This document shows positions 1 through 57,110 of a stretch of DNA of 57,110 bases, one piece after another. The position numbers and the translations under genes were made by a program. Origin of the DNA: Elusimicrobiota bacterium (lineage in GTDB: Bacteria > Elusimicrobiota > Elusimicrobia > F11). Position 1 is the first letter of the stretch, and every line of letters begins with the position of its first letter. The notes under the pieces are model-generated. The model was not told where the DNA came from. It did not search any database and saw only the letters and a list, made by a program, of their open reading frames with translations. The stretch spans positions 1-57,110 of the forward strand of contig JBJXGI010000063.1 in assembly GCA_046153645.1 (NCBI GenBank). The letters are read 5' to 3'.

Positions 1-1
1 A

Positions 2-1963
2 AGAATAAACCATTCGGACAAAAAGGCGGTGTTTTAAGAACCGCGCTCTTGTCACACGGTCTTCATCTCTGGCACCATACACGTCAATCCAAAAGTGAAG
101 GAGCGCGTGAATGAAAATGTAACCAAAAGCACCCGGCAATCCAAAAGATAAGATAGCGACAAACCGGAGCGCTTCTTCTAAAAGCGGCATCACAAAACCA
201 GAAACTGTTCCCTTATTTTCTGGTTTCCCATCTAATTTTTCTGCTCCAAAATCGCGCACGCCGAGATCAAGAGTGTCAATGGGATGTGACAAAGGAATCT
301 TTTTGATACCTAATCTTTTGAGATACTTCAAAAAGCGAAGAACACGTGTCAATCGACTCAATGGCTTTACTGTGCCACCAAGTTCTTTGATGAGTGCTGC
401 TTTAAAAGCAATGTCCACACGGTGAACTGTTGGGGCGCCGATCAACTCATTTTCATTAACTAAAGAAATTTTTTCTCCCGAGACCATTTTCTCAATGGGT
501 GTGTGTTCACGAGAAAAAGTAGAAAGGTAATCAAGAGTTGACCCAGACTCTAACGAACTGACTTGTGGTTTTATGACCATGGCTGAGAGGCCGCTTTTTT
601 TAAGTTTAAGGAGAACCTCTTCTGTATGAAACCCACCAGCAACCAAAATTACCCGGACTCCGTCCCGGTTTAATGCCAATACACGTTCAGCCATTTTTTG
701 GCTGCGAATGTCGACATATGAATAAAAGAGTTCAAAGGAAGACAATAAAGAGGGAAGATTCCCGGAAACGGGCTTAAGCGTCTTATAACGCGCCCATTCT
801 GATGGTGTAAGCGAATAATTGTGAAGCTTTTCCGACAAAATTAAACTTTTATCTTCAACTGCCCATTTATTTTCTTGTTCATTTTTGGCGAGAGCCAGGA
901 TAACACGCTCTTCAAATTGGTCAACAGCATTTAATATATCAGTCATATTTAACTCTTTGGATTTCTGCACATAAGCTAAATAAGAGTTAAATCGCGGCGA
1001 ATGGGAAAGGTTGATGTTATTTTTTGATAAAAGCTCAGTTAAAATTTTATAGAAGTCAGCGGTGACTATTTTTTTATTTTTGAGCGCCTCTGTTAAAGAA
1101 AACAAATCGTGCTGACCTGTTTCATCTAACTTTTCCATCAAACGAGTCATTAATATTTTCTTTTCTTTCTCAATAATTTCAAATTGAAGAGCCCGTTCTT
1201 CTTCACAAAGAGCCAAAAACTGAGTTAACTGGTCTCCGGGTGCCAAGGCTACTTTTTTTCCTATTTGTGACAACTCCGACATGTATTGTTCCAGTTTATT
1301 TTTCCCCATCGAATAATCGCTGCGCAGAAAAAGTGCTTTTAAAAGAGTGGCATTCTCTGTTGCCAAGAGATGATGATCAAGCTGGGCGCGAGCGGTTTTT
1401 ATTTCTTCCGATACTTTTTCGCGGTTTGATACTGACTGAAGATAAGCTTCAACATTTTTTCTATAGGCAAGGGCGTCATCAACACCTTTAAAGACGGGCA
1501 GAGGCGCTGGCAAAGTAAGCCCTGCATAAGAAACCCCAGAGATATATTTGTTATTGAGAAATTGCTTCGCCAGTTTTTTAGTCACAGACATATTCGGTGT
1601 CCAGCGAAATGGTGAGAAATTGAAAAAACCGTCCGCCCCTTCCACAGCAACAACGAATTCATGAGGTTTGGCGGGGTGAAGAAATCGACGGAGAGTATCG
1701 GCTATAAAAAGCTGGGCTTCTGTGTGACCATGAATATCTTGGAGGAAAATAACATCAACTTTCGAAGTCAAAGGTGCATGCGAAGGATTGATGATTCTGT
1801 CCTTTGGGCGAGTGTTTTTTCTCCGTTCTTCCCAAATACTTTTTTCTACTGAGTGAGCAAACAGCGCCTGAGTAAAAAAAATAGACATGGATAAAAGCAC
1901 GGCCATGCTTTTAAATAAAAAACCTCGAAAATACGATATCCATGAATGCGGTTTCATTATCAT
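2..1963 (-). CDS. N-terminal part of a large secreted or membrane protein, running off the window edge; ChaN/EreA/TraB-like N-terminal domain
   Basis: Missing from the ORF track because it has no stop in the window. Hand translation from ATG 1963 gives MIMKPHSW...TQALFAHSVEKSIWEERR (signal peptide), then IFLQDIHGHTEAQ, VAVEGADG and ILVAGGFH, with PLLEEALRF near the edge. Frame was checked at several points. Confidence 0.8.
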   Translation of the reverse strand, partial: MIMKPHSWISYFRGFLFKSMAVLLSMSIFFTQALFAHSVEKSIWEERRKNTRPKDRIINPSHAPLTSKVDVIFLQDIHGHTEAQLFIADTLRRFLHPAKPHEFVVAVEGADGFFNFSPFRWTPNMSVTKKLAKQFLNNKYISGVSYAGLTLPAPLPVFKGVDDALAYRKNVEAYLQSVSNREKVSEEIKTARAQLDHHLLATENATLLKALFLRSDYSMGKNKLEQYMSELSQIGKKVALAPGDQLTQFLALCEEERALQFEIIEKEKKILMTRLMEKLDETGQHDLFSLTEALKNKKIVTADFYKILTELLSKNNINLSHSPRFNSYLAYVQKSKELNMTDILNAVDQFEERVILALAKNEQENKWAVEDKSLILSEKLHNYSLTPSEWARYKTLKPVSGNLPSLLSSFELFYSYVDIRSQKMAERVLALNRDGVRVILVAGGFHTEEVLLKLKKSGLSAMVIKPQVSSLESGSTLDYLSTFSREHTPIEKMVSGEKISLVNENELIGAPTVHRVDIAFKAALIKELGGTVKPLSRLTRVLRFLKYLKRLGIKKIPLSHPIDTLDLGVRDFGAEKLDGKPENKGTVSGFVMPLLEEALRFVAILSFGLPGAFGYIFIHALLHFWIDVYGARDEDRVTRARFLKHRLFVRMVYS

Positions 1964-2115
1964 TAAATATTATTGATTTGATCTTAAATTGACATGAATA
2001 ACCTGTAAATTTCTTGTAACAAAGTTGAGAGCCCGTCGCGAAATGAAACGCTGCCTTTCAATTCTCTTTGAATTGTCCTTCCAATGTCACAGCTTCTCTG
2101 TAAACTACAACCATT

Positions 2116-2235
2116 ATGGATATGACAGATTTACCCGTTATACATGGACACCGTAAGTGGAGAAAGTTTTTTCTTCTTGGAATTGTTGTAATGGGAAGTT
2201 TGGTGGCTACCGCCGCTTTTTGGGTGCATCACTAA
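2116..2235 (+). CDS. 39-aa single-pass membrane small protein
   Basis: MDMTDLPVIHGHRKWRKFFLLGIVVMGSLVATAAFWVHH*: a basic patch followed by a hydrophobic helix. It fills the gap before the ABC genes and has TAAACT upstream. Confidence 0.5.
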   Translation: MDMTDLPVIHGHRKWRKFFLLGIVVMGSLVATAAFWVHH

Positions 2236-2280
2236 TAATCTCATTGTAAACACACTTCAAAATTAAGACAATCTCACCCT

Positions 2281-3051
2281 ATGGAAGAAGCGCCTATCGT
2301 ACTTGAGGTAAAAAACCTTTCAAAATCATATGGAACAGGGTCTCGAAAAAGACTGATTCTCGATAATATTTCCTTCCAAATTCCCCTTGGAAAAATTTGT
2401 TGCTTATTAGGCCCCAATGGATCAGGAAAAACAACTCTTCTTAAAATTCTAGCCGGTCTTATTGAACCCGATTCTGGATCAATTGCGATTCAAGGAATGA
2501 GTCCCACTGAAAACCCTCTCAAATGTCGCGCTCATGTGGGCTGGATGCCAGCTGAAGAGCGCAGCGGTTTTTACGGTCGGTTAACAGGAAGAGAAAACCT
2601 CAATTTTTTTGGAACATTACAGGGTTTAGATCAAGCGCATATGGATAGAGCCATTGGAAACTTAGCCCTTCAGCTTGATATGACTGAAGAATTAGACCGG
2701 ACATTGCTTCACGTTTCTTCTGGCATTAAACAAAAAGTAGGTCTTATTCGCTCCATGCTCCATGAGCCTTCCATTGTTCTGATGGACGAACCAGGAAGAA
2801 ATCTTGATCCGCATACATTGATTCGACTGCGCCGTTTGATTAAAAACCATCTAGCTAAAATTCAGAGTAAAACAATCCTTCTTTCAACCCATTTATTAGA
2901 GGAAGCCAAAAAAACAGCCGATATGATTCTTATTTTAAACCAGGGAAAAATCGTCCGAAATATTAATATTGACGATCTTGAAACAGAACTAAAAACATCT
3001 TCTGTCGAGGATTTTTATATGAAAACCATCGATGAACAAAAAAAACCATGA
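2281..3051 (+). CDS. ABC transporter ATP-binding protein (ABC-2/CcmA type)
   Basis: Walker A GPNGSGKT, signature VSSGIKQK, Walker B VLMDEP, H-loop STH. Confidence 0.95.
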   Translation: MEEAPIVLEVKNLSKSYGTGSRKRLILDNISFQIPLGKICCLLGPNGSGKTTLLKILAGLIEPDSGSIAIQGMSPTENPLKCRAHVGWMPAEERSGFYGRLTGRENLNFFGTLQGLDQAHMDRAIGNLALQLDMTEELDRTLLHVSSGIKQKVGLIRSMLHEPSIVLMDEPGRNLDPHTLIRLRRLIKNHLAKIQSKTILLSTHLLEEAKKTADMILILNQGKIVRNINIDDLETELKTSSVEDFYMKTIDEQKKP

Positions 3052-3857
3052 TATCCCGCATACTAAAAGCATTTTTTATTCGAGATTTTAAGCAAGCCAT
3101 CAGTTACCGTTTTGCTTTTGTATTGGATGTAACAAGAATTGTTTTTAGTGCTGCTACTTTCTATTTTGTGGCCAAATTGTTTTCTGATAATGGGTCTGAT
3201 TCTCTTAAAAATTTGACGGGCGGTTATTTTCCATTCGTTTTAATTGGGATCGCTTTTTCAACCTATCAATCCGTCGGTCTCAATTCTTTTGCACAGTCCC
3301 TCCGACAAGAACAATACCTTGGAACATTAGAATCGGTCTTGGTCACTCCTATTCGAATTCCCACTTTCTTAGCCGGCTCAGCTTTATGGGACTTTTTCTA
3401 TGCTTCAATCCAAGTGGTTATTTATTTTATTGTGGCTTTTTCCGCTTTTGGATTAGAACTTCCGCATGTCAATATTCTTCCGCTTATAATCTCTTTGGTT
3501 TTAACCCTTACTTCTTTTATGGGATTGGGAATTTTGGCCGCTGCATTTATTCTTGTTTTTAAGAGAGGGAATCCCATTACCTGGGCGATAGCAACAGCCG
3601 GAGAGCTTTTCGGGGGCGTTTATTTTCCAACTCACATACTTCCCGATTGGATGAAATCTGTTTCAGAATGGATTCCAATGACACATGCCCTTCAAGCGTT
3701 ACGACAAAGCCTCATTAATGGCGCTTCTCTGGGGGATATTCAAGAGCATCTGGTTTACCTTATATTTTTTACACTTCTCGTCTGGCCTGCAGGGATATTT
3801 GCTTTTCACTTTTCTCTTCAGCATTCGCAAAAAGACGGATCTTTGAGTCACTATTAA
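3048..3857 (+). CDS. ABC-2 type exporter permease
   Basis: About six TM helices, EQYLGTLESVLVTP and FGGVYFP..LPDW motifs, ATGA overlap with the ATPase gene. Confidence 0.9.
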   Translation: MISRILKAFFIRDFKQAISYRFAFVLDVTRIVFSAATFYFVAKLFSDNGSDSLKNLTGGYFPFVLIGIAFSTYQSVGLNSFAQSLRQEQYLGTLESVLVTPIRIPTFLAGSALWDFFYASIQVVIYFIVAFSAFGLELPHVNILPLIISLVLTLTSFMGLGILAAAFILVFKRGNPITWAIATAGELFGGVYFPTHILPDWMKSVSEWIPMTHALQALRQSLINGASLGDIQEHLVYLIFFTLLVWPAGIFAFHFSLQHSQKDGSLSHY

Positions 3858-3865
3858 AAAAATTC

Positions 3866-3988
3866 CAAATACCAAATAATAAAATCCAAACAAACTTAAA
3901 ATTTCAAAATAATCAACTGTGGCAAATATATTTGCGTTTTAATTTTTTATTTTTTTCTGTTTGTTTGGATTTTATTATTTGGTATTTG
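3866..3988. repeat. Perfect 30-bp inverted repeat built from heptamer units, 63-bp spacer
   Basis: CAAATACCAAATAATAAAATCCAAACAAAC (3866-3895) and its exact reverse complement (3959-3988), lying between convergent genes. Confidence 0.9.
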
Positions 3989-3992
3989 ATAT

Positions 3993-6017
3993 TTATTTTG
4001 TTTGCATTTCAAAAACCCCATCCCAGCCCGCATGCGGAGGGCGAGTCATAAAAGACCGCGCTCGTTCCAAATATACTCTCGTCACGTGATCATTGGGCAG
4101 ATACTCAAACACTGTTTGAAAAACTTGAATAGCATCTTCAAACTGTCCTTGTCGATAAAGAGCCAAGGCTTGATGATACCTTTTGCGGCCCTCAACAATA
4201 TCTTCCGTCATTTCTCCCTTCTTACAAATAACTTCAAATACTTTCTTTGGATCTTTTTTCCCTTTCACTCGAATGAGATCCAAATCTCGCGCTTCAATTT
4301 CATCTTTGGCTTTTTCAAATGTCCCTTCAGAAATCATGATGCGCGTGTGATATTGTTTATTGGCTCCTTCTAAACGAGAAGCCAAATTCACCGGGTCTCC
4401 CATCACCGTGTAATCGAATCGCTCACTGGAACCCATGTTTCCCACAACCACAACACCAGTATTTATTCCCACACGACAATCAATACTAGGCAATCCTTTT
4501 TCATGAAAGCGTCGGTTGATATCGGGCAATATAGAAATACATTCTAAAGCGGCCTGACAGGCTTGAGCCGCGTGTCGAGGTTGATCTGCCGGAGCGTTCC
4601 AAAAAGCCATAATACAGTCGCCAATATATTTATTGATAAGGCCATCGTGTTTCAAAATAATATTTGAAAAATCTGTTAAACAATAATTCATCACTTCAAC
4701 CAACTGAGATGGTTTTAAGGCTTCGGACATCGTTGTGAAACCCGCGATATCGAGAAAAAAGATGGTCACTTCACGCTCTTCCCCTCCTAATTTTAGTTTC
4801 CCAGGATCTTTGGTGATAACATCAATAATTTTTGGGGATAAGTATTGTTTAAAACTTCCTTTAATTTTTCTTTTTTCTCGTTCTTCAATAACCAACCGAT
4901 AAAACAGAACTCCACCATAACTGACAACCATCAAAAGTAAAGGTGTAAACAAAGGGATAAGGATGAATTTTTTATTGAATAAAACCTGAGCAACAACCAC
5001 CTGTAAAACCAAACCTCCGATAAATAACAACAGTTTCCCCCAAGTAGGAAAACGCGTTAACAAAAACGCAAACAGAAGGCCCAACAACAAAATATATCCC
5101 AGAGAAGATTCTACGGAGATTTCTTTAATATAGTTTTTTGCTATTAAATTATCGATTATATTTGCGTGAATCATCACCCCCGGGTGAATAGAAATATAAG
5201 GGATGGCCTTCAAATCAAAAAGGGCTGCGGCCGTCACACCCACAAAAACAATTTTATTTTTAAAATATTTATCTAAATCTATTCGATTGTCTATGATGTC
5301 GGCGTAAGAATATGTTGGGTAGGGAAACCCCGTGGGAGAATAACGTGGATCGGCGAAATTAATCACCAAACTATTTTCGAACTCATGAGAATCGGGACGA
5401 AATTTAATAGGCAAAGCAGTCTGTAATTCTGCGAAAGATTTTCCTTGTGCAACCCCCAACGTTTCGACAGCAAAGGAAGGAAAAGCATCTTCGCCAGAAA
5501 TGGCAAAGAGTTTGGCGCGCCTGGTAATTCCATCAGAGTCAGGATCTAGATTAACAAAACCAATTCGTGAGTTTTCATTGAGACTCTCATATGGAAATAA
5601 CGGATCACTCGCATTAATTTCTGAAATACCGGATTTGAAAAAGAAAGCCTGAACGGAAATGCCCGTGTCTTGTGCAGCAGAAGCCAAAACTTGATCTGAA
5701 GTTGGATTTTCATCATCTTTTTCAGTAAACAAAGTATCAAAGGCCACAACTTTTGCGCCCGTTTTAGCCAATTTTCGAATTAATTCTCCATGAATCTTTC
5801 GAGGCCAAGGCCAGCGTCCCAGTTTAGCGATGGACTCTTCATCAATATTGATAACAACAATATCGGAATTAACAGGGCGTTCCCCTCGCCATTTAAATCT
5901 AAAATCCGCCGATTTATGTTCCAAGGCTTCAAACACACCTTTGATGGAAAGGAATAAAACAAATAAGGTCAGTAAAGCGCAAATAAAAAAACTTTTTGAC
6001 GAATGAGACTTGAGCAT
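3993..6017 (-). CDS. CHASE2-domain class III adenylate cyclase with C-terminal TPR-like helices
   Basis: CHASE2 motifs (LGRWPWPR, DPDSDGITRR, PGVMIHA), three TM helices, cyclase motifs FLDIAGFT, KYIGDCIMA and TVMGDPVNLASRLEG. Confidence 0.95.
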   Translation of the reverse strand: MLKSHSSKSFFICALLTLFVLFLSIKGVFEALEHKSADFRFKWRGERPVNSDIVVINIDEESIAKLGRWPWPRKIHGELIRKLAKTGAKVVAFDTLFTEKDDENPTSDQVLASAAQDTGISVQAFFFKSGISEINASDPLFPYESLNENSRIGFVNLDPDSDGITRRAKLFAISGEDAFPSFAVETLGVAQGKSFAELQTALPIKFRPDSHEFENSLVINFADPRYSPTGFPYPTYSYADIIDNRIDLDKYFKNKIVFVGVTAAALFDLKAIPYISIHPGVMIHANIIDNLIAKNYIKEISVESSLGYILLLGLLFAFLLTRFPTWGKLLLFIGGLVLQVVVAQVLFNKKFILIPLFTPLLLMVVSYGGVLFYRLVIEEREKRKIKGSFKQYLSPKIIDVITKDPGKLKLGGEEREVTIFFLDIAGFTTMSEALKPSQLVEVMNYCLTDFSNIILKHDGLINKYIGDCIMAFWNAPADQPRHAAQACQAALECISILPDINRRFHEKGLPSIDCRVGINTGVVVVGNMGSSERFDYTVMGDPVNLASRLEGANKQYHTRIMISEGTFEKAKDEIEARDLDLIRVKGKKDPKKVFEVICKKGEMTEDIVEGRKRYHQALALYRQGQFEDAIQVFQTVFEYLPNDHVTRVYLERARSFMTRPPHAGWDGVFEMQTK

Positions 6018-6091
6018 AGGCCTCCGTGGATTAATACCTCTTAAGAGATGCCATAAGTTTATTGTTTTTTCAATCGCAAATTAAAAGAATC

Positions 6092-6628
6092 CTACTTAAA
6101 CAAAGATCCTGTCATCAGTTGGATAAGAATGGGTCCCATTAAAATAATAATAACGGAAGGAACAATGAACAAAAATAAGGGCAAAAGCATTTTTAATGAA
6201 ATAAGTTGAATTTCTTTTTCAGTATGAATAAAACGCTCCATTCTCATTTGAGAGGCCATTTCATTCAAAATAAGCTCAACCGAGCTTCCGCGTTCTAACG
6301 CATGAACAATCAGCAAACAAACGACCCCAAAAGTCTGACCTTCAAATTTTACAGCTTGTTGTTTTAATATGTCGGCTCGAGTTTGTGTTCGATCTGAAGA
6401 CAACTCAATATGATCAAGCATTTTTTTTAGTGGGGATTCGACTAGATATTGACTGGCCTCTTTCCAAGCTTTATCGATATTGAACCCTGCCCATAAACCC
6501 ATTGATAACAATTCCAGAAAGAATGGCAGTTCTTGATCAATTTTTTCCCTCTGAATTTTTGTTTTATGCCGCAAATAAACAAATCTGAATGAAAAAATAA
6601 ATATGATGATGGTAAAAACCAATATCAT
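6092..6628 (-). CDS. tadC: Tad pilus inner-membrane platform protein TadC (T2SSF domain)
   Basis: ELPFFLELLSMGLWAG and KMLLPLFLFIVP motifs; follows tadB. Confidence 0.85.
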   Translation of the reverse strand: MILVFTIIIFIFSFRFVYLRHKTKIQREKIDQELPFFLELLSMGLWAGFNIDKAWKEASQYLVESPLKKMLDHIELSSDRTQTRADILKQQAVKFEGQTFGVVCLLIVHALERGSSVELILNEMASQMRMERFIHTEKEIQLISLKMLLPLFLFIVPSVIIILMGPILIQLMTGSLFK

Positions 6629-7278
6629 TCAAGTCGCCCCAACTTCTGAACAAATATGAGTCCAATGAGCGACAACACCAAAGATAAAAATAACAGGACT
6701 CGCCCCAACAACGTCTTAAATAAAGGTTCTAAATATTCGGGATAAAAAAATGAAAATAAAATAAAGAAAATAAACGGAATGACCCCAATAATCCAGGCTG
6801 AAACTCGAGTTTGAGCAGAAAGGGCTTGGGCTTTTTGAACAAAATGTTCTTTCTGTTTTACAGCGTTAATAAAAGAATTAATTTTTGATGAAACAGGAGC
6901 TCCGGAAACATAAGAGTAATTTAAAAACGCTCTTATCATTTGATTTTCATGCCCCTTAAATAAACACTGAATTTGTTCTTTCATATTATTTACTTCTACG
7001 CTTTTAACACGTTGCAATAAATCACTTTTCAATGGGTGAGGCGCATATTCGACATAATCTCTTAACGACTGTGCCAGAGAAGCGCCACTTTTTAAACTTA
7101 ACACCAAAAAACTTAAATGTTTTTTTTGTTGAAGCACCATCAACTTCTTTACCCCTTTTCTCTGGAAGAACTTCAATGCTTGTTGAAAGCACTTTTTTAT
7201 CTTTTCTTCATACAACATAACCTCCACCCCTATGAGGAAAAGTGAAAAACCATAAACAAAAATAATGAAAATGAACAT
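6625..7278 (-). CDS. tadB: Tad pilus platform protein TadB
   Basis: SLKSGASLAQSL, ALSAQTRVSAWII and PEYLEPLF..LLGR motifs. Confidence 0.85.
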   Translation of the reverse strand: MFIFIIFVYGFSLFLIGVEVMLYEEKIKKCFQQALKFFQRKGVKKLMVLQQKKHLSFLVLSLKSGASLAQSLRDYVEYAPHPLKSDLLQRVKSVEVNNMKEQIQCLFKGHENQMIRAFLNYSYVSGAPVSSKINSFINAVKQKEHFVQKAQALSAQTRVSAWIIGVIPFIFFILFSFFYPEYLEPLFKTLLGRVLLFLSLVLSLIGLIFVQKLGRLE

Positions 7279-7281
7279 GGC

Positions 7282-8232
7282 TTAATTGAGACGGCTTATA
7301 ACTTTAAAATTTAAAGTTTCTTTATCCACGTCGGCTATTTCTTTTAGTTTTCTTATTCCACCGACCCTTTCCATATAAATCACCACATCAAAAGCGGAAA
7401 TAATTTGTTGTCTTACCACTGAAATCGGCCATTTCGGAGACGCCATGGAAAGCAATACTTCTAAACGATAAAGAGCTTCTTGGGCTGAATTGGCATGCAA
7501 GGTTGTCATAGATCCCTTATGCCCCGTATTCATCGCTTGAATAAGAGGTAATACTTCCTCCCCCCTACACTCACCCATCAAAATTCGATCCGGCCTCATT
7601 CGAAGGCAATTAATGACCAAATCCTTCATGGAAATTTCGCCTTGCCCTTCAGTATTTTTTAAACGGGTTTCCATTCGGACAACATGAGGCTTTTGAATAT
7701 TAAGCTCAGCGGTATCTTCAAGAGTTAGAATTCGTTCATCTTCATTTACAAGTTGAGAAATAACATTCATAAGCGTTGTTTTCCCCGAACCGGTATTTCC
7801 ACAAATAAGAATATTACTCCTATTGTGAATAACATTTTCCAGTAAAACGGTGTGCTCAGGAGAAATGCTCTTCACGTAAACGAGATCATTTAAAGAATGA
7901 AAATTTTGAGTGAATTTACGAATGGTTAAGATAGGACCATCAATAGCAACAGGAGGAAGGACAATATGAACTCGAGAGCCGTCCGGAAGACGCGTATCAC
8001 AAAAAGGAGCCGCAATATCTACCCGACGATTTCCATGAGAGACGATTTGATCAATAACAGATTTCAGATGATTTTCAGAATCAAAGCTTTCCGTTGCTTT
8101 AATCACTTGACCCATTTTTTCAATGAAAATATGGTTAAACTTAATAACCATAATTTCCTGGACCATCGAATCATTTAAAAAACCACGAAGAGGGCCGAGA
8201 ATACCAGACAACACATCACTTTGAGCTAACAT
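7282..8232 (-). CDS. cpaF: CpaF/TadA pilus assembly ATPase (short, lacks the usual N-terminal extension)
   Basis: DTRLPDGSRV, GNTGSGKTT, LRMRPDRILMGECRG and AMNTGHKGSMTTLHANS motifs. Confidence 0.95.
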   Translation of the reverse strand: MLAQSDVLSGILGPLRGFLNDSMVQEIMVIKFNHIFIEKMGQVIKATESFDSENHLKSVIDQIVSHGNRRVDIAAPFCDTRLPDGSRVHIVLPPVAIDGPILTIRKFTQNFHSLNDLVYVKSISPEHTVLLENVIHNRSNILICGNTGSGKTTLMNVISQLVNEDERILTLEDTAELNIQKPHVVRMETRLKNTEGQGEISMKDLVINCLRMRPDRILMGECRGEEVLPLIQAMNTGHKGSMTTLHANSAQEALYRLEVLLSMASPKWPISVVRQQIISAFDVVIYMERVGGIRKLKEIADVDKETLNFKVISRLN

Positions 8233-8281
8233 AACTTCCTCCTATAACAGATAATAAGGAGGGGTTATTTTTGGAGAGGAT

Positions 8282-8620
8282 CTAATTTGAAGGGGTTTCT
8301 AAATTTGATTCTTGAACTTTTTTATTTTTTTCAGCAACAACAGAAACACTATAATCAGCGGCTTTTAAATTCAAGGTGATTTCAGCGTCAATTTTTTCAA
8401 TCCAACGTTTAAAATAAAAAATGCCACCGCCAATCAACAAAAGAAAAACCAACCAAAAACCCATACTGGGCCGAACATAAAGCTGCCAAAGCGGAACCTT
8501 TGGCTTGGCAAACATCACTTTAAAACAGGAAAGACAACAATACGCTCGAAGAGGGTTTTTAGCACCACAATGGGGACAAATAATTTCTTGTTTAGGGTCA
8601 ACCGAATATTTATCCATCAA
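8282..8620 (-). CDS. Zinc-ribbon membrane protein
   Basis: CPHCG...CLSC followed by one TM helix. Confidence 0.7.
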   Translation of the reverse strand: MMDKYSVDPKQEIICPHCGAKNPLRAYCCLSCFKVMFAKPKVPLWQLYVRPSMGFWLVFLLLIGGGIFYFKRWIEKIDAEITLNLKAADYSVSVVAEKNKKVQESNLETPSN

Positions 8621-8622
8621 TG

Positions 8623-9375
8623 TTATATTCCTTGAATTATATTTTTTACACTCACAGAATTTAAATGCCCTTGATCTTTTTCTATAGGTGAAGCCAGTAA
8701 GATTGTAACATTACCAATACTTTGCGCCAACGCCAATCGAGGCCCTTTTTCCAGGGGTGCCATAACAGTGACATAATAATTTTCTTTTTCAAAGTATTCA
8801 GCTGAATGATTTTTTGTTTTTCCGCCCCCCCATACTTCTTGATCTACAGCCAAAACAGAAACATTCGACAACATAGGAACAGCCTTGTCTTCAAATGTCC
8901 AAATCAAATGAATTAAGTCGCCGGGTTTCAATAATCCGGCCAAGGATGCTTCACGCGAACATCGAAATGTCATAGCGATAAAACCTTCTTCTAGGTTCCA
9001 GGCCAAGCCCAGATCCGAAGCGCCTCCTTTTAATTTTTTCAGATAAATAATTTCGCCTTTTAATAAAGGTATACCAACTCGATACCTCCAATCACCAATT
9101 TTATTTTTTAAGTCTTCAATAGAAGACAGTCGCTGATAATCATGATTCGATATAAAAACCTCTTTTTCCTCAATCATATCAGGGATCACAATTTGACCCA
9201 CCTCTAAATCCTTCTTGGCAACGAATACCTTCTGAGATTTCAAATTTTGTTTTAATGAAGACTCTGTTTTTGATAAATATCGGTAAGATAAACTCATTGC
9301 ACCCATTGCCAAAAATATACCGAGCAAAAGATTTTTATTTTTATAATTTAATTTCATCCTGATGTTCCTCCTCAA
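8623..9375 (-). CDS. cpaB: Flp pilus assembly protein CpaB/RcpC
   Basis: N-terminal TM, SAF-like VFVAKKDL, and LAGLLKPGDLIHL...NVSVLAVD. Confidence 0.85.
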   Translation of the reverse strand: MRRNIRMKLNYKNKNLLLGIFLAMGAMSLSYRYLSKTESSLKQNLKSQKVFVAKKDLEVGQIVIPDMIEEKEVFISNHDYQRLSSIEDLKNKIGDWRYRVGIPLLKGEIIYLKKLKGGASDLGLAWNLEEGFIAMTFRCSREASLAGLLKPGDLIHLIWTFEDKAVPMLSNVSVLAVDQEVWGGGKTKNHSAEYFEKENYYVTVMAPLEKGPRLALAQSIGNVTILLASPIEKDQGHLNSVSVKNIIQGI

Positions 9376-9727
9376 TAATTAATGATTCTTCTAATGGCAT
9401 ATTTTTTATAAGCGCTTTAATTTTGATCTCGTAAAGCTCAAAAAATAATGCTGAGGGAAATTTTGTAAACCGATGTATAGAGATGTCTTTAAGAAGTTTT
9501 CCATAACCTGATGTTTCCTGAAAATATTTCCTTAAAGCAAGCGCTGCTTCATTCTCATTAATATTTTCTTTCGCGACCAATTTAGCACCTATCCTCGCCG
9601 CCGATATCATATGGAGCCGCAATTGTTGAATCTCTAGCAGTCCAATCATAGATATCAGAATAATGGGATACAAACTGATCATGAAAATAAATTCCACCAA
9701 TATTCCTCCACGTTCAATTTTGAACAC
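9341..9727 (-). CDS. TadE-like pseudopilin
   Basis: RG-GILVEF prepilin-like cleavage site, hydrophobic helix, SAARIGAK. Confidence 0.7.
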   Translation of the reverse strand: MFKIERGGILVEFIFMISLYPIILISMIGLLEIQQLRLHMISAARIGAKLVAKENINENEAALALRKYFQETSGYGKLLKDISIHRFTKFPSALFFELYEIKIKALIKNMPLEESLIIEEEHQDEIKL

Positions 9728-10469
9728 TTTCCAAACTCACTTTAAAAAATGGATATCGGAAAGGAAGAAATTTATTTTCAAATATGAGATCACTTTCATT
9801 TTCCGGGAATCCACTATTGAAGCCTTTCTCTTTGGCCAATCGAGATTGAATTCGTCCTCTATATTGAGACCTTACTTTCCAATTCCATAACCCAACCATT
9901 GATTGGAATTGGAATTGTTTTTCTGCCGTCAACATGGACTCATTTCCTTCCTCGAGATTAATTCCAGGTAACTTCCAAAGCCGTTTATACCACAGCCCTT
10001 GGACAAAAAGTTTTTCACCAAATTGATTAATAATAACGCCATCTTTTGGTTCCAACTCAAGCTGAGAAGTTTTAATGCCGGTGGAAAACGAAGAAAAACT
10101 AGACACGTCATAGACCTTCTTCATTAAGTTCTGATAAGACGTTAATCGTGCTTTATAAGCCGGAATGGCATTCTTTAATTCTTTTGCTTTTTGGAGAATG
10201 AACGCACGATCAACCTCGGTAAAGGCCAATTGACGAGACCCATTAAGAAATATTTTTGAACCAAAATCATTCCACCGATAGGGAATAGTTTCCCAAATTT
10301 GAGATTTGAGTCTTAAAAGTGAACAAAGGAGCGCTTCTCCTTTAGAGTTTATTTTTTCAACCTGAATAACAACCTGCGAAACGCATAAAACAAATTGGAA
10401 ATACATAAAAATAATGAGAAGAAAAAATATAAACATCACCAATACTGAACCCTTACATTTTTGATTCAT
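9714..10469 (-). CDS. TadG-like pilus-associated protein
   Basis: KG-SVLVMF prepilin-like N-terminus; position within the tad cluster. Confidence 0.55.
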   Translation of the reverse strand: MNQKCKGSVLVMFIFFLLIIFMYFQFVLCVSQVVIQVEKINSKGEALLCSLLRLKSQIWETIPYRWNDFGSKIFLNGSRQLAFTEVDRAFILQKAKELKNAIPAYKARLTSYQNLMKKVYDVSSFSSFSTGIKTSQLELEPKDGVIINQFGEKLFVQGLWYKRLWKLPGINLEEGNESMLTAEKQFQFQSMVGLWNWKVRSQYRGRIQSRLAKEKGFNSGFPENESDLIFENKFLPFRYPFFKVSLESVQN

Positions 10470-10876
10470 AAAGAATTAATAACCCAATCATGAGTTGTTA
10501 GTTTTTTATAAAAAGGAAAAAATCCAAATCGACGCTGTATAGTAAAGGAAAAATTCCAAATAACAATATTTTTTAAATAGGGGAACGTTTGGACCGAATA
10601 CTTAATTTCACTTACTTTCAAATGTTGCTTATGAAGAGATTGAACCGCGTAGCTTCTGGCGTCTTCAGGCGTTTTAAATGACTTGCCTTCAATATGCTGA
10701 ATTAGATGAATAACAGTGCGACGCAAAAAAATCTTCTCAAGCCCCAACAAACCAACATCAAACAAGACCAAAAAAAACAAACCAATTAAAGGAAAAATAA
10801 AAGCAGCCTCAACCGTGGCATTTCCAAGGTTTATAAACAAAAAATATCTATTTTTTTGACAATGAATTTTTCCCAT
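10466..10876 (-). CDS. TadE-like pseudopilin
   Basis: G-NATVEAAFIFP motif. Confidence 0.75.
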   Translation of the reverse strand: MGKIHCQKNRYFLFINLGNATVEAAFIFPLIGLFFLVLFDVGLLGLEKIFLRRTVIHLIQHIEGKSFKTPEDARSYAVQSLHKQHLKVSEIKYSVQTFPYLKNIVIWNFSFTIQRRFGFFPFYKKLTTHDWVINSL

Positions 10877-10934
10877 AAATTGGGAGGGGATTTACAGAAG
10901 GAGAAAAAAGAAGGGGACTAATAAAATATTTATA

Positions 10935-11843
10935 CTAGTTTTTCGTCGGAGAAGTCAATTTATTTTTTTGGCGGGCCCTTTTATCTTGTTCGCGGCGAAA
11001 ATATCCACGAAATCTAAAAACGACATTTTTCTTGAATTTCAAAAACAATTCATTCGAAGCGGCCATAAGCTCTTGTTCGTCAACCCCAATTAAATTGGAC
11101 ATGGAAATTGCGAATGAATCAATTTCCTTTTGAAGAATAGATTCAAAACCCGATTGATAGACATTCAGGTCTTCCCGATATTTCATCCATAAAGATAAAT
11201 CATGAGAACTTGCCTCTTTAATTTCTGCCCAGTACAAAGTACGCACTGTCATACTCGAATCTAAAATAACATCGGCCCATTGAAAACCAGAACCTTGATT
11301 TCTATAGTTTCCAGTCCAACTAAAAGTCAGAACAGGCTGGCCGTTCTTAGTGCCCACGACAGCATCTGATTCCAATATTTTTAACTGAGCTTCAATTTTT
11401 TTCTGGGCCTCTAAGAAATTTTCAGCAGAAATAGCCATTTCAGTTTTAGCAATTCTTTCATTAGAAGTTAAAACCCCTTTTTTTGATTGCGTTATTTTTT
11501 GGTTTTGGCCCGCCGCAACAGGAACTGAGGATTTCAATTCGATCTGAGCGGGCTTTAGTTTATCAGGTTGAACAGAAGGAATGGGCTTGGGAGACTCCAG
11601 TTGAGAATGATACGTAATCACTTTTTTGGGAATTTCAACAACGCTTTCCGACCTTACAATTTTTGATATCTTTTTTTTATTAACGCGCAAAATCATATTG
11701 GCCCCTATATCAAGAACCACTTCTTCATGATCTTCAGAAATGATTTTCCCATAGAGAGATTTCCCTTCGTTCAAAATAATTTGATCAGAAGAAAAAACAG
11801 GGATACAAAATAAAAAAAGAATTAAAAAAACAAAGAATTTCAT
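10935..11843 (-). CDS. Secreted hypothetical protein with a degenerate DUF922-like C-terminal domain
   Basis: Signal peptide, DQIILNEGKSLYGKIISED small beta domain, Pro-rich linker; C-terminus resembles DUF922 but has no HExxH. Confidence 0.55.
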   Translation of the reverse strand: MKFFVFLILFLFCIPVFSSDQIILNEGKSLYGKIISEDHEEVVLDIGANMILRVNKKKISKIVRSESVVEIPKKVITYHSQLESPKPIPSVQPDKLKPAQIELKSSVPVAAGQNQKITQSKKGVLTSNERIAKTEMAISAENFLEAQKKIEAQLKILESDAVVGTKNGQPVLTFSWTGNYRNQGSGFQWADVILDSSMTVRTLYWAEIKEASSHDLSLWMKYREDLNVYQSGFESILQKEIDSFAISMSNLIGVDEQELMAASNELFLKFKKNVVFRFRGYFRREQDKRARQKNKLTSPTKN

Positions 11844-13483
11844 TATCGCTTAAACTTCCTATTATTTTTTTCACCAAAACCAAGACTGGCCCCAATATTA
11901 AAAATGAGTCGCGATTTTCGGTCATTATTCTGAAGAGCATAGGCGACATCTATACGAATAAATCCTGGATCTACTGAACGAGATGGTGCAAATCGAAGCC
12001 CCAGCCCCACATTGCTTTTCACCTTGTTCATTGACAGTTTTTCTCCTTCCCGAGCTATCACACCCATATCAGCAAACACAGCCCAACCCCAGTGCATGAG
12101 GCTTAACCAATCATATAATAGGATTTGGCGATCTTCTAAAGTGAGTAAAACCTTTTTATTTCCATCAAATTGACGAATAGAATATCCTCGGAGCCCGTTT
12201 TCACCACCCAACAGCAGTTGATCCTCAGGATCTGGATTAATCAACGTTTTATATTCTAAACGAGAAAAAGCGGTATGCGATTTCCACCAATCTTTAAAAA
12301 AATAAAAACTGACCAATCGACTCGTTCCAGCTATTGTTTTTCCACTTTCATATCGAGAATCGTACTCATAATGGTTCATCCAATACTGTTTTGGGAAAAA
12401 GGAAAAATTCTTAGTGAACTTGGTTCTGTAATGGATAGAGTTATGAGTGGCACCTAAACTTTTAAGTGATGGCCCCCCCTCTATTGTAGCTTGCCATCCT
12501 AAATTAATATCTTCAACTCGATCAAAGGTAAAAAGTCCTTGCTCTTTAATAAATCTCTGCCGGGAAAATTCGAACCCACTTAAAATAACACTGTGTGTCC
12601 TTCTTTGAGGTAATTGAATAGAAGAAAAGGGCTCCATATTCGAAAATCGACTCTCATCAAATTCATAGGCGCCGAACCAACGGATAATTTTATCAGAACT
12701 CTCTACAATTTTATGCGAGTAAAAAGCCCGCCCATAAGCTTCTTTCTGATCAAATTTAGAAATAATATTTCTATCCCTATAAAATTCAATTTCGTTGTTT
12801 GCTTTTCTCCACTGAACACCCTGCGATGAAGGGGTATAACGCGAAAAATAAGGCCGACTTAAATCAACAACCAATTCATTTCCTTTATTATCACCGGCGT
12901 AAGTACTTGCCAATTCCCATCTGGTTTTTAAAAATTGACGGTCTCTAAAAAAGTACCCGTTTCCAAAACGATCGGCGTCTTGACGAACATAAGCCCCCAC
13001 AACCATTCCTTGGCCAAGAAAATTATTTTCTAAAATACCAAAACGGTAATAGTTTTCGCCTCCCGCGGCTCCATATGTGAGTTGAATGGAAGTGGTCCAA
13101 ACATCTTGAGTTTCAATCAAAATATCTACAGATTCTTCATCAATGACTTGTGCCTGAATGACAACCGACCTGAAAATGGGGCGCCGCCTCAAAATGCGTT
13201 CTGACTCTTCGAGCTTTTCTAAATCAATAAAATTTCCCTCTTGAAACAGAATTTCTCGACGAATAAAACTCTCTTTCGTGACAATATGAAGACGATTGGC
13301 TAGGGAAAAAGGAAAATCTTTTTGAAAAGGGGTTCCATCAAAAAGATTTTTTCTGTTAATAAGAATATGACGAATTTTCTGTGATTGGACTTGAGTAAAA
13401 GCTGGTGAAATCAATCCGAAAAGAATGGCTAGGAATAAAGTACGCCAAATAAGAAAACTAAACCGCAAGTTGTCGAGACACAA
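11843..13483 (-). CDS. Omp85/BamA-TamA family outer-membrane protein
   Basis: POTRA-like segment (TKESFIRREILF..G...ESERILR), ENNFLGQG, LGGENGLRGY, GLGLRF and IRIDVAY. Confidence 0.9.
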   Translation of the reverse strand: MCLDNLRFSFLIWRTLFLAILFGLISPAFTQVQSQKIRHILINRKNLFDGTPFQKDFPFSLANRLHIVTKESFIRREILFQEGNFIDLEKLEESERILRRRPIFRSVVIQAQVIDEESVDILIETQDVWTTSIQLTYGAAGGENYYRFGILENNFLGQGMVVGAYVRQDADRFGNGYFFRDRQFLKTRWELASTYAGDNKGNELVVDLSRPYFSRYTPSSQGVQWRKANNEIEFYRDRNIISKFDQKEAYGRAFYSHKIVESSDKIIRWFGAYEFDESRFSNMEPFSSIQLPQRRTHSVILSGFEFSRQRFIKEQGLFTFDRVEDINLGWQATIEGGPSLKSLGATHNSIHYRTKFTKNFSFFPKQYWMNHYEYDSRYESGKTIAGTSRLVSFYFFKDWWKSHTAFSRLEYKTLINPDPEDQLLLGGENGLRGYSIRQFDGNKKVLLTLEDRQILLYDWLSLMHWGWAVFADMGVIAREGEKLSMNKVKSNVGLGLRFAPSRSVDPGFIRIDVAYALQNNDRKSRLIFNIGASLGFGEKNNRKFKR

Positions 13484-14300
13484 ACCGGATAACAGTTTCC
13501 GGGGTGGGATCTTTTAAAAGAAGAGTTTGTATGTTTTTCAAGATTTGTGAGAACTCCTGTTGTAACTCTTTAAAAATTAGTAACGAAGCGGGGTTACTGG
13601 TGTATGTTACTGCACAAGTACCGTACTTGTCATTAGAAATTGGTGAAGTATACATACCAAACCAATCAACCAACTCGGTGAGATGCTGAGACCTTTGAGA
13701 ATCTTCTTTAATAAGTAAATTGACTACCTCTGGGAGCTTTTTCATGTCTGGCAAGGAAAAGAAAGAAATGCCATTGGTATCATCCTCTGAGCGATTCGCG
13801 ACAAAAAGCCTCCATAAACTTCCAAAAGTAGGATCTTTAACAATGCTTTGAGGCTGCCAGAAAGGAACCCAATTAATACTTAACTTACCAGAATAAGACC
13901 CCTCTAAATAATAAACACATCCTTGACCTTTTAAAAAAGTTTGCCGGTCTGACTCTTTTAAATTACGCCAGGCCAAATCTTTTAAGCTCCCTGGAAAAAT
14001 GACAAATAAATTAGATCCACCTATTTTCTTTAACATTGAAAGGAATATGGCATCAAATAAACTCTGGGAGTGGGTAATATTCCAATAATCACTTAAACGT
14101 TTTATATCGCCATCTATATCTGTTTTATAACTCCACCAGGGGAATAAGGCCTGCCGGGCCTCAACTGTCATTGACCAAATAGACATTTTAGGATCATGCA
14201 CGTCGTAGATATGATACTGAGGGTTAACCAATTTCTTGAAATCTATATCCTTGGCTAACTCTCCAGCGTCTTCATTTAATTTAATAACATCAATTCCCAT
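13458..14300 (-). CDS. Hypothetical protein
   Basis: Long ORF with an AAGGA SD 7 nt before ATG 14300; no family recognised. Confidence 0.6.
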   Translation of the reverse strand: MGIDVIKLNEDAGELAKDIDFKKLVNPQYHIYDVHDPKMSIWSMTVEARQALFPWWSYKTDIDGDIKRLSDYWNITHSQSLFDAIFLSMLKKIGGSNLFVIFPGSLKDLAWRNLKESDRQTFLKGQGCVYYLEGSYSGKLSINWVPFWQPQSIVKDPTFGSLWRLFVANRSEDDTNGISFFSLPDMKKLPEVVNLLIKEDSQRSQHLTELVDWFGMYTSPISNDKYGTCAVTYTSNPASLLIFKELQQEFSQILKNIQTLLLKDPTPETVIRFVSRQLAV

Positions 14301-14425
14301 AACATTTTCCTTTGACAAAAATGTAGCAGGGATGTCATTAAATTGCCATATTGAGTGACCAGAGTCACAGACGGAAAAACGAGTTGATTTTCAGTATTAA
14401 TTATGGAATGTGTTTTTAATTATTC

Positions 14426-15001
14426 TTAACTGGCTAAGAGTTGCTCTACTTTTTTAAGTAATTGTTTCGGTATAAATGGCTTGGCGAGAAAGTCATTGGC
14501 CCCAGAATCAAGAATCCTTTTTTGATTGGCTGGTGTAACATATCCAGTAATGGCTAGAACTTTTGTCTTTTTCTTTTTCTCAGTCTTTTTCATTGAAGCG
14601 CAAATATCAAAACCATCAACACCCGGCAGATACAAGTCTAAAACAACCAAATCTGGTTTAAACGAAACCCATTTTTGTCCCGCAGAAAACCCATCCTTAG
14701 CGGTTTCAACAATGAATGGAATAGATATTTTCTTTAAAGACCGCAAAATGATTTTTAACAATTCCGCGTCATCATCTACAACTAAAATTCGCCTTTCTTG
14801 ATTTTTTAACTCATCAGGAATGGGCATTTTATATTTATTAAAAAATTCAACGAGATCTTGCTCTTGAATGCGGCGGTGACCTCCGGGGGTTTTATAAGCC
14901 TTTAATTTCCCTTGATTAACCCAAGACATGACAGTGGTGATATCTACCGAGCAAAACTGGCTCACTTGGAATGTGGTATAGATTCGATCAGGCATAAACA
15001 T
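14426..15001 (-). CDS. Response regulator with N-terminal excisionase/MerR-like HTH (HTH_17) and C-terminal receiver domain
   Basis: YTTFQVSQFCSVDITTVMSWVNQGKLKAYKTPGGHRRI; receiver motifs VVDDD, LDLYLPG, ITG and KP. Confidence 0.92.
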   Translation of the reverse strand: MFMPDRIYTTFQVSQFCSVDITTVMSWVNQGKLKAYKTPGGHRRIQEQDLVEFFNKYKMPIPDELKNQERRILVVDDDAELLKIILRSLKKISIPFIVETAKDGFSAGQKWVSFKPDLVVLDLYLPGVDGFDICASMKKTEKKKKTKVLAITGYVTPANQKRILDSGANDFLAKPFIPKQLLKKVEQLLAS

Positions 15002-15085
15002 TCTCTCCGTACGATAACATATTAAGCATTTTAGCTCATTTTCCGACGATTAAAAGAAAATAAATGACGGAAAGAAAAAATAAAA

Positions 15086-15126
15086 CTTATTATACATATT
15101 ATTCATATTTATCATATAATTCATAT
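15086..15126. promoter_or_regulatory. Five direct repeats at exact 9-bp period in the divergent promoter
   Basis: CTTAT 15086, then CATAT at 15095, 15104, 15113 and 15122; overlaps TATAAT at 15116-15121. Confidence 0.6.
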
Positions 15127-15131
15127 ATTAG

Positions 15132-16271
15132 ATGCAGATCTCTCAACCGGCTCTTATGACTGATCGTCGTATCACCAATCGGTGGGTGCCATACCGGCAT
15201 TATCCGTCATTTTTATTTATTCATCGCCTTGGAATTGCTGTCCCCATTAAAAAAATAAATGATGTTAATCAGCAGGGCCTATCCTGCTTTATCGCACAAA
15301 AACTTGAGTCCAAAGAAAGAATTCAATTGGGAGTTCAAATCGGATCCCAAACAAAAGAGTCGATAGAAATACCAGGGGAGGTTCTAAGCACAGAACCACA
15401 TTCAAATATTCCATCCTTATATATATGCCGCATCAAAGTTTTACCTACCATTGAAACTCAATCCAAAATAATTAATTTTCTAAATAGACTTAACAGCGGC
15501 AAAGATGGCATATGGGATAGGAGAGGTGCTGGGCGACAAGCTAATTGCTGGAAAATATACAACCCTCAGCTATACGCAACCCACCAATTAAGCCGTGAAA
15601 ATGAAAACATTACAGTTCGTAACCTTAGAGCAGATGACATTGAAGAACTGCTACGAGTCGAAATATCAGCTTGGGGTGAAGAAATGGCGGCCACTCGAGA
15701 AATGTTTCAATCTAGACTTGAAACGTTTCCAGAAGGAATGATTGGTGCTTTTTCTCAGGAAAAACTATTGGGATATATTTGTCTCATTCGATTTAATAGC
15801 TCTTCTTGTGATAAAGAAATTACCTGGCTTGGGGTGACAGATAACGGATTTATTAAAAATTCCCACAATCCTGAAGGTGATTGTCTCTACGGAGTAAGCC
15901 TTAGCTCATCTCCAGGCTCACCCAAAGAGTTGGCGGTTAAACTCATTAAAGCGGCCGCCAAGCTGTCCATGAGATTAGAATTGAAGGGTGTTTTATTTGG
16001 AGCAAGAGTCCCGAGCTATCATAAATATGCCGCGAAAATGACAATTGATGAATATATGAAAGCCCGAACATCAAAAGGAAAAATGCTAGATCCTGAGCTT
16101 TACTTTTATCGCCAAGTAAACGCTTGCCCCCTAAAACCCCTTCCCAACTATTTTGAAGACCCTGAAAGTCTTAACTACGGTGTATTGGGTTTTTTTGAAA
16201 ACCCTCTCTATGCACTTCAAAAGAGAGAATTTCCCTTTTTTTTCGACAGCGTTAGCATTCATTTCACATAA
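15132..16271 (+). CDS. PilZ domain fused to a YkwB-like GNAT acyltransferase
   Basis: RRITNR and DVNQQG (PilZ RxxxR and D/NxSxxG-like); GNAT motifs SRLETFPEG, WLGVTDNGFI..SHNPEGD.LYGV, GARVPSY, DPELYF and NYFEDPESLNYG...ENP. Confidence 0.8.
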   Translation: MQISQPALMTDRRITNRWVPYRHYPSFLFIHRLGIAVPIKKINDVNQQGLSCFIAQKLESKERIQLGVQIGSQTKESIEIPGEVLSTEPHSNIPSLYICRIKVLPTIETQSKIINFLNRLNSGKDGIWDRRGAGRQANCWKIYNPQLYATHQLSRENENITVRNLRADDIEELLRVEISAWGEEMAATREMFQSRLETFPEGMIGAFSQEKLLGYICLIRFNSSSCDKEITWLGVTDNGFIKNSHNPEGDCLYGVSLSSSPGSPKELAVKLIKAAAKLSMRLELKGVLFGARVPSYHKYAAKMTIDEYMKARTSKGKMLDPELYFYRQVNACPLKPLPNYFEDPESLNYGVLGFFENPLYALQKREFPFFFDSVSIHFT

Positions 16272-16285
16272 ATCTAGGAGGGCTC

Positions 16286-17302
16286 ATGAACACTGATATA
16301 ACCATCACCCCAGTTAAAACTCTAGTTGAAGAATCAAAATCTGTTTTTTCAAGTACAGATTTAATTTACGATGGTGTTTTTGGAAGAACCATTTCAAGGT
16401 GGACTTTACTTCTTCCAGGTTCAGGCTGTGCGTGGGCCAGAAAAAAACACAAAGGATGCAGTTTCTGTGCTTTCAATGATCGTATCGACGAAGTCACAGG
16501 TGGCCGTCTCATTCCGTTTGAAGAAATGATGGATTTCTTTCACTTCGGATTAGGAAAAATTGGCGCGGCAGAACCAAATCTTTTATCCCTCTTTAACGGC
16601 GGGAATTTTATTAACAATGACGAAATTGTGGAACCTGCTCAAATGGCCATTTTGGAATTCGCTCAACACCATCCAACACTTGAAAAAGTTCTCTTTGAAT
16701 CGAAATTAGAATATTTATCTAACCGGAAACTCGAGGCGTGCTTAAAAGCAATTGGAAATAAGAAAATTCGCATTGGCATTGGTCTTGAATGCAAAGACGA
16801 TTATTTAAGAAATGTCATTATTAACAAAGGACTTTCAAAAGAAGCCTATGAAAAAACCCTTAAAAGACTTAAAAGCATGGGAATTGAAGTGCAATCCTAC
16901 GTATTTATGAAACCTTATTCAGTAACCGAGAAAAAAGCCATCCAAGAAGCCATCGATACTGTTGAATACGCTATTGACTGTGGCTCAGACATTGTAATGC
17001 TAGAAGCAGCGATGGTTCAAAAAGGAACTGCTTTCGAGATTGCGTATAATAAAGGAGAATTTCGTTCCCCTTGGTTATGGAGTATTAAAGAGGTGGTGAA
17101 CAGGGTCGAAAAGTACCCTCAGTTTAACGTAGGGATATTTGATGAAGAACCCAAACCAATCTCTTATCCAAAAAATTGCGATCATTGCACAGATCGATTT
17201 AACCAGGCTTTCCATGTGTTTCGACAAACACATGAATCATTATTATTAAAACAGATTGAATGCGAATGTCGATCCCAATGGGAGAACGTTATTCGATCAT
17301 GA
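16286..17302 (+). CDS. Radical SAM protein of the TIGR01210/RaSEA (archaeosine lyase)-like family
   Basis: GCAWARKKHKGCSFC (CX9CX2C), ESKLEY, GIGLEC, INKG, YVFMKP, VQKGT, FRSPWLWS, NCDHC and CEC..W all match the RaSEA pattern; GGAGG SD. Confidence 0.85.
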   Translation: MNTDITITPVKTLVEESKSVFSSTDLIYDGVFGRTISRWTLLLPGSGCAWARKKHKGCSFCAFNDRIDEVTGGRLIPFEEMMDFFHFGLGKIGAAEPNLLSLFNGGNFINNDEIVEPAQMAILEFAQHHPTLEKVLFESKLEYLSNRKLEACLKAIGNKKIRIGIGLECKDDYLRNVIINKGLSKEAYEKTLKRLKSMGIEVQSYVFMKPYSVTEKKAIQEAIDTVEYAIDCGSDIVMLEAAMVQKGTAFEIAYNKGEFRSPWLWSIKEVVNRVEKYPQFNVGIFDEEPKPISYPKNCDHCTDRFNQAFHVFRQTHESLLLKQIECECRSQWENVIRS

Positions 17303-17311
17303 GAGGGTTTA

Positions 17312-19333
17312 TTGGCGGATTATTTTTTTCTCGTTTTTGTATTGGGAATTTCTGGGTGGCTGAGCGTCAAAGTTTATGAACGACGCTCCAACAACCCAGC
17401 CAACCGTGTATTTGCATTTTTTATTTGGTGCGTGTGGGTTTGGGCGCTTTGTAATTTTTTACAAGCGGAGATTTCAAACAACCTTCTCTTAAGAATTTTA
17501 TTTGGTATAGATTTTTTTGCGGCTATTTTTGCCGCTTATTTTATCTTGATATTTTGCCTTTCCTTTCCCACCTCAAAAATAAATCCAAAAACTCAATTAG
17601 CCCTCATTTCTCCCATTATATTTTTAGGAATTAGTTCATTTACCAAACTTATCATCACCGATGTCACTTTTGAAATCGGGAAACAGGCCATCTATATTCC
17701 AGGCCCGCTATTCCCTCTTTACGCTGTTGTTCATGCAAGTTATGTTTTTATTGGTATTGGTTATTTATTTTATCGATGGCGAAATTTAACCGGCCTGGCC
17801 AAAGTTCAAGTCACCTATATTCTTTTAGGACTCAGTATTTTTTGTGTGATTGCTATCTTCGTTAATCTCATTCTGGCAGCCCTTTTCCCAATTCCTGTTT
17901 TTATTTCTCGAATTGGTATCTATGGAATATTTCCTCTGACCGCCTTCCCTGCCTATGCCATGATCCGCTACCGCTTAATGGATGCCAAACTGATGGTTCG
18001 AGCGACTGGGCACTATTTACTCACCACTGGAATATTAAGCTTTTTCTTCGCAATTTTAATCGCTGCCATTACCAACAACTTTAAAATTAGTTTTTTTTCA
18101 TTTCTTATCTTTTTATTACTCCCTGCCCTTCAAAAACAGCTATCGAACCGTATCGGTTTATGGAAAGTTCAAAGTGGATTGTTAAACCGTGGTCAAATTA
18201 AACAAATCAATTCCATTTCTGATCGAATTAAAAACTCTGGGTATAAAATCTCAGAATTAGCCCAAACCGTAGGAGAAATTCTTCTTGACAGTTTTCCCGT
18301 ATCAAATTGTGCCATCTATATTATGAATGACAGTGGCACACATTTTTCTTTTGAGGCTCCCTCCCAATTTAAAATGAAATTTCCCTCACAGATCCTTCAA
18401 AATGACAGTCTTACAAAACGATTGGAAAATTACCAAAGAGATTTAATCAATACGGTTGAATTTGATTTGCTCATTCAAACCAAATCAACAATAGCCGTTC
18501 CTTTTATTGTTTTAGACCGAGTTGTGGGTTTTATATTAATGGGAGAAAAAGAAGATAAAAAACCTTTTTTTACAAATGAAATAAACGAATTATCATTTAT
18601 TGCGAATGAAACCTCAGTGGCACTGCGTTATGTTTTAGCCGTATCAAAAGCCGCCTCAGAAACAAAACAATGGGCACATAACATGAATCAATACTTAAAA
18701 CCACTTGCTCATGGTTTTAATGTACTGGCGGATATAGACCCCCATATCGCAGAAAATCCTGTTAAAAGAGAAGTGTATCAGAGGATTCAACGCCCTTTAA
18801 ATCGCTTGGCTGATTTCCTTTATTATTTAACTCATCAATCTAGAATGATAGATGAATCCTTACGAAACCGATATCATTTATCTCTTGTAGATTTAGAGGA
18901 AATTATTGATAAAGGTGTTTTCAGTTATCGTTTTAGTTTGGATAAAAAAAATATTTATTATGATCGAAAAATGGCGATACCAAAACAAAGTATTATGGGA
19001 CACACTCAAGACCTCATTTCCCTTTTTGAAGGGTTAACCAGCAATGCCGTTCGTTACACTCCCATCAATGGCACTATTAAAGTAAGAAGCAAAATAAATG
19101 GGGAAACAATTGAAATTCAATATGAAAATGATGGGCCATCTATTCCGACCGATAATTTAAGCCAAATTTTCAATGAAGGATTTCAAATAAAAAATGGCTT
19201 CGAAGGAACGGCTGGGCTTGGTTTAGCTAACACGAAGAGAATTATTGAGATGCATGGGGCTACCATTGAAGCGGAAAATATCGATCAAAATCAAGGCGTT
19301 AGATTCACGATGCGATTTCCTTATAAGAAATAA
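17312..19333 (+). CDS. Sensor histidine kinase: HisKA_7TM N-terminus, GAF-like domain, HATPase
   Basis: Multi-TM N-terminus ending YAMIRYRLMD; GAF segment (AVPF...VVGFILMGEKEDKKPF..NEI); H-box WAHNMNQYL; SNAVRY, NDGPSI and GTAGLGL. Confidence 0.9.
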   Translation: MADYFFLVFVLGISGWLSVKVYERRSNNPANRVFAFFIWCVWVWALCNFLQAEISNNLLLRILFGIDFFAAIFAAYFILIFCLSFPTSKINPKTQLALISPIIFLGISSFTKLIITDVTFEIGKQAIYIPGPLFPLYAVVHASYVFIGIGYLFYRWRNLTGLAKVQVTYILLGLSIFCVIAIFVNLILAALFPIPVFISRIGIYGIFPLTAFPAYAMIRYRLMDAKLMVRATGHYLLTTGILSFFFAILIAAITNNFKISFFSFLIFLLLPALQKQLSNRIGLWKVQSGLLNRGQIKQINSISDRIKNSGYKISELAQTVGEILLDSFPVSNCAIYIMNDSGTHFSFEAPSQFKMKFPSQILQNDSLTKRLENYQRDLINTVEFDLLIQTKSTIAVPFIVLDRVVGFILMGEKEDKKPFFTNEINELSFIANETSVALRYVLAVSKAASETKQWAHNMNQYLKPLAHGFNVLADIDPHIAENPVKREVYQRIQRPLNRLADFLYYLTHQSRMIDESLRNRYHLSLVDLEEIIDKGVFSYRFSLDKKNIYYDRKMAIPKQSIMGHTQDLISLFEGLTSNAVRYTPINGTIKVRSKINGETIEIQYENDGPSIPTDNLSQIFNEGFQIKNGFEGTAGLGLANTKRIIEMHGATIEAENIDQNQGVRFTMRFPYKK

Positions 19334-19337
19334 AAAT

Positions 19338-19799
19338 ATGATGAAATATAAAATACTTATTATTGAAGATGATGAAGATACTGCCACTATTCAATCTCTT
19401 TCGTTAGCTCCCCTGGGATTTGACGTGGAAATCATTAATCATGGGAATAAAGCCCTCCTCTTTATTAAACAATGGCAACCTGACATCCTCATTTTAGATT
19501 TGGAACTTCCTGGGAAATCGGGAGTCGAAATTCTCCAAGAACTATCGAAAGAAACAGAATTCAACCAAATGATTATTATTGCCAATACCATACATATGGA
19601 TATAAAAGATGATTTGGGCTTTTCATACTATACCCACTTTTTGAAATGGAAAAATAAAGAACCCACAATGATAAACAAATTATCCAGAGATGAATCAAAA
19701 AGGGCTGACATTCGACATGTTATCGCCACCATGTTAATGGAAAAATTCGGAGTTCTTCCCCCCGCTTTTTCTCAGTGGCTAAAATTAAACCCGGCGTAA
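19338..19799 (+). CDS. Single-domain response regulator with atypical C-terminal half
   Basis: ILIIEDDED and PDILILDLELPGKSG; start placed at ATG 19338, just after the kinase stop. Confidence 0.85.
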   Translation: MMKYKILIIEDDEDTATIQSLSLAPLGFDVEIINHGNKALLFIKQWQPDILILDLELPGKSGVEILQELSKETEFNQMIIIANTIHMDIKDDLGFSYYTHFLKWKNKEPTMINKLSRDESKRADIRHVIATMLMEKFGVLPPAFSQWLKLNPA

Positions 19800-21779
19800 A
19801 CTCAACCGAATCCTAGACATTAAATCAGAAGGGGAAAAGGGTTTAACAATAAGGTCTATTTCGTCGTCTATTAAATCGGACTTAACCACCTCATCATTGG
19901 TATAACCTGTCATAAACAAGATTGGTAATTTTTTGTTTTCTCTTTTTAACCGTCGGGCCAATTCCAGCCCTCCCATAAAGGGCATGACAAGATCTGTCAA
20001 TAAAAAGTCGATATCTGTTGTTTTCTGGCGAAACAATTCAAATGCTTCTTTTCCATTAGAAGCCTCAATAACGGTATAGCCGTTTTCGAGCAAAAGTCTT
20101 TTGGTTAAACGCCGGACAGATTCTTCATCTTCAACCAAAAGAATAGTTTCTGATCCACGAAAATTAGATGTTTTTTTTAATTTTGGCTTTCGTGGTCTAA
20201 CCGTCATGGCTTGTTGGGGTAAATAAATATCAAATTGACTCCCAGAACCCACTCGACTTGTTACATGAATATGTCCTTGACTCTGATTAATGATTCCATA
20301 AACAGTGGACAGTCCCAATCCCGTTCCTTTCCCTTGCTCTTTGGTGGTATAAAAAGGTTCAAAAATGTTTTTCAATATTTCCGGACTCATCCCCATACCT
20401 GTATCTATAACACTAAGAAGAACATAGGCTCCAACGGGAATGTTGGGAGGAGAATCTTTAACAGAAATGTTTTTCGTGATAAGTCTGACCACCCCCCCTT
20501 TTGGCATGGCATCACGCGCGTTCACCACTAAATTAACAATCACCTGCTCCATTTGCCCCACATCGACAAACACGGGGCACAAATTAGCCTCCGTCTCTAT
20601 TATTAATTGCACGTCTTCTCCAATTAACCGTTGCAACATTTTGCTTAAACTCAATAAAACAGAATTCACATGAACCATTTTTGGTTGGAGTAATTGTTGA
20701 CGACCAAAGGCAAGCAACTGTCGAGTCAAATCAGTTGCGCGAAGGGCGGTTTTTTTAATTTCATTAACATCATCTAAAATATTTTTATATTTAGAAGAAG
20801 AAAGTAAAAACTCGCTATAACCAATAATAGCGGTTAACAGATTATTGAAATCGTGAGCAACCCCTCCAGCCAAACGACCAATGGCTTCCATCTTTTGTGC
20901 TTGCACCAGTTGTTGTTCGCTTTTTTTAAGGGCCGCTTCGGTTAATTTATGATCGGTGACATCAAAAGCAATACAGCGAAGGCCAATTGGTTTTTTCTCA
21001 GTGTCATATACACAGGAGCCTGGGAGATCAACCCAAATAGACTGTCCATTTTTTTTGGACCAACGAAATGACGCGTAAGCTTCCCCATTTTTTCGAATTG
21101 ACTGTAAAAATTCTTTTGCCAACTTTTTATCTTCTTTAACAACAATTTCTTTCCAGAAGCAGGATGAGGAAAACCAATCTTTTTCGTCATATCCCGTTAT
21201 TGCTTTTAAATTTTTGCTGACAAAATTAAGCTGTTGAGACGAAATATCAATTTGGTCCCAAGATTCCCAAACAACACCGGGGATATTGCTGACCAAATTG
21301 GAAAAACGCTTACGCTCATGGTCAATTTGATTCAAAAAGCGCTCTTGTTTTTCTTCGTCTTTTCTTTTATCAGTCACATCACTGAAAACCATCATAACCC
21401 CTTCAACCTTTCCGGCAGTACTTTTTAAGGGCGCGGTTGAAACACTTAAGTGTATTAACCTTTGGTTTTTTCTAAGACGGGTTATTTGTATTTCTTTTTG
21501 TATTTCATTTTTTAGACTAGAAGCCAATAACCAAAAATGTTCCGTTTTTTTATCAGCAGGAACAAATGGAATAGGTTTAGATAAGACTTCTTTTTTAGAC
21601 CAACCCAACATCTTTTCAGCGGCAGGGTTCCACGAAGTAACGCATCCAGATAAATCCAAAGAAATAATAGCAACGGGAGCCGATTCAAGGAGAGCTTGAA
21701 GTGAACGGTGAGCCTGACCCAAATCAATCGGAAAGGAAGTGGGGGAATTTTTTAATAAATTAATCACGTTAGGTACCAA
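19785..21779 (-). CDS. PAS-PAS hybrid sensor kinase/response regulator (CckA-like)
   Basis: QAQKMEAIGRLAGGVAHDFNNLL, NLVVNARDAM, FEPFYTTK..GKGTGLGL and a C-terminal receiver. Confidence 0.95.
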   Translation of the reverse strand: MVPNVINLLKNSPTSFPIDLGQAHRSLQALLESAPVAIISLDLSGCVTSWNPAAEKMLGWSKKEVLSKPIPFVPADKKTEHFWLLASSLKNEIQKEIQITRLRKNQRLIHLSVSTAPLKSTAGKVEGVMMVFSDVTDKRKDEEKQERFLNQIDHERKRFSNLVSNIPGVVWESWDQIDISSQQLNFVSKNLKAITGYDEKDWFSSSCFWKEIVVKEDKKLAKEFLQSIRKNGEAYASFRWSKKNGQSIWVDLPGSCVYDTEKKPIGLRCIAFDVTDHKLTEAALKKSEQQLVQAQKMEAIGRLAGGVAHDFNNLLTAIIGYSEFLLSSSKYKNILDDVNEIKKTALRATDLTRQLLAFGRQQLLQPKMVHVNSVLLSLSKMLQRLIGEDVQLIIETEANLCPVFVDVGQMEQVIVNLVVNARDAMPKGGVVRLITKNISVKDSPPNIPVGAYVLLSVIDTGMGMSPEILKNIFEPFYTTKEQGKGTGLGLSTVYGIINQSQGHIHVTSRVGSGSQFDIYLPQQAMTVRPRKPKLKKTSNFRGSETILLVEDEESVRRLTKRLLLENGYTVIEASNGKEAFELFRQKTTDIDFLLTDLVMPFMGGLELARRLKRENKKLPILFMTGYTNDEVVKSDLIDDEIDLIVKPFSPSDLMSRIRLSLRRV

Positions 21780-21820
21780 AAGTATTTAAGTCTAAGATAA
21801 CATTCTTATTTTGACATAAA

Positions 21821-23692
21821 TTATTTAAAAATTCCTTTCAGCTGATCAACTTCATCTGTAAGACCAAATTTCTTCATCAAATCAGAACCAAGATTTGATT
21901 TTTTAAGGCTATCTATTAATTTTTCTTTTACTTGAGACACGTCTAAACTTACAACAGGGTTTCCCATCGTTCCCGTTATTTTCATTTTAATCGCAGGAAC
22001 ACCCGAATCATTCTTTAATAGTTGCCCCACCGTTCCACGTAAAGTTTCAGAACTGGTTTTTATTTCAGCTGTCATTTTTACAGACTGAAGCCCAAACAAC
22101 TGAACAGTCCCTTGAGCAGAGGCAGAAATATCTCCATTCAAATTAAATTTTTGAATAGCCATGACACCCGATTTAAAAAGATAATTTCCTTCGATACTTG
22201 AATACTTCAAATGATCCAATGATGGCAACGACACCATCTTTCCACCAGCCTTATTCAATTTTTGCAAAACCGCTAACGGAGACAAAAATATTTTGGCAAC
22301 AGAAGAGCTTTCCACAAACTTTTTTAAATTTACAATTTCTCCCGCGCCATAATTCAAAGTCGCCGAGCCAGACAGTTTAGACAAACCAGAGGTCAGCTGA
22401 TTTAAATCCCACGATAATAAGGCCTGATCAGATGTTATGTAATTAGAAACTAACCTTTTAATATCCAAATCTCCTTTTAATGCCATCACATCGGAGGAAC
22501 CCTTAAACGTTGTTTGTAATTTCGCTAAACCTTTTAGTTCATAGGGTTTGATAGCCGGGACATAAACAGCTAATTGTTGTAAATCCATTTCGTTGGATTC
22601 GATGGTTAAATCTAATGGCGAGGCCACTAAACCTTGGGTATCTATCTCGATATTTTCAATTTTGAATTTAGAATTTTTAATCTTAACATCATTATTTTTA
22701 AGAAGATCCACATCAAATTGGAGTGAAGATGGCACAAGGGCGGGCTTTATAAACTTTTCTGGCGCTTCCAATGACACTTGATCCAACACAAGGTTTCCCT
22801 TCAACGACAATTGGTCGAGCGCACCCACAACATCTGATTGGCCAGACAACAAACCTTTCATTTTCATTGAAGACACTGGGACACCTAATTTACCCAATAA
22901 ATCCAAATCAAATTCTTCCAAATTAAAACGAAGCCCCAACTGCGGTTTTTCTAAAAAAGATTTAATATCGCCAGTTATGGTGGCCTTTATTTCTTTTCCG
23001 GAAATGGTCCACTTCGGGAAAAACAGATCTTTGGAAAATAAATTAAGTTTAATTTGGCCTTTATTATTTAACTGAAAACCGCGGGCAATCAAATCAAAAT
23101 CCGCATCCAACGTCATAGGAAAATCAAGTGAAAAACCATTTATATTTAAATTTAAATCTTTCAATTCAGCTGAATTTTTAGGGTTTTCCAAATCAATATA
23201 ATGAATATTTCCTAAGGCAACTCGAATATGTGAAATGAGAAACAAAAGCGGCTTTGACAATTCTGCTGAGGGTAGGGATGAGGAAGGTTCAGATGAAGAG
23301 GCTGTTAAATCAGAAAAATTATATTCCCCTTTCGCGTTTAATTTAACGACATACAACGTGGGATGAACCAAGGCCACTTCTTTTACACTTATTTTTTTAC
23401 TCAAAAGTGGCAACCAATGCAATTGAATTTTTAACTCATCGACGGAAAAAAATAAGTCCTCTTTTTTCAGCCGTTCTGAGAGCCGAATATTTTTGACACT
23501 AATGCCATCTTGAAGCCCCACATGAATCGGGCCAAGAACCACGGATCGGTTGAGTTTTTGTGATGCCACTTGCTCCAAATAACTTTTTACTCTTTCAGGG
23601 GTAACAAAAATTTTAAATACCACAGCCATTGCGATTAGAAAAAATCCCAAAAAAACCATCAAAAATAAAAACACCTTAAATATTTTTTTCAT
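21821..23692 (-). CDS. AsmA family protein
   Basis: N-terminal anchor, LHWLPLLSKKISVKEVALVHP...GEYNFSDL, C-terminal ITGTMGNP. Confidence 0.88.
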   Translation of the reverse strand: MKKIFKVFLFLMVFLGFFLIAMAVVFKIFVTPERVKSYLEQVASQKLNRSVVLGPIHVGLQDGISVKNIRLSERLKKEDLFFSVDELKIQLHWLPLLSKKISVKEVALVHPTLYVVKLNAKGEYNFSDLTASSSEPSSSLPSAELSKPLLFLISHIRVALGNIHYIDLENPKNSAELKDLNLNINGFSLDFPMTLDADFDLIARGFQLNNKGQIKLNLFSKDLFFPKWTISGKEIKATITGDIKSFLEKPQLGLRFNLEEFDLDLLGKLGVPVSSMKMKGLLSGQSDVVGALDQLSLKGNLVLDQVSLEAPEKFIKPALVPSSLQFDVDLLKNNDVKIKNSKFKIENIEIDTQGLVASPLDLTIESNEMDLQQLAVYVPAIKPYELKGLAKLQTTFKGSSDVMALKGDLDIKRLVSNYITSDQALLSWDLNQLTSGLSKLSGSATLNYGAGEIVNLKKFVESSSVAKIFLSPLAVLQKLNKAGGKMVSLPSLDHLKYSSIEGNYLFKSGVMAIQKFNLNGDISASAQGTVQLFGLQSVKMTAEIKTSSETLRGTVGQLLKNDSGVPAIKMKITGTMGNPVVSLDVSQVKEKLIDSLKKSNLGSDLMKKFGLTDEVDQLKGIFK

Positions 23693-23772
23693 TTCGTTTC
23701 ATTCCTTCGATAGAACAGATGAACCACACAGGGTGTTCGATTTTAGGGGATATCGTTGAACGGTGCAATCAT

Positions 23773-23811
23773 AAAAAAGCCCACACTAAGTTTACTAGTG
23801 CGGGCTTTTTT
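23773..23811 (-). terminator. Intrinsic terminator after nrdJ
   Basis: Minus strand GCCCGCACUA/UAGUGUGGGC stem followed by U6; the G-U pair forms only on the minus strand. Confidence 0.85.
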
Positions 23812-23844
23812 AGATCTTAATTTTACTGGGATAACGTTGAATTC

Positions 23845-26800
23845 TTACGAACAACCAGAGGTAGCACCACAGGTGTTACATTTAAGACAGGTGCCGTTTC
23901 GAACCATGGTGAACTGACCACATTCGCGGCAGGGGTCCCCTTCGTAACCTTTCATTTTAGCTTCCTGAACTTTGCGACTCACTCCTTCTGTACGAGAAGA
24001 ACCGCGCATAGAAGTAGGGCTTAAGGGAGGGGCCACAGCAACAGAAGCATGTCCACTTTCCATAGTCTCTGAATTAATGAGACGAGGTGTCGTTGGAGTG
24101 GAAACAGCAGAGGCCTCTACTTTAGGGTTAGAAATATCTAACTTTTCTATTTTTTCTGTATTTCCTTCTTCGTGATTAAGATGTGTAGAACGAGGAGAGG
24201 TGAATTTAAAAGGAGAGGGTTCTCTAAAAGGAACAATCCGTTCAAACATAACCTCCTCTGATTCAAATTCCACATTTTTTCGAACAGAATCACCTTGGAG
24301 ATCTTCCAATTTCACCTGAGCAAGATCTTGTCGATCAAGATAGGTGATCGCAAGCTCACGGAAAATATAATCGATAATTGAAGTGGACATTTTAATGCGT
24401 GGGTTGCCATTAACCATTCCATTGGGTTCAAACTTAGTGAACACAAAGGCTTCAACAAACTCTTCCAATGGGACGCCATGTTGAAAACCCAACGATATCG
24501 CGATCGCAAAACAATTCATAAGACTTCGGAAGGCGGCCCCTTCTTTATGCATGTCAAGAAAAAGTTCTCCCACGGTTCCATCTTCATATTCGCCGGTTCG
24601 AATATAAACGGTGTGCCCGCCAATTTTGGCTTTTTGTGTGTAACCCGCGCGTCGATCTGGTAAACGACGGCGTTTGGCAATATATCGGTGAACAATTTTC
24701 TCCGCCACTTGAAGCGGTGTGGAAGGAACTTCAGTGGAAGTGGGCATATCATCAACTTGATCAGAAGAAGTATTTAAAGGCTGACTAAGTTTCGAACCAT
24801 CACGATAAAGAGCATTGGCTTTAATCATATACTTCCAAGAATCAGCATAAGCCGCTTTTATGTCTTCAACAGTGGCATCTGACGGGAAATTAATGGTTTT
24901 AGAAATGGCGCCGGAAATAAAAGGCTGAGCCGCCCCCATCGCACGAATATGGGCCGAAGGAGAAATAAAACGTTTCCCTTTGGTTCCGCATTTATTAGCG
25001 CAATCAAACACAGCCAAATGTTCCTGTTTTAAATGAGGAGCGCCTTCTAACATCATGGTTCCACAAACAAATTCATTGGACTCTGCAATTTGTTCGCCCG
25101 TAAAACCAAGGAACTTCAACATGTTGAAGTTCCAATCATTGAGTTGAGCCGCAGGAATATGGAGGTTCTTAACACAGAACTCTTCACCGACAGAGAACTT
25201 ATTAAAAGCAAAGTTAATATCGAAAGTCTGAGGTAAACCTTCTTCTACTTTGGCAATCACTTCATCCGTAAAACCTTTGGCTTTTAAACTTTCCACATTG
25301 ATATGAGGACAACCTTTCAAAGAACCGCTGCCTCGGCAATATTGAATGATATCGTCAATTTGTTTTTGGCTATAACCCAATTTTTCAAGCGCAGGAGGAA
25401 TAGAGGAATTAATAATTTTAAAATATCCCCCTCCAGCCAGTTTCTTAAATTTCACAAGCGCGAAATCAGGTTCGATACCAGTGGTATCACAGTCCATCAC
25501 AAGTCCGATGGTTCCAGTGGGCGCAATAACGGTGACTTGGGCATTACGATATCCAAAGGGTTCCATGTCTACAGCACGATCAGAATCTTCTTGAGCTGCT
25601 TTCAATAAATCAGGAGGGCAGAACTTTGGATCAATACCGAGAGGCGTAATAGTGAGACCTTCATATTCTTTTGGATCTGCATTATAAGCGGCTCGGCGAT
25701 GATTTCGAAGAACACGCGCCATCGCTTCTCGATTGGCGTAATATCGTGGGAAGGGACCTTTCACTTGAGACATTTCTGCTGAAGTTGAATAGGCTGTCAT
25801 GTGCATAATGGCGGTTAAAGCGCCGCAAATGGCCAAGGCTTCTTTAGAATCATACGGAATGCTATTCACCATTAAATAGGCGCCTAGATTAGCGTAACCT
25901 AAACCTAAGGTTCTAAAATCATAAGACTTCTGCGCAATATCATGACTGGGGAATTGAGCCATCAGCACACTAATCTCAAGTGTAATGGTCCATAACCGAG
26001 AGGTATGACGATATCCTTCAATATCAAACTTGCCGCTCTGAGCGTCATGGAATTTCATGAGATTGATGGAGGCTAAATTACAAGCGGTATCATCCAAAAA
26101 CATGTACTCGCTACAAGGATTGGAAGCATTGATACGACCATCTTCAGGGCAAGTATGCCATTCGTTAATGGTGGTATCATATTGGAGACCAGGATCAGCG
26201 CAGGACCAAGCGGCATAAGAAATTTCATCCCATAACTGACGCGCTTTAATGGTTTTACACGGATTGGGCTCTCGATTTTCTCGAGCCGCTTTTGTTTTTT
26301 CAACACGCCATACCAAATTCCATTCATCATCGTTCTCAACGGCTTCCATAAAAGCATTGGTGACACGCAATGAATTATTGGAATTTTGACCAGAAACAGT
26401 GACATAAGCATCTGAATTCCAATCGGTGTTATAAACAGGGAATCTTATTTCCTTAACACCCTGCTGAGCTAACGCCAAGGCACGTTCCACATAACTACCA
26501 GGAACACTAGAAACAGAGGCAACACGTAAGGCCGCAGAAAGCCTGGTATTTTTTTTGCGATCAAACTTTTCGGACTCTTCAGGCCAACTGTGAACCGCTT
26601 TCATAATTTCGTTTAGGCTTTTTTCACAGATTTTGGAACCAGTAACAAGCGCGGCAACCTTCTGTTCTTCGATGACTTTCCAATTAATATATTCTTCAAC
26701 GTCTGGATGATCGACATCAAGTGTCACCATTTTAGCCGCACGACGAGTGGTGCCTCCTGACTTAATGGCTCCCGCCGATCGATCGCCAATACGTAAAAAA

Positions 26801-27615
26801 GACATGAGTCCAGATGATTTTCCACCACCGCTTAAAGGTTCACCAGAACCACGAATGGCAGAAAAATTAGAACCCGTTCCTGAACCATATTTAAAAATTC
26901 GCGCTTCACGAACCCATAAGTCCATGATGCCACCTTCATTAACTAAATCATCAGATACCGATTGAATAAAACAGGCATGTGGCTGTGGATGTTCATAAGC
27001 ATTAATGGAACGAGTCATTTGACCTGTTAAGGGATCTACAAAGTAATGACCCTGTGCTGGGCCCTCAATACCATAAGCCCAATGAAGACCTGTATTAAAC
27101 CATTGTGGTGAATTGGGAGCGCCCATTTGATTGGCTAAGGTGACAACCATCTCATTATAATAGGCAAGCGCATCTTCTTCGGAGGCAAAATAACCGTATT
27201 TAAAGCCCCAATAAGTCCAACAACCAGCCAAGCGGTGAAACACTTGAGCCGCATCTACTTCGGCTACAAATCGTTTATTATCAGCTATTTTGTCAAGTTC
27301 AGCCGTATCTGGAACCGATCGTTGAAGCCATTCGGGAATTCCACTTTCTTTTACTTTTTTTAAGATGGCTGGCACTCCGGCTCTTCTGAAGTATTTTTGA
27401 GCCAAAATATCGGTGGCCACCTGCGACCATTGATGAGGAACCCTGACATTATCCATTTTAAAAACAATGGAACCATCTGGATTACTAATAATAGAGCTTC
27501 GGAAATCCCAGTTAATGATCTCGTAAGGGTTTTGTCCCGCACGAGTAAACCGAGGGCTAATTTTTAAACCTTTTTTGTTTTTTGTGTTAGTTAGGGTTTG
27601 CATTGGCACAGTCAC
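23845..27615 (-). CDS. nrdJ: Class II (B12-dependent) ribonucleotide reductase with TSCPD domain and C-terminal Zn ribbon
   Basis: [37 protein letters not shown] and C-terminal CRECG...[14 protein letters not shown]. Confidence 0.97.
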
Positions 27616-27637
27616 ATTCCACCTTTGCCTGAAAATT

Positions 27638-27686
27638 TCACCACAAGTTGTGTGGGAGGTGTGTTATCTACCACAACATGTAGTTT
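27638..27686. promoter_or_regulatory. Tandem NrdR boxes
   Basis: Cores CCACAAGTTG (27641-27650) and CAACATGTAG (27674-27683) resemble the NrdR core CwAyATrTwG, 33 bp apart, directly upstream of nrdJ. Confidence 0.7.
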
Positions 27687-27800
27687 GTGTCAATTATTTT
27701 ATTCGCAGGAGAAAAAACGATTTTCATAGGGAAAAATCAACAAAATTAACATGTTGTATAATTTTGCTTCAAAAATTTTAAAAATAGAAAGGAGCTTACC

Positions 27801-29129
27801 ATCGACTCTATTCGCCCCCCCATTTTAGAGCCTCATAAGAAGCCCAAAAAAAGGTTGGGAATAGCGCTTTTTATCGGCAGTGTGTCCATCGCGTCTCTTG
27901 CCTTTCTCATTCATAAAAGCCCTTTAAAACCAAAACTTCCACTGAAGTTTGAACCTGAATATATTGTTGTAAAAGGAACCATCAAAGAAAATGACGTGTT
28001 GGCCAAAGTACTTCAAAAAAATGGTGTACATAATGAGCACGTTAATAAAATTTGTCAGGCCCTTAATAAAGTTTTTTCAATTGAAAAAATTCAACCAAAA
28101 AAAAATTTTGAAATTTACTTCTCCACAGATAAAATTTTTGACCATTTCATATACCGAATTGACCCCACTCAAGCTTATAGAGTTAATCGTTCCAGCAGCA
28201 ATACATTCAATGCTTTAGAAATGGTGGAACAAACGGTGTGGGTGGAGAAAAAAATTACCGTCACTGTTAAAAAATTTTTAGAAGTTGATTTAAGAGAAGC
28301 GGGGTATGACCCCAATCTCATAGATAACTTAACCTATGAACTAGGCGATTACGTGTTTGGTTGGCAAGTAGATTTCTTCTCCGAACAGCGCGTGGGTGAT
28401 AAACTAGAAGTTTTCTTAGAGCAGGAATATATTATTGGTCAAGATAAACCCATCCCTGGTGGAAAACATATGCGTATTTTGGCCGCTTCCTATTATGGGC
28501 AAGCCACCCGTCAAAAAGAAAATTATGGGATTCGCTTCCAACCAGAAGGACAAAAACGTCCTTCTTATTTTGACCGGGAAGGAAAAGCCCTTCAAAGGGT
28601 ATTTTTAAGAGCGCCATTCACCAAAGGAGTTTTTAGGGTATCTTCTGGTTTTAATAGAAAACGATTTCATCCCATCTTGAGAACCTATCGAGCTCATCAT
28701 GGAACTGATTATGCGGCTTCTGCTGGAACCCCGGTGGCGGCCATTGGGAAAGGAACTATTATCAGAGCCAGTTGGTATAAAGGATATGGCAATTGTATCG
28801 ACATTCGCCATAACGCGCGTTACGTGTCACGTTATGGTCACTTGTCAAAAATTGCTGTTAAAGTGGGACAAGCTGTGGATCAAGGTCGTTATATAGGAAA
28901 TGTAGGATCTACTGGATTATCAACCGGACCCCATTTACACTTTGAAATGTTGGTAGATGGAAGCCAAAGGAATTTTTTAGCGATGTCTTTTCCAGCGGCG
29001 TCTTCTCTTACCAAAGATCAAATGATAGCGTTTTCACCAGTTCGGGATGAGTTATTAGCCAAATTAAAAAGCGGATTAATTGAAGATCCCAAACAATTGG
29101 CTCAAATCTCCAACGAAAAAAACCTATAA
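27801..29129 (+). CDS. M23 family peptidoglycan endopeptidase (MepM/Csd3-like); probable ATC start
   Basis: RFHPIL..YRAHHGTDYA, YGHLS and GSTGLSTGPHLHFE; SD AAAGGAG sits 6 nt before the in-frame ATC at 27801. Confidence 0.9.
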   Translation: MDSIRPPILEPHKKPKKRLGIALFIGSVSIASLAFLIHKSPLKPKLPLKFEPEYIVVKGTIKENDVLAKVLQKNGVHNEHVNKICQALNKVFSIEKIQPKKNFEIYFSTDKIFDHFIYRIDPTQAYRVNRSSSNTFNALEMVEQTVWVEKKITVTVKKFLEVDLREAGYDPNLIDNLTYELGDYVFGWQVDFFSEQRVGDKLEVFLEQEYIIGQDKPIPGGKHMRILAASYYGQATRQKENYGIRFQPEGQKRPSYFDREGKALQRVFLRAPFTKGVFRVSSGFNRKRFHPILRTYRAHHGTDYAASAGTPVAAIGKGTIIRASWYKGYGNCIDIRHNARYVSRYGHLSKIAVKVGQAVDQGRYIGNVGSTGLSTGPHLHFEMLVDGSQRNFLAMSFPAASSLTKDQMIAFSPVRDELLAKLKSGLIEDPKQLAQISNEKNL

Positions 29130-29142
29130 GAAAGGAAACAGA

Positions 29143-30777
29143 ATGTCACTCAAACATAAACATGGAAACTTTCTAACCATTACCCCTATTCGAACGGTAT
29201 TCGGAATCTTAATACTTTTTATTTTTAATTTATCCATCTCAGCGGACCTTGTTTCAATAAAAACCAATCAAGGAACAATCAAGGCTGTCCCCAACCAGAT
29301 TCTTGTCCGTTATAAAAAAGGACAAATGAGTACCGGAAAATTAAGCGTTAAGAGATCCTTTGGCATCCAGGCGCAAAAAACACTCACTCAAATTGAAACG
29401 GAATTGGTCCCGGTTCCCAAAGGCCAAACGATCGAATCATTCATAGAACAAATGAAATCGAACCCCTACGTTGAATCTGCCGAACCCAACGGAATCATGA
29501 AAGCTTTTACGGCCCCAAATGACCCAAAATATGATTCTCAGTACTATTTAAATTCAACTCACATTAATATTGAACCCGCGTGGGATATTACTTTTGGAAA
29601 TGCTTCTGTTGTCACCGCTGTCATTGATACCGGCGTTGATTATAACCATCCAGATATTAATGACAACATGTGGATAAACCCATCCCCCTCAGGAACCTCA
29701 GGTGTCAACGGATCAAGAACGGAATTAGATTTTAATGGAGACGGAGACTGTGTTGATTCAGATGCAGAACTCGGCAATGAACAATGCGCTTCTAATGACC
29801 CCTTGGATAACAATAACCCTATTTATCACGGAACACGTGTTGCGGGCATTATTGCAGCTGAAACCAATAACGCAGCGCACGTTGCCGGCATTGCGCGAGG
29901 AACAAGGATCATGGCGGTTAAATGCCTCAATGAAGAAGGGTTCGGAACATTTTCTTCAATCGCGGATGCTATTTTATATGCGGTCAATAACGGAGCGAAT
30001 GTTATTAATTTAAGTTTGGGAGGCGATGGAGGATCGAGTGCGGTAAGCGCTGCCCTTGAACAGGCTTTTAACCGTGATATTGTGGTCGTTGCCGCCGCTG
30101 GAAATAGTGGAAACGCTTCTGCTGTTAGCTTTCCTGCCTCTGTTGAAAAAGTTATTGCCGTTGGCGCCACCACTTCAACAGACGCATTGGCTTTTTTTTC
30201 AAGCACAGGAAATAGTTTAGATTTGGTGGCTCCAGGAGTGGGCATTGTTTCACTTCGATCAACCAATCAATCGGATGGCAACGACATTGACGGCACGTCT
30301 TTTTCATCTCCAATGGTGGCAGGAGTCGCAGCGCTCATCAAATCTCTCAAACCAAACATGTCATTATTAGATGTCACAAAGTATCTTAATTTTACCGCGG
30401 ATGATTTAGGAGCTACAGGTTTTGATCATTCATTTGGCTTTGGACGATTAAATGCGACCAAAGCATTACAAGCCGTCAACAGCGGGACAATCTTTACCGC
30501 CAATCCTTCTTCTCCTAATAAATCTTTCCCTTATCCAAATCCTTTTAATCCATCAACGCACGGAACAATGTCTATTTCAATCCCCTCTCAATTGGGAAGC
30601 TCTGGTATTGAAATAACAATCTTAACGCTCTCCGGAGAAAAAGTAAAAACGATTTCAGGAACCAACGCATGGGATGGAAAAAATGAAGATGGAAATATCG
30701 TCTCTTCCGGCCTTTATTTTTACATTGCCAAAACTTCCTTAGGGGAAACCAAAGGGAAATTAACGGTACTCAAGTGA
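29143..30777 (+). CDS. S8 subtilisin-like serine protease with FlgD-Ig/T9SS-type C-terminal domain
   Basis: Catalytic motifs VIDTGVD, HGTRVAG and GTSFSSP; CTD YPNPFNP...WDGKN..G..VSSGLYFY...GKLTVLK. Confidence 0.93.
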   Translation: MSLKHKHGNFLTITPIRTVFGILILFIFNLSISADLVSIKTNQGTIKAVPNQILVRYKKGQMSTGKLSVKRSFGIQAQKTLTQIETELVPVPKGQTIESFIEQMKSNPYVESAEPNGIMKAFTAPNDPKYDSQYYLNSTHINIEPAWDITFGNASVVTAVIDTGVDYNHPDINDNMWINPSPSGTSGVNGSRTELDFNGDGDCVDSDAELGNEQCASNDPLDNNNPIYHGTRVAGIIAAETNNAAHVAGIARGTRIMAVKCLNEEGFGTFSSIADAILYAVNNGANVINLSLGGDGGSSAVSAALEQAFNRDIVVVAAAGNSGNASAVSFPASVEKVIAVGATTSTDALAFFSSTGNSLDLVAPGVGIVSLRSTNQSDGNDIDGTSFSSPMVAGVAALIKSLKPNMSLLDVTKYLNFTADDLGATGFDHSFGFGRLNATKALQAVNSGTIFTANPSSPNKSFPYPNPFNPSTHGTMSISIPSQLGSSGIEITILTLSGEKVKTISGTNAWDGKNEDGNIVSSGLYFYIAKTSLGETKGKLTVLK

Positions 30778-32321
30778 AAAAAACATCTTTAACTTTATTG
30801 ATTTTTTTTCTCTTTCAAACTCTTTCTCAGGCGGGTGTTTTTGACGGGGCCGGAACGACCAATGCCAATTTCTTAAAAATTCCTTTATCAGGCAGAGCTG
30901 CCGCCATGAGCGGCGCCTATACAGCCATTGACGGAGACATCAGTGCCATTGAATACAACCCTGCCGGCTTAAGTAAAATTCACAGGACAGATGTCCTTGC
31001 CTCGTATACTGATTATTTTGAAGGTGTCACTCTACAATCAATCGGTGTTGGTTTTCCGATGCATCTTTTCGGGAAAAATGGTCCATGGAATAATGAAAAC
31101 CCTTGGTCGAAAGTTTTTTGGGGAATCAACTATCGTGGTTTCCAAGCAAAGGACGAAGAAAGAACTATCTTGGGAGCAAAACGTGGTGAGTTCTCTTTAA
31201 AATCGCAAACATTTCAAGTTGGCGCTGCCGTCCCCGTTTCAGAACGGCTTTCATTGGGTTTATCAGGTCGATATCTTGAGCAAACCATTCAAAATATTTC
31301 CGCCAAGAATTTCGCTCTTGATACAGGTGCTATTTTTAAACTATCTTCAAAAACAAATTTTGGAGTTTCGCTTATCAATTTTGGCTCAAGTACTCAATTT
31401 CAAACAGAGTCGGACCCTCTTCCCACGGCATTAAGATCTGGAATCACAAGTCGATTTGGTCACCTTTTGCTCTCCTTAGATGTCATTCAAACCAGGGACA
31501 GCGTCTTAGGAAAAGCCTTGGGCGCCGAATATAACTTAGGAAAAATTCTTTATCTGCGCGCCGGGGTTCAACACGATACCAGTATTAAACCATCGGGTGG
31601 TATTGGTCTTCGATTGGCTGGCCCTGAAAAAGGTAGCCGTTATCTTACTCCTTCAAAATCAAAAAAATCAAACTCCACTCAAAAAACGAAAGATCTTGCC
31701 GCAGACAAAGATGCTGTTTTGACCACTGCCATGGATCAAATGGCTCGCGACATGACTCTGGATTTTAAAAATAGTCGCCCAGACCTTATTCAAGCGTCAC
31801 TGGCAGTTTTTCCATTCCAAATTGATGACCCTAAACACTCAAAAAAACTAACAACCGCTATTCATCTTGAATTTTTTCAAACTCAAGAGTACACGTTAAT
31901 TGAACCACAGAAAATATACGATCTTATTGAGAAAAATGGAATTGCGAGGAATCAACTCGAAAGCAGTTCGATTGCAATGGGAAAATCTCTTGGCGCCGAA
32001 TTGATTTTTCTTGGCAGCGTGGAACAAATTGATGAACGACTCTTATTGGCCGGCCGAATTGTCTCAACGGAAACAGGGAAAATATTGGCCACCAGCTATC
32101 AACAAATACCAAAAAGCGTTATGAGCGACAGCGCGATGAAGATTGAAAAGACCGATACAAAAAATACACCAGAACAAGACGAACCCAACAACAAAGTTAA
32201 CCTAAAATTTGAAAATCAATTAACTTCCCCCAATCGAGTTGAATTCGGCTTAGATTATGGCCTTCGAAACGAAGAGAATTTTGGAATTATCCACAGTGTT
32301 TCTCTGCGAATTATCTATTAA
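30774..32321 (+). CDS. PorV/PorQ (UPF0164) family beta-barrel with an inserted FlgO/CsgG-like domain
   Basis: NFLKIPLSGRAAAMSGAY...YNPAGL, DPLPTALRSG, YLRAG and terminal HSVSLRIIY; the insert has AVFPF...GKSLGAE...GRIVSTETGKILA. Confidence 0.85.
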   Translation: MKKTSLTLLIFFLFQTLSQAGVFDGAGTTNANFLKIPLSGRAAAMSGAYTAIDGDISAIEYNPAGLSKIHRTDVLASYTDYFEGVTLQSIGVGFPMHLFGKNGPWNNENPWSKVFWGINYRGFQAKDEERTILGAKRGEFSLKSQTFQVGAAVPVSERLSLGLSGRYLEQTIQNISAKNFALDTGAIFKLSSKTNFGVSLINFGSSTQFQTESDPLPTALRSGITSRFGHLLLSLDVIQTRDSVLGKALGAEYNLGKILYLRAGVQHDTSIKPSGGIGLRLAGPEKGSRYLTPSKSKKSNSTQKTKDLAADKDAVLTTAMDQMARDMTLDFKNSRPDLIQASLAVFPFQIDDPKHSKKLTTAIHLEFFQTQEYTLIEPQKIYDLIEKNGIARNQLESSSIAMGKSLGAELIFLGSVEQIDERLLLAGRIVSTETGKILATSYQQIPKSVMSDSAMKIEKTDTKNTPEQDEPNNKVNLKFENQLTSPNRVEFGLDYGLRNEENFGIIHSVSLRIIY

Positions 32322-32327
32322 CTTTAT

Positions 32328-34196
32328 TTAGATAGCTTTTCCTAAAAGACTTAAGGTTTCTCGCGCTTCTTCTAAGGTGGGATCAATCTCTAAACTGGAA
32401 CGCAATTCAACAACGGCATCTTCTTCTCTATCCATTTCAATGTATATTCTACCAACACCATAATGAGCCGCTGCCAAATTGGAATTCACTTTTAGCGCAT
32501 AGGCGTAATGATCTAAGGCCAAATCAAATTTACCTTCCATAAAACACAAATATCCCAAACCCAAATGAGCATCGGCACAAGTTGAATCAAGAGCCAAACA
32601 TGTTCTGTATTCACGGCGCGCTAAATCTATTTTCCCCTCCGATGCCAAGTCATTGGCGCGTTGAATTGAACGATCCACCTGTCGACCGAGCTTAAAGCTT
32701 TCTTCAGCGCTTACCACCGCAGGCTGTGGAAATTGGATAAGTTCAGATATCACCACTGGCTCAACAGGCAATAAAATTTCTTTTGGAGGAAGCACAGGCG
32801 GTGTTGCTGGCGGTTTGGGTTTCAACCATTCTTGAGGCGGGGGTGAAATAGGTTCTTGTTTATTAAAAACGGGTGGTGCTTGAAGGGGTTTTAGTTCAGG
32901 TAAAGACTCCGGTTTTTTTATCTCATTCGCATTCTGAAACATCGGCGGCGCAGATAATATCGGTGAAACCACTGTAGGAACTTCTTTAACTAACTTTTCA
33001 ACAACAAGGGGTTCCAATAAAATTTTTGTTTGTTGACTTTCAATTATTTTTTCAGCGGTGTCCGCCGTAATAACGACTTTCTTCTTAGATCTTTCTTTAA
33101 ATAATTTTCGTTTAACAATTAATATAGGCATCCATACAATTAATCCAAAACCAGTAAAACCAAATAAAATATATCTGTTTTTTTCTTGCAGCTTTTTAGT
33201 CGCTTCTGCTTGGGCAATAATTTCTTGTGCCTGCGCATCTTTTTTAAGCCGTGGGTGAGATAAATAATTAAGCGCTCTCTCACGAACCTGATCTTCTAAC
33301 AACATTTTTCCCAACATAAAAGAAGGAAGAGAATTTCTTGAATCAAGCGCGCGCGAAACAAATAAATTCTTATAGGCCTCTGGGCGATTTCCGGCTTCTA
33401 AATTGGCCAAGGCCTCTTGGTAATGTATTTGTGAAAAATCGACATGTTCTTTTTCAGTAAGCCGCCGTTTTCTCTCTCTAGGAATAGAGCTAAGAATTGC
33501 TGCCTTTTTCACTTCTTTGTTATTAACGGGTTCGACTTTTGGAGTCTCTGCAAGCTTATTTATTCTTTTTTTCTTTTCTACCACATGGACCGGGGGAGTA
33601 GCAACTACAACCGCGGGGGTAGGAGCTGCGACTAGGGGTTTTTTCTCAACTTCTGGTTTTGGTTCTTCAATCGGTTTTTTAATTTCGTCGATGGGAAATT
33701 CTGCCACTTTCTCAAGAGTTTCTTTTGGTTCTTCTTTAACGACAGGCGCCTCAACAGATTTTATTTTTTTAGTCGACTTCGAGGATATCTGAGCGTCTTT
33801 TGTTGCCGGTTTGGGAGCGACATTTAAATCTAATTTTGTTAATGGTTCAATAACCGGAACAGGAACTGCTTTATTATTAACATAGGCAGGATTTGGAATT
33901 TCACTTGGAATAATCTCTGTTTGAAACAGTTTATCAGGACGATCTCCCCATTGTTTAAGGGTTTTTCCGTTAATAAACATAATTTTATCTTTGGGGATTT
34001 CAATACGTCCATCTTTACCAAGAACAACAAAAGTTTCTGAGTTTTCTGTGATAAGGTTCCCGGATTGTAAGGTTCCATCTTTCATATAAATGCGCAGTTT
34101 TATATCAGCCGCTTGAAAATAAGCTGAAAAAAGCATCAAAATCGATGCCAAATAAAGAATCTTCCTCATTGGGGTTATCACCCTATAAGAATTCAT
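32328..34196 (-). CDS. TPR-containing bitopic membrane protein with Pro-rich linkers
   Basis: Signal peptide, TPR-like helices, one TM, three C-terminal TPRs (AHLGLG, AHYGVG). Confidence 0.8.
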   Translation of the reverse strand: MNSYRVITPMRKILYLASILMLFSAYFQAADIKLRIYMKDGTLQSGNLITENSETFVVLGKDGRIEIPKDKIMFINGKTLKQWGDRPDKLFQTEIIPSEIPNPAYVNNKAVPVPVIEPLTKLDLNVAPKPATKDAQISSKSTKKIKSVEAPVVKEEPKETLEKVAEFPIDEIKKPIEEPKPEVEKKPLVAAPTPAVVVATPPVHVVEKKKRINKLAETPKVEPVNNKEVKKAAILSSIPRERKRRLTEKEHVDFSQIHYQEALANLEAGNRPEAYKNLFVSRALDSRNSLPSFMLGKMLLEDQVRERALNYLSHPRLKKDAQAQEIIAQAEATKKLQEKNRYILFGFTGFGLIVWMPILIVKRKLFKERSKKKVVITADTAEKIIESQQTKILLEPLVVEKLVKEVPTVVSPILSAPPMFQNANEIKKPESLPELKPLQAPPVFNKQEPISPPPQEWLKPKPPATPPVLPPKEILLPVEPVVISELIQFPQPAVVSAEESFKLGRQVDRSIQRANDLASEGKIDLARREYRTCLALDSTCADAHLGLGYLCFMEGKFDLALDHYAYALKVNSNLAAAHYGVGRIYIEMDREEDAVVELRSSLEIDPTLEEARETLSLLGKAI

Positions 34197-34316
34197 CTAA
34201 ATCACATTGATTTCAAGAGGGTTTTATGGAAAATAAAAGAGTGATATACACTATTTGGACACCAACGAGTTGGCCAGTTCCTCCAAAACTGCTAAAACCC
34301 TTGACGTTGAACAATT

Positions 34317-34406
34317 GGAGAGGTGCGTGAGCGGTTGAAACGGCACGCCTGGAAAGTGTGTAGGGTCGTAAGATCCTCGTGGGTTCGAATCCCACCCTCT
34401 CCGCCA
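34317..34406 (+). tRNA. tRNA-Ser(GGA)
   Basis: GGAGAGG acceptor, CACGC-CTGGAAA-GTGTG anticodon arm, long variable arm, GGTTCGAATCC, encoded CCA. Confidence 0.97.
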
Positions 34407-34411
34407 CTTTA

Positions 34412-34484
34412 GGGGCTGTAGCTCAGCTGGGAGAGCGCATCGTTCGCAACGATGAGGCCGTCGGTTCGATCCCGATCAGCTCCA
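34412..34484 (+). tRNA. tRNA-Ala(CGC)
   Basis: GGGGCTG acceptor with G3-U70, CATCG-TTCGCAA-CGATG; CCA not encoded. Confidence 0.96.
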
Positions 34485-34499
34485 TATCTTTCTTTTAAT

Positions 34500-35615
34500 C
34501 TAAAAACCATCTGCTTCTTCAATAAAAATTTCTACTCCGTTTTTTATGACCGGAACATCAATAGCGCGTCGGTCAAACATGGGGGATCGGCCTCGACCAC
34601 GAACACTCATTCTAGAAGCTGTCACATTTTCATTCTTGACAAGATAGCTGTAAACCGACCACGCAAACAAACTACTGATATCCTGATCCAAAGCTACCGT
34701 TTTTAATGAAAAAGAATAACCATCTAGTTTTATGGGCGCCTGAGGATAGGCATTAACAATAATCCCCAACTCCTTCATCAACTCATCAGCGGAACTTAAT
34801 ATTTCAGGTTTTCCATTAGGAATTTGGAAATATTGTTCACGAGGAACTTGTACCAGAAGCCCATTTGGTGTTACAAAAATTTTAATTTTTTTAAGAACTT
34901 GTTCCAACATTTCTCGAGGTGAAACTTGAACTTCCACATCAATAAAAACAGGGTCATTCACATTCCCAGCAACGTCCCACCCCTGATAAGCACAACGATA
35001 TTTACCTGAAGGAACCAAAACTTGAGTTGAAGAATTCTTTCCATCCCATTCAAATTCACTACTAAACCCTTCCATCATTTTTAAATAAACCGTTTTTCCA
35101 GTCATGTCCATGACCTGGAATTGGCATTTCTCTATAGGAGACGCGTCTTTAACGCTGACATTAAATTTAACCCCTCCCCCATCCACCATAGATCTTGTAA
35201 AAACAGGAGAAGAACTATGAATATTAATTTCTGGTGCTGTAATATCCAAAGCAAAATCAACCAAAGCGTTATAATTATTTTTTTGGGTCCAGACAAAAAA
35301 TGCAGCTTGATATTTTCCCTCAATAGCGACGGAGTCTTTTCTATCTAATCCTTCCCACTTAAGCAGAGCAGGAACTCCAGGGCCAGACATTCGCGCCACT
35401 CGACCGCCCTTACTATTTCTAATATCTAGTCGCCAACGCAAGGGCTGATCCTTTCCCTGAAAAACAGGATAAAAAAAGACCTGCTCTTTAACTTCATCTC
35501 TATTAGGAGAAAAACCAGGGGGGTCAGCACGAAGAGACAATAAATTATTTTCAATTTGAGAAAACAATAAATCGGAAATAAGAAAAAAAAAGCTAAAAAA
35601 AATAACTTTCTTCAC
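34500..35615 (-). CDS. Secreted protein with two FlgD-Ig-like repeats and a degenerate OmpA-C domain
   Basis: FSPNRD, WEGLD...EGKY, WDGKN...VPSGKY and an OmpA-like tail (IKLDGYS...SVYSYLV...RMSVRGRG..P). Confidence 0.8.
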   Translation of the reverse strand: MKKVIFFSFFFLISDLLFSQIENNLLSLRADPPGFSPNRDEVKEQVFFYPVFQGKDQPLRWRLDIRNSKGGRVARMSGPGVPALLKWEGLDRKDSVAIEGKYQAAFFVWTQKNNYNALVDFALDITAPEINIHSSSPVFTRSMVDGGGVKFNVSVKDASPIEKCQFQVMDMTGKTVYLKMMEGFSSEFEWDGKNSSTQVLVPSGKYRCAYQGWDVAGNVNDPVFIDVEVQVSPREMLEQVLKKIKIFVTPNGLLVQVPREQYFQIPNGKPEILSSADELMKELGIIVNAYPQAPIKLDGYSFSLKTVALDQDISSLFAWSVYSYLVKNENVTASRMSVRGRGRSPMFDRRAIDVPVIKNGVEIFIEEADGF

Positions 35616-35822
35616 AGACGATTTCTCCAGTTTTAAATAAGTTTAAACTACCCAAAAAAATCGGGCACGATGGGACGAAAATCAAACTGCCCAGATTTCG
35701 CCGTTTGTTCCCCAGAGCCGAAAAACCCAGTTAATTCCTTCTTTTGAGTTGTCCTGGCCTTTCAACCTTGGCCGGATTGTGAACGGCGAGAAGGTTCTTG
35801 AGGAACTGGCCGCCACCGTCCC

Positions 35823-36248
35823 ATGAGTGCCTACAAAATAAAAACCGGTGGCCGTTACATCACAGCAACCGGTATTCCGGTACGAATAATTTCGGTGACG
35901 AACAAGGCGATCTTACTCAAAAGCCTCCAGTCCGACAATCGGTTTTCCGTTTCGGCGGGCTATCCGCTTCGAGCATCGAAGGAAAATAGGGAGGTCGTGA
36001 CTAACATGTCCCAGGAGTCCGCGGCATCCGCCAGGCCACTTGCCCCGCTGATCGACGCAATGCTCCTGAAAGGGGGGATGACAATGCGGGGCATCGTGCG
36101 TGAGCTCAAACGCAGGGCCAGCGCCTCGTGCAATGGGCGCGATGTCGCTGCCAACGTGCGCGCGCGGGTTTACTGGCTTAAGCGAAGGGGCTATCGGCCG
36201 GAGCGCGATTCAAGAGAGAAACTCAAAGTGACCCGGCCCAACAACTAA
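35823..36248 (+). CDS. Hypothetical basic protein, possible C-terminal winged helix
   Basis: Compact ORF inside the island; LIDAMLLKGGMTMRGIVREL...NVRARVYWLKRRG resembles a wHTH. Confidence 0.55.
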   Translation: MSAYKIKTGGRYITATGIPVRIISVTNKAILLKSLQSDNRFSVSAGYPLRASKENREVVTNMSQESAASARPLAPLIDAMLLKGGMTMRGIVRELKRRASASCNGRDVAANVRARVYWLKRRGYRPERDSREKLKVTRPNN

Positions 36249-36291
36249 AAGCCATTCAATATCAGTGTTTTTTGGTTCCTTTCTTGCGGTA

Positions 36292-36350
36292 GTTATATTT
36301 TAAGTGTAGAGTGTGCTATGTAGCAGCACAATATGCGCATAAAATATAAC
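36292..36350. promoter_or_regulatory. Inverted-repeat operator of the abiE operon
   Basis: 26-bp arms (36292-36317 and 36325-36350), 21/26 identical, overlapping the start codon; AbiEi is known to autorepress through inverted repeats. Confidence 0.7.
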
Positions 36351-37169
36351 GACACTATCAAAACGCTTGGGCCCCAAGCTGCCCGCTTTGTGACGGCACT
36401 GCACGAGCGGCAGCACCTTCTCTTCCAGCTGGAAGACGTCATCGGGATTACAGGGTTAAAGCCCGCCTCCGCCCGAAGTTTTATTCGGCAATTGGTGGGG
36501 CGAGGGATCGCCGCGCGTCTTCGTCCCGGGCTCTACAATCTGGTCCCGTTTGAGCTAGGGCGTGAAAAAGAGTTCATGGGAAATCCCTATGTCGTTGCCC
36601 GCGAACTGATTGGAGGACGGGGTTACTACGTTTCCCACGGCTCAGCGATGAGTATTCATCGCATGACCACCCAGCCCCAGCTCGTTGTGCATGTCACCTC
36701 TCCCAGGCCGATGAGAAACCGGACGATTCTCGGCACGGAATTCCGTTTTATCCGCTGCAAGCCGAATCATTTATTTGGTGTCGCCGAGTCTTGGGTGAAC
36801 AAACAAGAGAAGATTATGGTGAGCGATCCGGAACGCACCATCCTGGACGGATTAAAAGCTCCTGAATACTGCGGAGGAATCACCGAAGTGGCCAAGGCCC
36901 TCTGGATGCGACGAGATGCGATTGATACGAAAAAGCTCGTGAGATACGCCGTCCGGTTAGACGTGACCGCCGTGATTAATCGTTTGGGTCATCTCATGGA
37001 AGTCCTTGAAGTCGGATCTCAGACCGATTTGGAATCACTTCGCAGACGGTTAACGGCAACCTACGTCCTTTTTGATCCGCTTCTACCAGCCGAGGGGAAA
37101 TTCCTGGCTCGTTGGAGGCTTCGATTGAACGTAAGCGCTGAAGAAATAAAAGCCCTCCTGCGGACTTAA
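36333..37169 (+). CDS. abiEi: Type IV TA antitoxin, AbiEi family
   Basis: N-terminal wHTH (RLRPGLY), YYVSHGSAMSIH.MT.Q and SDPERTILD. Confidence 0.92.
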   Translation: MRIKYNDTIKTLGPQAARFVTALHERQHLLFQLEDVIGITGLKPASARSFIRQLVGRGIAARLRPGLYNLVPFELGREKEFMGNPYVVARELIGGRGYYVSHGSAMSIHRMTTQPQLVVHVTSPRPMRNRTILGTEFRFIRCKPNHLFGVAESWVNKQEKIMVSDPERTILDGLKAPEYCGGITEVAKALWMRRDAIDTKKLVRYAVRLDVTAVINRLGHLMEVLEVGSQTDLESLRRRLTATYVLFDPLLPAEGKFLARWRLRLNVSAEEIKALLRT

Positions 37170-37172
37170 GAC

Positions 37173-38012
37173 ATGATTCCTCAACGCAACCTTTCTCTGC
37201 TTTCAAATCGTTTGGCCAAAGGCGGCGGGCGCCGCATTCCAGAAGCCGTGCTTGAACGCGACTACTGCCTCGCATGGTTTTTGGTGGGCTTGTCGCGCCA
37301 GAAATTGGGACAGCGCTTGGTTTTCAAAGGGGGCACCGCGCTCAAGCGTTGCTACTTCGGGGATTACCGGTTCTCAGAAGATTTGGATTTCACTCTGACG
37401 GAAGAGACAACCTTTGAGATTATCCGCAAAGAATTGGAACCTGTTTTTGAAGATGTCGGCCAGCGATCAGGAATTGTGTTCCAATACGCTCGCGAAGACC
37501 GCCAGAGCCACGCCAACAGCCACACGTTTTACATCAGCTATGACGGCCCTTTGCCCGCAACCTCCGGCGGCAAAGATGTGAAAGTGGATATCACGATCAA
37601 AGAGAGGATGGCTTTCCCTATCGCAAAGCGTACTGTTTTGCGCGGCTATGAAGAATATGGGGACTTGCCGAAAGATGCGCACGTCGGTGTTTACTCGCTG
37701 GAGGAGATCGCCGCCGAGAAAATGGTGGCCCTCATGGACCGCGCAAGAAACGAACCGCGTGACCTTTATGATGTGTGGCACCTGGTGACGGAGAGCCATG
37801 TGAATTTGAACCATTTGATCGACGCCGTGGAAAAGAAGCTGGATTTCCGTGGCAAGAAACTAACTGACGTCCGAGGTGAATTTAAAGCGAAGGAAGCGCG
37901 GTTCAAAAAGCTGTGGGATATGCGGCTCTCCGCGCAGATGTCGACGCTCCTAGAATTCGAAGGCGTTTACCGATCGGTTCAACGCGCCTTTCGGCAGGCG
38001 GGGCTTTCCTAA
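37173..38012 (+). CDS. abiEii: Type IV TA toxin, AbiEii/DUF1814 nucleotidyltransferase
   Basis: LERDY, FKGGTAL, RFSEDLDF, AEKMVA and PRDLYD. Confidence 0.95.
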   Translation: MIPQRNLSLLSNRLAKGGGRRIPEAVLERDYCLAWFLVGLSRQKLGQRLVFKGGTALKRCYFGDYRFSEDLDFTLTEETTFEIIRKELEPVFEDVGQRSGIVFQYAREDRQSHANSHTFYISYDGPLPATSGGKDVKVDITIKERMAFPIAKRTVLRGYEEYGDLPKDAHVGVYSLEEIAAEKMVALMDRARNEPRDLYDVWHLVTESHVNLNHLIDAVEKKLDFRGKKLTDVRGEFKAKEARFKKLWDMRLSAQMSTLLEFEGVYRSVQRAFRQAGLS

Positions 38013-38061
38013 TCCAAGGTGTGATTGCAGAGGTATTGGGGGGTAAGCAATGAGGTCCCGA

Positions 38062-38967
38062 CTACACGCGTAGCAACTTGAAGATCTGAACGATGCCAAA
38101 AACTATCGCCCCTCCTCCTCCGATCACCTCTAAAAAAGCATATCGGCCCAATCTAGCAACGAGTTCTTTCTCATCGTTTGCGATTACAAGTTTTGAACCC
38201 GGGCCTTTTGAAACGAATGCGGTGGAGGTGAAGAGGTCGACTTGTTTTGGCGTTTTTGATTCCTCTAACGCTTTTTGATTGTCGAGATCCTTTTTATGTT
38301 TTGCGACTGCCATCTCCCATTCAATAGCGTCCACATGTCCATCTCGGTTGGCGTCGATTTGTTTCATTTTTTCTGTGTCTTTTTTGAGATTTTCGGCTGC
38401 TTCGCGGACAGACACTCCGGCACCGACACGCATTTCTTTTGGCAGAGGTTGCGCCACCCCAATAACAAAGAGCGGATCGCCTTCTCGAATAATTTCCGCC
38501 ACCAACTTCAAATTGTCCGAACTGCCTGAGAAGCTGGTCAACATCGACGATCGTCTCGTCAGTTTGTTGCTTAGATGCACTTCCGGTGAGTCTGGAATGA
38601 CAAGTACTCTACCGGTCGAATCTTGGCAATAAAACGGAGTTCCATTGGTATGTTTTTCATAGACGGTAATCCAGCGCCTATGTTTGCCGGATCCCCGCTC
38701 TTCTTCCACCTTGATGTGATAGTAAGCGCATGGCTGGAGATAAATTGGATCGACAAGTTCAACGTCGCGGGCGGCAGTTCCGGCCAATTCCACAGTTCCA
38801 ATAGCCATCGAGCGAATCTTGGATGTGGCAAGGCCTCTGACTCTCCGGCGAAGCTTTAACCGCGCGAACCCATGTATAAAGAAGATGGTCCCAAAAATAA
38901 GGACGACCACGACGGTCGTCCACGGTGAATCGGTTGTCCATTGAAGAAAGCCGATATTTAAGTCCAT
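38062..38967 (-). CDS. GIDE-domain membrane protein with an EF-hand insert
   Basis: TSKIRSMAIGTVELAG, CAYY, PFYCQDSTGRVLV, EF-hand DANRDGHVDAIEW, TM helices at both ends. Confidence 0.8.
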   Translation of the reverse strand: MDLNIGFLQWTTDSPWTTVVVVLIFGTIFFIHGFARLKLRRRVRGLATSKIRSMAIGTVELAGTAARDVELVDPIYLQPCAYYHIKVEEERGSGKHRRWITVYEKHTNGTPFYCQDSTGRVLVIPDSPEVHLSNKLTRRSSMLTSFSGSSDNLKLVAEIIREGDPLFVIGVAQPLPKEMRVGAGVSVREAAENLKKDTEKMKQIDANRDGHVDAIEWEMAVAKHKKDLDNQKALEESKTPKQVDLFTSTAFVSKGPGSKLVIANDEKELVARLGRYAFLEVIGGGGAIVFGIVQIFKLLRV

Positions 38968-38986
38968 CGGTCCTTAAACGAACGGA

Positions 38987-39553
38987 TCAAGGCACCTTAA
39001 AACTGACGTCTACATCCTTTCGCTCTGCTTCGGTGACCTTAAACATTTCGCGTGGTTGCAGGTTCATATTGTTGGCCACGAGACTATCCGGGAAAGATTG
39101 GATACGAATGTTGTAATTATTGACGGATTCGTTATAAAATTCTCGACGATCAGCAATATCACTTTCCAGCTCCGAGACACGTTTTTGAAAGTTCTGAAAA
39201 TTAGTCTGCGCTTTCAAATCCGGATAGTTTTCGGACAGGGCAAAAAGTCTTCCCAAACTGGCGGTCAGCTCCCCTTCTTTGATCGCTTTTTCTCCCACAG
39301 TCCGCGCGCTGCTGGCGGCATTTCGAAGAGCAATAACCTCTGTTAATGTGCTCTTCTCGTACTGCATGTAAGCCTCGCAGGTCTTGATCAGTTTTGGAAT
39401 TTCATCGTGTCTCTGTTTCAACAAGACATCGATATTGCCCCACGCTTTATCAATGTTATTTTTGACTTCAACGAGGCCGTTATAAATTCCAATGAAATAT
39501 GCGATCCCGGCCACTGCGACGACCGCAACGATGATCAGGCCAATGGAAGCCAA
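38987..39553 (-). CDS. lemA: LemA family protein
   Basis: YNGLV...AWGNIDVLLKQRHDEIPKL, ENYPDLKA and RREFYNESV..YN. Confidence 0.95.
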   Translation of the reverse strand: MASIGLIIVAVVAVAGIAYFIGIYNGLVEVKNNIDKAWGNIDVLLKQRHDEIPKLIKTCEAYMQYEKSTLTEVIALRNAASSARTVGEKAIKEGELTASLGRLFALSENYPDLKAQTNFQNFQKRVSELESDIADRREFYNESVNNYNIRIQSFPDSLVANNMNLQPREMFKVTEAERKDVDVSFKVP

Positions 39554-39790
39554 AACAATTGAGATCGACGCTCAGATCAGCCAACGGAAGCGCGCGGTTT
39601 ACGATGTGGACGCTATTCAGGGCGCACTTCACCGCTTTGCGCGTTTCATCTACAAGATCCCCATTCAGTTGCAGATTTATGCGCTCCGCATTTTGATCAA
39701 ACGAGTGGCCATTACGCGAGACAAAATTGGCGTAGAGCTACACGAGTTGCCAGTGGGGGCGCTTCAGTTGGCGTTGGATGAGAGGTGTTG
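39549..39790 (+). pseudogene. C-terminal remnant of a large serine recombinase
   Basis: Reads KTIEIDAQISQRKR...LRILIKRVAITRDKIGVEL, the coiled-coil plus R.LI.RV...I tail typical of LSR C-termini; no N-terminus; points at the tRNA 3' end. Confidence 0.55.
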
Positions 39791-39833
39791 GACGAAACCG
39801 AAAGGCCACGTTGCTATGAAGCAGGTTGAAAAA

Positions 39834-39860
39834 CTGGATTCCCGCTTTCGCGGGAATGAC
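39834..39860. repeat. REP/dRS3-like palindrome
   Basis: CTGGATTCCCGCTTTCGCGGGAATGAC (ATTCCC-N8-GGGAAT). Confidence 0.7.
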
Positions 39861-39944
39861 GGCGTTGGCGATAACAACTTTGTTGGAGAGCCACCTTCTC
39901 CGCAACCTACGTTCCGAACAGCGGTTCGTAAATTGGGGGTAAAG

Positions 39945-40034
39945 TGGCGGAGAGGGTGGGATTCGAACCCACGAGAGTCTTACGACCCTACACGCTTTCG
40001 AGGCGAGCGCTTTCAACCACTCAGCCACCTCTCC
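39945..40034 (-). tRNA. tRNA-Ser(CGA)
   Basis: Reverse complement gives GGAGAGG...CTCGC-CTCGAAA-GCGTG, long variable arm, GGTTCGAATCC and CCA. Confidence 0.96.
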
Positions 40035-40111
40035 ATAAAACACCTTAAATTAAAATAATTAAAGTTTTATGGCCCTCGTTGCAGCTTAACAAGGGCCACC
40101 ATAAATTCAGC

Positions 40112-40138
40112 TTCCCGCTAACAACATGCGGGAATGAC
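40112..40138. repeat. Second, degenerate REP/dRS3-like palindrome
   Basis: TTCCCGC-N9-GCGGGAATGAC just downstream of smpB. Confidence 0.5.
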
Positions 40139-40142
40139 GACT

Positions 40143-40634
40143 TCACTTTATCTTCTGTTTCCCTGCAAATTGTTTCTGCATTTCTCTGTTAATGGTTCTG
40201 CGCTTAATATCTTCTCTTCGATCGGGACCAGTCTTTCCTTTTCCCAAAGCCAACAAAACTTTAGCAAAACCTCGTTTATTAAAATAAACCTCAAGCGGAA
40301 TAACAGTTAAACCTTTAATGGTTGTTTTTCCCATCCATTTTTTTATTTCATTTTTATTCATCAACAACCGGCGAACGCGCGTGGGTTCTTGATGAACGTG
40401 CAATGACCCCATTGAGTAAGGAGAAATATGAACATTCCATAAATAAGGAATTTCATTTTCAATACGACAAAAACCATCTTGCAAATTGATATTCCCTGCT
40501 CGAATGGATTTCACTTCGGGCCCGGACAACTGCACCCCCGCTTCACATGTTTCAAGGATCTCATATTTCGCATGTGCCCGCCGATTGGTAGCAACTATTT
40601 TTTTTTCAGGTTTTTCTTTACTGTCATTTTTCAT
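40143..40634 (-). CDS. smpB: SsrA-binding protein
   Basis: NRRA...YEILETCEAGVQLSGPEVKSIR and ALGKGK...DRRE. Confidence 0.97.
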   Translation of the reverse strand: MKNDSKEKPEKKIVATNRRAHAKYEILETCEAGVQLSGPEVKSIRAGNINLQDGFCRIENEIPYLWNVHISPYSMGSLHVHQEPTRVRRLLMNKNEIKKWMGKTTIKGLTVIPLEVYFNKRGFAKVLLALGKGKTGPDRREDIKRRTINREMQKQFAGKQKIK

Positions 40635-40648
40635 AATAATTAAAAATT

Positions 40649-40897
40649 CTAATTTCGATATTCTTGTTCGATCGTGGCAACAACAGCTTTAACATCTCTC
40701 ATTTTAAATATTTGTTCGGGTTTTAATTCAATAGAAAATTCATCTTCAAGAGCTTCTATTAAAACCATATGCCGCAAAGAATCCCAATTCGAAATAGTAT
40801 CTTGAGATGAAGTCTCTAAAATATCACTCTCATTCAAATTAAATACTCGAATCATCACAGATTTAACTTTTAAACCTACCTTGGTTTCCAACATCAT
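40649..40897 (-). CDS. Acyl carrier protein
   Basis: WDSLRH phosphopantetheine site, LEDEFSIE. Confidence 0.9.
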   Translation of the reverse strand: MMLETKVGLKVKSVMIRVFNLNESDILETSSQDTISNWDSLRHMVLIEALEDEFSIELKPEQIFKMRDVKAVVATIEQEYRN

Positions 40898-42675
40898 TTC
40901 TCCTCAATAATTTTTATATAGCTAATATTAGATACAACACGATCACGCTCACTCAACTCATATAAAATCTCTCGCTCTTTGATAGAAATGGGGCGAAACC
41001 CAAACCGGGGCCAAAATGATTTACATTGTTGGTTTTTTTCAGTTCGAATAAAAGAAGCTTGCCACTGACTAACTCCCCAGACTGTTTTAGCCAATTTAAA
41101 ACAGTGATCAGCAAACGCCATTTCAAGGTTTCTCCCCAATATTCGGCAACTCATAAGAAAACTATCTACTATTGCAACGTTATTTATTTTTTTTATGATA
41201 CACACACCCGTAAGCCCCAATTGACCAAATTTATCCTCAACACTCATAGTCAAAATCATCGAATCTGGAGATTGCGCTATTTGCTCGATTTCGCCCACAG
41301 AATATCGCCTGGTTGTTAAGTTAAATTGATTGGTTTTCTGAGTTAACTGAGAAACTCTATCAAGATCTGACGATACGGCAGTGTGAATTTCAACTTTTAT
41401 CGATAGAGAAATAAGATAATCTTCAACACCCTTAAAATTATCAGCACTTTTTTTTCTTTGATCTTCCTCTTTATAAAGCTGGGTACGAATAAGATCTTCC
41501 GCTGTTGCCGCCAAATGATCAAACAATCCACTTTCTGATAGGAGCTGAGGATACTGATGAAGCTTTTCTGGCACCTGTAAGACTGTAACTTCAGGAGCAT
41601 TTTTATTAATTAATTCACATTCAAATGAACTGTCATCAACAAAAACGATACTGTCTAATCCGATATTTAACTCTTTAGCGATATCCAATAAATTCTTAAG
41701 CTTTGAATCCCAATTAATTTTCCAAATAGCCAAATCTTTCTTTTTAATTAGAGAATTGGGATGATTTTCTAAAACCTCCATCACATCACTCTCATTATTC
41801 TTACTACACAATCCCAATATAATACCCCTATCTACCAGTCTCAAAAGTGATTTTTGAAATTCATAGTAAACTTTCCCAGGATAATCATGCCGGTCTAATT
41901 GAATTTTTTGAAGACCATCTTCCCCTAAAATGCCTCCCCACAACGTATTATCGCAATCCAGAATAACACACTTTTTTGATCTCCCTTTCAAAGCAACCAA
42001 AACCTTATTAATCTCTTCAGAAAATTTATTTAAAAAAGATTTTTTAAATGGCGCTTTGGATGTATACCAATCCCGATAATTAAGAGAAGCTTCTCTTCCT
42101 TGGCGACTTAGAATTATATTCCAATCAATAAATACAACTCGCCGGCCAAATTTTTTACATAAATTTTTTAAAAAATTATTTATCTCATCAACAACATCCA
42201 CAACTTCTAAATGATTCCCCTGAGTACTGCCAATAGAAAAATTAAACGGCCTCAGAAAACTATTAACAACCAGCGTTGCACTGGTAAGATTCATCACTTC
42301 ATTTATTATTTTTTCAATTTCTTCTTTTTCATTCTTTCCATTCCACTCAGGCATCCCATAAGAAGAAGTCATTTCCTCAAGCATGAGAGTTAGAACAACC
42401 AAATCAGTTTTTTGATTTGCTACTTCTCCTCCTAAAATCTCTTGGTGGAAAGTTCCGTAACCACCAAATTTAATATTGGTTTTTAGTCCAGACTGGTAAG
42501 CGTGAAATTTCAAAAATGGTTCAATATTTTCTAGGGTGTAATTTCGGAGAAAAAAAATATTGAGATCTTCTTTTTTTAATTCTGTTTTCTGATCACATTC
42601 TTGGATCGCGGAAATCAATGAGGGAAAACTATTCAAATCAACACTTTTAAGAATAGTTGCAATTTCACTAGACAT
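40894..42675 (-). CDS. fkbH: FkbH-like HAD-IIIC glyceryl transferase/phosphatase
   Basis: KKCVILDCDNTLWGG, SKNNE, VFVDDS, QLTQKTNQFNLTT and FLMSCRILGR. Confidence 0.93.
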   Translation of the reverse strand: MSSEIATILKSVDLNSFPSLISAIQECDQKTELKKEDLNIFFLRNYTLENIEPFLKFHAYQSGLKTNIKFGGYGTFHQEILGGEVANQKTDLVVLTLMLEEMTSSYGMPEWNGKNEKEEIEKIINEVMNLTSATLVVNSFLRPFNFSIGSTQGNHLEVVDVVDEINNFLKNLCKKFGRRVVFIDWNIILSRQGREASLNYRDWYTSKAPFKKSFLNKFSEEINKVLVALKGRSKKCVILDCDNTLWGGILGEDGLQKIQLDRHDYPGKVYYEFQKSLLRLVDRGIILGLCSKNNESDVMEVLENHPNSLIKKKDLAIWKINWDSKLKNLLDIAKELNIGLDSIVFVDDSSFECELINKNAPEVTVLQVPEKLHQYPQLLSESGLFDHLAATAEDLIRTQLYKEEDQRKKSADNFKGVEDYLISLSIKVEIHTAVSSDLDRVSQLTQKTNQFNLTTRRYSVGEIEQIAQSPDSMILTMSVEDKFGQLGLTGVCIIKKINNVAIVDSFLMSCRILGRNLEMAFADHCFKLAKTVWGVSQWQASFIRTEKNQQCKSFWPRFGFRPISIKEREILYELSERDRVVSNISYIKIIEEK

Positions 42676-42686
42676 AAGAGAAATTT

Positions 42687-43283
42687 TTACGACTTAACCA
42701 AAGACCCATATTTTTCTTTTCGATTAAACATGCATCTTGCAGGATTCCCCACCATAACCGAGTATGGAGGAATATCACCTGAAACAACCGCGCCCGCAGA
42801 GATAACCGATCCCGAACCAATTTTTGTTCCCGAAAGCAAAATAGCTCCTGCACCAATCCACACATCGTTTTCAATGACAATGCTATATTCTCGATTATTA
42901 TAATTCACCACCAATGATTTTAGACCTTGCTTTCGCATTGGCATTGTGAGGTCTTCAATTCCGTGATTAACCCCTTGTAGGGAAACCTGTTTAGAGATCA
43001 TAACATCATCCCCGATATAAATTCCCCTAGATGAATTCGCAACAATGTTGGTACCTGGGCCAATTGCAACATCAGATCCAATTTCGACAAGGTCTGGAGA
43101 AAAAATAATTGCTCTCGCACGAATAACGAAATTTGGACCGCACTTTTTTAGCAATAATTTCCAGTAAGCACGTCTAAAAAAAGAACTCAAATAAATATCA
43201 GGGTACTCACCAACAATATAGGTAATGAAAGAGCATAGCTTACTGTGTATATATATACTCTTTAGCTTCGAGAGGATATTCAT
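42687..43283 (-). CDS. Hexapeptide-repeat (LbH) O-acyltransferase
   Basis: IVIENDVWIGAGAILLSGTKIGSGSVISAGAVV...GNPAR; start moved to ATG 43283 because the upstream extension is the tRNA. Confidence 0.92.
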   Translation of the reverse strand: MNILSKLKSIYIHSKLCSFITYIVGEYPDIYLSSFFRRAYWKLLLKKCGPNFVIRARAIIFSPDLVEIGSDVAIGPGTNIVANSSRGIYIGDDVMISKQVSLQGVNHGIEDLTMPMRKQGLKSLVVNYNNREYSIVIENDVWIGAGAILLSGTKIGSGSVISAGAVVSGDIPPYSVMVGNPARCMFNRKEKYGSLVKS

Positions 43284-43312
43284 TTCTAGTTGTTCCTCAT
43301 AATAATTATAAA

Positions 43313-43395
43313 TGCGCAGGACGGGATTTGAACCCACAAGGGCTTTCGCCCACCAGCTTCTGAGACTGGCGTGTCTGCCATTCCACCACCTGCGC
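43313..43395 (-). tRNA. tRNA-Leu(CAG)
   Basis: GCGCAGG acceptor, GGAATGG D-loop, CCAGT-CTCAGAA-GCTGG, GCGAAAGC variable arm. Confidence 0.96.
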
Positions 43396-43409
43396 AAAAA
43401 GTTGAAGCA

Positions 43410-43862
43410 TTATTTTTGTTGAGCAGAAAAATTCAATTTGGCCTCAATATTTTCTTGAGCTTTCGCAGCTGGAATATGAGGATGAGGACCTCGTTGCGCA
43501 GCTTTCAACTCATTAATAGCTTCCAAATGTTTGCCTTGACCGGAAAGCGCCATTCCTTTCCAATAATAGGCTTCTGCTGACATAGGATTTCGGTCTAATG
43601 CTTTTTGAGCTGCGGATATTGTTTTTTTTAAGTTTTTTTCATGATACTCAACTTCGGCTAAGAAAACCCAGGGAGTTGAAGCTTTAGGATCTTTATCTTG
43701 CCATGATTTAATGGCTTTTCGAGCTTGAGTAAAGTTTTCTCCATCAATAAAAGTACGAATCGTATTTCCATCTTGTACACCAGAATTGGCATTGAGTGGT
43801 GCAAAAGAGACACCAAAATAAAAAAAAGAAATAAAAAGTAATAATGAATAATGTTTTTTCAT
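43410..43862 (-). CDS. Secreted TPR protein
   Basis: Signal peptide; TPR NPMSAEAYYWKGMAL. Confidence 0.8.
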   Translation of the reverse strand: MKKHYSLLLFISFFYFGVSFAPLNANSGVQDGNTIRTFIDGENFTQARKAIKSWQDKDPKASTPWVFLAEVEYHEKNLKKTISAAQKALDRNPMSAEAYYWKGMALSGQGKHLEAINELKAAQRGPHPHIPAAKAQENIEAKLNFSAQQK

Positions 43863-43905
43863 AATTGAATTATAGCAAGTCAGAGTCTCGAAGGTTGAGG
43901 AAGCT

Positions 43906-45012
43906 TTAAGGGTTTTTTGAATTTTCTTTTAAGATAAGGTGACGACAAGCAGTAATAGTACGGCGACTCACATGAAGTGAATAGTTTTCTGCTAAATGAT
44001 GCGCCAACTGTAGATCAGTCCATTTTTGATTATTTTCGTGTAACGTTTTATCGAGTGCAACAAGCACCACTCTTCTTTGCCCAGGCATTAAATCTGTTAT
44101 TAAAACCTCTTTATCCCAAGGTAATAACACACTTTTGAGCGCCAGCACTCGACTTAATGTACTGGGAGAAAAATGGAGATCTTTGGCACCTTTTCTTAAA
44201 GAGATAGGGGATAATTTGGTTTCATCTTTAGAATCAAAATAGGCTTTTTGAGCTTTTAATATGAAATCAGTCACTTGCCAAAAAGCCCCTTGCTTCATAT
44301 TAGAAAGTTCAAGAACTCCAATATATTTTCTTAATCGAGCAGCTTCACTTCGATTGAGGCCCTTGTTTTTTTGCCAGCGTTTAAGGGCATCTCGATCAAT
44401 TTCATACATGCCACGCGCCAAATGTGGTGAAAAAAAAGACATTGAATAAGTTCCGTCCACGTTGGGAATAATTTTACCCACCATTTGTGGGCGAGCCAGA
44501 TCATTACTCTCAAGCGCGGAGGGATGATAAAATTCGGCCTGTACGGAAACATCTAAAATAAGATCCTGAATTTCCTTGGTTTCTGACATAGATAAGTGAC
44601 AAACCTCGGCAATGTTTTCTAATGACTCGCCTTCTTCACGATAAAGAAAAAATTTCTCAAAGTTATCTTGCCCAATTTTTTGAATTAGTTTAAGTAAATG
44701 TATTTTTTGATTAAGAATGGTTTCTGGGGCACTGCCATGCCCTCCAGCAACATTGGTTTCTTGGTTGTCATAAAATTGACTGGCCAATTTAGTTTGACCA
44801 AAACGCTTAAAGCGAATAACCTTTTTTCCTTCTGATTTTCCACTTAATAAATCCTGAAAAAGAGGATCTCTTTCAATATCACCAATAAGCCGTGCCCATT
44901 GAGATTCTGGAAGTTGAATAGCCTGGGCCATTTTAACGCGCCCAACCAAAACAGTGCGAATAGCATTTTGAGGAGAAACAGATTGCTTAAGATGAATTCG
45001 AGGATCAGACAT
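43906..45012 (-). CDS. rpoN: Divergent, shortened sigma-54 (RpoN)-like protein
   Basis: Region I-like MAQAIQLP...IERDPLF; QKAYF...LSPISL...A..L...STLSR HTH; RpoN-box-like TDLQLA...VSRRTITACR; 368 aa. Confidence 0.75.
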   Translation of the reverse strand: MSDPRIHLKQSVSPQNAIRTVLVGRVKMAQAIQLPESQWARLIGDIERDPLFQDLLSGKSEGKKVIRFKRFGQTKLASQFYDNQETNVAGGHGSAPETILNQKIHLLKLIQKIGQDNFEKFFLYREEGESLENIAEVCHLSMSETKEIQDLILDVSVQAEFYHPSALESNDLARPQMVGKIIPNVDGTYSMSFFSPHLARGMYEIDRDALKRWQKNKGLNRSEAARLRKYIGVLELSNMKQGAFWQVTDFILKAQKAYFDSKDETKLSPISLRKGAKDLHFSPSTLSRVLALKSVLLPWDKEVLITDLMPGQRRVVLVALDKTLHENNQKWTDLQLAHHLAENYSLHVSRRTITACRHLILKENSKNP

Positions 45013-45022
45013 AGATATTATA

Positions 45023-45038
45023 TGCAACAGAAGTGCCA
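45023..45038 (-). promoter_or_regulatory. Sigma-54 -24/-12 site upstream of the rpoN-like gene
   Basis: Minus strand TGGCAC-TTCTG-TTGCA (GG-N10-GC); the predicted +1 falls on the A of ATG 45012. Confidence 0.75.
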
Positions 45039-45098
45039 GAAAATCAAGAGAAAAAATGGTGTCCTCGGCAGGATTCGAACCTGCGACCCACAGCTTAG

Positions 45099-45706
45099 CG
45101 TACCACATCTAATTCCTTAGATCAGGAAATTTCTTTCCTGTTGTGGTCTGGACTATATCTTAGGCATTTCAGCCCTTGGGCGTATAGTCTCTACGGAACC
45201 TCGAGAAAATCAGAAGCCAAATGAACTTTTTTACTCTGATTATTTCTCGACGCCTTTACCCTCAAGTTAAGTGATTTTCTAAACCTCTTTGGATCAAAGT
45301 AATAACATTGATCCGTTTCGGGGCAATACAAACAATATAAGTCAATCTTGGATTTATCAATATGTTTGGTATGGACACCATACTTATCAGACCATGAAGA
45401 TCTAAAAAATACAGGCATACAACCATTCTTATTCATTGACCGATACTTCACTTGCACCGTTTTGAAGGAGCTATCTTTATAAATCACCAAATCAAACTCA
45501 GCATGTTCAGTTAATGGTTTTAAAACCATAAAACCTTGCGTGGCCAAGTCCGCTTGAGCCTTCAAGACGCCTATGTCACCTTTATCTTTTGTGTGATGCT
45601 TCATGAGTGACCTACAGTTTCCTCGGTGTTGTCCATTTTTGGGAGTTTCACCGATATAGCCCAATCCACCATTTAGGTTTGTTTCCCTACATGGGCTCCT
45701 AGATTG
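45099..45706 (-). ncRNA. Group I self-splicing intron (IC3-like), 608 nt
   Basis: U at the 5' splice site paired to G in P1 (CUUC/GGAG); terminal G; P3 UUGGGC/GCCCAA; P4 UCGGUG/CACCGA; R GUAGAGACUA; S AAGAUAUAGUCC; P9 ACCACA/UGUGGU. Confidence 0.93.
45191..45604 (-). CDS. Intron-encoded PD-(D/E)XK homing endonuclease (I-Ssp6803I/PDDEXK_5-like)
   Basis: MKHHTKDKGDIG...L...G..V..P.....FDLV...VQVK...IDLYCLYCPETDQCY; lies in P6 of the intron. Confidence 0.9.
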   Translation of the reverse strand: MKHHTKDKGDIGVLKAQADLATQGFMVLKPLTEHAEFDLVIYKDSSFKTVQVKYRSMNKNGCMPVFFRSSWSDKYGVHTKHIDKSKIDLYCLYCPETDQCYYFDPKRFRKSLNLRVKASRNNQSKKVHLASDFLEVP

Positions 45707-45758
45707 AAGGCTGTTGCTCTTCCAGCTGAGCTACGAGGACGATTGAAACAAAGCTATT

Positions 45759-46382
45759 CTAGTTTAAATTTTTAAAAAGTTCTCGGACGTTTTTTGGGAT
45801 CTGTTTAAAAGCAAGGGCACGGTGACTTATTTTGTTCTTTAAACTGGCTGACATTTCAGCAAAGGTTTTTTTATATTGGGGAACCCAAAACACGGGATCG
45901 TAACCAAAACCTTGACGTCCCGATATGTTTTCAGCAATGAACCCTCGAATCTCTCCCTTGGCAAGAATTGTTTTTCCGCTCGGAGTTGCCAGAGCAGCCA
46001 CGCATCGAAAACTGGCGGTTCGTTTCTGAAAGGGTGTTTTATTTAGTTTTTTTAGAACCTTCTCATTATTATCCTGAAATGAACAACCAGGGCCTGCAAA
46101 ACGAGCAGAATAAACTCCGGGCGCCCCTTTTAACGCATCAATAAAAAGACCCGTATCATCTGATAAAGAGAGACATCTAGTTTGTTTTGCCACTTCAATA
46201 GCTTTTTTCTTCGCATTTCCTTCGATTGTTTTCTTGTTTTCAACAACGGGTTTTCGTTTTGGAAAATCAGCTAAAGTCAAAACTTTCAATGAGAGTCCTG
46301 CTTTCTTCAAAATACTTTTAATTTCTGTGACTTTATGTTTATTATTCGTCGCCAAAACAATTCGATCTAAAGGAAAACTCAT
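45759..46382 (-). CDS. rdgB: dITP/XTP pyrophosphatase
   Basis: ATNNKHK, DDTGL..DAL.GAPGVYSARF, GFGYDPVF and KNKISHR. Confidence 0.96.
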   Translation of the reverse strand: MSFPLDRIVLATNNKHKVTEIKSILKKAGLSLKVLTLADFPKRKPVVENKKTIEGNAKKKAIEVAKQTRCLSLSDDTGLFIDALKGAPGVYSARFAGPGCSFQDNNEKVLKKLNKTPFQKRTASFRCVAALATPSGKTILAKGEIRGFIAENISGRQGFGYDPVFWVPQYKKTFAEMSASLKNKISHRALAFKQIPKNVRELFKNLN

Positions 46383-47089
46383 TTTTTGACTCCCAGAACT
46401 TTCTTTTGTTCTTTCGTAATTTGAGAAATTCCTTTCTTTGCTAAATCAATCATTTGTTCAAATTGTTTCATCGAAAAAGGTTTTTCTTCCGCGGTTCCTT
46501 GCACTTCTATTAATTCACCGTGAGATGTCATGACCACATTCACATCCGCTTGAGCGTCTTTATCTTCGTTATAACTCATATCAAGGAAAACTTTGTTTTT
46601 ATAAAGCCCCACTGACACTGCACCGATAAAATCTCTTATTGGCCATTCACTGATAAGTCCTGCTTTAAAAATTTTTTGTATGGCTAAATGGAGCGCCACA
46701 AACCCACCATTAATAGATGCCGTCCGCGTTCCCCCATCGGCTCGAATGACATCGCAATCAATCGTGATCGTTCGGTTTCCCAAGAGTTTTAAATCAACGG
46801 CTGATCTAAGAGACCTCCCAACCAATCGAGAAATTTCTTGTGCCCGTCCACCCGTTGAACATTTTTGGCGTGAACTTCTCTGTTGTCCCGATCTTGGTAA
46901 CATGGCGTATTCTGCGCTCACCCAACCTATTCCTTTTTCTATCGCATGGGGAGGCGCTTTTTCTTCAACGGTAGCAACACAGAGCACTTGCGTTTGACCC
47001 ATTTTGACCAAACAAGAACCTTCCGCATGGGGTAAAAACGATTTTTTGAAAGATAAGAGACGAAGTGAATTGTGCGATTTATTTATCAT
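46379..47089 (-). CDS. rph: Ribonuclease PH
   Basis: HAEGS, GWVSAEYAMLP, EISRLVGRSLR, DCDV..ADGGTRTASI and EVQGTAE. Confidence 0.97.
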   Translation of the reverse strand: MINKSHNSLRLLSFKKSFLPHAEGSCLVKMGQTQVLCVATVEEKAPPHAIEKGIGWVSAEYAMLPRSGQQRSSRQKCSTGGRAQEISRLVGRSLRSAVDLKLLGNRTITIDCDVIRADGGTRTASINGGFVALHLAIQKIFKAGLISEWPIRDFIGAVSVGLYKNKVFLDMSYNEDKDAQADVNVVMTSHGELIEVQGTAEEKPFSMKQFEQMIDLAKKGISQITKEQKKVLGVKK

Positions 47090-47128
47090 AGGCAATGAGT
47101 ATACAATCACTTCTTCCCACAAGAAAAG

Positions 47129-47172
47129 AAAAAACCCCACAACCCATAAATCATATGGGAAGCGGGGTTTTT
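47129..47172 (-). terminator. Intrinsic terminator after glnK
   Basis: AAAACCCC...CCCATA/TATGGG...GGGGTTTT hairpin with a T-tract. Confidence 0.7.
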
Positions 47173-47192
47173 AATAAGTCTATGAATAAGAA

Positions 47193-47534
47193 CTAATTCA
47201 GAGCGGTGTCACCTTTTTCTCCCGTGCGAATACGCAAAGCGTCAACAACATCAGTGATAAAAATCTTTCCATCACCAATTTTACCGGTCTTGGTCACCTT
47301 TACAATTGTACTGACAAGTTCAGGTGCTTCTTTATCGGTAACGACAACTTCAATTTTCACTTTGGGAAGAAGGCCCACTTTATATTCTTGACCTCTCCAT
47401 TGCTGAGTCACGCCTTTTTGACGGCCATGACCTTCAATTTCGGTTACCATGATTCCAGGATAACCGGCAGCTTGAAGAGCGTCCAACACTTCGTCCAAAC
47501 TATCTGGCCTAATAACAGCTTCAATTTTTTTCAT
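47193..47534 (-). CDS. glnK: PII nitrogen regulatory protein
   Basis: GHGRQKG...RGQEY and TGKIGDGKIF...IRTGE; adjacent to amtB. Confidence 0.95.
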   Translation of the reverse strand: MKKIEAVIRPDSLDEVLDALQAAGYPGIMVTEIEGHGRQKGVTQQWRGQEYKVGLLPKVKIEVVVTDKEAPELVSTIVKVTKTGKIGDGKIFITDVVDALRIRTGEKGDTALN

Positions 47535-47542
47535 AAATCCCC

Positions 47543-49060
47543 CTATTTCCCAACCGAGACAGGTTTCCCGTCGGCAACATATGCATGGCTAGATTTTCGA
47601 GTTAAGAATTCTGGGTAAGCCATTTGCCCATGTTCTCCAATATCCAAGCCTTCAATTTCTTCTTCTAAAGAAACTCTGACACCCATCGTAATTTTAATTA
47701 AATACCAAACGATCAGAGATGTAAAGAAAACAAATGCTCCAACGGCGGCAACACCAATGAGTTGTGCGGTTAATAATTTTGTTCCTCCACCGAAAAACAG
47801 ACCATTGCCCGTGGTATTGGGAATAAACTGATCTTGAGCAAAAAGACCAACGAAAATGGTTCCCAATACACCGCAACCTAAGTGAACAGCCAACGCACCT
47901 ACAGGATCGTCCATTTTGATTTTATCGAAGAACACCACAGCAAAAACAACGAAAATACCGGCAATGAGTCCGATAATAAATGAACTACCAACACTAACGA
48001 AAGCACAAGAAGCGGTAATGGCAACCAAACCGGCTAAACAACCATTGATCGACATTCCCAAATCAGGTTTACCTAAGTAAAACCAAGATGTGATTGTTGA
48101 ACTTAGAAGTGCCGCTGCTGCCGCGGTATTCGTTGTCACGCATATCCGCGCTATGTCACCTGCTGCTGCAGCCATGGTAGAGCCTGGGTTGAAACCAAAC
48201 CAACCAAGCCATAAAATTAAACAACCCGTAACACCTGATGTTAAGTTGTGTCCTGGTATCGCATTGATTTTCCCATTAGAACCATATTTTCCAAAGCGAG
48301 GACCAAGAACAATAATTCCAGCCAAGGCGGCCCATCCACCGACAGAGTGAACAGCGGTGTCTCCGGCAAAATCCCAAAAGCCAAGTTTCGCTAACCAACC
48401 GCCACCCCATATCCAGTGACCAGTAATAGGATAAATAATCCCAACCAAGAAAAATGTGAATACAATAAAACTTCCATACTTAATTCTTTCAGCAACCGCA
48501 CCTGAAACAATTGTCGCAGCAGTTCCCGCAAAAACCAATTGGAAAAAGAACTTTGCTAAAAAAGGAACAGTGGCCCAAGAAATAGAGGAATAAACACCTT
48601 GGTAGGCAGCGCCAGTTAAAGGACTGTTATCAGCCCCATTTAAAAACCACAAGCCCTGAGTTCCCATAAATCCATTTCCATCACCAAACATAAGCCCCCA
48701 ACCAATAGCCCAATAGGCAATAGTTGAAGCGGCAAAAACAACGAAGTTTTTAGAAAGAATGTTGACGCAATTTTTAGCACGAGCAAACCCGGATTCAACG
48801 AGGGCAAACCCTAAGTTCATAAAGAACACCAGCATCCCGGTAACAAGAACCCAAATTGTATCGACTGCTACTTTATTATCAAACTTGGCTTGCTCAAATT
48901 GAGCCGTCAGTTCAGACAAAGTAGGACCCGCAGGAACTGCTTCTGCTGGTGCTGCTATTACAGCATCTTCCGCATAAACGGAAGGCACGATGGCGGGTGT
49001 GATGGCCATCAGCATCATAAATAAGGCTAATTTCAGCCTTCTTTTGTAACAAGTACCCAT
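47543..49060 (-). CDS. amtB: Ammonium transporter
   Basis: FFQLVFAGTAATIVSGAVAER, DFAG.TAVH, LWLGWFGFN and DDPVGALAVH; start at ATG 49060 after an AAGGGG SD. Confidence 0.97.
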   Translation of the reverse strand: MGTCYKRRLKLALFMMLMAITPAIVPSVYAEDAVIAAPAEAVPAGPTLSELTAQFEQAKFDNKVAVDTIWVLVTGMLVFFMNLGFALVESGFARAKNCVNILSKNFVVFAASTIAYWAIGWGLMFGDGNGFMGTQGLWFLNGADNSPLTGAAYQGVYSSISWATVPFLAKFFFQLVFAGTAATIVSGAVAERIKYGSFIVFTFFLVGIIYPITGHWIWGGGWLAKLGFWDFAGDTAVHSVGGWAALAGIIVLGPRFGKYGSNGKINAIPGHNLTSGVTGCLILWLGWFGFNPGSTMAAAAGDIARICVTTNTAAAAALLSSTITSWFYLGKPDLGMSINGCLAGLVAITASCAFVSVGSSFIIGLIAGIFVVFAVVFFDKIKMDDPVGALAVHLGCGVLGTIFVGLFAQDQFIPNTTGNGLFFGGGTKLLTAQLIGVAAVGAFVFFTSLIVWYLIKITMGVRVSLEEEIEGLDIGEHGQMAYPEFLTRKSSHAYVADGKPVSVGK

Positions 49061-49088
49061 ATTATTTCCCCTTCTTAAGTTTTTGGAC

Positions 49089-49205
49089 AAAAAAAAAGCC
49101 CCGACCATCCACATTGGATAACCGGAGCATCTATGCCCTATTTTAGCTAAACTCTCAGTTGACATACTAAGAGCAAGCGTTTAACTTAGGCGACTTTGCG
49201 TAAGT
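49089..49205 (-). promoter_or_regulatory. ANTAR-type antitermination leader: two hexaloop hairpins plus a terminator
   Basis: P1 GC-AAAGUC-GC and P2 GGGC-AUAGAU-GCUC, both with A1/G4 loops; P2 overlaps a 14-bp terminator stem followed by U9. Confidence 0.72.
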
Positions 49206-49258
49206 GAAAAACTTAATACAAAATAAGAATTAAACCTGTCAACAATTATTTCACTTTC

Positions 49259-51211
49259 TTAACGGTTCTTAAGTCGAACACGAATAGGAAGAATTACGAC
49301 TTCAAGACCTTTAAATAAAAGTTTACGTTGCAAAATAAATGCGGTTTGATTGTGGAGAATTTTATTCCACCAGGTTTGTTCTTCAAAAACCAATTGCCCC
49401 GCAAAAAACATATGCCGTTTCCATTGCGGCGCAATTTGTTGACACAATTCCTCTAAACCTTCAGTGGCATCCACTTCCATGGTCATATGCCCTTCTGCGT
49501 AAAAGCCAAGATTATTAGCTAACTGAACATACTTAGCCAAATCATTATTAACTGATTCTTTTAGGGCTTCAATCTCGCTACTGCCTTTAAAACGGTCGGT
49601 ATCAATCACACCCACTGAAGCAAACACAAAATTTTTGTAATAAGCGGGAAAAGATTTAAGAATAGATAAAAGCGAATGGACGCCCATGCCATTGTAACCT
49701 GTGACCATTAAAATGGCGGTTGGCTCATTTGGTTTTTTTTCAGGAATCGACGTTGCTGGTTGGACAGGCAAATCGACGAGTGACTCGTCTAAATGTTTGA
49801 GCGCTTTGGACGTATTGAAATAATGATGGCGAACAAAATAACAAAAACCAATTAACGATCCTGTGCAAAGAAGAGTAATCCAACCGCCATCCTTAAATTT
49901 AACCGTGATTGTCACAATCAGAATGGAAAGAGTTAATAATAACCCCGTCAAACTGACCCATATTTTTGATGACCATCTTGGGTCCGTTCTTTTGGCCCAA
50001 TGAAGAAACATGCCCAATTGGGATAACGTAAAGGTTAAAAAAACATTAATGCTATACATAACAACAAGAATTCTGACCGAAGCCCCTGTATAAATAAGCG
50101 CCCCAAACGCAGCAATCCCGATCATTAAAATACCATCACGAATAACCAAACGATCACTCAAATTCTTAAACCGACGAGGAAGCCAATTGTCGATGGCCAT
50201 ATTGGACATAACCCGAGGACCATCCAAAAACCCGGCTTGAGCTGCCACAATTAAAAGAAACCCGGCTGAGATCATCGTCACAAGAAAGAAAATATTTCCT
50301 CCAGGTAAATGATCAACTAAAGAGTGAACCAATGTGGCATTGAGTGTCTGGCCAGGGACATGGTGAATATCATTTAAAACATAGTTAATTAATATTCCGC
50401 CAGCGCAAAAAGCCAAAGAAGTGGCCATAAAAAACATGGTTTTTTTGCCCGTCTTCACCCGAGGTTCTCTTAAAATCTGCAGTCCATTACTGACGGCTTC
50501 AATCCCAGTAAAAGTTCCTCCTCCCAGACAAAATGCTTTCGCAAATATAAAAAGCATGGAGAAAAATCCAATTTCTTGAATTCCCATATGAGTTTCGACA
50601 ATCGTATCAACGATCATCGGCTTTAAATTTCCGCCATGGGAAACAATGCCATAGGTGATAAAAATAAAATGGGTGAGACAAAAAACAATAAATATAGGAG
50701 TGAGAATCATAACAGACTCTTTAATTCCACGCAGATTAAGGATGATAAGGAATGTAAGAACGATAAGAGTAGAAATATATTTAAACTGCTGATACTGAAT
50801 AGGTAAAAAGCTGTAAATGGCGTCCATGCTCGCCGCCACAGAGATAGCCACAGTCAAAACATAATCAACAACAAGAGCAGAACCTGACACCAACCCTGAA
50901 GTAGGTCCTAATAGTTTTGAAGCAACTAAATACCCCCCGCCCCCTGAAGGAAATAATTCGATAATTTGTGAATAACTAGCTGATAGCAGAAAAACGGTTG
51001 CTGCCACCGCAATTCCCAACAATAGAGCAAGATGGGTATATTTCCCTAACTGGAGAAAGGCTTCCTCAGGACCATAAGCCGAGGAGCTTAATCCATCAGC
51101 TCCCAGTCCTACCCATGCGAAAAAAGCGACCAAGGAAATATTATGAAAAACTTTTGGGTCTAAAAAATTCTTGGGTTTACCAAAAATGAGATCTCTTAAT
51201 TTGAATATCAT
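49259..51211 (-). CDS. APC-family permease (KimA/YdaO-like)
   Basis: GADGLSSSAYGPEE, SYSQII..FPSGGGGY, VDYVLTVAIS, TGIEAVSNG and a soluble C-terminal domain. Confidence 0.88.
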   Translation of the reverse strand: MIFKLRDLIFGKPKNFLDPKVFHNISLVAFFAWVGLGADGLSSSAYGPEEAFLQLGKYTHLALLLGIAVAATVFLLSASYSQIIELFPSGGGGYLVASKLLGPTSGLVSGSALVVDYVLTVAISVAASMDAIYSFLPIQYQQFKYISTLIVLTFLIILNLRGIKESVMILTPIFIVFCLTHFIFITYGIVSHGGNLKPMIVDTIVETHMGIQEIGFFSMLFIFAKAFCLGGGTFTGIEAVSNGLQILREPRVKTGKKTMFFMATSLAFCAGGILINYVLNDIHHVPGQTLNATLVHSLVDHLPGGNIFFLVTMISAGFLLIVAAQAGFLDGPRVMSNMAIDNWLPRRFKNLSDRLVIRDGILMIGIAAFGALIYTGASVRILVVMYSINVFLTFTLSQLGMFLHWAKRTDPRWSSKIWVSLTGLLLTLSILIVTITVKFKDGGWITLLCTGSLIGFCYFVRHHYFNTSKALKHLDESLVDLPVQPATSIPEKKPNEPTAILMVTGYNGMGVHSLLSILKSFPAYYKNFVFASVGVIDTDRFKGSSEIEALKESVNNDLAKYVQLANNLGFYAEGHMTMEVDATEGLEELCQQIAPQWKRHMFFAGQLVFEEQTWWNKILHNQTAFILQRKLLFKGLEVVILPIRVRLKNR

Positions 51212-51385
51212 AAAAACGAATTATACACATTACCAAACCCCCTTGTGATGAGTTGACCAAAATCACACGGATTTACCGTGATAAATATGAGGCAAACAAA
51301 TGACAAAATTTCTTATTGATTTTTAGAGGGTTTCAGGGCATATATGTGTTATTAGGCCTTTTACGGCTATTGACTCGGAGGGAAT

Positions 51386-52078
51386 ATGGATGCGCTTAAA
51401 TCAAAGGTCCTGGCAATTGATGACGATGAAGCAATCTTAATGTTGTTTGATAGTATACTTCCAAAAGAAGGATTTTCAGTCGTATCAACCCTCCGCGGTG
51501 GAACTGGAATCACGATGGCTCATGATGAAAAACCAGATTTGATTATTCTCGATTTGGGGCTCCCGGACATTCCAGGAATGGAAGTGTGTAGAGTCATGAG
51601 ACAAGACCCCTCTATTAGACATATCCCCATTTTGATGTTAACCGCTCAAGCCAATGTTCAAGATAAAGTAAAAGGATTAGAACTTGGAGCCGATGATTAT
51701 CTCCCCAAACCTTTCGAACCAAAAGAATTGGTCGCTCGCATTAGAGCTATTTTAAGAAGAACTTTACATGAAAACCCTACAGAAAAGATTCTTGAAAAAG
51801 CCAATGTGAAAATTCTAGTTGACCAAATCATGGTGGAAGTTGATGGGGTTCCCAAAGGCAGACTCACCCGCAAAGAGTTTGATTTGCTTTATGTTTTGAT
51901 GAAAAAAAGTCCGCAAGTTCTTAGCCGAAGTTATTTGATTGAAACTGTTTGGGGGACCGATTATCCAGTGACGGATCGTACTGTTGATGCCACCATTAAA
52001 CGCCTTCGACAAAAAGTAGGCCCCGACGGCGCAAAACACATCACTACAATTGAAGGTTTTGGCTATAAATTCGAATAG
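51386..52078 (+). CDS. OmpR/PhoB-family response regulator
   Basis: Receiver (GADDYLPKPF) plus wHTH (LTRKEFDLL...DRTVDATIKRLRQK...GFGYKF). Confidence 0.95.
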   Translation: MDALKSKVLAIDDDEAILMLFDSILPKEGFSVVSTLRGGTGITMAHDEKPDLIILDLGLPDIPGMEVCRVMRQDPSIRHIPILMLTAQANVQDKVKGLELGADDYLPKPFEPKELVARIRAILRRTLHENPTEKILEKANVKILVDQIMVEVDGVPKGRLTRKEFDLLYVLMKKSPQVLSRSYLIETVWGTDYPVTDRTVDATIKRLRQKVGPDGAKHITTIEGFGYKFE

Positions 52079-52079
52079 A

Positions 52080-52790
52080 TTAACTGGTTTTCTTTTGTTT
52101 TTTGTTTTTATAAATCAGATAAATGAGCGAGATAAGTCCAATAGAGAGCGAAACAAAGAATAATGGCCTTAACGCCACCCATGCCTGGAAGAAGCCTTTT
52201 TGACCACTGATAAGAACGGCCTGCCATAACGAATGTGATAATGCTGTTATGAGTACCATCCAGGGTATGATTCCTAATAGAGTTCCTAAAAAATATTTCT
52301 TTAAAGAGATACCAGAAAGTCCCAGCGCATAATTACTCACAATAAAAGGAGGAATACCAATAAACCTCAATAAGAATACAGTTTTGAACCCTTCTGCAGC
52401 AGTAATTTGGTCAAAAGTTTTAAATTTCCCTTTTAAAAACGACTCTATCACGTCACGACCAAAATAACGAGATATCCCAAAAGCCATACAAGCCCCTAAA
52501 GTGGCACACAACACATTTAATGGGATGGCAACCCAAAAATTGAACAACACACCTCCAATGATCGGGAAAGGCGTAATAGGAAGCCAGAGAACACCAAAAA
52601 CAAAAAACACCAAAAACAAGGCGGTTAACATGGGGTTTCCCTTAGCGTGCTCAACCCATTCAATTAAAAATGGCAGTGTAAAATATTGTCCCCATGGAGA
52701 GAGCTTTAGAAGAACCAAAACACTCCCACACAAGAAAACACCAAAAAACAATTTCAACCAACTTGAATTATTTAGTTTCACAAAGTTCAA
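52080..52790 (-). CDS. TVP38/TMEM64 (VTT/DedA) membrane protein
   Basis: GGVLF, AFGISRYFGR, LLRFIGIPPF..SNYALGL and GTLLGIIP. Confidence 0.9.
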   Translation of the reverse strand: MNFVKLNNSSWLKLFFGVFLCGSVLVLLKLSPWGQYFTLPFLIEWVEHAKGNPMLTALFLVFFVFGVLWLPITPFPIIGGVLFNFWVAIPLNVLCATLGACMAFGISRYFGRDVIESFLKGKFKTFDQITAAEGFKTVFLLRFIGIPPFIVSNYALGLSGISLKKYFLGTLLGIIPWMVLITALSHSLWQAVLISGQKGFFQAWVALRPLFFVSLSIGLISLIYLIYKNKKQKKTS

Positions 52791-52811
52791 AATCCTTTTT
52801 ATGATAATACA

Positions 52812-53291
52812 ATGAAAAAACTTATTTTTCTTCTGTTGGCTATCATTGCACCCATCTTAGCGCAAAACTTGCCTCCCACAACAACGACACAGGTTATTTT
52901 TGAAAAAAAAGCCATCTTACAAACCCAAAAGAAACAAAAGATTTTTGTAAAAATGGCCCTCACCAACGAACAAAAAAATAAAGGGTTAAGCGGTCCGGAA
53001 AATGAAAAACTCGAAGGTAACCAAGGAATGTTCTTCTTTTATGAACAATCAGGCCCTAGAAAATTCTGGATGATGAACACCTATTTAAACTTAGACATTT
53101 TTTTTATGACGAAAGATCTAAAAATCATAAAAGTTTATAGAGATCTAAAAAAACACCCCTCAACAGAATGGGCAACAGACATACAACAAACCGACACAGT
53201 GAACGCAACCCATGTTCTCGAACTACCAGCCAAATCAAAAATTTCTAAAAGTTTAAAAGAAGGAGACCAACTATTCTGGGTTAAGAATTAG
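52812..53291 (+). CDS. DUF192 family protein
   Basis: KGLS...GMFFFY...FWMMNT..NLDIFF...VLELPA. Confidence 0.9.
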   Translation: MKKLIFLLLAIIAPILAQNLPPTTTTQVIFEKKAILQTQKKQKIFVKMALTNEQKNKGLSGPENEKLEGNQGMFFFYEQSGPRKFWMMNTYLNLDIFFMTKDLKIIKVYRDLKKHPSTEWATDIQQTDTVNATHVLELPAKSKISKSLKEGDQLFWVKN

Positions 53292-53763
53292 ACTCTTTAA
53301 TAATACGAAGAGCCTCTTCGACATGTGATTTAGGATTAAATTGAGAAGAGAACACATGCCGAATAATACCTTGTTTATCAATAACAAAAGTAACACGACC
53401 TGGAATAACACCCATTGTTGGAGGAACTCGATAGAGTTTTCTAACTTCATTTTTTTCATCACTTAGCAAAATAAAAGGAAGTTTGTATTTTTCGGCAAAA
53501 TTTCTATGTGAAGAAGGAGAATCGGAACTAATTCCAATCACTTCAACTTTGGACTCTTTAAAAATTTCGTAACTATCTCTGAAATCACATGATTCTGCAA
53601 TACAGCCATAAGTGTTGTCTTTGGGATAAAAATACAAAACGACACAAGTTCGTTCGCGAAATTGGCTTAAACGAATTACATTTCCATTCTGTGAAGGCAA
53701 AGAAAAATCCGGTGCAAGCTCGCCAACTTTCAGTGGTTCTTTTTTAAATAAAAAATCAAACAT
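53281..53763 (-). CDS. bcp: Peroxiredoxin Q/BCP
   Basis: VLYFYPKDNTYGCIAESCDFRD. Confidence 0.93.
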   Translation of the reverse strand: MFDFLFKKEPLKVGELAPDFSLPSQNGNVIRLSQFRERTCVVLYFYPKDNTYGCIAESCDFRDSYEIFKESKVEVIGISSDSPSSHRNFAEKYKLPFILLSDEKNEVRKLYRVPPTMGVIPGRVTFVIDKQGIIRHVFSSQFNPKSHVEEALRIIKESNS

Positions 53764-53769
53764 AACTCC

Positions 53770-54765
53770 CTATTTTAATTGCAGTTTTGAGACCATTGAT
53801 TGATCTAACAAATCCAAACAACTTTGAATTCCTTCAATTCGTTCTAAAACCGAAAGCGATCCAGGCAGAAACTGCATTTTAAATCCCAAATAGGTAAGTT
53901 TTTCTAAAGGTAATAAATTTAAGGATTTGCCTAATTCTGATTTACTTAGAAGCGAATGAGACAACAAAGCCTTTTTAGTGTATTCCTCATTTAAAAAAGG
54001 AGCATGAGAATCATCCCATTGTCCGAAGTTTTCATCCTGCGCTGTTGCACCAGAAAAAATATATCCTTTAAGAAGGTTTTGAACGGCAACGGCTTTTATG
54101 TGTTCAAGAGGTAATATTGTATTTCTTCCCTCAATAGCAGACCTTCCCCAATTGAGCCCCAACGACACTTTCCCCAATAATTCAGAATGATTGAGGATCG
54201 TTTTCATTTCATCTTCCAAAGACATAAAGCCTTTGACTGGAGGAACACTTGAGTTAAATGCATCACAATGTTCAATAATGAGTTCCGCGCCTTCCCAATT
54301 CCAGGAAGTAATTTCAAATAATGATTTTTGGAATGATTCAACAGAGGCTTTGACATGGGGCTTGGTCATGGACGGGGCCGAATGAAGTTGAACGGCAACC
54401 ACGGCCTTTCGCCTTAAAAATTGATTGAGTCGATGGAGCGCGTCCAATGCTTTTTTGGTGTATTTAACAGCGGCCTTTCTTCCTTCTTCAGAATCAGAAG
54501 CCAAACCAAAATGAGGATTCTGTTTTAAATTCCCAATGGTCCCGGGAATACAAGTGAAAACAAAATTCCAGTTGGGGTTAATGCTTTCTAAAAAAAGCTT
54601 TTCATCGAATCGATGCAACCCTTCACCATAAAAAGGGTGCTCCAAACCTTGAATTAAGGAAAAGTCGCGAATACCTAAGTAAAACTCCCTCTCGAGTTTA
54701 GGATCCCATTGATTTAAACAGGGAGAAGCGGCATAGGCGCCAACATAATATTGTTGAGTGATCAT
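53770..54765 (-). CDS. DUF4862-like TIM-barrel protein
   Basis: VGAYAASP, FGLASD..EGR, LHSAP, IEHCDA...KGF and NWGRSAIEGR. Confidence 0.75.
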   Translation of the reverse strand: MITQQYYVGAYAASPCLNQWDPKLEREFYLGIRDFSLIQGLEHPFYGEGLHRFDEKLFLESINPNWNFVFTCIPGTIGNLKQNPHFGLASDSEEGRKAAVKYTKKALDALHRLNQFLRRKAVVAVQLHSAPSMTKPHVKASVESFQKSLFEITSWNWEGAELIIEHCDAFNSSVPPVKGFMSLEDEMKTILNHSELLGKVSLGLNWGRSAIEGRNTILPLEHIKAVAVQNLLKGYIFSGATAQDENFGQWDDSHAPFLNEEYTKKALLSHSLLSKSELGKSLNLLPLEKLTYLGFKMQFLPGSLSVLERIEGIQSCLDLLDQSMVSKLQLK

Positions 54766-54862
54766 AAGTATATTCCAAGTTGATTATTAATTGAAAAAAG
54801 ATTCTAGAAAAAATATTCCTCTTTAAGGGAAATTTCACAGAAATGCTTAAATAGACTCTACC

Positions 54863-56017
54863 ATGACACCATTTAAAGAAATTTTCAGAAAAGAATCCTT
54901 ATTATATATAGGGGAAAAACTAGAAAAAGCCGGAGCACCAGGGGCAATCATCGCCGTCAAAAAAGCCATTCCTCAACTGCCCTCATTAGAGCTAAAACAA
55001 CGCTCCGATCTTGTCACACAAATTCTAAAAGAAATATTACCACCCAATCCCATTGAAGCTTTCAAAATAATAGAACAAACAATTGTCAAAGGAGAAAACC
55101 CTAAACCTTTAGGAAATTCAGCGGAGGACACATTCTCCCTTCATCCGAGAGGTTTGAATGGGTTCCTTTTACTTCCTTTTGGTGAATATGTTGCTCAAGT
55201 GGGACAAGGCCATTTTGAAGAATCAATGAAAATGCTCAAGACCATCACCAAACAATTTAGTTCGGAAGGACCAATCCGGCATTTCATCGTTTCTCAACCA
55301 GAAAAAACCTATGCCGAAATTTTGAGCTGGACAAATGATCCATCAGAACATGTACGAAGACTTTGTTCCGAAGGAACCAGGCCCCGCCTTCCCTGGGCGT
55401 TGAGACTTCAAAATGCCGTTAAAGATCCCACTCCAGGAATAAAAATATTGGAAAAACTGAAATACGATTCTTCACTTTATGTTAGGAAATCAGTGGCGAA
55501 TCATTTAAACGACATTGCCAAAGATCACTCTGAAATGGTGACAACCATCCTTGAGAAATGGATTCAACAATCCCCCTCATCGGAACTTTCAAAAATAAAA
55601 TGGATCACTCAGCACGCACTTAGAACTCTTATTAAGAAAGGCTATCCACTCGCCCTCAACCTCATAGGAATCAAACAAAATGACTTAATTGAAATTTCTC
55701 AATTAAAACTAAATCCTTTGAAATTAAAATTAGGCGACACTCTTTCTATTCAGTTCCAGATTGAAAATAAGGATAAAAAAACTCATTCTGTCCTTATTGA
55801 TATTGTTACCAACTTACTTAAAGCCAACGGATCTTATAGCGAAAAGGTCTTTAAGGGCCTTAAAACGAATCTAAAGCCCAATGAGCAGAGAAAATGTGAC
55901 CTAAAACTCCCCTTAAAAAAAGTGACGACGCGAGAATACTACTCAGGAAAGCAAGGAATCTCTTTGATTGTAAACGGGAACAAAACGAAGGCTTTGTTTT
56001 TTGAACTAAAAACTTAA
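54863..56017 (+). CDS. DNA alkylation repair protein (AlkC/YhaZ-like HEAT repeat with Ig-like C-terminus)
   Basis: HVRRLCSEGTRPRLPW, YVRKSVANHLNDIAKDH, HALRTLIK and TTREYYSG. Confidence 0.88.
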   Translation: MTPFKEIFRKESLLYIGEKLEKAGAPGAIIAVKKAIPQLPSLELKQRSDLVTQILKEILPPNPIEAFKIIEQTIVKGENPKPLGNSAEDTFSLHPRGLNGFLLLPFGEYVAQVGQGHFEESMKMLKTITKQFSSEGPIRHFIVSQPEKTYAEILSWTNDPSEHVRRLCSEGTRPRLPWALRLQNAVKDPTPGIKILEKLKYDSSLYVRKSVANHLNDIAKDHSEMVTTILEKWIQQSPSSELSKIKWITQHALRTLIKKGYPLALNLIGIKQNDLIEISQLKLNPLKLKLGDTLSIQFQIENKDKKTHSVLIDIVTNLLKANGSYSEKVFKGLKTNLKPNEQRKCDLKLPLKKVTTREYYSGKQGISLIVNGNKTKALFFELKT

Positions 56018-56037
56018 AAAATATGAATCAAAAAAAA

Positions 56038-56386
56038 TGGAGGTGGCGGGAATTGAACCCGCGTCCGGAGAGAGAGTCGTGTCGTTCCTACAAGTTTAGC
56101 CTTGTATTGATCTCGCGCGAAAGTTGTCACAAGACAGAACCACTCTCACGCCAGCCTCGTGTTGTTTAAGAAATGAAAGACGAGACGCGCCTTCGTTTCC
56201 GATCCCAGTGATGGCGTTCTGACCCCGATACCGGGCGTTTCAGGCAGAACGTCACAGCGTATTAGGCTGCGAGTGCTAACTCTTGGTCAGCAGTTACTGT
56301 TTTGGTCGACTTGATAACGGAGCCTCCGACCAACTCCGACTTGCAACGGGCACTGATCCACAGACCGTCGAAACCAGTTCACCCCC
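56038..56386 (-). ncRNA. ssrA: tmRNA, tag peptide (A)ADQELALAA
   Basis: 5' GGGGGTGAACTGGTTTCGAC; 3' GACGCGGGTTCAATTCCCGCCACCTCCA with G3-U70; GTAACT-GCT GAC CAA GAG TTA GCA CTC GCA GCC TAA. Confidence 0.95.
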
Positions 56387-56415
56387 ATAAATTGTAAAAG
56401 AACAATGCTTCTATT

Positions 56416-56868
56416 CTACCTTCTAACTCGGAAAAAAGCCCGAAGTATCTCGGCGCATTCTTCTTCCATGAAGCCTTTTAAAACACGGGGACAATGATTT
56501 AGGTTCTTATTGGGAATCACTTTCAGAACACTTCCGCAGGCCCCTGCTTTAGGATCATAGGCACCAAACATAACTTCAGAAATTCGTGCCTGAATAATCG
56601 CTCCAGCACACATCGAACAAGGCTCAAGTGTCACGTAGAGTTTCGTATCTAAAAATCGTTCGTTCTGAAGAACTTTTAACGCCTTACGAATAACCACAAT
56701 TTCCGCATGGGCGGTGGGATCATGACGGGCTCGAGTGAGGTTGTGACCTTGTGCAATAATTCTTCCTTCTTTAACTAAAACCGCTCCCACAGGAACTTCA
56801 TTTTTTAGAGCACCCAATTGAGCCTGCTTGAGAGCCATCATCATGAAAGGAAGATCTGTATTATTCAT
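56416..56868 (-). CDS. tadA: tRNA adenosine(34) deaminase
   Basis: EVPVGAV, DPTAHAE, YVTLEPCSMC and DPKAGA; start moved to ATG 56868. Confidence 0.95.
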   Translation of the reverse strand: MNNTDLPFMMMALKQAQLGALKNEVPVGAVLVKEGRIIAQGHNLTRARHDPTAHAEIVVIRKALKVLQNERFLDTKLYVTLEPCSMCAGAIIQARISEVMFGAYDPKAGACGSVLKVIPNKNLNHCPRVLKGFMEEECAEILRAFFRVRR

Positions 56869-56875
56869 AAAAAAG

Positions 56876-56927
56876 TGTGGCCAGCAGGATTTGAACCTGC
56901 GACCCCTTGCTTCGTAGTCGGATGCTC
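56876..56927 (-). pseudogene. Truncated chimeric tRNA-Arg(ACG) fragment (att-like scar)
   Basis: 37/42 identical to the 3' half of the tRNA at 57065; anticodon stem halves TCCGA and GCAAG do not pair; no 5' acceptor strand. Confidence 0.75.
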
Positions 56928-57003
56928 CCATTTTTCTCTACTGCTTCCAAATGCCTTGTTTTTCAATGTCTTTAGTTGTTTTTTGCATCCGATTTTTTCT
57001 GGC

Positions 57004-57027
57004 TATGTGTCAGTTTATGTGTCAGTT
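57004..57027. repeat. Perfect 12-bp tandem repeat
   Basis: TATGTGTCAGTT twice. Confidence 0.85.
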
Positions 57028-57064
57028 CGGATTGACAACCATCATCAACCCTCATCAAAGAAAT

Positions 57065-57110
57065 TGTGGCCAGTAGGATTTGAACCTACGACCTTTCGCT
57101 TCGTAGGCGA
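57065..57110 (-). tRNA. tRNA-Arg(ACG), 3' part (cut by the window edge)
   Basis: TCGC-CTACGAA-GCGA, GTAGGTTCAAATCCTAC, TGGCCACA. Confidence 0.85.

Follow-up and report, generated by a model that had tools for sequence, protein, structure and literature searches.

Exchange of a membrane kinase sensor together with its adjoining enzyme suggests a possible new chemical signalling system of uncultured bacteria

Sequence analyses of a gene cassette from an Elusimicrobiota bacterium indicated that the sensor domain of its membrane histidine kinase is exchanged together with the adjoining enzyme, and that the kinase core and its receiver stay. Such swapping of the sensor to match the neighbouring enzyme points to a chemical signalling system in uncultured bacteria that has not been described; no description of this gene combination was found in the literature searched (few subscription journals, no supplements). 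We consider it probable that a c-di-GMP-gated synthase encoded by the cassette makes a small N-acylated amine, which a radical SAM enzyme tailors and the matched 7TM kinase senses.

The cassette lies in a stretch of 57,110 nucleotides (contig JBJXGI010000063.1), hereafter the window. All five open reading frames were located where the original prediction had placed them (14426..19799), and the gaps between its four tightly spaced co-oriented genes were again measured as 14, 9 and 4 nt. The domain order was HTH_17 and Response_reg on the minus strand, then GNAT, radical SAM, HisKA_7TM kinase and receiver on the plus strand, with the following features:

14426..15001, minus strand: HTH_17 (BldC/MerR-like)-receiver regulator, from HTH_17 and Response_reg domain matches
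15088..15126, plus strand: four 9-bp direct repeats with a CATAT core, a predicted, probable operator of the HTH_17-receiver family
15132-16271, plus strand: whole PilZ-GNAT gene, weak Acetyltransf_9 match
15132..15460, plus strand: divergent PilZ domain fused to the GNAT, RxxxR kept, homologues matching PF07238
15600..16271, plus strand: GNAT domain of the CurA/SxtA/GphF structural clan, a putative signal synthase, from fold and sequence matches
16286..17302, plus strand: RaSEA-like radical SAM enzyme, a putative optional tailoring enzyme, from a TIGR01210 match and the tree
17312-19333, plus strand: whole kinase gene, HisKA_7TM with weak GAF and HATPase_c matches
17312..18000, plus strand: HisKA_7TM sensor domain of the GNAT/radical-SAM-associated type, 41.5 bits and trees
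18250..19333, plus strand: GAF, atypical DHp and HATPase core, weak GAF and HATPase_c matches
19338..19799, plus strand: stand-alone atypical receiver, partial Response_reg match

The sequencing runs listed were four DNA runs of one study and no RNA run; reads from three of the four covered the locus patchily, with one difference and no joints. PADLOC returned only generic domain matches on the locus, and a defence reading was therefore not adopted.

Comparison of related loci, drawn from the best 80 of 521 and the best 80 of 225 relatives, showed that the enzymes and the kinase recur together. Among 73 loci of the radical SAM clade, a GNAT was present in 66, a HisKA_7TM kinase in 53 and both in 52; the flanks of the nearest PilZ-GNAT and radical SAM relatives (P0003/P0022, P0230) fell outside the compared loci. 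At the 20 clade loci with 3 kb on either side, the GNAT was found in all 20 and the GNAT with the 7TM kinase in 18, the kinase being missing from L035 and L159. Neither gene was found at any of the 58 loci outside the clade (0/39 archaeal and 0/19 other bacterial). The clade had five gene layouts, and the fusion proteins comprised five GNAT-radical SAM proteins and two in the Elp3-like order of radical SAM then GNAT. In the reverse direction, a 7TM kinase lay within two genes of 14/14 GNAT matches in sampled Patescibacteria-phylum genomes, a radical SAM gene being beside the GNAT in one. The add-ons at cassettes included an NNMT-type N-methyltransferase and an ArgRS-like domain, both small-molecule enzymes; the ArgRS-like family was not found in the host genome. 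These comparisons indicated that the fixed unit is the GNAT with the 7TM kinase and that the radical SAM enzyme is an optional extra, one of several. A lack of co-conservation, which would have refuted the original prediction, was not observed: genes for the GNAT, the radical SAM enzyme and the 7TM kinase recur together.

The window kinase is, by its alignments, a chimera in which a sensor of the GNAT/radical-SAM type sits on a family-level core and receiver. Sensor identity was 30-35% with seven triad kinases, of which the six cores measured were 16-24% identical to its own, and 20-21% with three kinases whose cores were 39-53% identical. An AU test rejected grouping the window sensor with these three core-matched sensors (p 0.0004), the group having been taken from the kinase-core tree after sight of a first 7TM tree; the 7TM sensor trees were quick trees, and the kinase-core tree excluded ten kinases whose core was incomplete. 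Across 27 loci, the sensor tracked the radical SAM enzyme and the GNAT when the core was held constant (partial r 0.48 and 0.49, 0/500 permutations), and the core did not track them when the sensor was held constant (partial r 0.15 and 0.11, 62 and 82/500), counts that overstate the case because related loci are not independent. The putative synthase and receptor were thus stably linked and matched, and a sensor that follows the enzymes fits a synthase-receptor pair. The matching core and receiver occurred in three kinases of two related genomes, beside which the enzyme slot held a PilZ-thioesterase, a PilZ-oxoamine synthase (with an amidohydrolase) or a PilZ-HMG-CoA reductase. The sister oxoamine-synthase-family enzyme scored 167 bits, far below the alpha-hydroxyketone synthase cut-off of 428.

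The first of the four co-oriented genes appears to encode a divergent form of the predicted PilZ-GNAT fusion. Pfam PilZ gave no scoring match in the window protein itself. The domain (PF07238) matched 4/5 full-length homologues tested and two further ones, the window N-terminus aligned to a Pfam-positive PilZ domain (probability 96.5), and RxxxR was retained; the DxSxxG motif reads DVNQQG, with Gln at the Ser site. Relatives carried a receiver domain or nothing at the PilZ position, and the host genome had 11 GGDEF matches. The GNAT had been likened to LuxI and FeeM, a comparison that gave way to CurA, GphF and SxtA, which matched it best in both sequence and fold (E 5e-22; Z 23.4-24.1, rmsd 2.2 over 190-196 residues); among 56 family members there was no match to a LuxI or FeeM profile, and generic Acetyltransf families alone were hit. 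The columns of Thr355 and His389, which we take to be the catalytic residues of CurA-type GNAT-like decarboxylases, are occupied in the window GNAT by A291 and Y326, and across the 56 rows held neither Thr nor His (Ser, Gly, Ala or Cys at the former, Tyr in 53/56 at the latter). The CoA P-loop was absent from the window protein, its pattern being matched in just 14/56 family members. As far as the accessible text of PMC10127204 and PMC11685415 allows comparison, the window GNAT is closest to CurA/GphF/SxtA in sequence and fold and differs in standing alone, with PKS and ACP absent nearby and the Thr/His sites replaced. A complex prediction for the radical SAM enzyme with the GNAT scored 0.00 against a mark of 0.32 and was uninformative either way.

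The original prediction had also proposed a RaSEA-like radical SAM enzyme. The family assignment stood, and identity with archaeosine RaSEA did not: the comparisons indicated that the enzyme belongs to a bacterial RaSEA-like clade distinct from it. TIGR01210 was the best family at 175 bits, under its 212 cut-off; the two other clade members tested were both just over it (230 and 214), and this model therefore cannot separate the clades. In the tree, for which loci at least 90% identical were merged (158 to 131), an archaeal RaSEA clade of 39 (support 100) lay apart from the window clade of 73 (SH-aLRT 99). The window enzyme has the cluster cysteines C48/C58/C61, found in 73/73 clade rows, SAM-binding motifs, and C-terminal C298/C301/C326/C328; GG.F..E, E138, GLE, R175 and K181 were retained, L002 being excluded from this residue comparison and from the placement of the Elp3-order fusions. 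A sequence search of solved structures gave no match to it, and other bacterial RaSEA-like genes lay in NRPS, carbamoyltransferase and amidinotransferase clusters. Relative to RaSEA/ArcS in the available portion of PMC11298593, the enzyme is of the same family, would likewise act downstream of a group-transfer partner, and keeps the cluster cysteines, SAM motifs, K209-P210, Q245, PxLWS and four C-terminal cysteines; it differs in its separate clade, its GNAT partner, the absence of ArcS, other substrate-facing residues and one changed loop.

The HisKA_7TM domain of the kinase scored above cut-off, and its sensor residues included D67, R200, N48, N185 and Y137. HisKA_7TM is a widespread sensor for which no ligand was named in the literature found. 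Pfam HisKA (PF00512) had no match in the window kinase, whose core retains H456, N578 and the F and G2 boxes, with Asn following H456 and Asn replacing Asp in G1; the H-box His was followed by Asn or Ser/Thr in 7/7 orthologous cores. The stand-alone receiver, a type always found behind this core, retains D54, has ANTxHMD at the usual switch residue, and is without the usual Thr/Ser and KP Lys. Phosphotransfer may be weak because the H-box, G1 box and receiver are atypical.

The divergent HTH_17-receiver regulator has canonical receiver residues (D76/D122/T152/K174) and belongs to a lineage-wide, multicopy family found in 19/25 relatives. It had been predicted to form part of an autoinducer loop. 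The loop kept its co-conserved enzymes and kinase, with the sensor tracking the enzymes, and lost this regulator: no other fetched cassette locus had an HTH_17-like domain, the regulators elsewhere were sigma54, OmpR-type or stand-alone receivers, and no conserved feedback regulator of the synthase was found across the cassette loci. The regulator is placed locally to control the cassette promoter, yet appears to lie outside the conserved module. The predicted 9-bp array was real, with four CATAT units 9 bp apart (15095, 15104, 15113 and 15122), a score reached by 0/2000 dinucleotide shuffles and the genome's sole site with three exact units. A period-9 signal was significant in 14/25 regions upstream of HTH_17-receiver regulators versus 6/120 controls, and the array and these regulators travel together, independently of the cassette; the array was rejected as a mark of the cassette family (3/22 upstream regions at p <=0.05). 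It overlaps the highest-scoring sigma70-like site on the plus strand (15091-15120), a candidate only, because the promoter scan gave 5 sites versus 3.9 expected. BldC binds 9-bp direct repeats (PMC5859096, accessible part), and a MerR-like HTH_17 domain with linked arrays of such repeats was found here also; the window regulator differs from the BldC of that text in its fused receiver and repeat sequence, its binding being predicted.

We propose that c-di-GMP binding to the PilZ domain would switch the GNAT. The substrate of its N-acylation would be a basic amino acid or an amine of the Lys/Orn/Arg kind, and the acyl donor would be short and need not be a fatty acyl-ACP. In the manner of RaSEA, the radical SAM enzyme may then abstract a hydrogen adjacent to the side-chain nitrogen and cleave or oxidise that C-N bond, which would change the identity of the signal. 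Even if the signalling reading holds, this exact chemistry is doubtful. ACP and ketoacyl synthase were not found in 3/4 Patescibacteria carriers tested (incomplete genomes), the fourth giving a weak ACP match; a fatty-acyl donor therefore does not apply throughout, and the idea of a universal fatty-acyl-ACP donor was dropped. The product would reach the membrane-embedded 7TM domain, where conserved Asp67/Arg200 may hold it, and the atypical core would act on the linked receiver, perhaps chiefly through phosphatase or slow kinase activity. In the host genome, the BldC-like regulator on its array may set cassette transcription.

The co-evolution of sensor and enzyme would be expected just as well if the enzyme broke down a molecule arriving from outside, or if the proteins were in direct contact. 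In the former case, the kinase would detect an outside amine-type signal or toxin, which the GNAT and radical SAM enzyme would acylate and break; FadL in the sister cassettes could be an importer, C-N hydrolases of the nitrilase type are fused to sister GNATs (no such cassette was seen there), and L238 has an amidohydrolase. We consider this unlikely, since the slot alternatives (oxoamine synthase, HMG-CoA reductase, thioesterase) are biosynthetic, as are the polyprenyl synthase and terpene-synthase-like genes that adjoin a further kinase of this sort in L198, and PilZ or receiver gating would better suit a synthase. Contact would mean that the GNAT, with the radical SAM enzyme, acts by modification or binding on the kinase or some other protein, as an input module that relays c-di-GMP or acyl-CoA status to the kinase. 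The lost P-loop, the PilZ and receiver fusions, and protein N-terminal acetyltransferases as the next structural neighbours after the CurA clan agree with this. It is nonetheless quite improbable, given that unrelated folds take the GNAT's slot, that add-ons are small-molecule methyltransferases, and that P-loop loss is typical too of carrier-protein-dependent small-molecule GNATs (PMC11685415, in the text available).

A membrane-retained lipid or intracellular metabolite, read by the cell's own 7TM domain with no cell-to-cell signal, would be consistent with the intramembrane sensor, the putative amphipathic tail in which the GNATs terminate, the small membrane protein fused or adjacent to some (L194, L197, L198, L203, L204, L206, P0058), and the window cassette having neither FadL nor an exporter. 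Its chance is slim, as an outer-membrane FadL porin in 3/3 sister cassettes and in the host genome's own second cassette implies passage across the envelope. Very little weight falls on tRNA modification, by archaeosine synthesis or by Elp3-like radical chemistry on a GNAT-held acyl-CoA, despite the TIGR01210 scores, the two Elp3-order proteins, and TGT and QueC in the host genome. ArcS-type DUF5591 was not found in that genome (G000, 99.7% complete) or in five other carriers, archaeal controls being positive; the clade stands apart from archaeal RaSEA and has an acidic proline-rich loop where the archaeal enzymes carry a basic one; the Elp3-order fusions fall outside the clade of 73; and the matched membrane sensor would be left unexplained.

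CqsA/CqsS, LqsA/LqsS and LuxM/LuxN are quorum-sensing pairs of a synthase and a membrane histidine kinase. The cassette resembles them in that an acyl-thioester enzyme gene adjoins a polytopic membrane kinase gene, and the fold of the sister oxoamine-synthase-family enzyme is that of CqsA/LqsA; it differs in its HisKA_7TM sensor, CurA-like GNAT, PilZ fusion, radical SAM add-on and interchangeable enzyme slot. With the acyl-ACP-dependent synthases LuxI and FeeM the cassette enzyme shares the GNAT fold, the lost P-loop and the proposed amino-acid N-acylation, this last also with the GNAT of the N-acyl-cyclolysine system of Bacteroidota (PMC13419125, accessible sections); unlike these, its receptor would be a membrane kinase and not a LuxR-type protein. 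Judged by gene content, the cassette is rather likely to be a signal-synthase/receptor unit of the quorum-sensing type, with a diffusible product and density-dependent output predicted.

More tentatively, HisKA_7TM domains may be the receptors of a broad, modular family of chemical signals that uncultured lineages (Patescibacteria, Elusimicrobiota and Omnitrophota) make themselves, one kinase core and receiver accepting different cartridges of synthase and sensor, with the synthases gated by c-di-GMP through PilZ fusions; RaSEA-type radical C-N cleavage in the window cassette would then be the first case of a radical SAM enzyme tailoring a diffusible small-molecule signal for a histidine kinase. 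If true, Patescibacteria, with their tiny genomes, would have a signalling chemistry, c-di-GMP would be linked directly to the making of a signal, and the bacterial RaSEA-like clade, which databases will mislabel as archaeosine enzymes, would have its first function. The cassettes offer candidate ligands for HisKA_7TM and a built-in specificity control, with four enzyme types on one kinase core, and the question of its ligand thereby becomes testable in a laboratory strain.

The five genes of the locus and the 9-bp repeat array were present as the original prediction had described them, and so were the intergenic gaps (14, 9 and 4 nt). The window corresponds to contig C20 of a genome of 2.6 Mb that is 99.7% complete, and the GC content of the cassette (0.36-0.40) was similar to that of the genome (0.39). 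No porin was found within the window cassette. The cassette is rare in this Elusimicrobiota lineage, as a search of 11 same-family genomes gave no copy of the radical SAM and a GNAT profile run over 300 genomes of the phylum found two nitrilase fusions and nothing else. Elsewhere in the window, a 286-aa ORF downstream of the regulator (13458-14318, minus strand) had no Pfam or NCBIfam match and no counterpart in the fetched loci, and a Tad/Flp-pilus-like run (ATPase, CpaB-like, TadE-like; 7282-10876, minus strand) was called from translations only.

The triad of GNAT, radical SAM and 7TM kinase is conserved. With an alignment of 14 close relatives of the radical SAM as query, 80 genome and 80 metagenome loci were fetched (the best 80 of 521 and the best 80 of 225 relatives), giving a tree of 131 rows once near-copies were merged. 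A clade of 73 rows (SH-aLRT 99) included the window; 39 archaeal RaSEA rows stood apart (support 100) and 19 other bacterial rows also lay outside. Within this clade of best-matching relatives, this GNAT was encoded nearby in 66/73 rows, a 7TM kinase in 53/73 and both in 52/73, and the majority of the rows without one or the other were at contig ends. Where 3 kb was available on each side, the GNAT was present in all 20 rows and accompanied by the kinase in 18, the kinase being missing from two. Outside the clade, neither gene was found (0/58 for each). The triad genes occurred in five layouts, divergent and convergent included, with five GNAT-radical SAM and two radical SAM-GNAT fusion proteins, and the GNAT variously carried an N-terminal PilZ, a receiver (L087), a membrane domain or no further domain. 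Most of the named carriers among the best 80 genome loci were Patescibacteria; one record was labelled Clostridia and one Gammaproteobacteria. An Amylibacter locus (L035:3663-11372) had a 1187-aa NACHT protein between GNAT and radical SAM and no 7TM kinase.

In the reverse test, one Patescibacteria carrier was taken and 400 genomes of its phylum were searched with the GNAT profile. All 14 new matches (three pairs of which were close relatives) had a 7TM kinase no more than two genes away, and one had a radical SAM; the fixed unit of the cassette is the GNAT and the kinase. Additional genes at these 14 loci were an ArgRS-like gene (three), an NNMT-type N-methyltransferase (two) and a small membrane domain, either on its own or as a fusion (six). 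The ArgRS-like family, of about 190 aa, was found in 16/73 clade rows and was absent from the window genome. Its fold is a minimal class I aminoacyl-tRNA synthetase core without the HIGH motif, best matching ArgRS (Z 16.5, rmsd 3.2 over 171 residues); its stand-alone members (L012:1880-2464 and related loci) have invariant E13, H16, D55, C120 and E170, and its match to the SCO2522 family is weak. The methyltransferase is similar to the SCO2525 and GntF families. Directly behind one GNAT cassette, L198:1-4729 carries a polyprenyl synthase, a NUDIX gene and a terpene-synthase-like gene, with another 7TM-type kinase after them; this may be a terpenoid signal cassette.

The cytoplasmic core of the window kinase is of a family-level type (H-box WAHxLNQxLKP). 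Among 392 other genomes of the class, two carried this type, with three copies between them. All three were followed by the same atypical receiver, and each was preceded by a different PilZ-fused enzyme in a cassette with a FadL porin:

L237:6112-11367, tandem PilZ-thioesterase before the orthologous kinase-receiver pair, with FadL
L238:4885-11428, PilZ-oxoamine synthase and amidohydrolase before the orthologous kinase-receiver pair, with FadL
L239:5328-10959, PilZ-HMG-CoA reductase before the orthologous kinase-receiver pair, with FadL

The window core grouped with these three kinases (FastTree support 1.0, identity 39-53%). The phosphotransfer motifs of kinase and receiver are atypical but kept across the orthologues, which argues against decay. 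A second cassette in the window genome, at L174:4934-14221 (contig C48), is of the reductase type: a PilZ-like plus HMG-CoA reductase gene and a FadL porin lie among four HisKA_7TM genes, one without a kinase domain. L175:5908-8091 and L239:3044-5215 encode fusions in which a class III nucleotide cyclase domain accompanies a 7TM-like domain and GAF, the L239 fusion coming after the kinase-receiver pair.

The 7TM sensor of the window kinase had only 20-21% identity to the sensors of its core-mates but 30-35% to triad sensors, the cores of those same triad kinases being 16-24% identical to the window core. Every one of the 29 triad sensors fell in the sensor clade that holds the window (support 92), as did 9 of the 12 GNAT-only sensors. 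The window sensor adjoined those of L003 and L087, and these two loci also rank among the closest to the window in the radical SAM tree. Constraining the window sensor to group with those of its core-mates was rejected (p-AU 0.0004). Across 27 loci (counts inflated by kinship), sensor distances tracked enzyme distances after allowing for the core, whereas core distances did not. Two buried polar residues distinguished triad from unrelated sensors: D67 (29/29 versus 1/16) and R200 (27/29 versus 0/16). These comparisons indicate that the window kinase is a chimera whose sensor matches the neighbouring enzyme.

This matching argues more strongly than any other result that the sensor would read something tied to the adjacent enzyme. 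Similar sensor-enzyme co-evolution would be expected if a foreign molecule were sensed and destroyed, if the product were retained in the membrane, or if the proteins were in direct contact.

The radical SAM resembles RaSEA in its cluster motifs, SAM motifs and the four C-terminal cysteines, all kept, but differs at barrel-lining sites and in having an acidic FDEEP loop where archaeal RaSEA has a basic GxKRGAH loop. RaSEA chemistry is a C-N cleavage. In complex with ArcS, RaSEA converts preQ0-lysine to archaeosine (PMC11298593, part of the text); ArcS was not found in the window genome or the other carrier genomes searched. Other bacterial RaSEA-like genes lay beside NRPS genes (4 of 18 loci scanned), carbamoyltransferases (2, plus one on a Streptomyces plasmid) and amidinotransferase-type genes. 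Based on the RaSEA likeness and these neighbours, we infer that the radical SAM may act on a small derivative of a basic amino acid, at the side chain that bears the nitrogen. RaSEA-like domains were also fused to TIR (P0183), ABC/NMT1 (P0120), amidinotransferase (P0203) and receiver (P0223) domains. Distant RaSEA-like genes adjoin an EamA-type exporter on Clostridium acetobutylicum pSOL1 (L240:5854-7440) and lie in a Streptomyces plasmid cluster with a P450 and a carbamoyltransferase (L241:5851-12509).

The nearest relatives of the GNAT are the decarboxylase domains of CurA, SxtA and GphF, whose catalytic Thr and His are missing in the GNAT. The window GNAT has no CoA P-loop, the pattern being matched in 14/56 GNAT members; such loss is described for carrier-protein-dependent GNATs (PMC11685415, part of the text). 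Among four Patescibacteria carriers with incomplete genomes, no ACP was seen in three and no ketoacyl synthase in any.

The divergent HTH_17-receiver regulator is not a conserved feedback arm: such a regulator was in no other fetched cassette locus, and no cassette gene lay within 1.5 kb at any of the other 24 regulator loci. Its family was present in 19/25 relatives (one to five copies), and significant period-9 arrays preceded 14/25 regulator genes, the window's included, versus 6/120 control regions. Cassette promoters elsewhere mostly had no array (3/22 with one). The array is a feature of the regulator family. BldC, the model for the HTH_17 domain, binds direct repeats of 9 bp arranged head to tail (PMC5859096, part of the text). 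Local control of the cassette by the regulator is plausible in the window, because the array overlaps the candidate cassette promoter. Across the class (L208-L232), the arrays often lay right behind a TTGACA-like box. Another motif, TTCCG[AT]C, occurred in 8/25 regulator upstream regions versus 24/627 controls and makes up an inverted repeat at window 15040-15073.

CqsA/CqsS and LuxM/LuxN are the pairs to which the cassette is likened; the same working design is proposed, but its parts would place it in neither type. No account of this gene combination was found in the literature searched, which covered subscription journals thinly and did not include supplements; that same literature, part of PMC5847659 included, named no ligand for HisKA_7TM. 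We judge the cassette, from its sequence, to be a real and conserved variant, not described before, of the synthase-plus-membrane-kinase design; its enzyme-and-sensor cartridge is swappable. The L237, L238 and L239 cassettes each merit separate study, and the culturable hosts of the L240 and L241 RaSEA-like genes are tractable models for the chemistry of the family.

Follow-up and report, generated by a model that had tools for sequence, protein, structure and literature searches.

A probably mobile IC3-like group I intron with a PD-(D/E)XK nuclease gene in the only tRNA-Arg(UCU) gene detected in an Elusimicrobiota bacterium

Group I introns in tRNA-Arg(UCU) genes have been noticed before: in two Beggiatoaceae genomes a putative group I intron splits tRNA-Arg-TCT (Flood et al., 2016, PMC4853749, crediting MacGregor, 2013), and the proposal, made in a sequence-only reading of the locus studied here, that this host site had not been described is not supported. 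The Beggiatoaceae introns occupy the same host gene and were missed by annotation for the same reason, but the passage that mentions them gives no position, structure or endonuclease, the 34/35 site is presumed for them, and the Thiomargarita locus, which spans 324 bases, is too short for a full nuclease gene (PMC4853749). Williams (2020, 10.1101/2020.01.27.920355), in whose notation the present intron is of type Arg.3Ug, raised the number of interrupted tRNA types from 4 to 21, 17 of them new, and indicated that the seed of Rfam family RF00028 is without bacterial introns; nucleases are not analyzed in the text of that study. When RF00028 was applied to six Arg(UCU) loci, three scored 26-43 bits, above the threshold of 18-20 bits used there. 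As these three loci pass that threshold, Arg.3Ug is very likely among the 17 new types. The assemblies of the three loci presumably predate January 2017. According to Hausner (2014), protein-coding genes were the only known location of phage introns, so that the viral Arg(UCU) introns described below go beyond that review. Both the concept and Arg(UCU) as an intron host are known, and what remains is the enzyme.

The window, meaning the whole stretch of 57,110 nucleotides that was analyzed, is contig C20 of an assembly of 2.63 Mb that is 99.7% complete and consists of 105 contigs. On its minus strand, the only detected tRNA-Arg(UCU) gene is split by what we judge, from sequence comparisons, quite likely to be a mobile IC3-like group I intron that is spliced and that homes by means of a nuclease encoded in L6 (Table 1). 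The 5' exon contains the acceptor 5' strand, the D arm, the anticodon stem 5' strand and C32-U33-U34, the 3' exon contains C35 onward, the T arm, the acceptor 3' strand and an encoded CCA, and both joined without the intron give a normal 76-nt tRNA-Arg(UCU). Two of the 144 exon-length pairs tried gave a 76-nt Arg(TCT), and only the 34+42 pair combines a U preceding the intron with a terminal intron G, which bears out the 608-nt insertion after U34 proposed earlier. The 35+41 Arg junction and a Ser(GCT) call by ARAGORN were rejected, neither having this U/G signature. Neither plain ARAGORN nor Rfam at the gathering score listed anything at this locus, as had been expected of standard annotation. 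The two computational checks suggested beforehand each succeeded in part: RF00028 matched the 3' half only (16.6 bits, E 0.16) and stayed below the gathering score of 50, and ARAGORN with introns enabled detected the 608-nt intron but labelled the tRNA Ser(GCT) and not Arg(UCU). In practice, tRNA-Arg(UCU) is listed as absent or miscalled Ser(GCT) in many genomes. Two more ARAGORN intron calls in the genome (C1 and C37) were discarded as coding-like DNA with no tRNA or group I features. Both junctions are bridged by mismatch-free DNA contigs from public runs of one study, possibly the source of the window; no contig from four runs shows an empty allele of the window organism, although contigs cannot show absence. 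A scan for promoters did not rise above chance (4 against 2.3 +/- 1.5). A mechanical open reading frame of a sigma-54-like gene (43906-45108, minus strand) begins in the intron end and crosses the 3' exon; the real start of this gene is probably at about 45010, making the longer frame a likely annotation trap.

Table 1. Positions in the window of the split tRNA gene, its intron, the ribozyme elements and the nuclease gene.
Feature	Position	Strand	Remarks
tRNA-Arg(UCU) gene	45057-45740	minus	intron-split
tRNA-Arg(UCU) 5' exon	45707-45740	minus	34 nt, positions 1-34, ends CUU
Group I intron	45099-45706	minus	608 nt, IC3-like architecture, omega-G at 45099
tRNA-Arg(UCU) 3' exon	45057-45098	minus	42 nt, starts CUAA, ends CCA
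Internal guide	45696-45701	minus	GAG (45696-45698) P1; UAG (45699-45701) P10
P2 hairpin	45669-45694	minus	covariation in relatives
P3 5' strand	45659-45664	minus	
P4	45649-45654 with 45623-45628	minus	
P5	about 45632-45644	minus	short, only about 3 bp in window
P6 5' strand	45617-45622	minus	by-eye placement directly after P4 3'
PD-(D/E)XK (PF11645) endonuclease gene	45191-45604	minus	137 aa, loop L6; ATG 45604
P6 3' strand	45195-45199	minus	catalytic core 3' half (45151-45199)
R/P7 5'	45185-45189	minus	canonical R
P3 3' strand	45176-45181	minus	
P8	45162-45175	minus	
S/P7 3'	45151-45155	minus	canonical S
P9.0	45143-45147 with 45102-45106	minus	fold of 3' part
P9 hairpin	45123-45140	minus	GAAA loop; fold of 3' part
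Second hairpin	45107-45122	minus	GGAA loop; fold of 3' part

In the predicted pre-tRNA the ribozyme core is complete, and its guide pairs with C32-U33-U34. In P1, the guide GAG pairs with the exon CUU through a U34.G wobble, in P10 the guide UAG is able to pair with the 3' exon CUA, and P2 to P9.1 and canonical R and S elements could all be placed, every helix being present, so that the full group I core of the sequence-only reading, from the U-G pair to the terminal G, was recovered. The characters of group I introns are there, namely U at -1 pairing with G in P1, a terminal omega-G, the P3-P7 pseudoknot core, the P4-P6 domain and the G-binding G-C pair in P7; by inspection, the compact P2, a P5 without P5abc and the lack of P7.1 and P7.2 would fit subgroup IC3, to which the classical tRNA introns belong. 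Since earlier pairing fractions for P1, P3, P4 and P7 came from motif-anchored picks and were partly circular, covariation was judged on 40 introns from the matches listed that have no ORF and do not exceed 262 nt, reduced to 29 non-redundant ones. RNAalifold recovered P1-P6, P8 and P9 unaided from the ORF-less relatives, and when P7 was added 97.8% of cells paired in the 29. Two-sided changes were found in 39 of 55 core pairs compared with 28.3 in shuffles, none of 500 shuffles reached the observed covariation, and slid controls paired at 34-42%. P3 and P7 were each 100% paired in the 29 relatives, and the corresponding strands of the window are fully complementary. A sequence profile of these relatives, used for the genome-wide search in place of a calibrated covariance model, matched both halves of the window intron (E 2.8e-21 and 1e-12) and had no other match in the genome at E<=1. 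Counted against the assignment were the RF00028 score below threshold, the short P5, and a P10 that is perfect in the window but poorly kept among relatives, with its second and third pairs retained in only 157/203 and 120/203. In three other loci (L265, L267 and L150), P4 and its partner are separated by long insertions that have no ORF on the sense strand; the one in L265 resembles an antisense cysteine-rich gene.

The protein encoded in L6 matches PF11645 (E 1.5e-36, the 157-aa TTG-start form having been scanned); this TTG start was not kept, as it would run through P3-P6 and an ATG start is called both here and for most homologues. The last two codons and the stop overlap the P6 3' strand and J6/7, which is an instance of "core creep". 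No NCBIfam family scored above cut-off, and 380 homologues were found, with 55-76% identity among the best 120. The predicted structure (pLDDT 87.9) has its best match in 2OST, the structure of I-Ssp6803I (E 2.8e-10, TM 0.77), which together with the Pfam match upholds the earlier likening to I-Ssp6803I. The motif consists of D10, E33-H34, D38 and Q51-x-K53, and D38, Q51 and K53 align with D37, Q50 and K52 of the 2OST chain, giving the PD...QxK pattern. At the position of the helix-1 metal-binding Glu (E11 of I-Ssp6803I), the window has Val13 and all 40 aligned family members have V, L, I or A, so that the 137-aa PD-(D/E)XK gene described earlier as intact is intact in its reading frame but departs at this active-site position. 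The register of the alignment is supported by a close I-Ssp6803I orthologue in the tRNA-Met(CAU) intron of genome G024, which has Glu there. This fMet-like tRNA-Met(CAU) intron (L276, G024:C10, 1449-2187), from a genome of the window's class, carries the orthologue at its 5' end (E 4.9e-56 to 2OST). As the E11Q mutant of I-Ssp6803I is inactive (PMC2175346), the absence of E11 in 40/40 members, when the true fMet-intron orthologue keeps it, was counted against the homing explanation. However, migration of the acidic catalytic residue is documented in the superfamily, with the Glu just before PD in EcoO109I (PMC3424549), and E33 and H34 are invariant in 40/40 family members, as are D38 and Q51, with K or R at 53 in all 40; from this we infer that E33 substitutes for the missing helix-1 Glu. 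Because of Val13, the window protein is probably a relative working like I-Ssp6803I and not an orthologue. In six of eight nuclease pairs with finite dS, dN/dS was about 0.06-0.12, dS being saturated in the other two, and the window compared with the nuclease of L031 gave 0.228/2.085, within the finite-dS pairs.

These data bear on the most serious alternative, an unlikely one, that the intron splices but the protein, having no E11 equivalent, acts not as a nuclease but as a maturase or an RNA- or DNA-binding helper. Valine or a similar residue in place of E11 throughout the family would fit such a role, and conservation may be partly RNA-driven where the end of the ORF is part of P6/J6-7, yet the invariant catalytic residues and the precedent of EcoO109I favor an enzyme. 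Among the matches listed, 75 of 100 mapped genome introns are without a gene of the window's nuclease family, so that splicing cannot generally need the protein, and free-standing copies adjoin Arg(UCU) genes that have no intron for a maturase to act on.

At least 448 metagenome relatives of the nuclease were found, and the best 80 of these loci, duplicates included, were examined. Within these best 80, 70 lie inside an Arg(UCU) intron at the same junction (66 with both junctions, 4 with the intron cut by a contig end), 4 lie just downstream of Arg(UCU) (3 intron-bearing genes and 1 intact), 1 is ambiguous, and 5 have no tRNA within 900 nt; none lies in the intron of another tRNA. Three of the five tRNA-less loci were compared, and all match the Bacillus gaemokensis spacer downstream of Arg(UCU) at 81-83%. 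In the two best cultured-phage matches, a free-standing nuclease gene directly follows an intact Arg(UCU). Phage records PV340855 and MW316732 hold such free-standing copies next to intact Arg(UCU) genes. A blastn search of the intron 3' end against cultured phages returned tRNA halves only. That 74 of the best 80 loci place the nuclease in or directly after Arg(UCU), and none in other tRNA introns, argues from gene position that its target is the Arg(UCU) anticodon arm, and the new homing specificity proposed earlier, probably unlike that of I-Ssp6803I, agrees with this. In five loci (L072, L084, L137, L095 and L157; Bacillota where named), a nuclease gene stands free downstream of an Arg(UCU) intron that is degenerate or has no ORF, an arrangement that is a candidate for collaborative homing.

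The distribution of the intron was surveyed with a pattern made of the junction and the S element, the 3' junction being fixed by the pattern. A class-wide pattern matched 25/301 genomes of the window's class, yet most of these matches are chance, as are those of reversed-pattern controls; real intron ends, judged by inspection, are rare (6/301). At least 118 pattern loci in species-representative genomes and 47 in viral contigs were obtained, from so many phyla that little is left of the novelty earlier claimed for the site, which Williams (2020) probably covers. Both exons were mapped for 100 of the at least 118 genome loci and for 43/47 viral loci, and all 143 splice to Arg(TCT) with the U/G junction, partly by construction of pattern and mapping. 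Record titles among the matches listed name Acidobacteriota, Gammaproteobacteria, Bacillota, Bacteroidota, Chloroflexota, Omnitrophota, Nitrospiraceae, Desulfobacterales and Elusimicrobiota. Among the 100 mapped genome introns from the matches listed, the PF11645-family gene is full in 21 and fragmentary in 4, and 2 of the 75 without it (L132 and L169) have a LAGLIDADG gene (Pfam PF14528). An HNH gene in L2 is present in 30/43 mapped viral introns (23 distinct), often in tRNA clusters, and in the viral contigs L229-L275 its start directly follows the guide sequence. One intron-bearing Arg-like tRNA (L278, G080:C89, about 1345-2050) has a 5' exon with CAU and not CUU (A at 33) and a changed guide, which is either a real variant or a sequence error.

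A survey of relatives had been suggested as well, and it revealed an element common across phyla and phages together with an empty allele in most of the window's family, where Arg(UCU) is continuous in 10 of 11 other genomes and intron-bearing in one (G011). The G011 intron is 339 nt long and occupies the same syntenic locus, and retains both ends of a nuclease gene that has lost its middle. In 4/8 empty alleles the 32 nt spanning the site match the window's spliced form exactly, the others differing by 1-6 bases, and close relatives of the window thus carry a perfect empty target. Genomes with the empty allele include G001, G005, G008 and G010. Trees of the nuclease (33 rows) and of the ribozyme core (50 rows, 162 columns, long branches) have their main split in common, and in both the window falls beside G011 and L031, while other introns of its phylum lie elsewhere, with Omnitrophota. 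Holding the window and the same-phylum introns together was rejected (AU p 7e-40 for the nuclease, 4e-7 for the core) with groups that followed kinship but were tested only once the nuclease tree had been seen; because of this and the short core alignment, the result is read as at least two acquisitions, with no donor named. It is quite improbable, given this picture, that the intron is ancient and vertically inherited, was repeatedly lost, and is no longer moved by its present nuclease. Introns and nucleases do cluster by phylum more than shuffles, and the window's nearest relatives are G011, from its own family, and L031; against this stand two deeply separated intron/nuclease types within the window's class, the rarity of the intron there, its presence in phage tRNA clusters, and the three nuclease families that occupy the Arg(UCU) intron.

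The host seems to depend on this gene. AGA is the commonest Arg codon (8671/33563, 25.8%) and is present in 1384/1442 long ORFs, and the other Arg tRNAs found by ARAGORN are CCG, UCG, CCU and an ACG truncated by the contig end. By standard wobble rules, C34 cannot read A. Neither a second UCU tRNA half nor an empty Arg(UCU) allele was found in the window's assembly (G000). As the only Arg(UCU) gene detected is interrupted, AGA is common and C34 cannot read A, splicing is probably essential for AGA reading, with the draft assembly as a caveat, and the dependence of AGA decoding on splicing raised in the sequence-only reading is to that extent probable. The rRNA-operon tRNAs Ile GAU and Ala UGC were not found in the 105-contig assembly, and in a draft without at least these two a second UCU gene may have gone unassembled. 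That the gene is a dead pseudogene or an assembly artefact, with AGA read via an unassembled second gene, is barely credible: the assembly is a draft and the Rfam score lies below threshold, but the exons are intact and syntenic with those of G011, downstream of a Ham1 gene, no core pair is lost, both junctions are spanned by contigs, and the assembly has no other UCU 3' half and no empty allele. At the contig end (56875-56925 and 57065-57110, minus strand), two tRNA-Arg(ACG) 3' halves lie about 140 nt apart, upstream of a tadA-like gene and tmRNA, and look like an att-type duplication or island scar.

For the spliced and mobile intron that we favor, the following course of events would apply. 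Under the established two-step mechanism, it is very likely that free guanosine would attack after U34, that omega-G would then take the P7 site and that the exons would join; as joining would restore the UCU anticodon, the host would need splicing to read AGA, and a probably essential decoding step would hang on a ribozyme. The L6-encoded protein is rather likely to be an I-Ssp6803I-like, probably multimeric, homing endonuclease, which would cut the pseudo-palindromic anticodon-arm DNA of an intron-less tRNA-Arg(UCU), with E33 replacing the helix-1 Glu. Repair from the intron-bearing copy would spread the intron, which by splitting the target site would protect it from cutting, and the element may cycle through invasion, nuclease decay and loss and move between lineages. 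All stages of such a homing cycle are present as empty, full, decayed and free-standing alleles, and with the nuclease-swapped alleles they offer a comparative set for its study. We lean slightly towards a broader reading, in which Arg(UCU) 34/35 would be a hotspot of homing across phyla and in phages. The endonucleases acting there would form an uncharacterized PD-(D/E)XK subfamily that has a specificity of its own and whose active site is rearranged, the Glu having shifted out of helix 1 into a TEH motif ahead of the catalytic Asp. The ribozyme would have been captured independently by PD-(D/E)XK (L6), HNH (L2, mostly viral contigs) and LAGLIDADG nucleases, and copies standing free next to intact tRNAs or introns without an ORF would allow collaborative or intronless homing. 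The literature searched, chiefly open-access papers, describes no nuclease for the Arg(UCU) site and does not tie the nuclease family to Arg(UCU), to a position in L6, or to the loss of E11 and an invariant E33; nor was the hotspot, the rearranged active site or the multiple capture found in it.

Among known systems, the IC3 intron of tRNA-Leu(UAA) in cyanobacteria and plastids (Leu.3Ug) has the same register as that of the window, after U34 of a CUU loop, but lies in another tRNA with another 3' exon. The short P1 and the P1-P2-P3 layout are, we assume, alike in both. The Agrobacterium-type intron of tRNA-Arg(CCU) (Arg.5Ug) is also a group I intron in the anticodon loop of an Arg tRNA, but of another isoacceptor and after position 36, and Arg(CCU) is uninterrupted in the window genome. 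With I-Ssp6803I from Synechocystis tRNA-fMet (PDB 2OST, PF11645), the window protein shares the fold, the Pfam family, the D/Q/K motif, a tRNA anticodon-loop intron as host and a pseudo-palindromic candidate target. The two differ in sequence (about 23% identity), in host (Arg(UCU) 34/35 compared with fMet, type 2Ug) and in the place of the gene, which lies in L6 with a 3' overlap on P6/J6-7 in the window and in P1 in the case of I-Ssp6803I (PMC3073962), and the window protein has the invariant E33-H34 in place of an E11 equivalent. The family would offer a second bacterial tRNA-targeting PD-(D/E)XK homing specificity.
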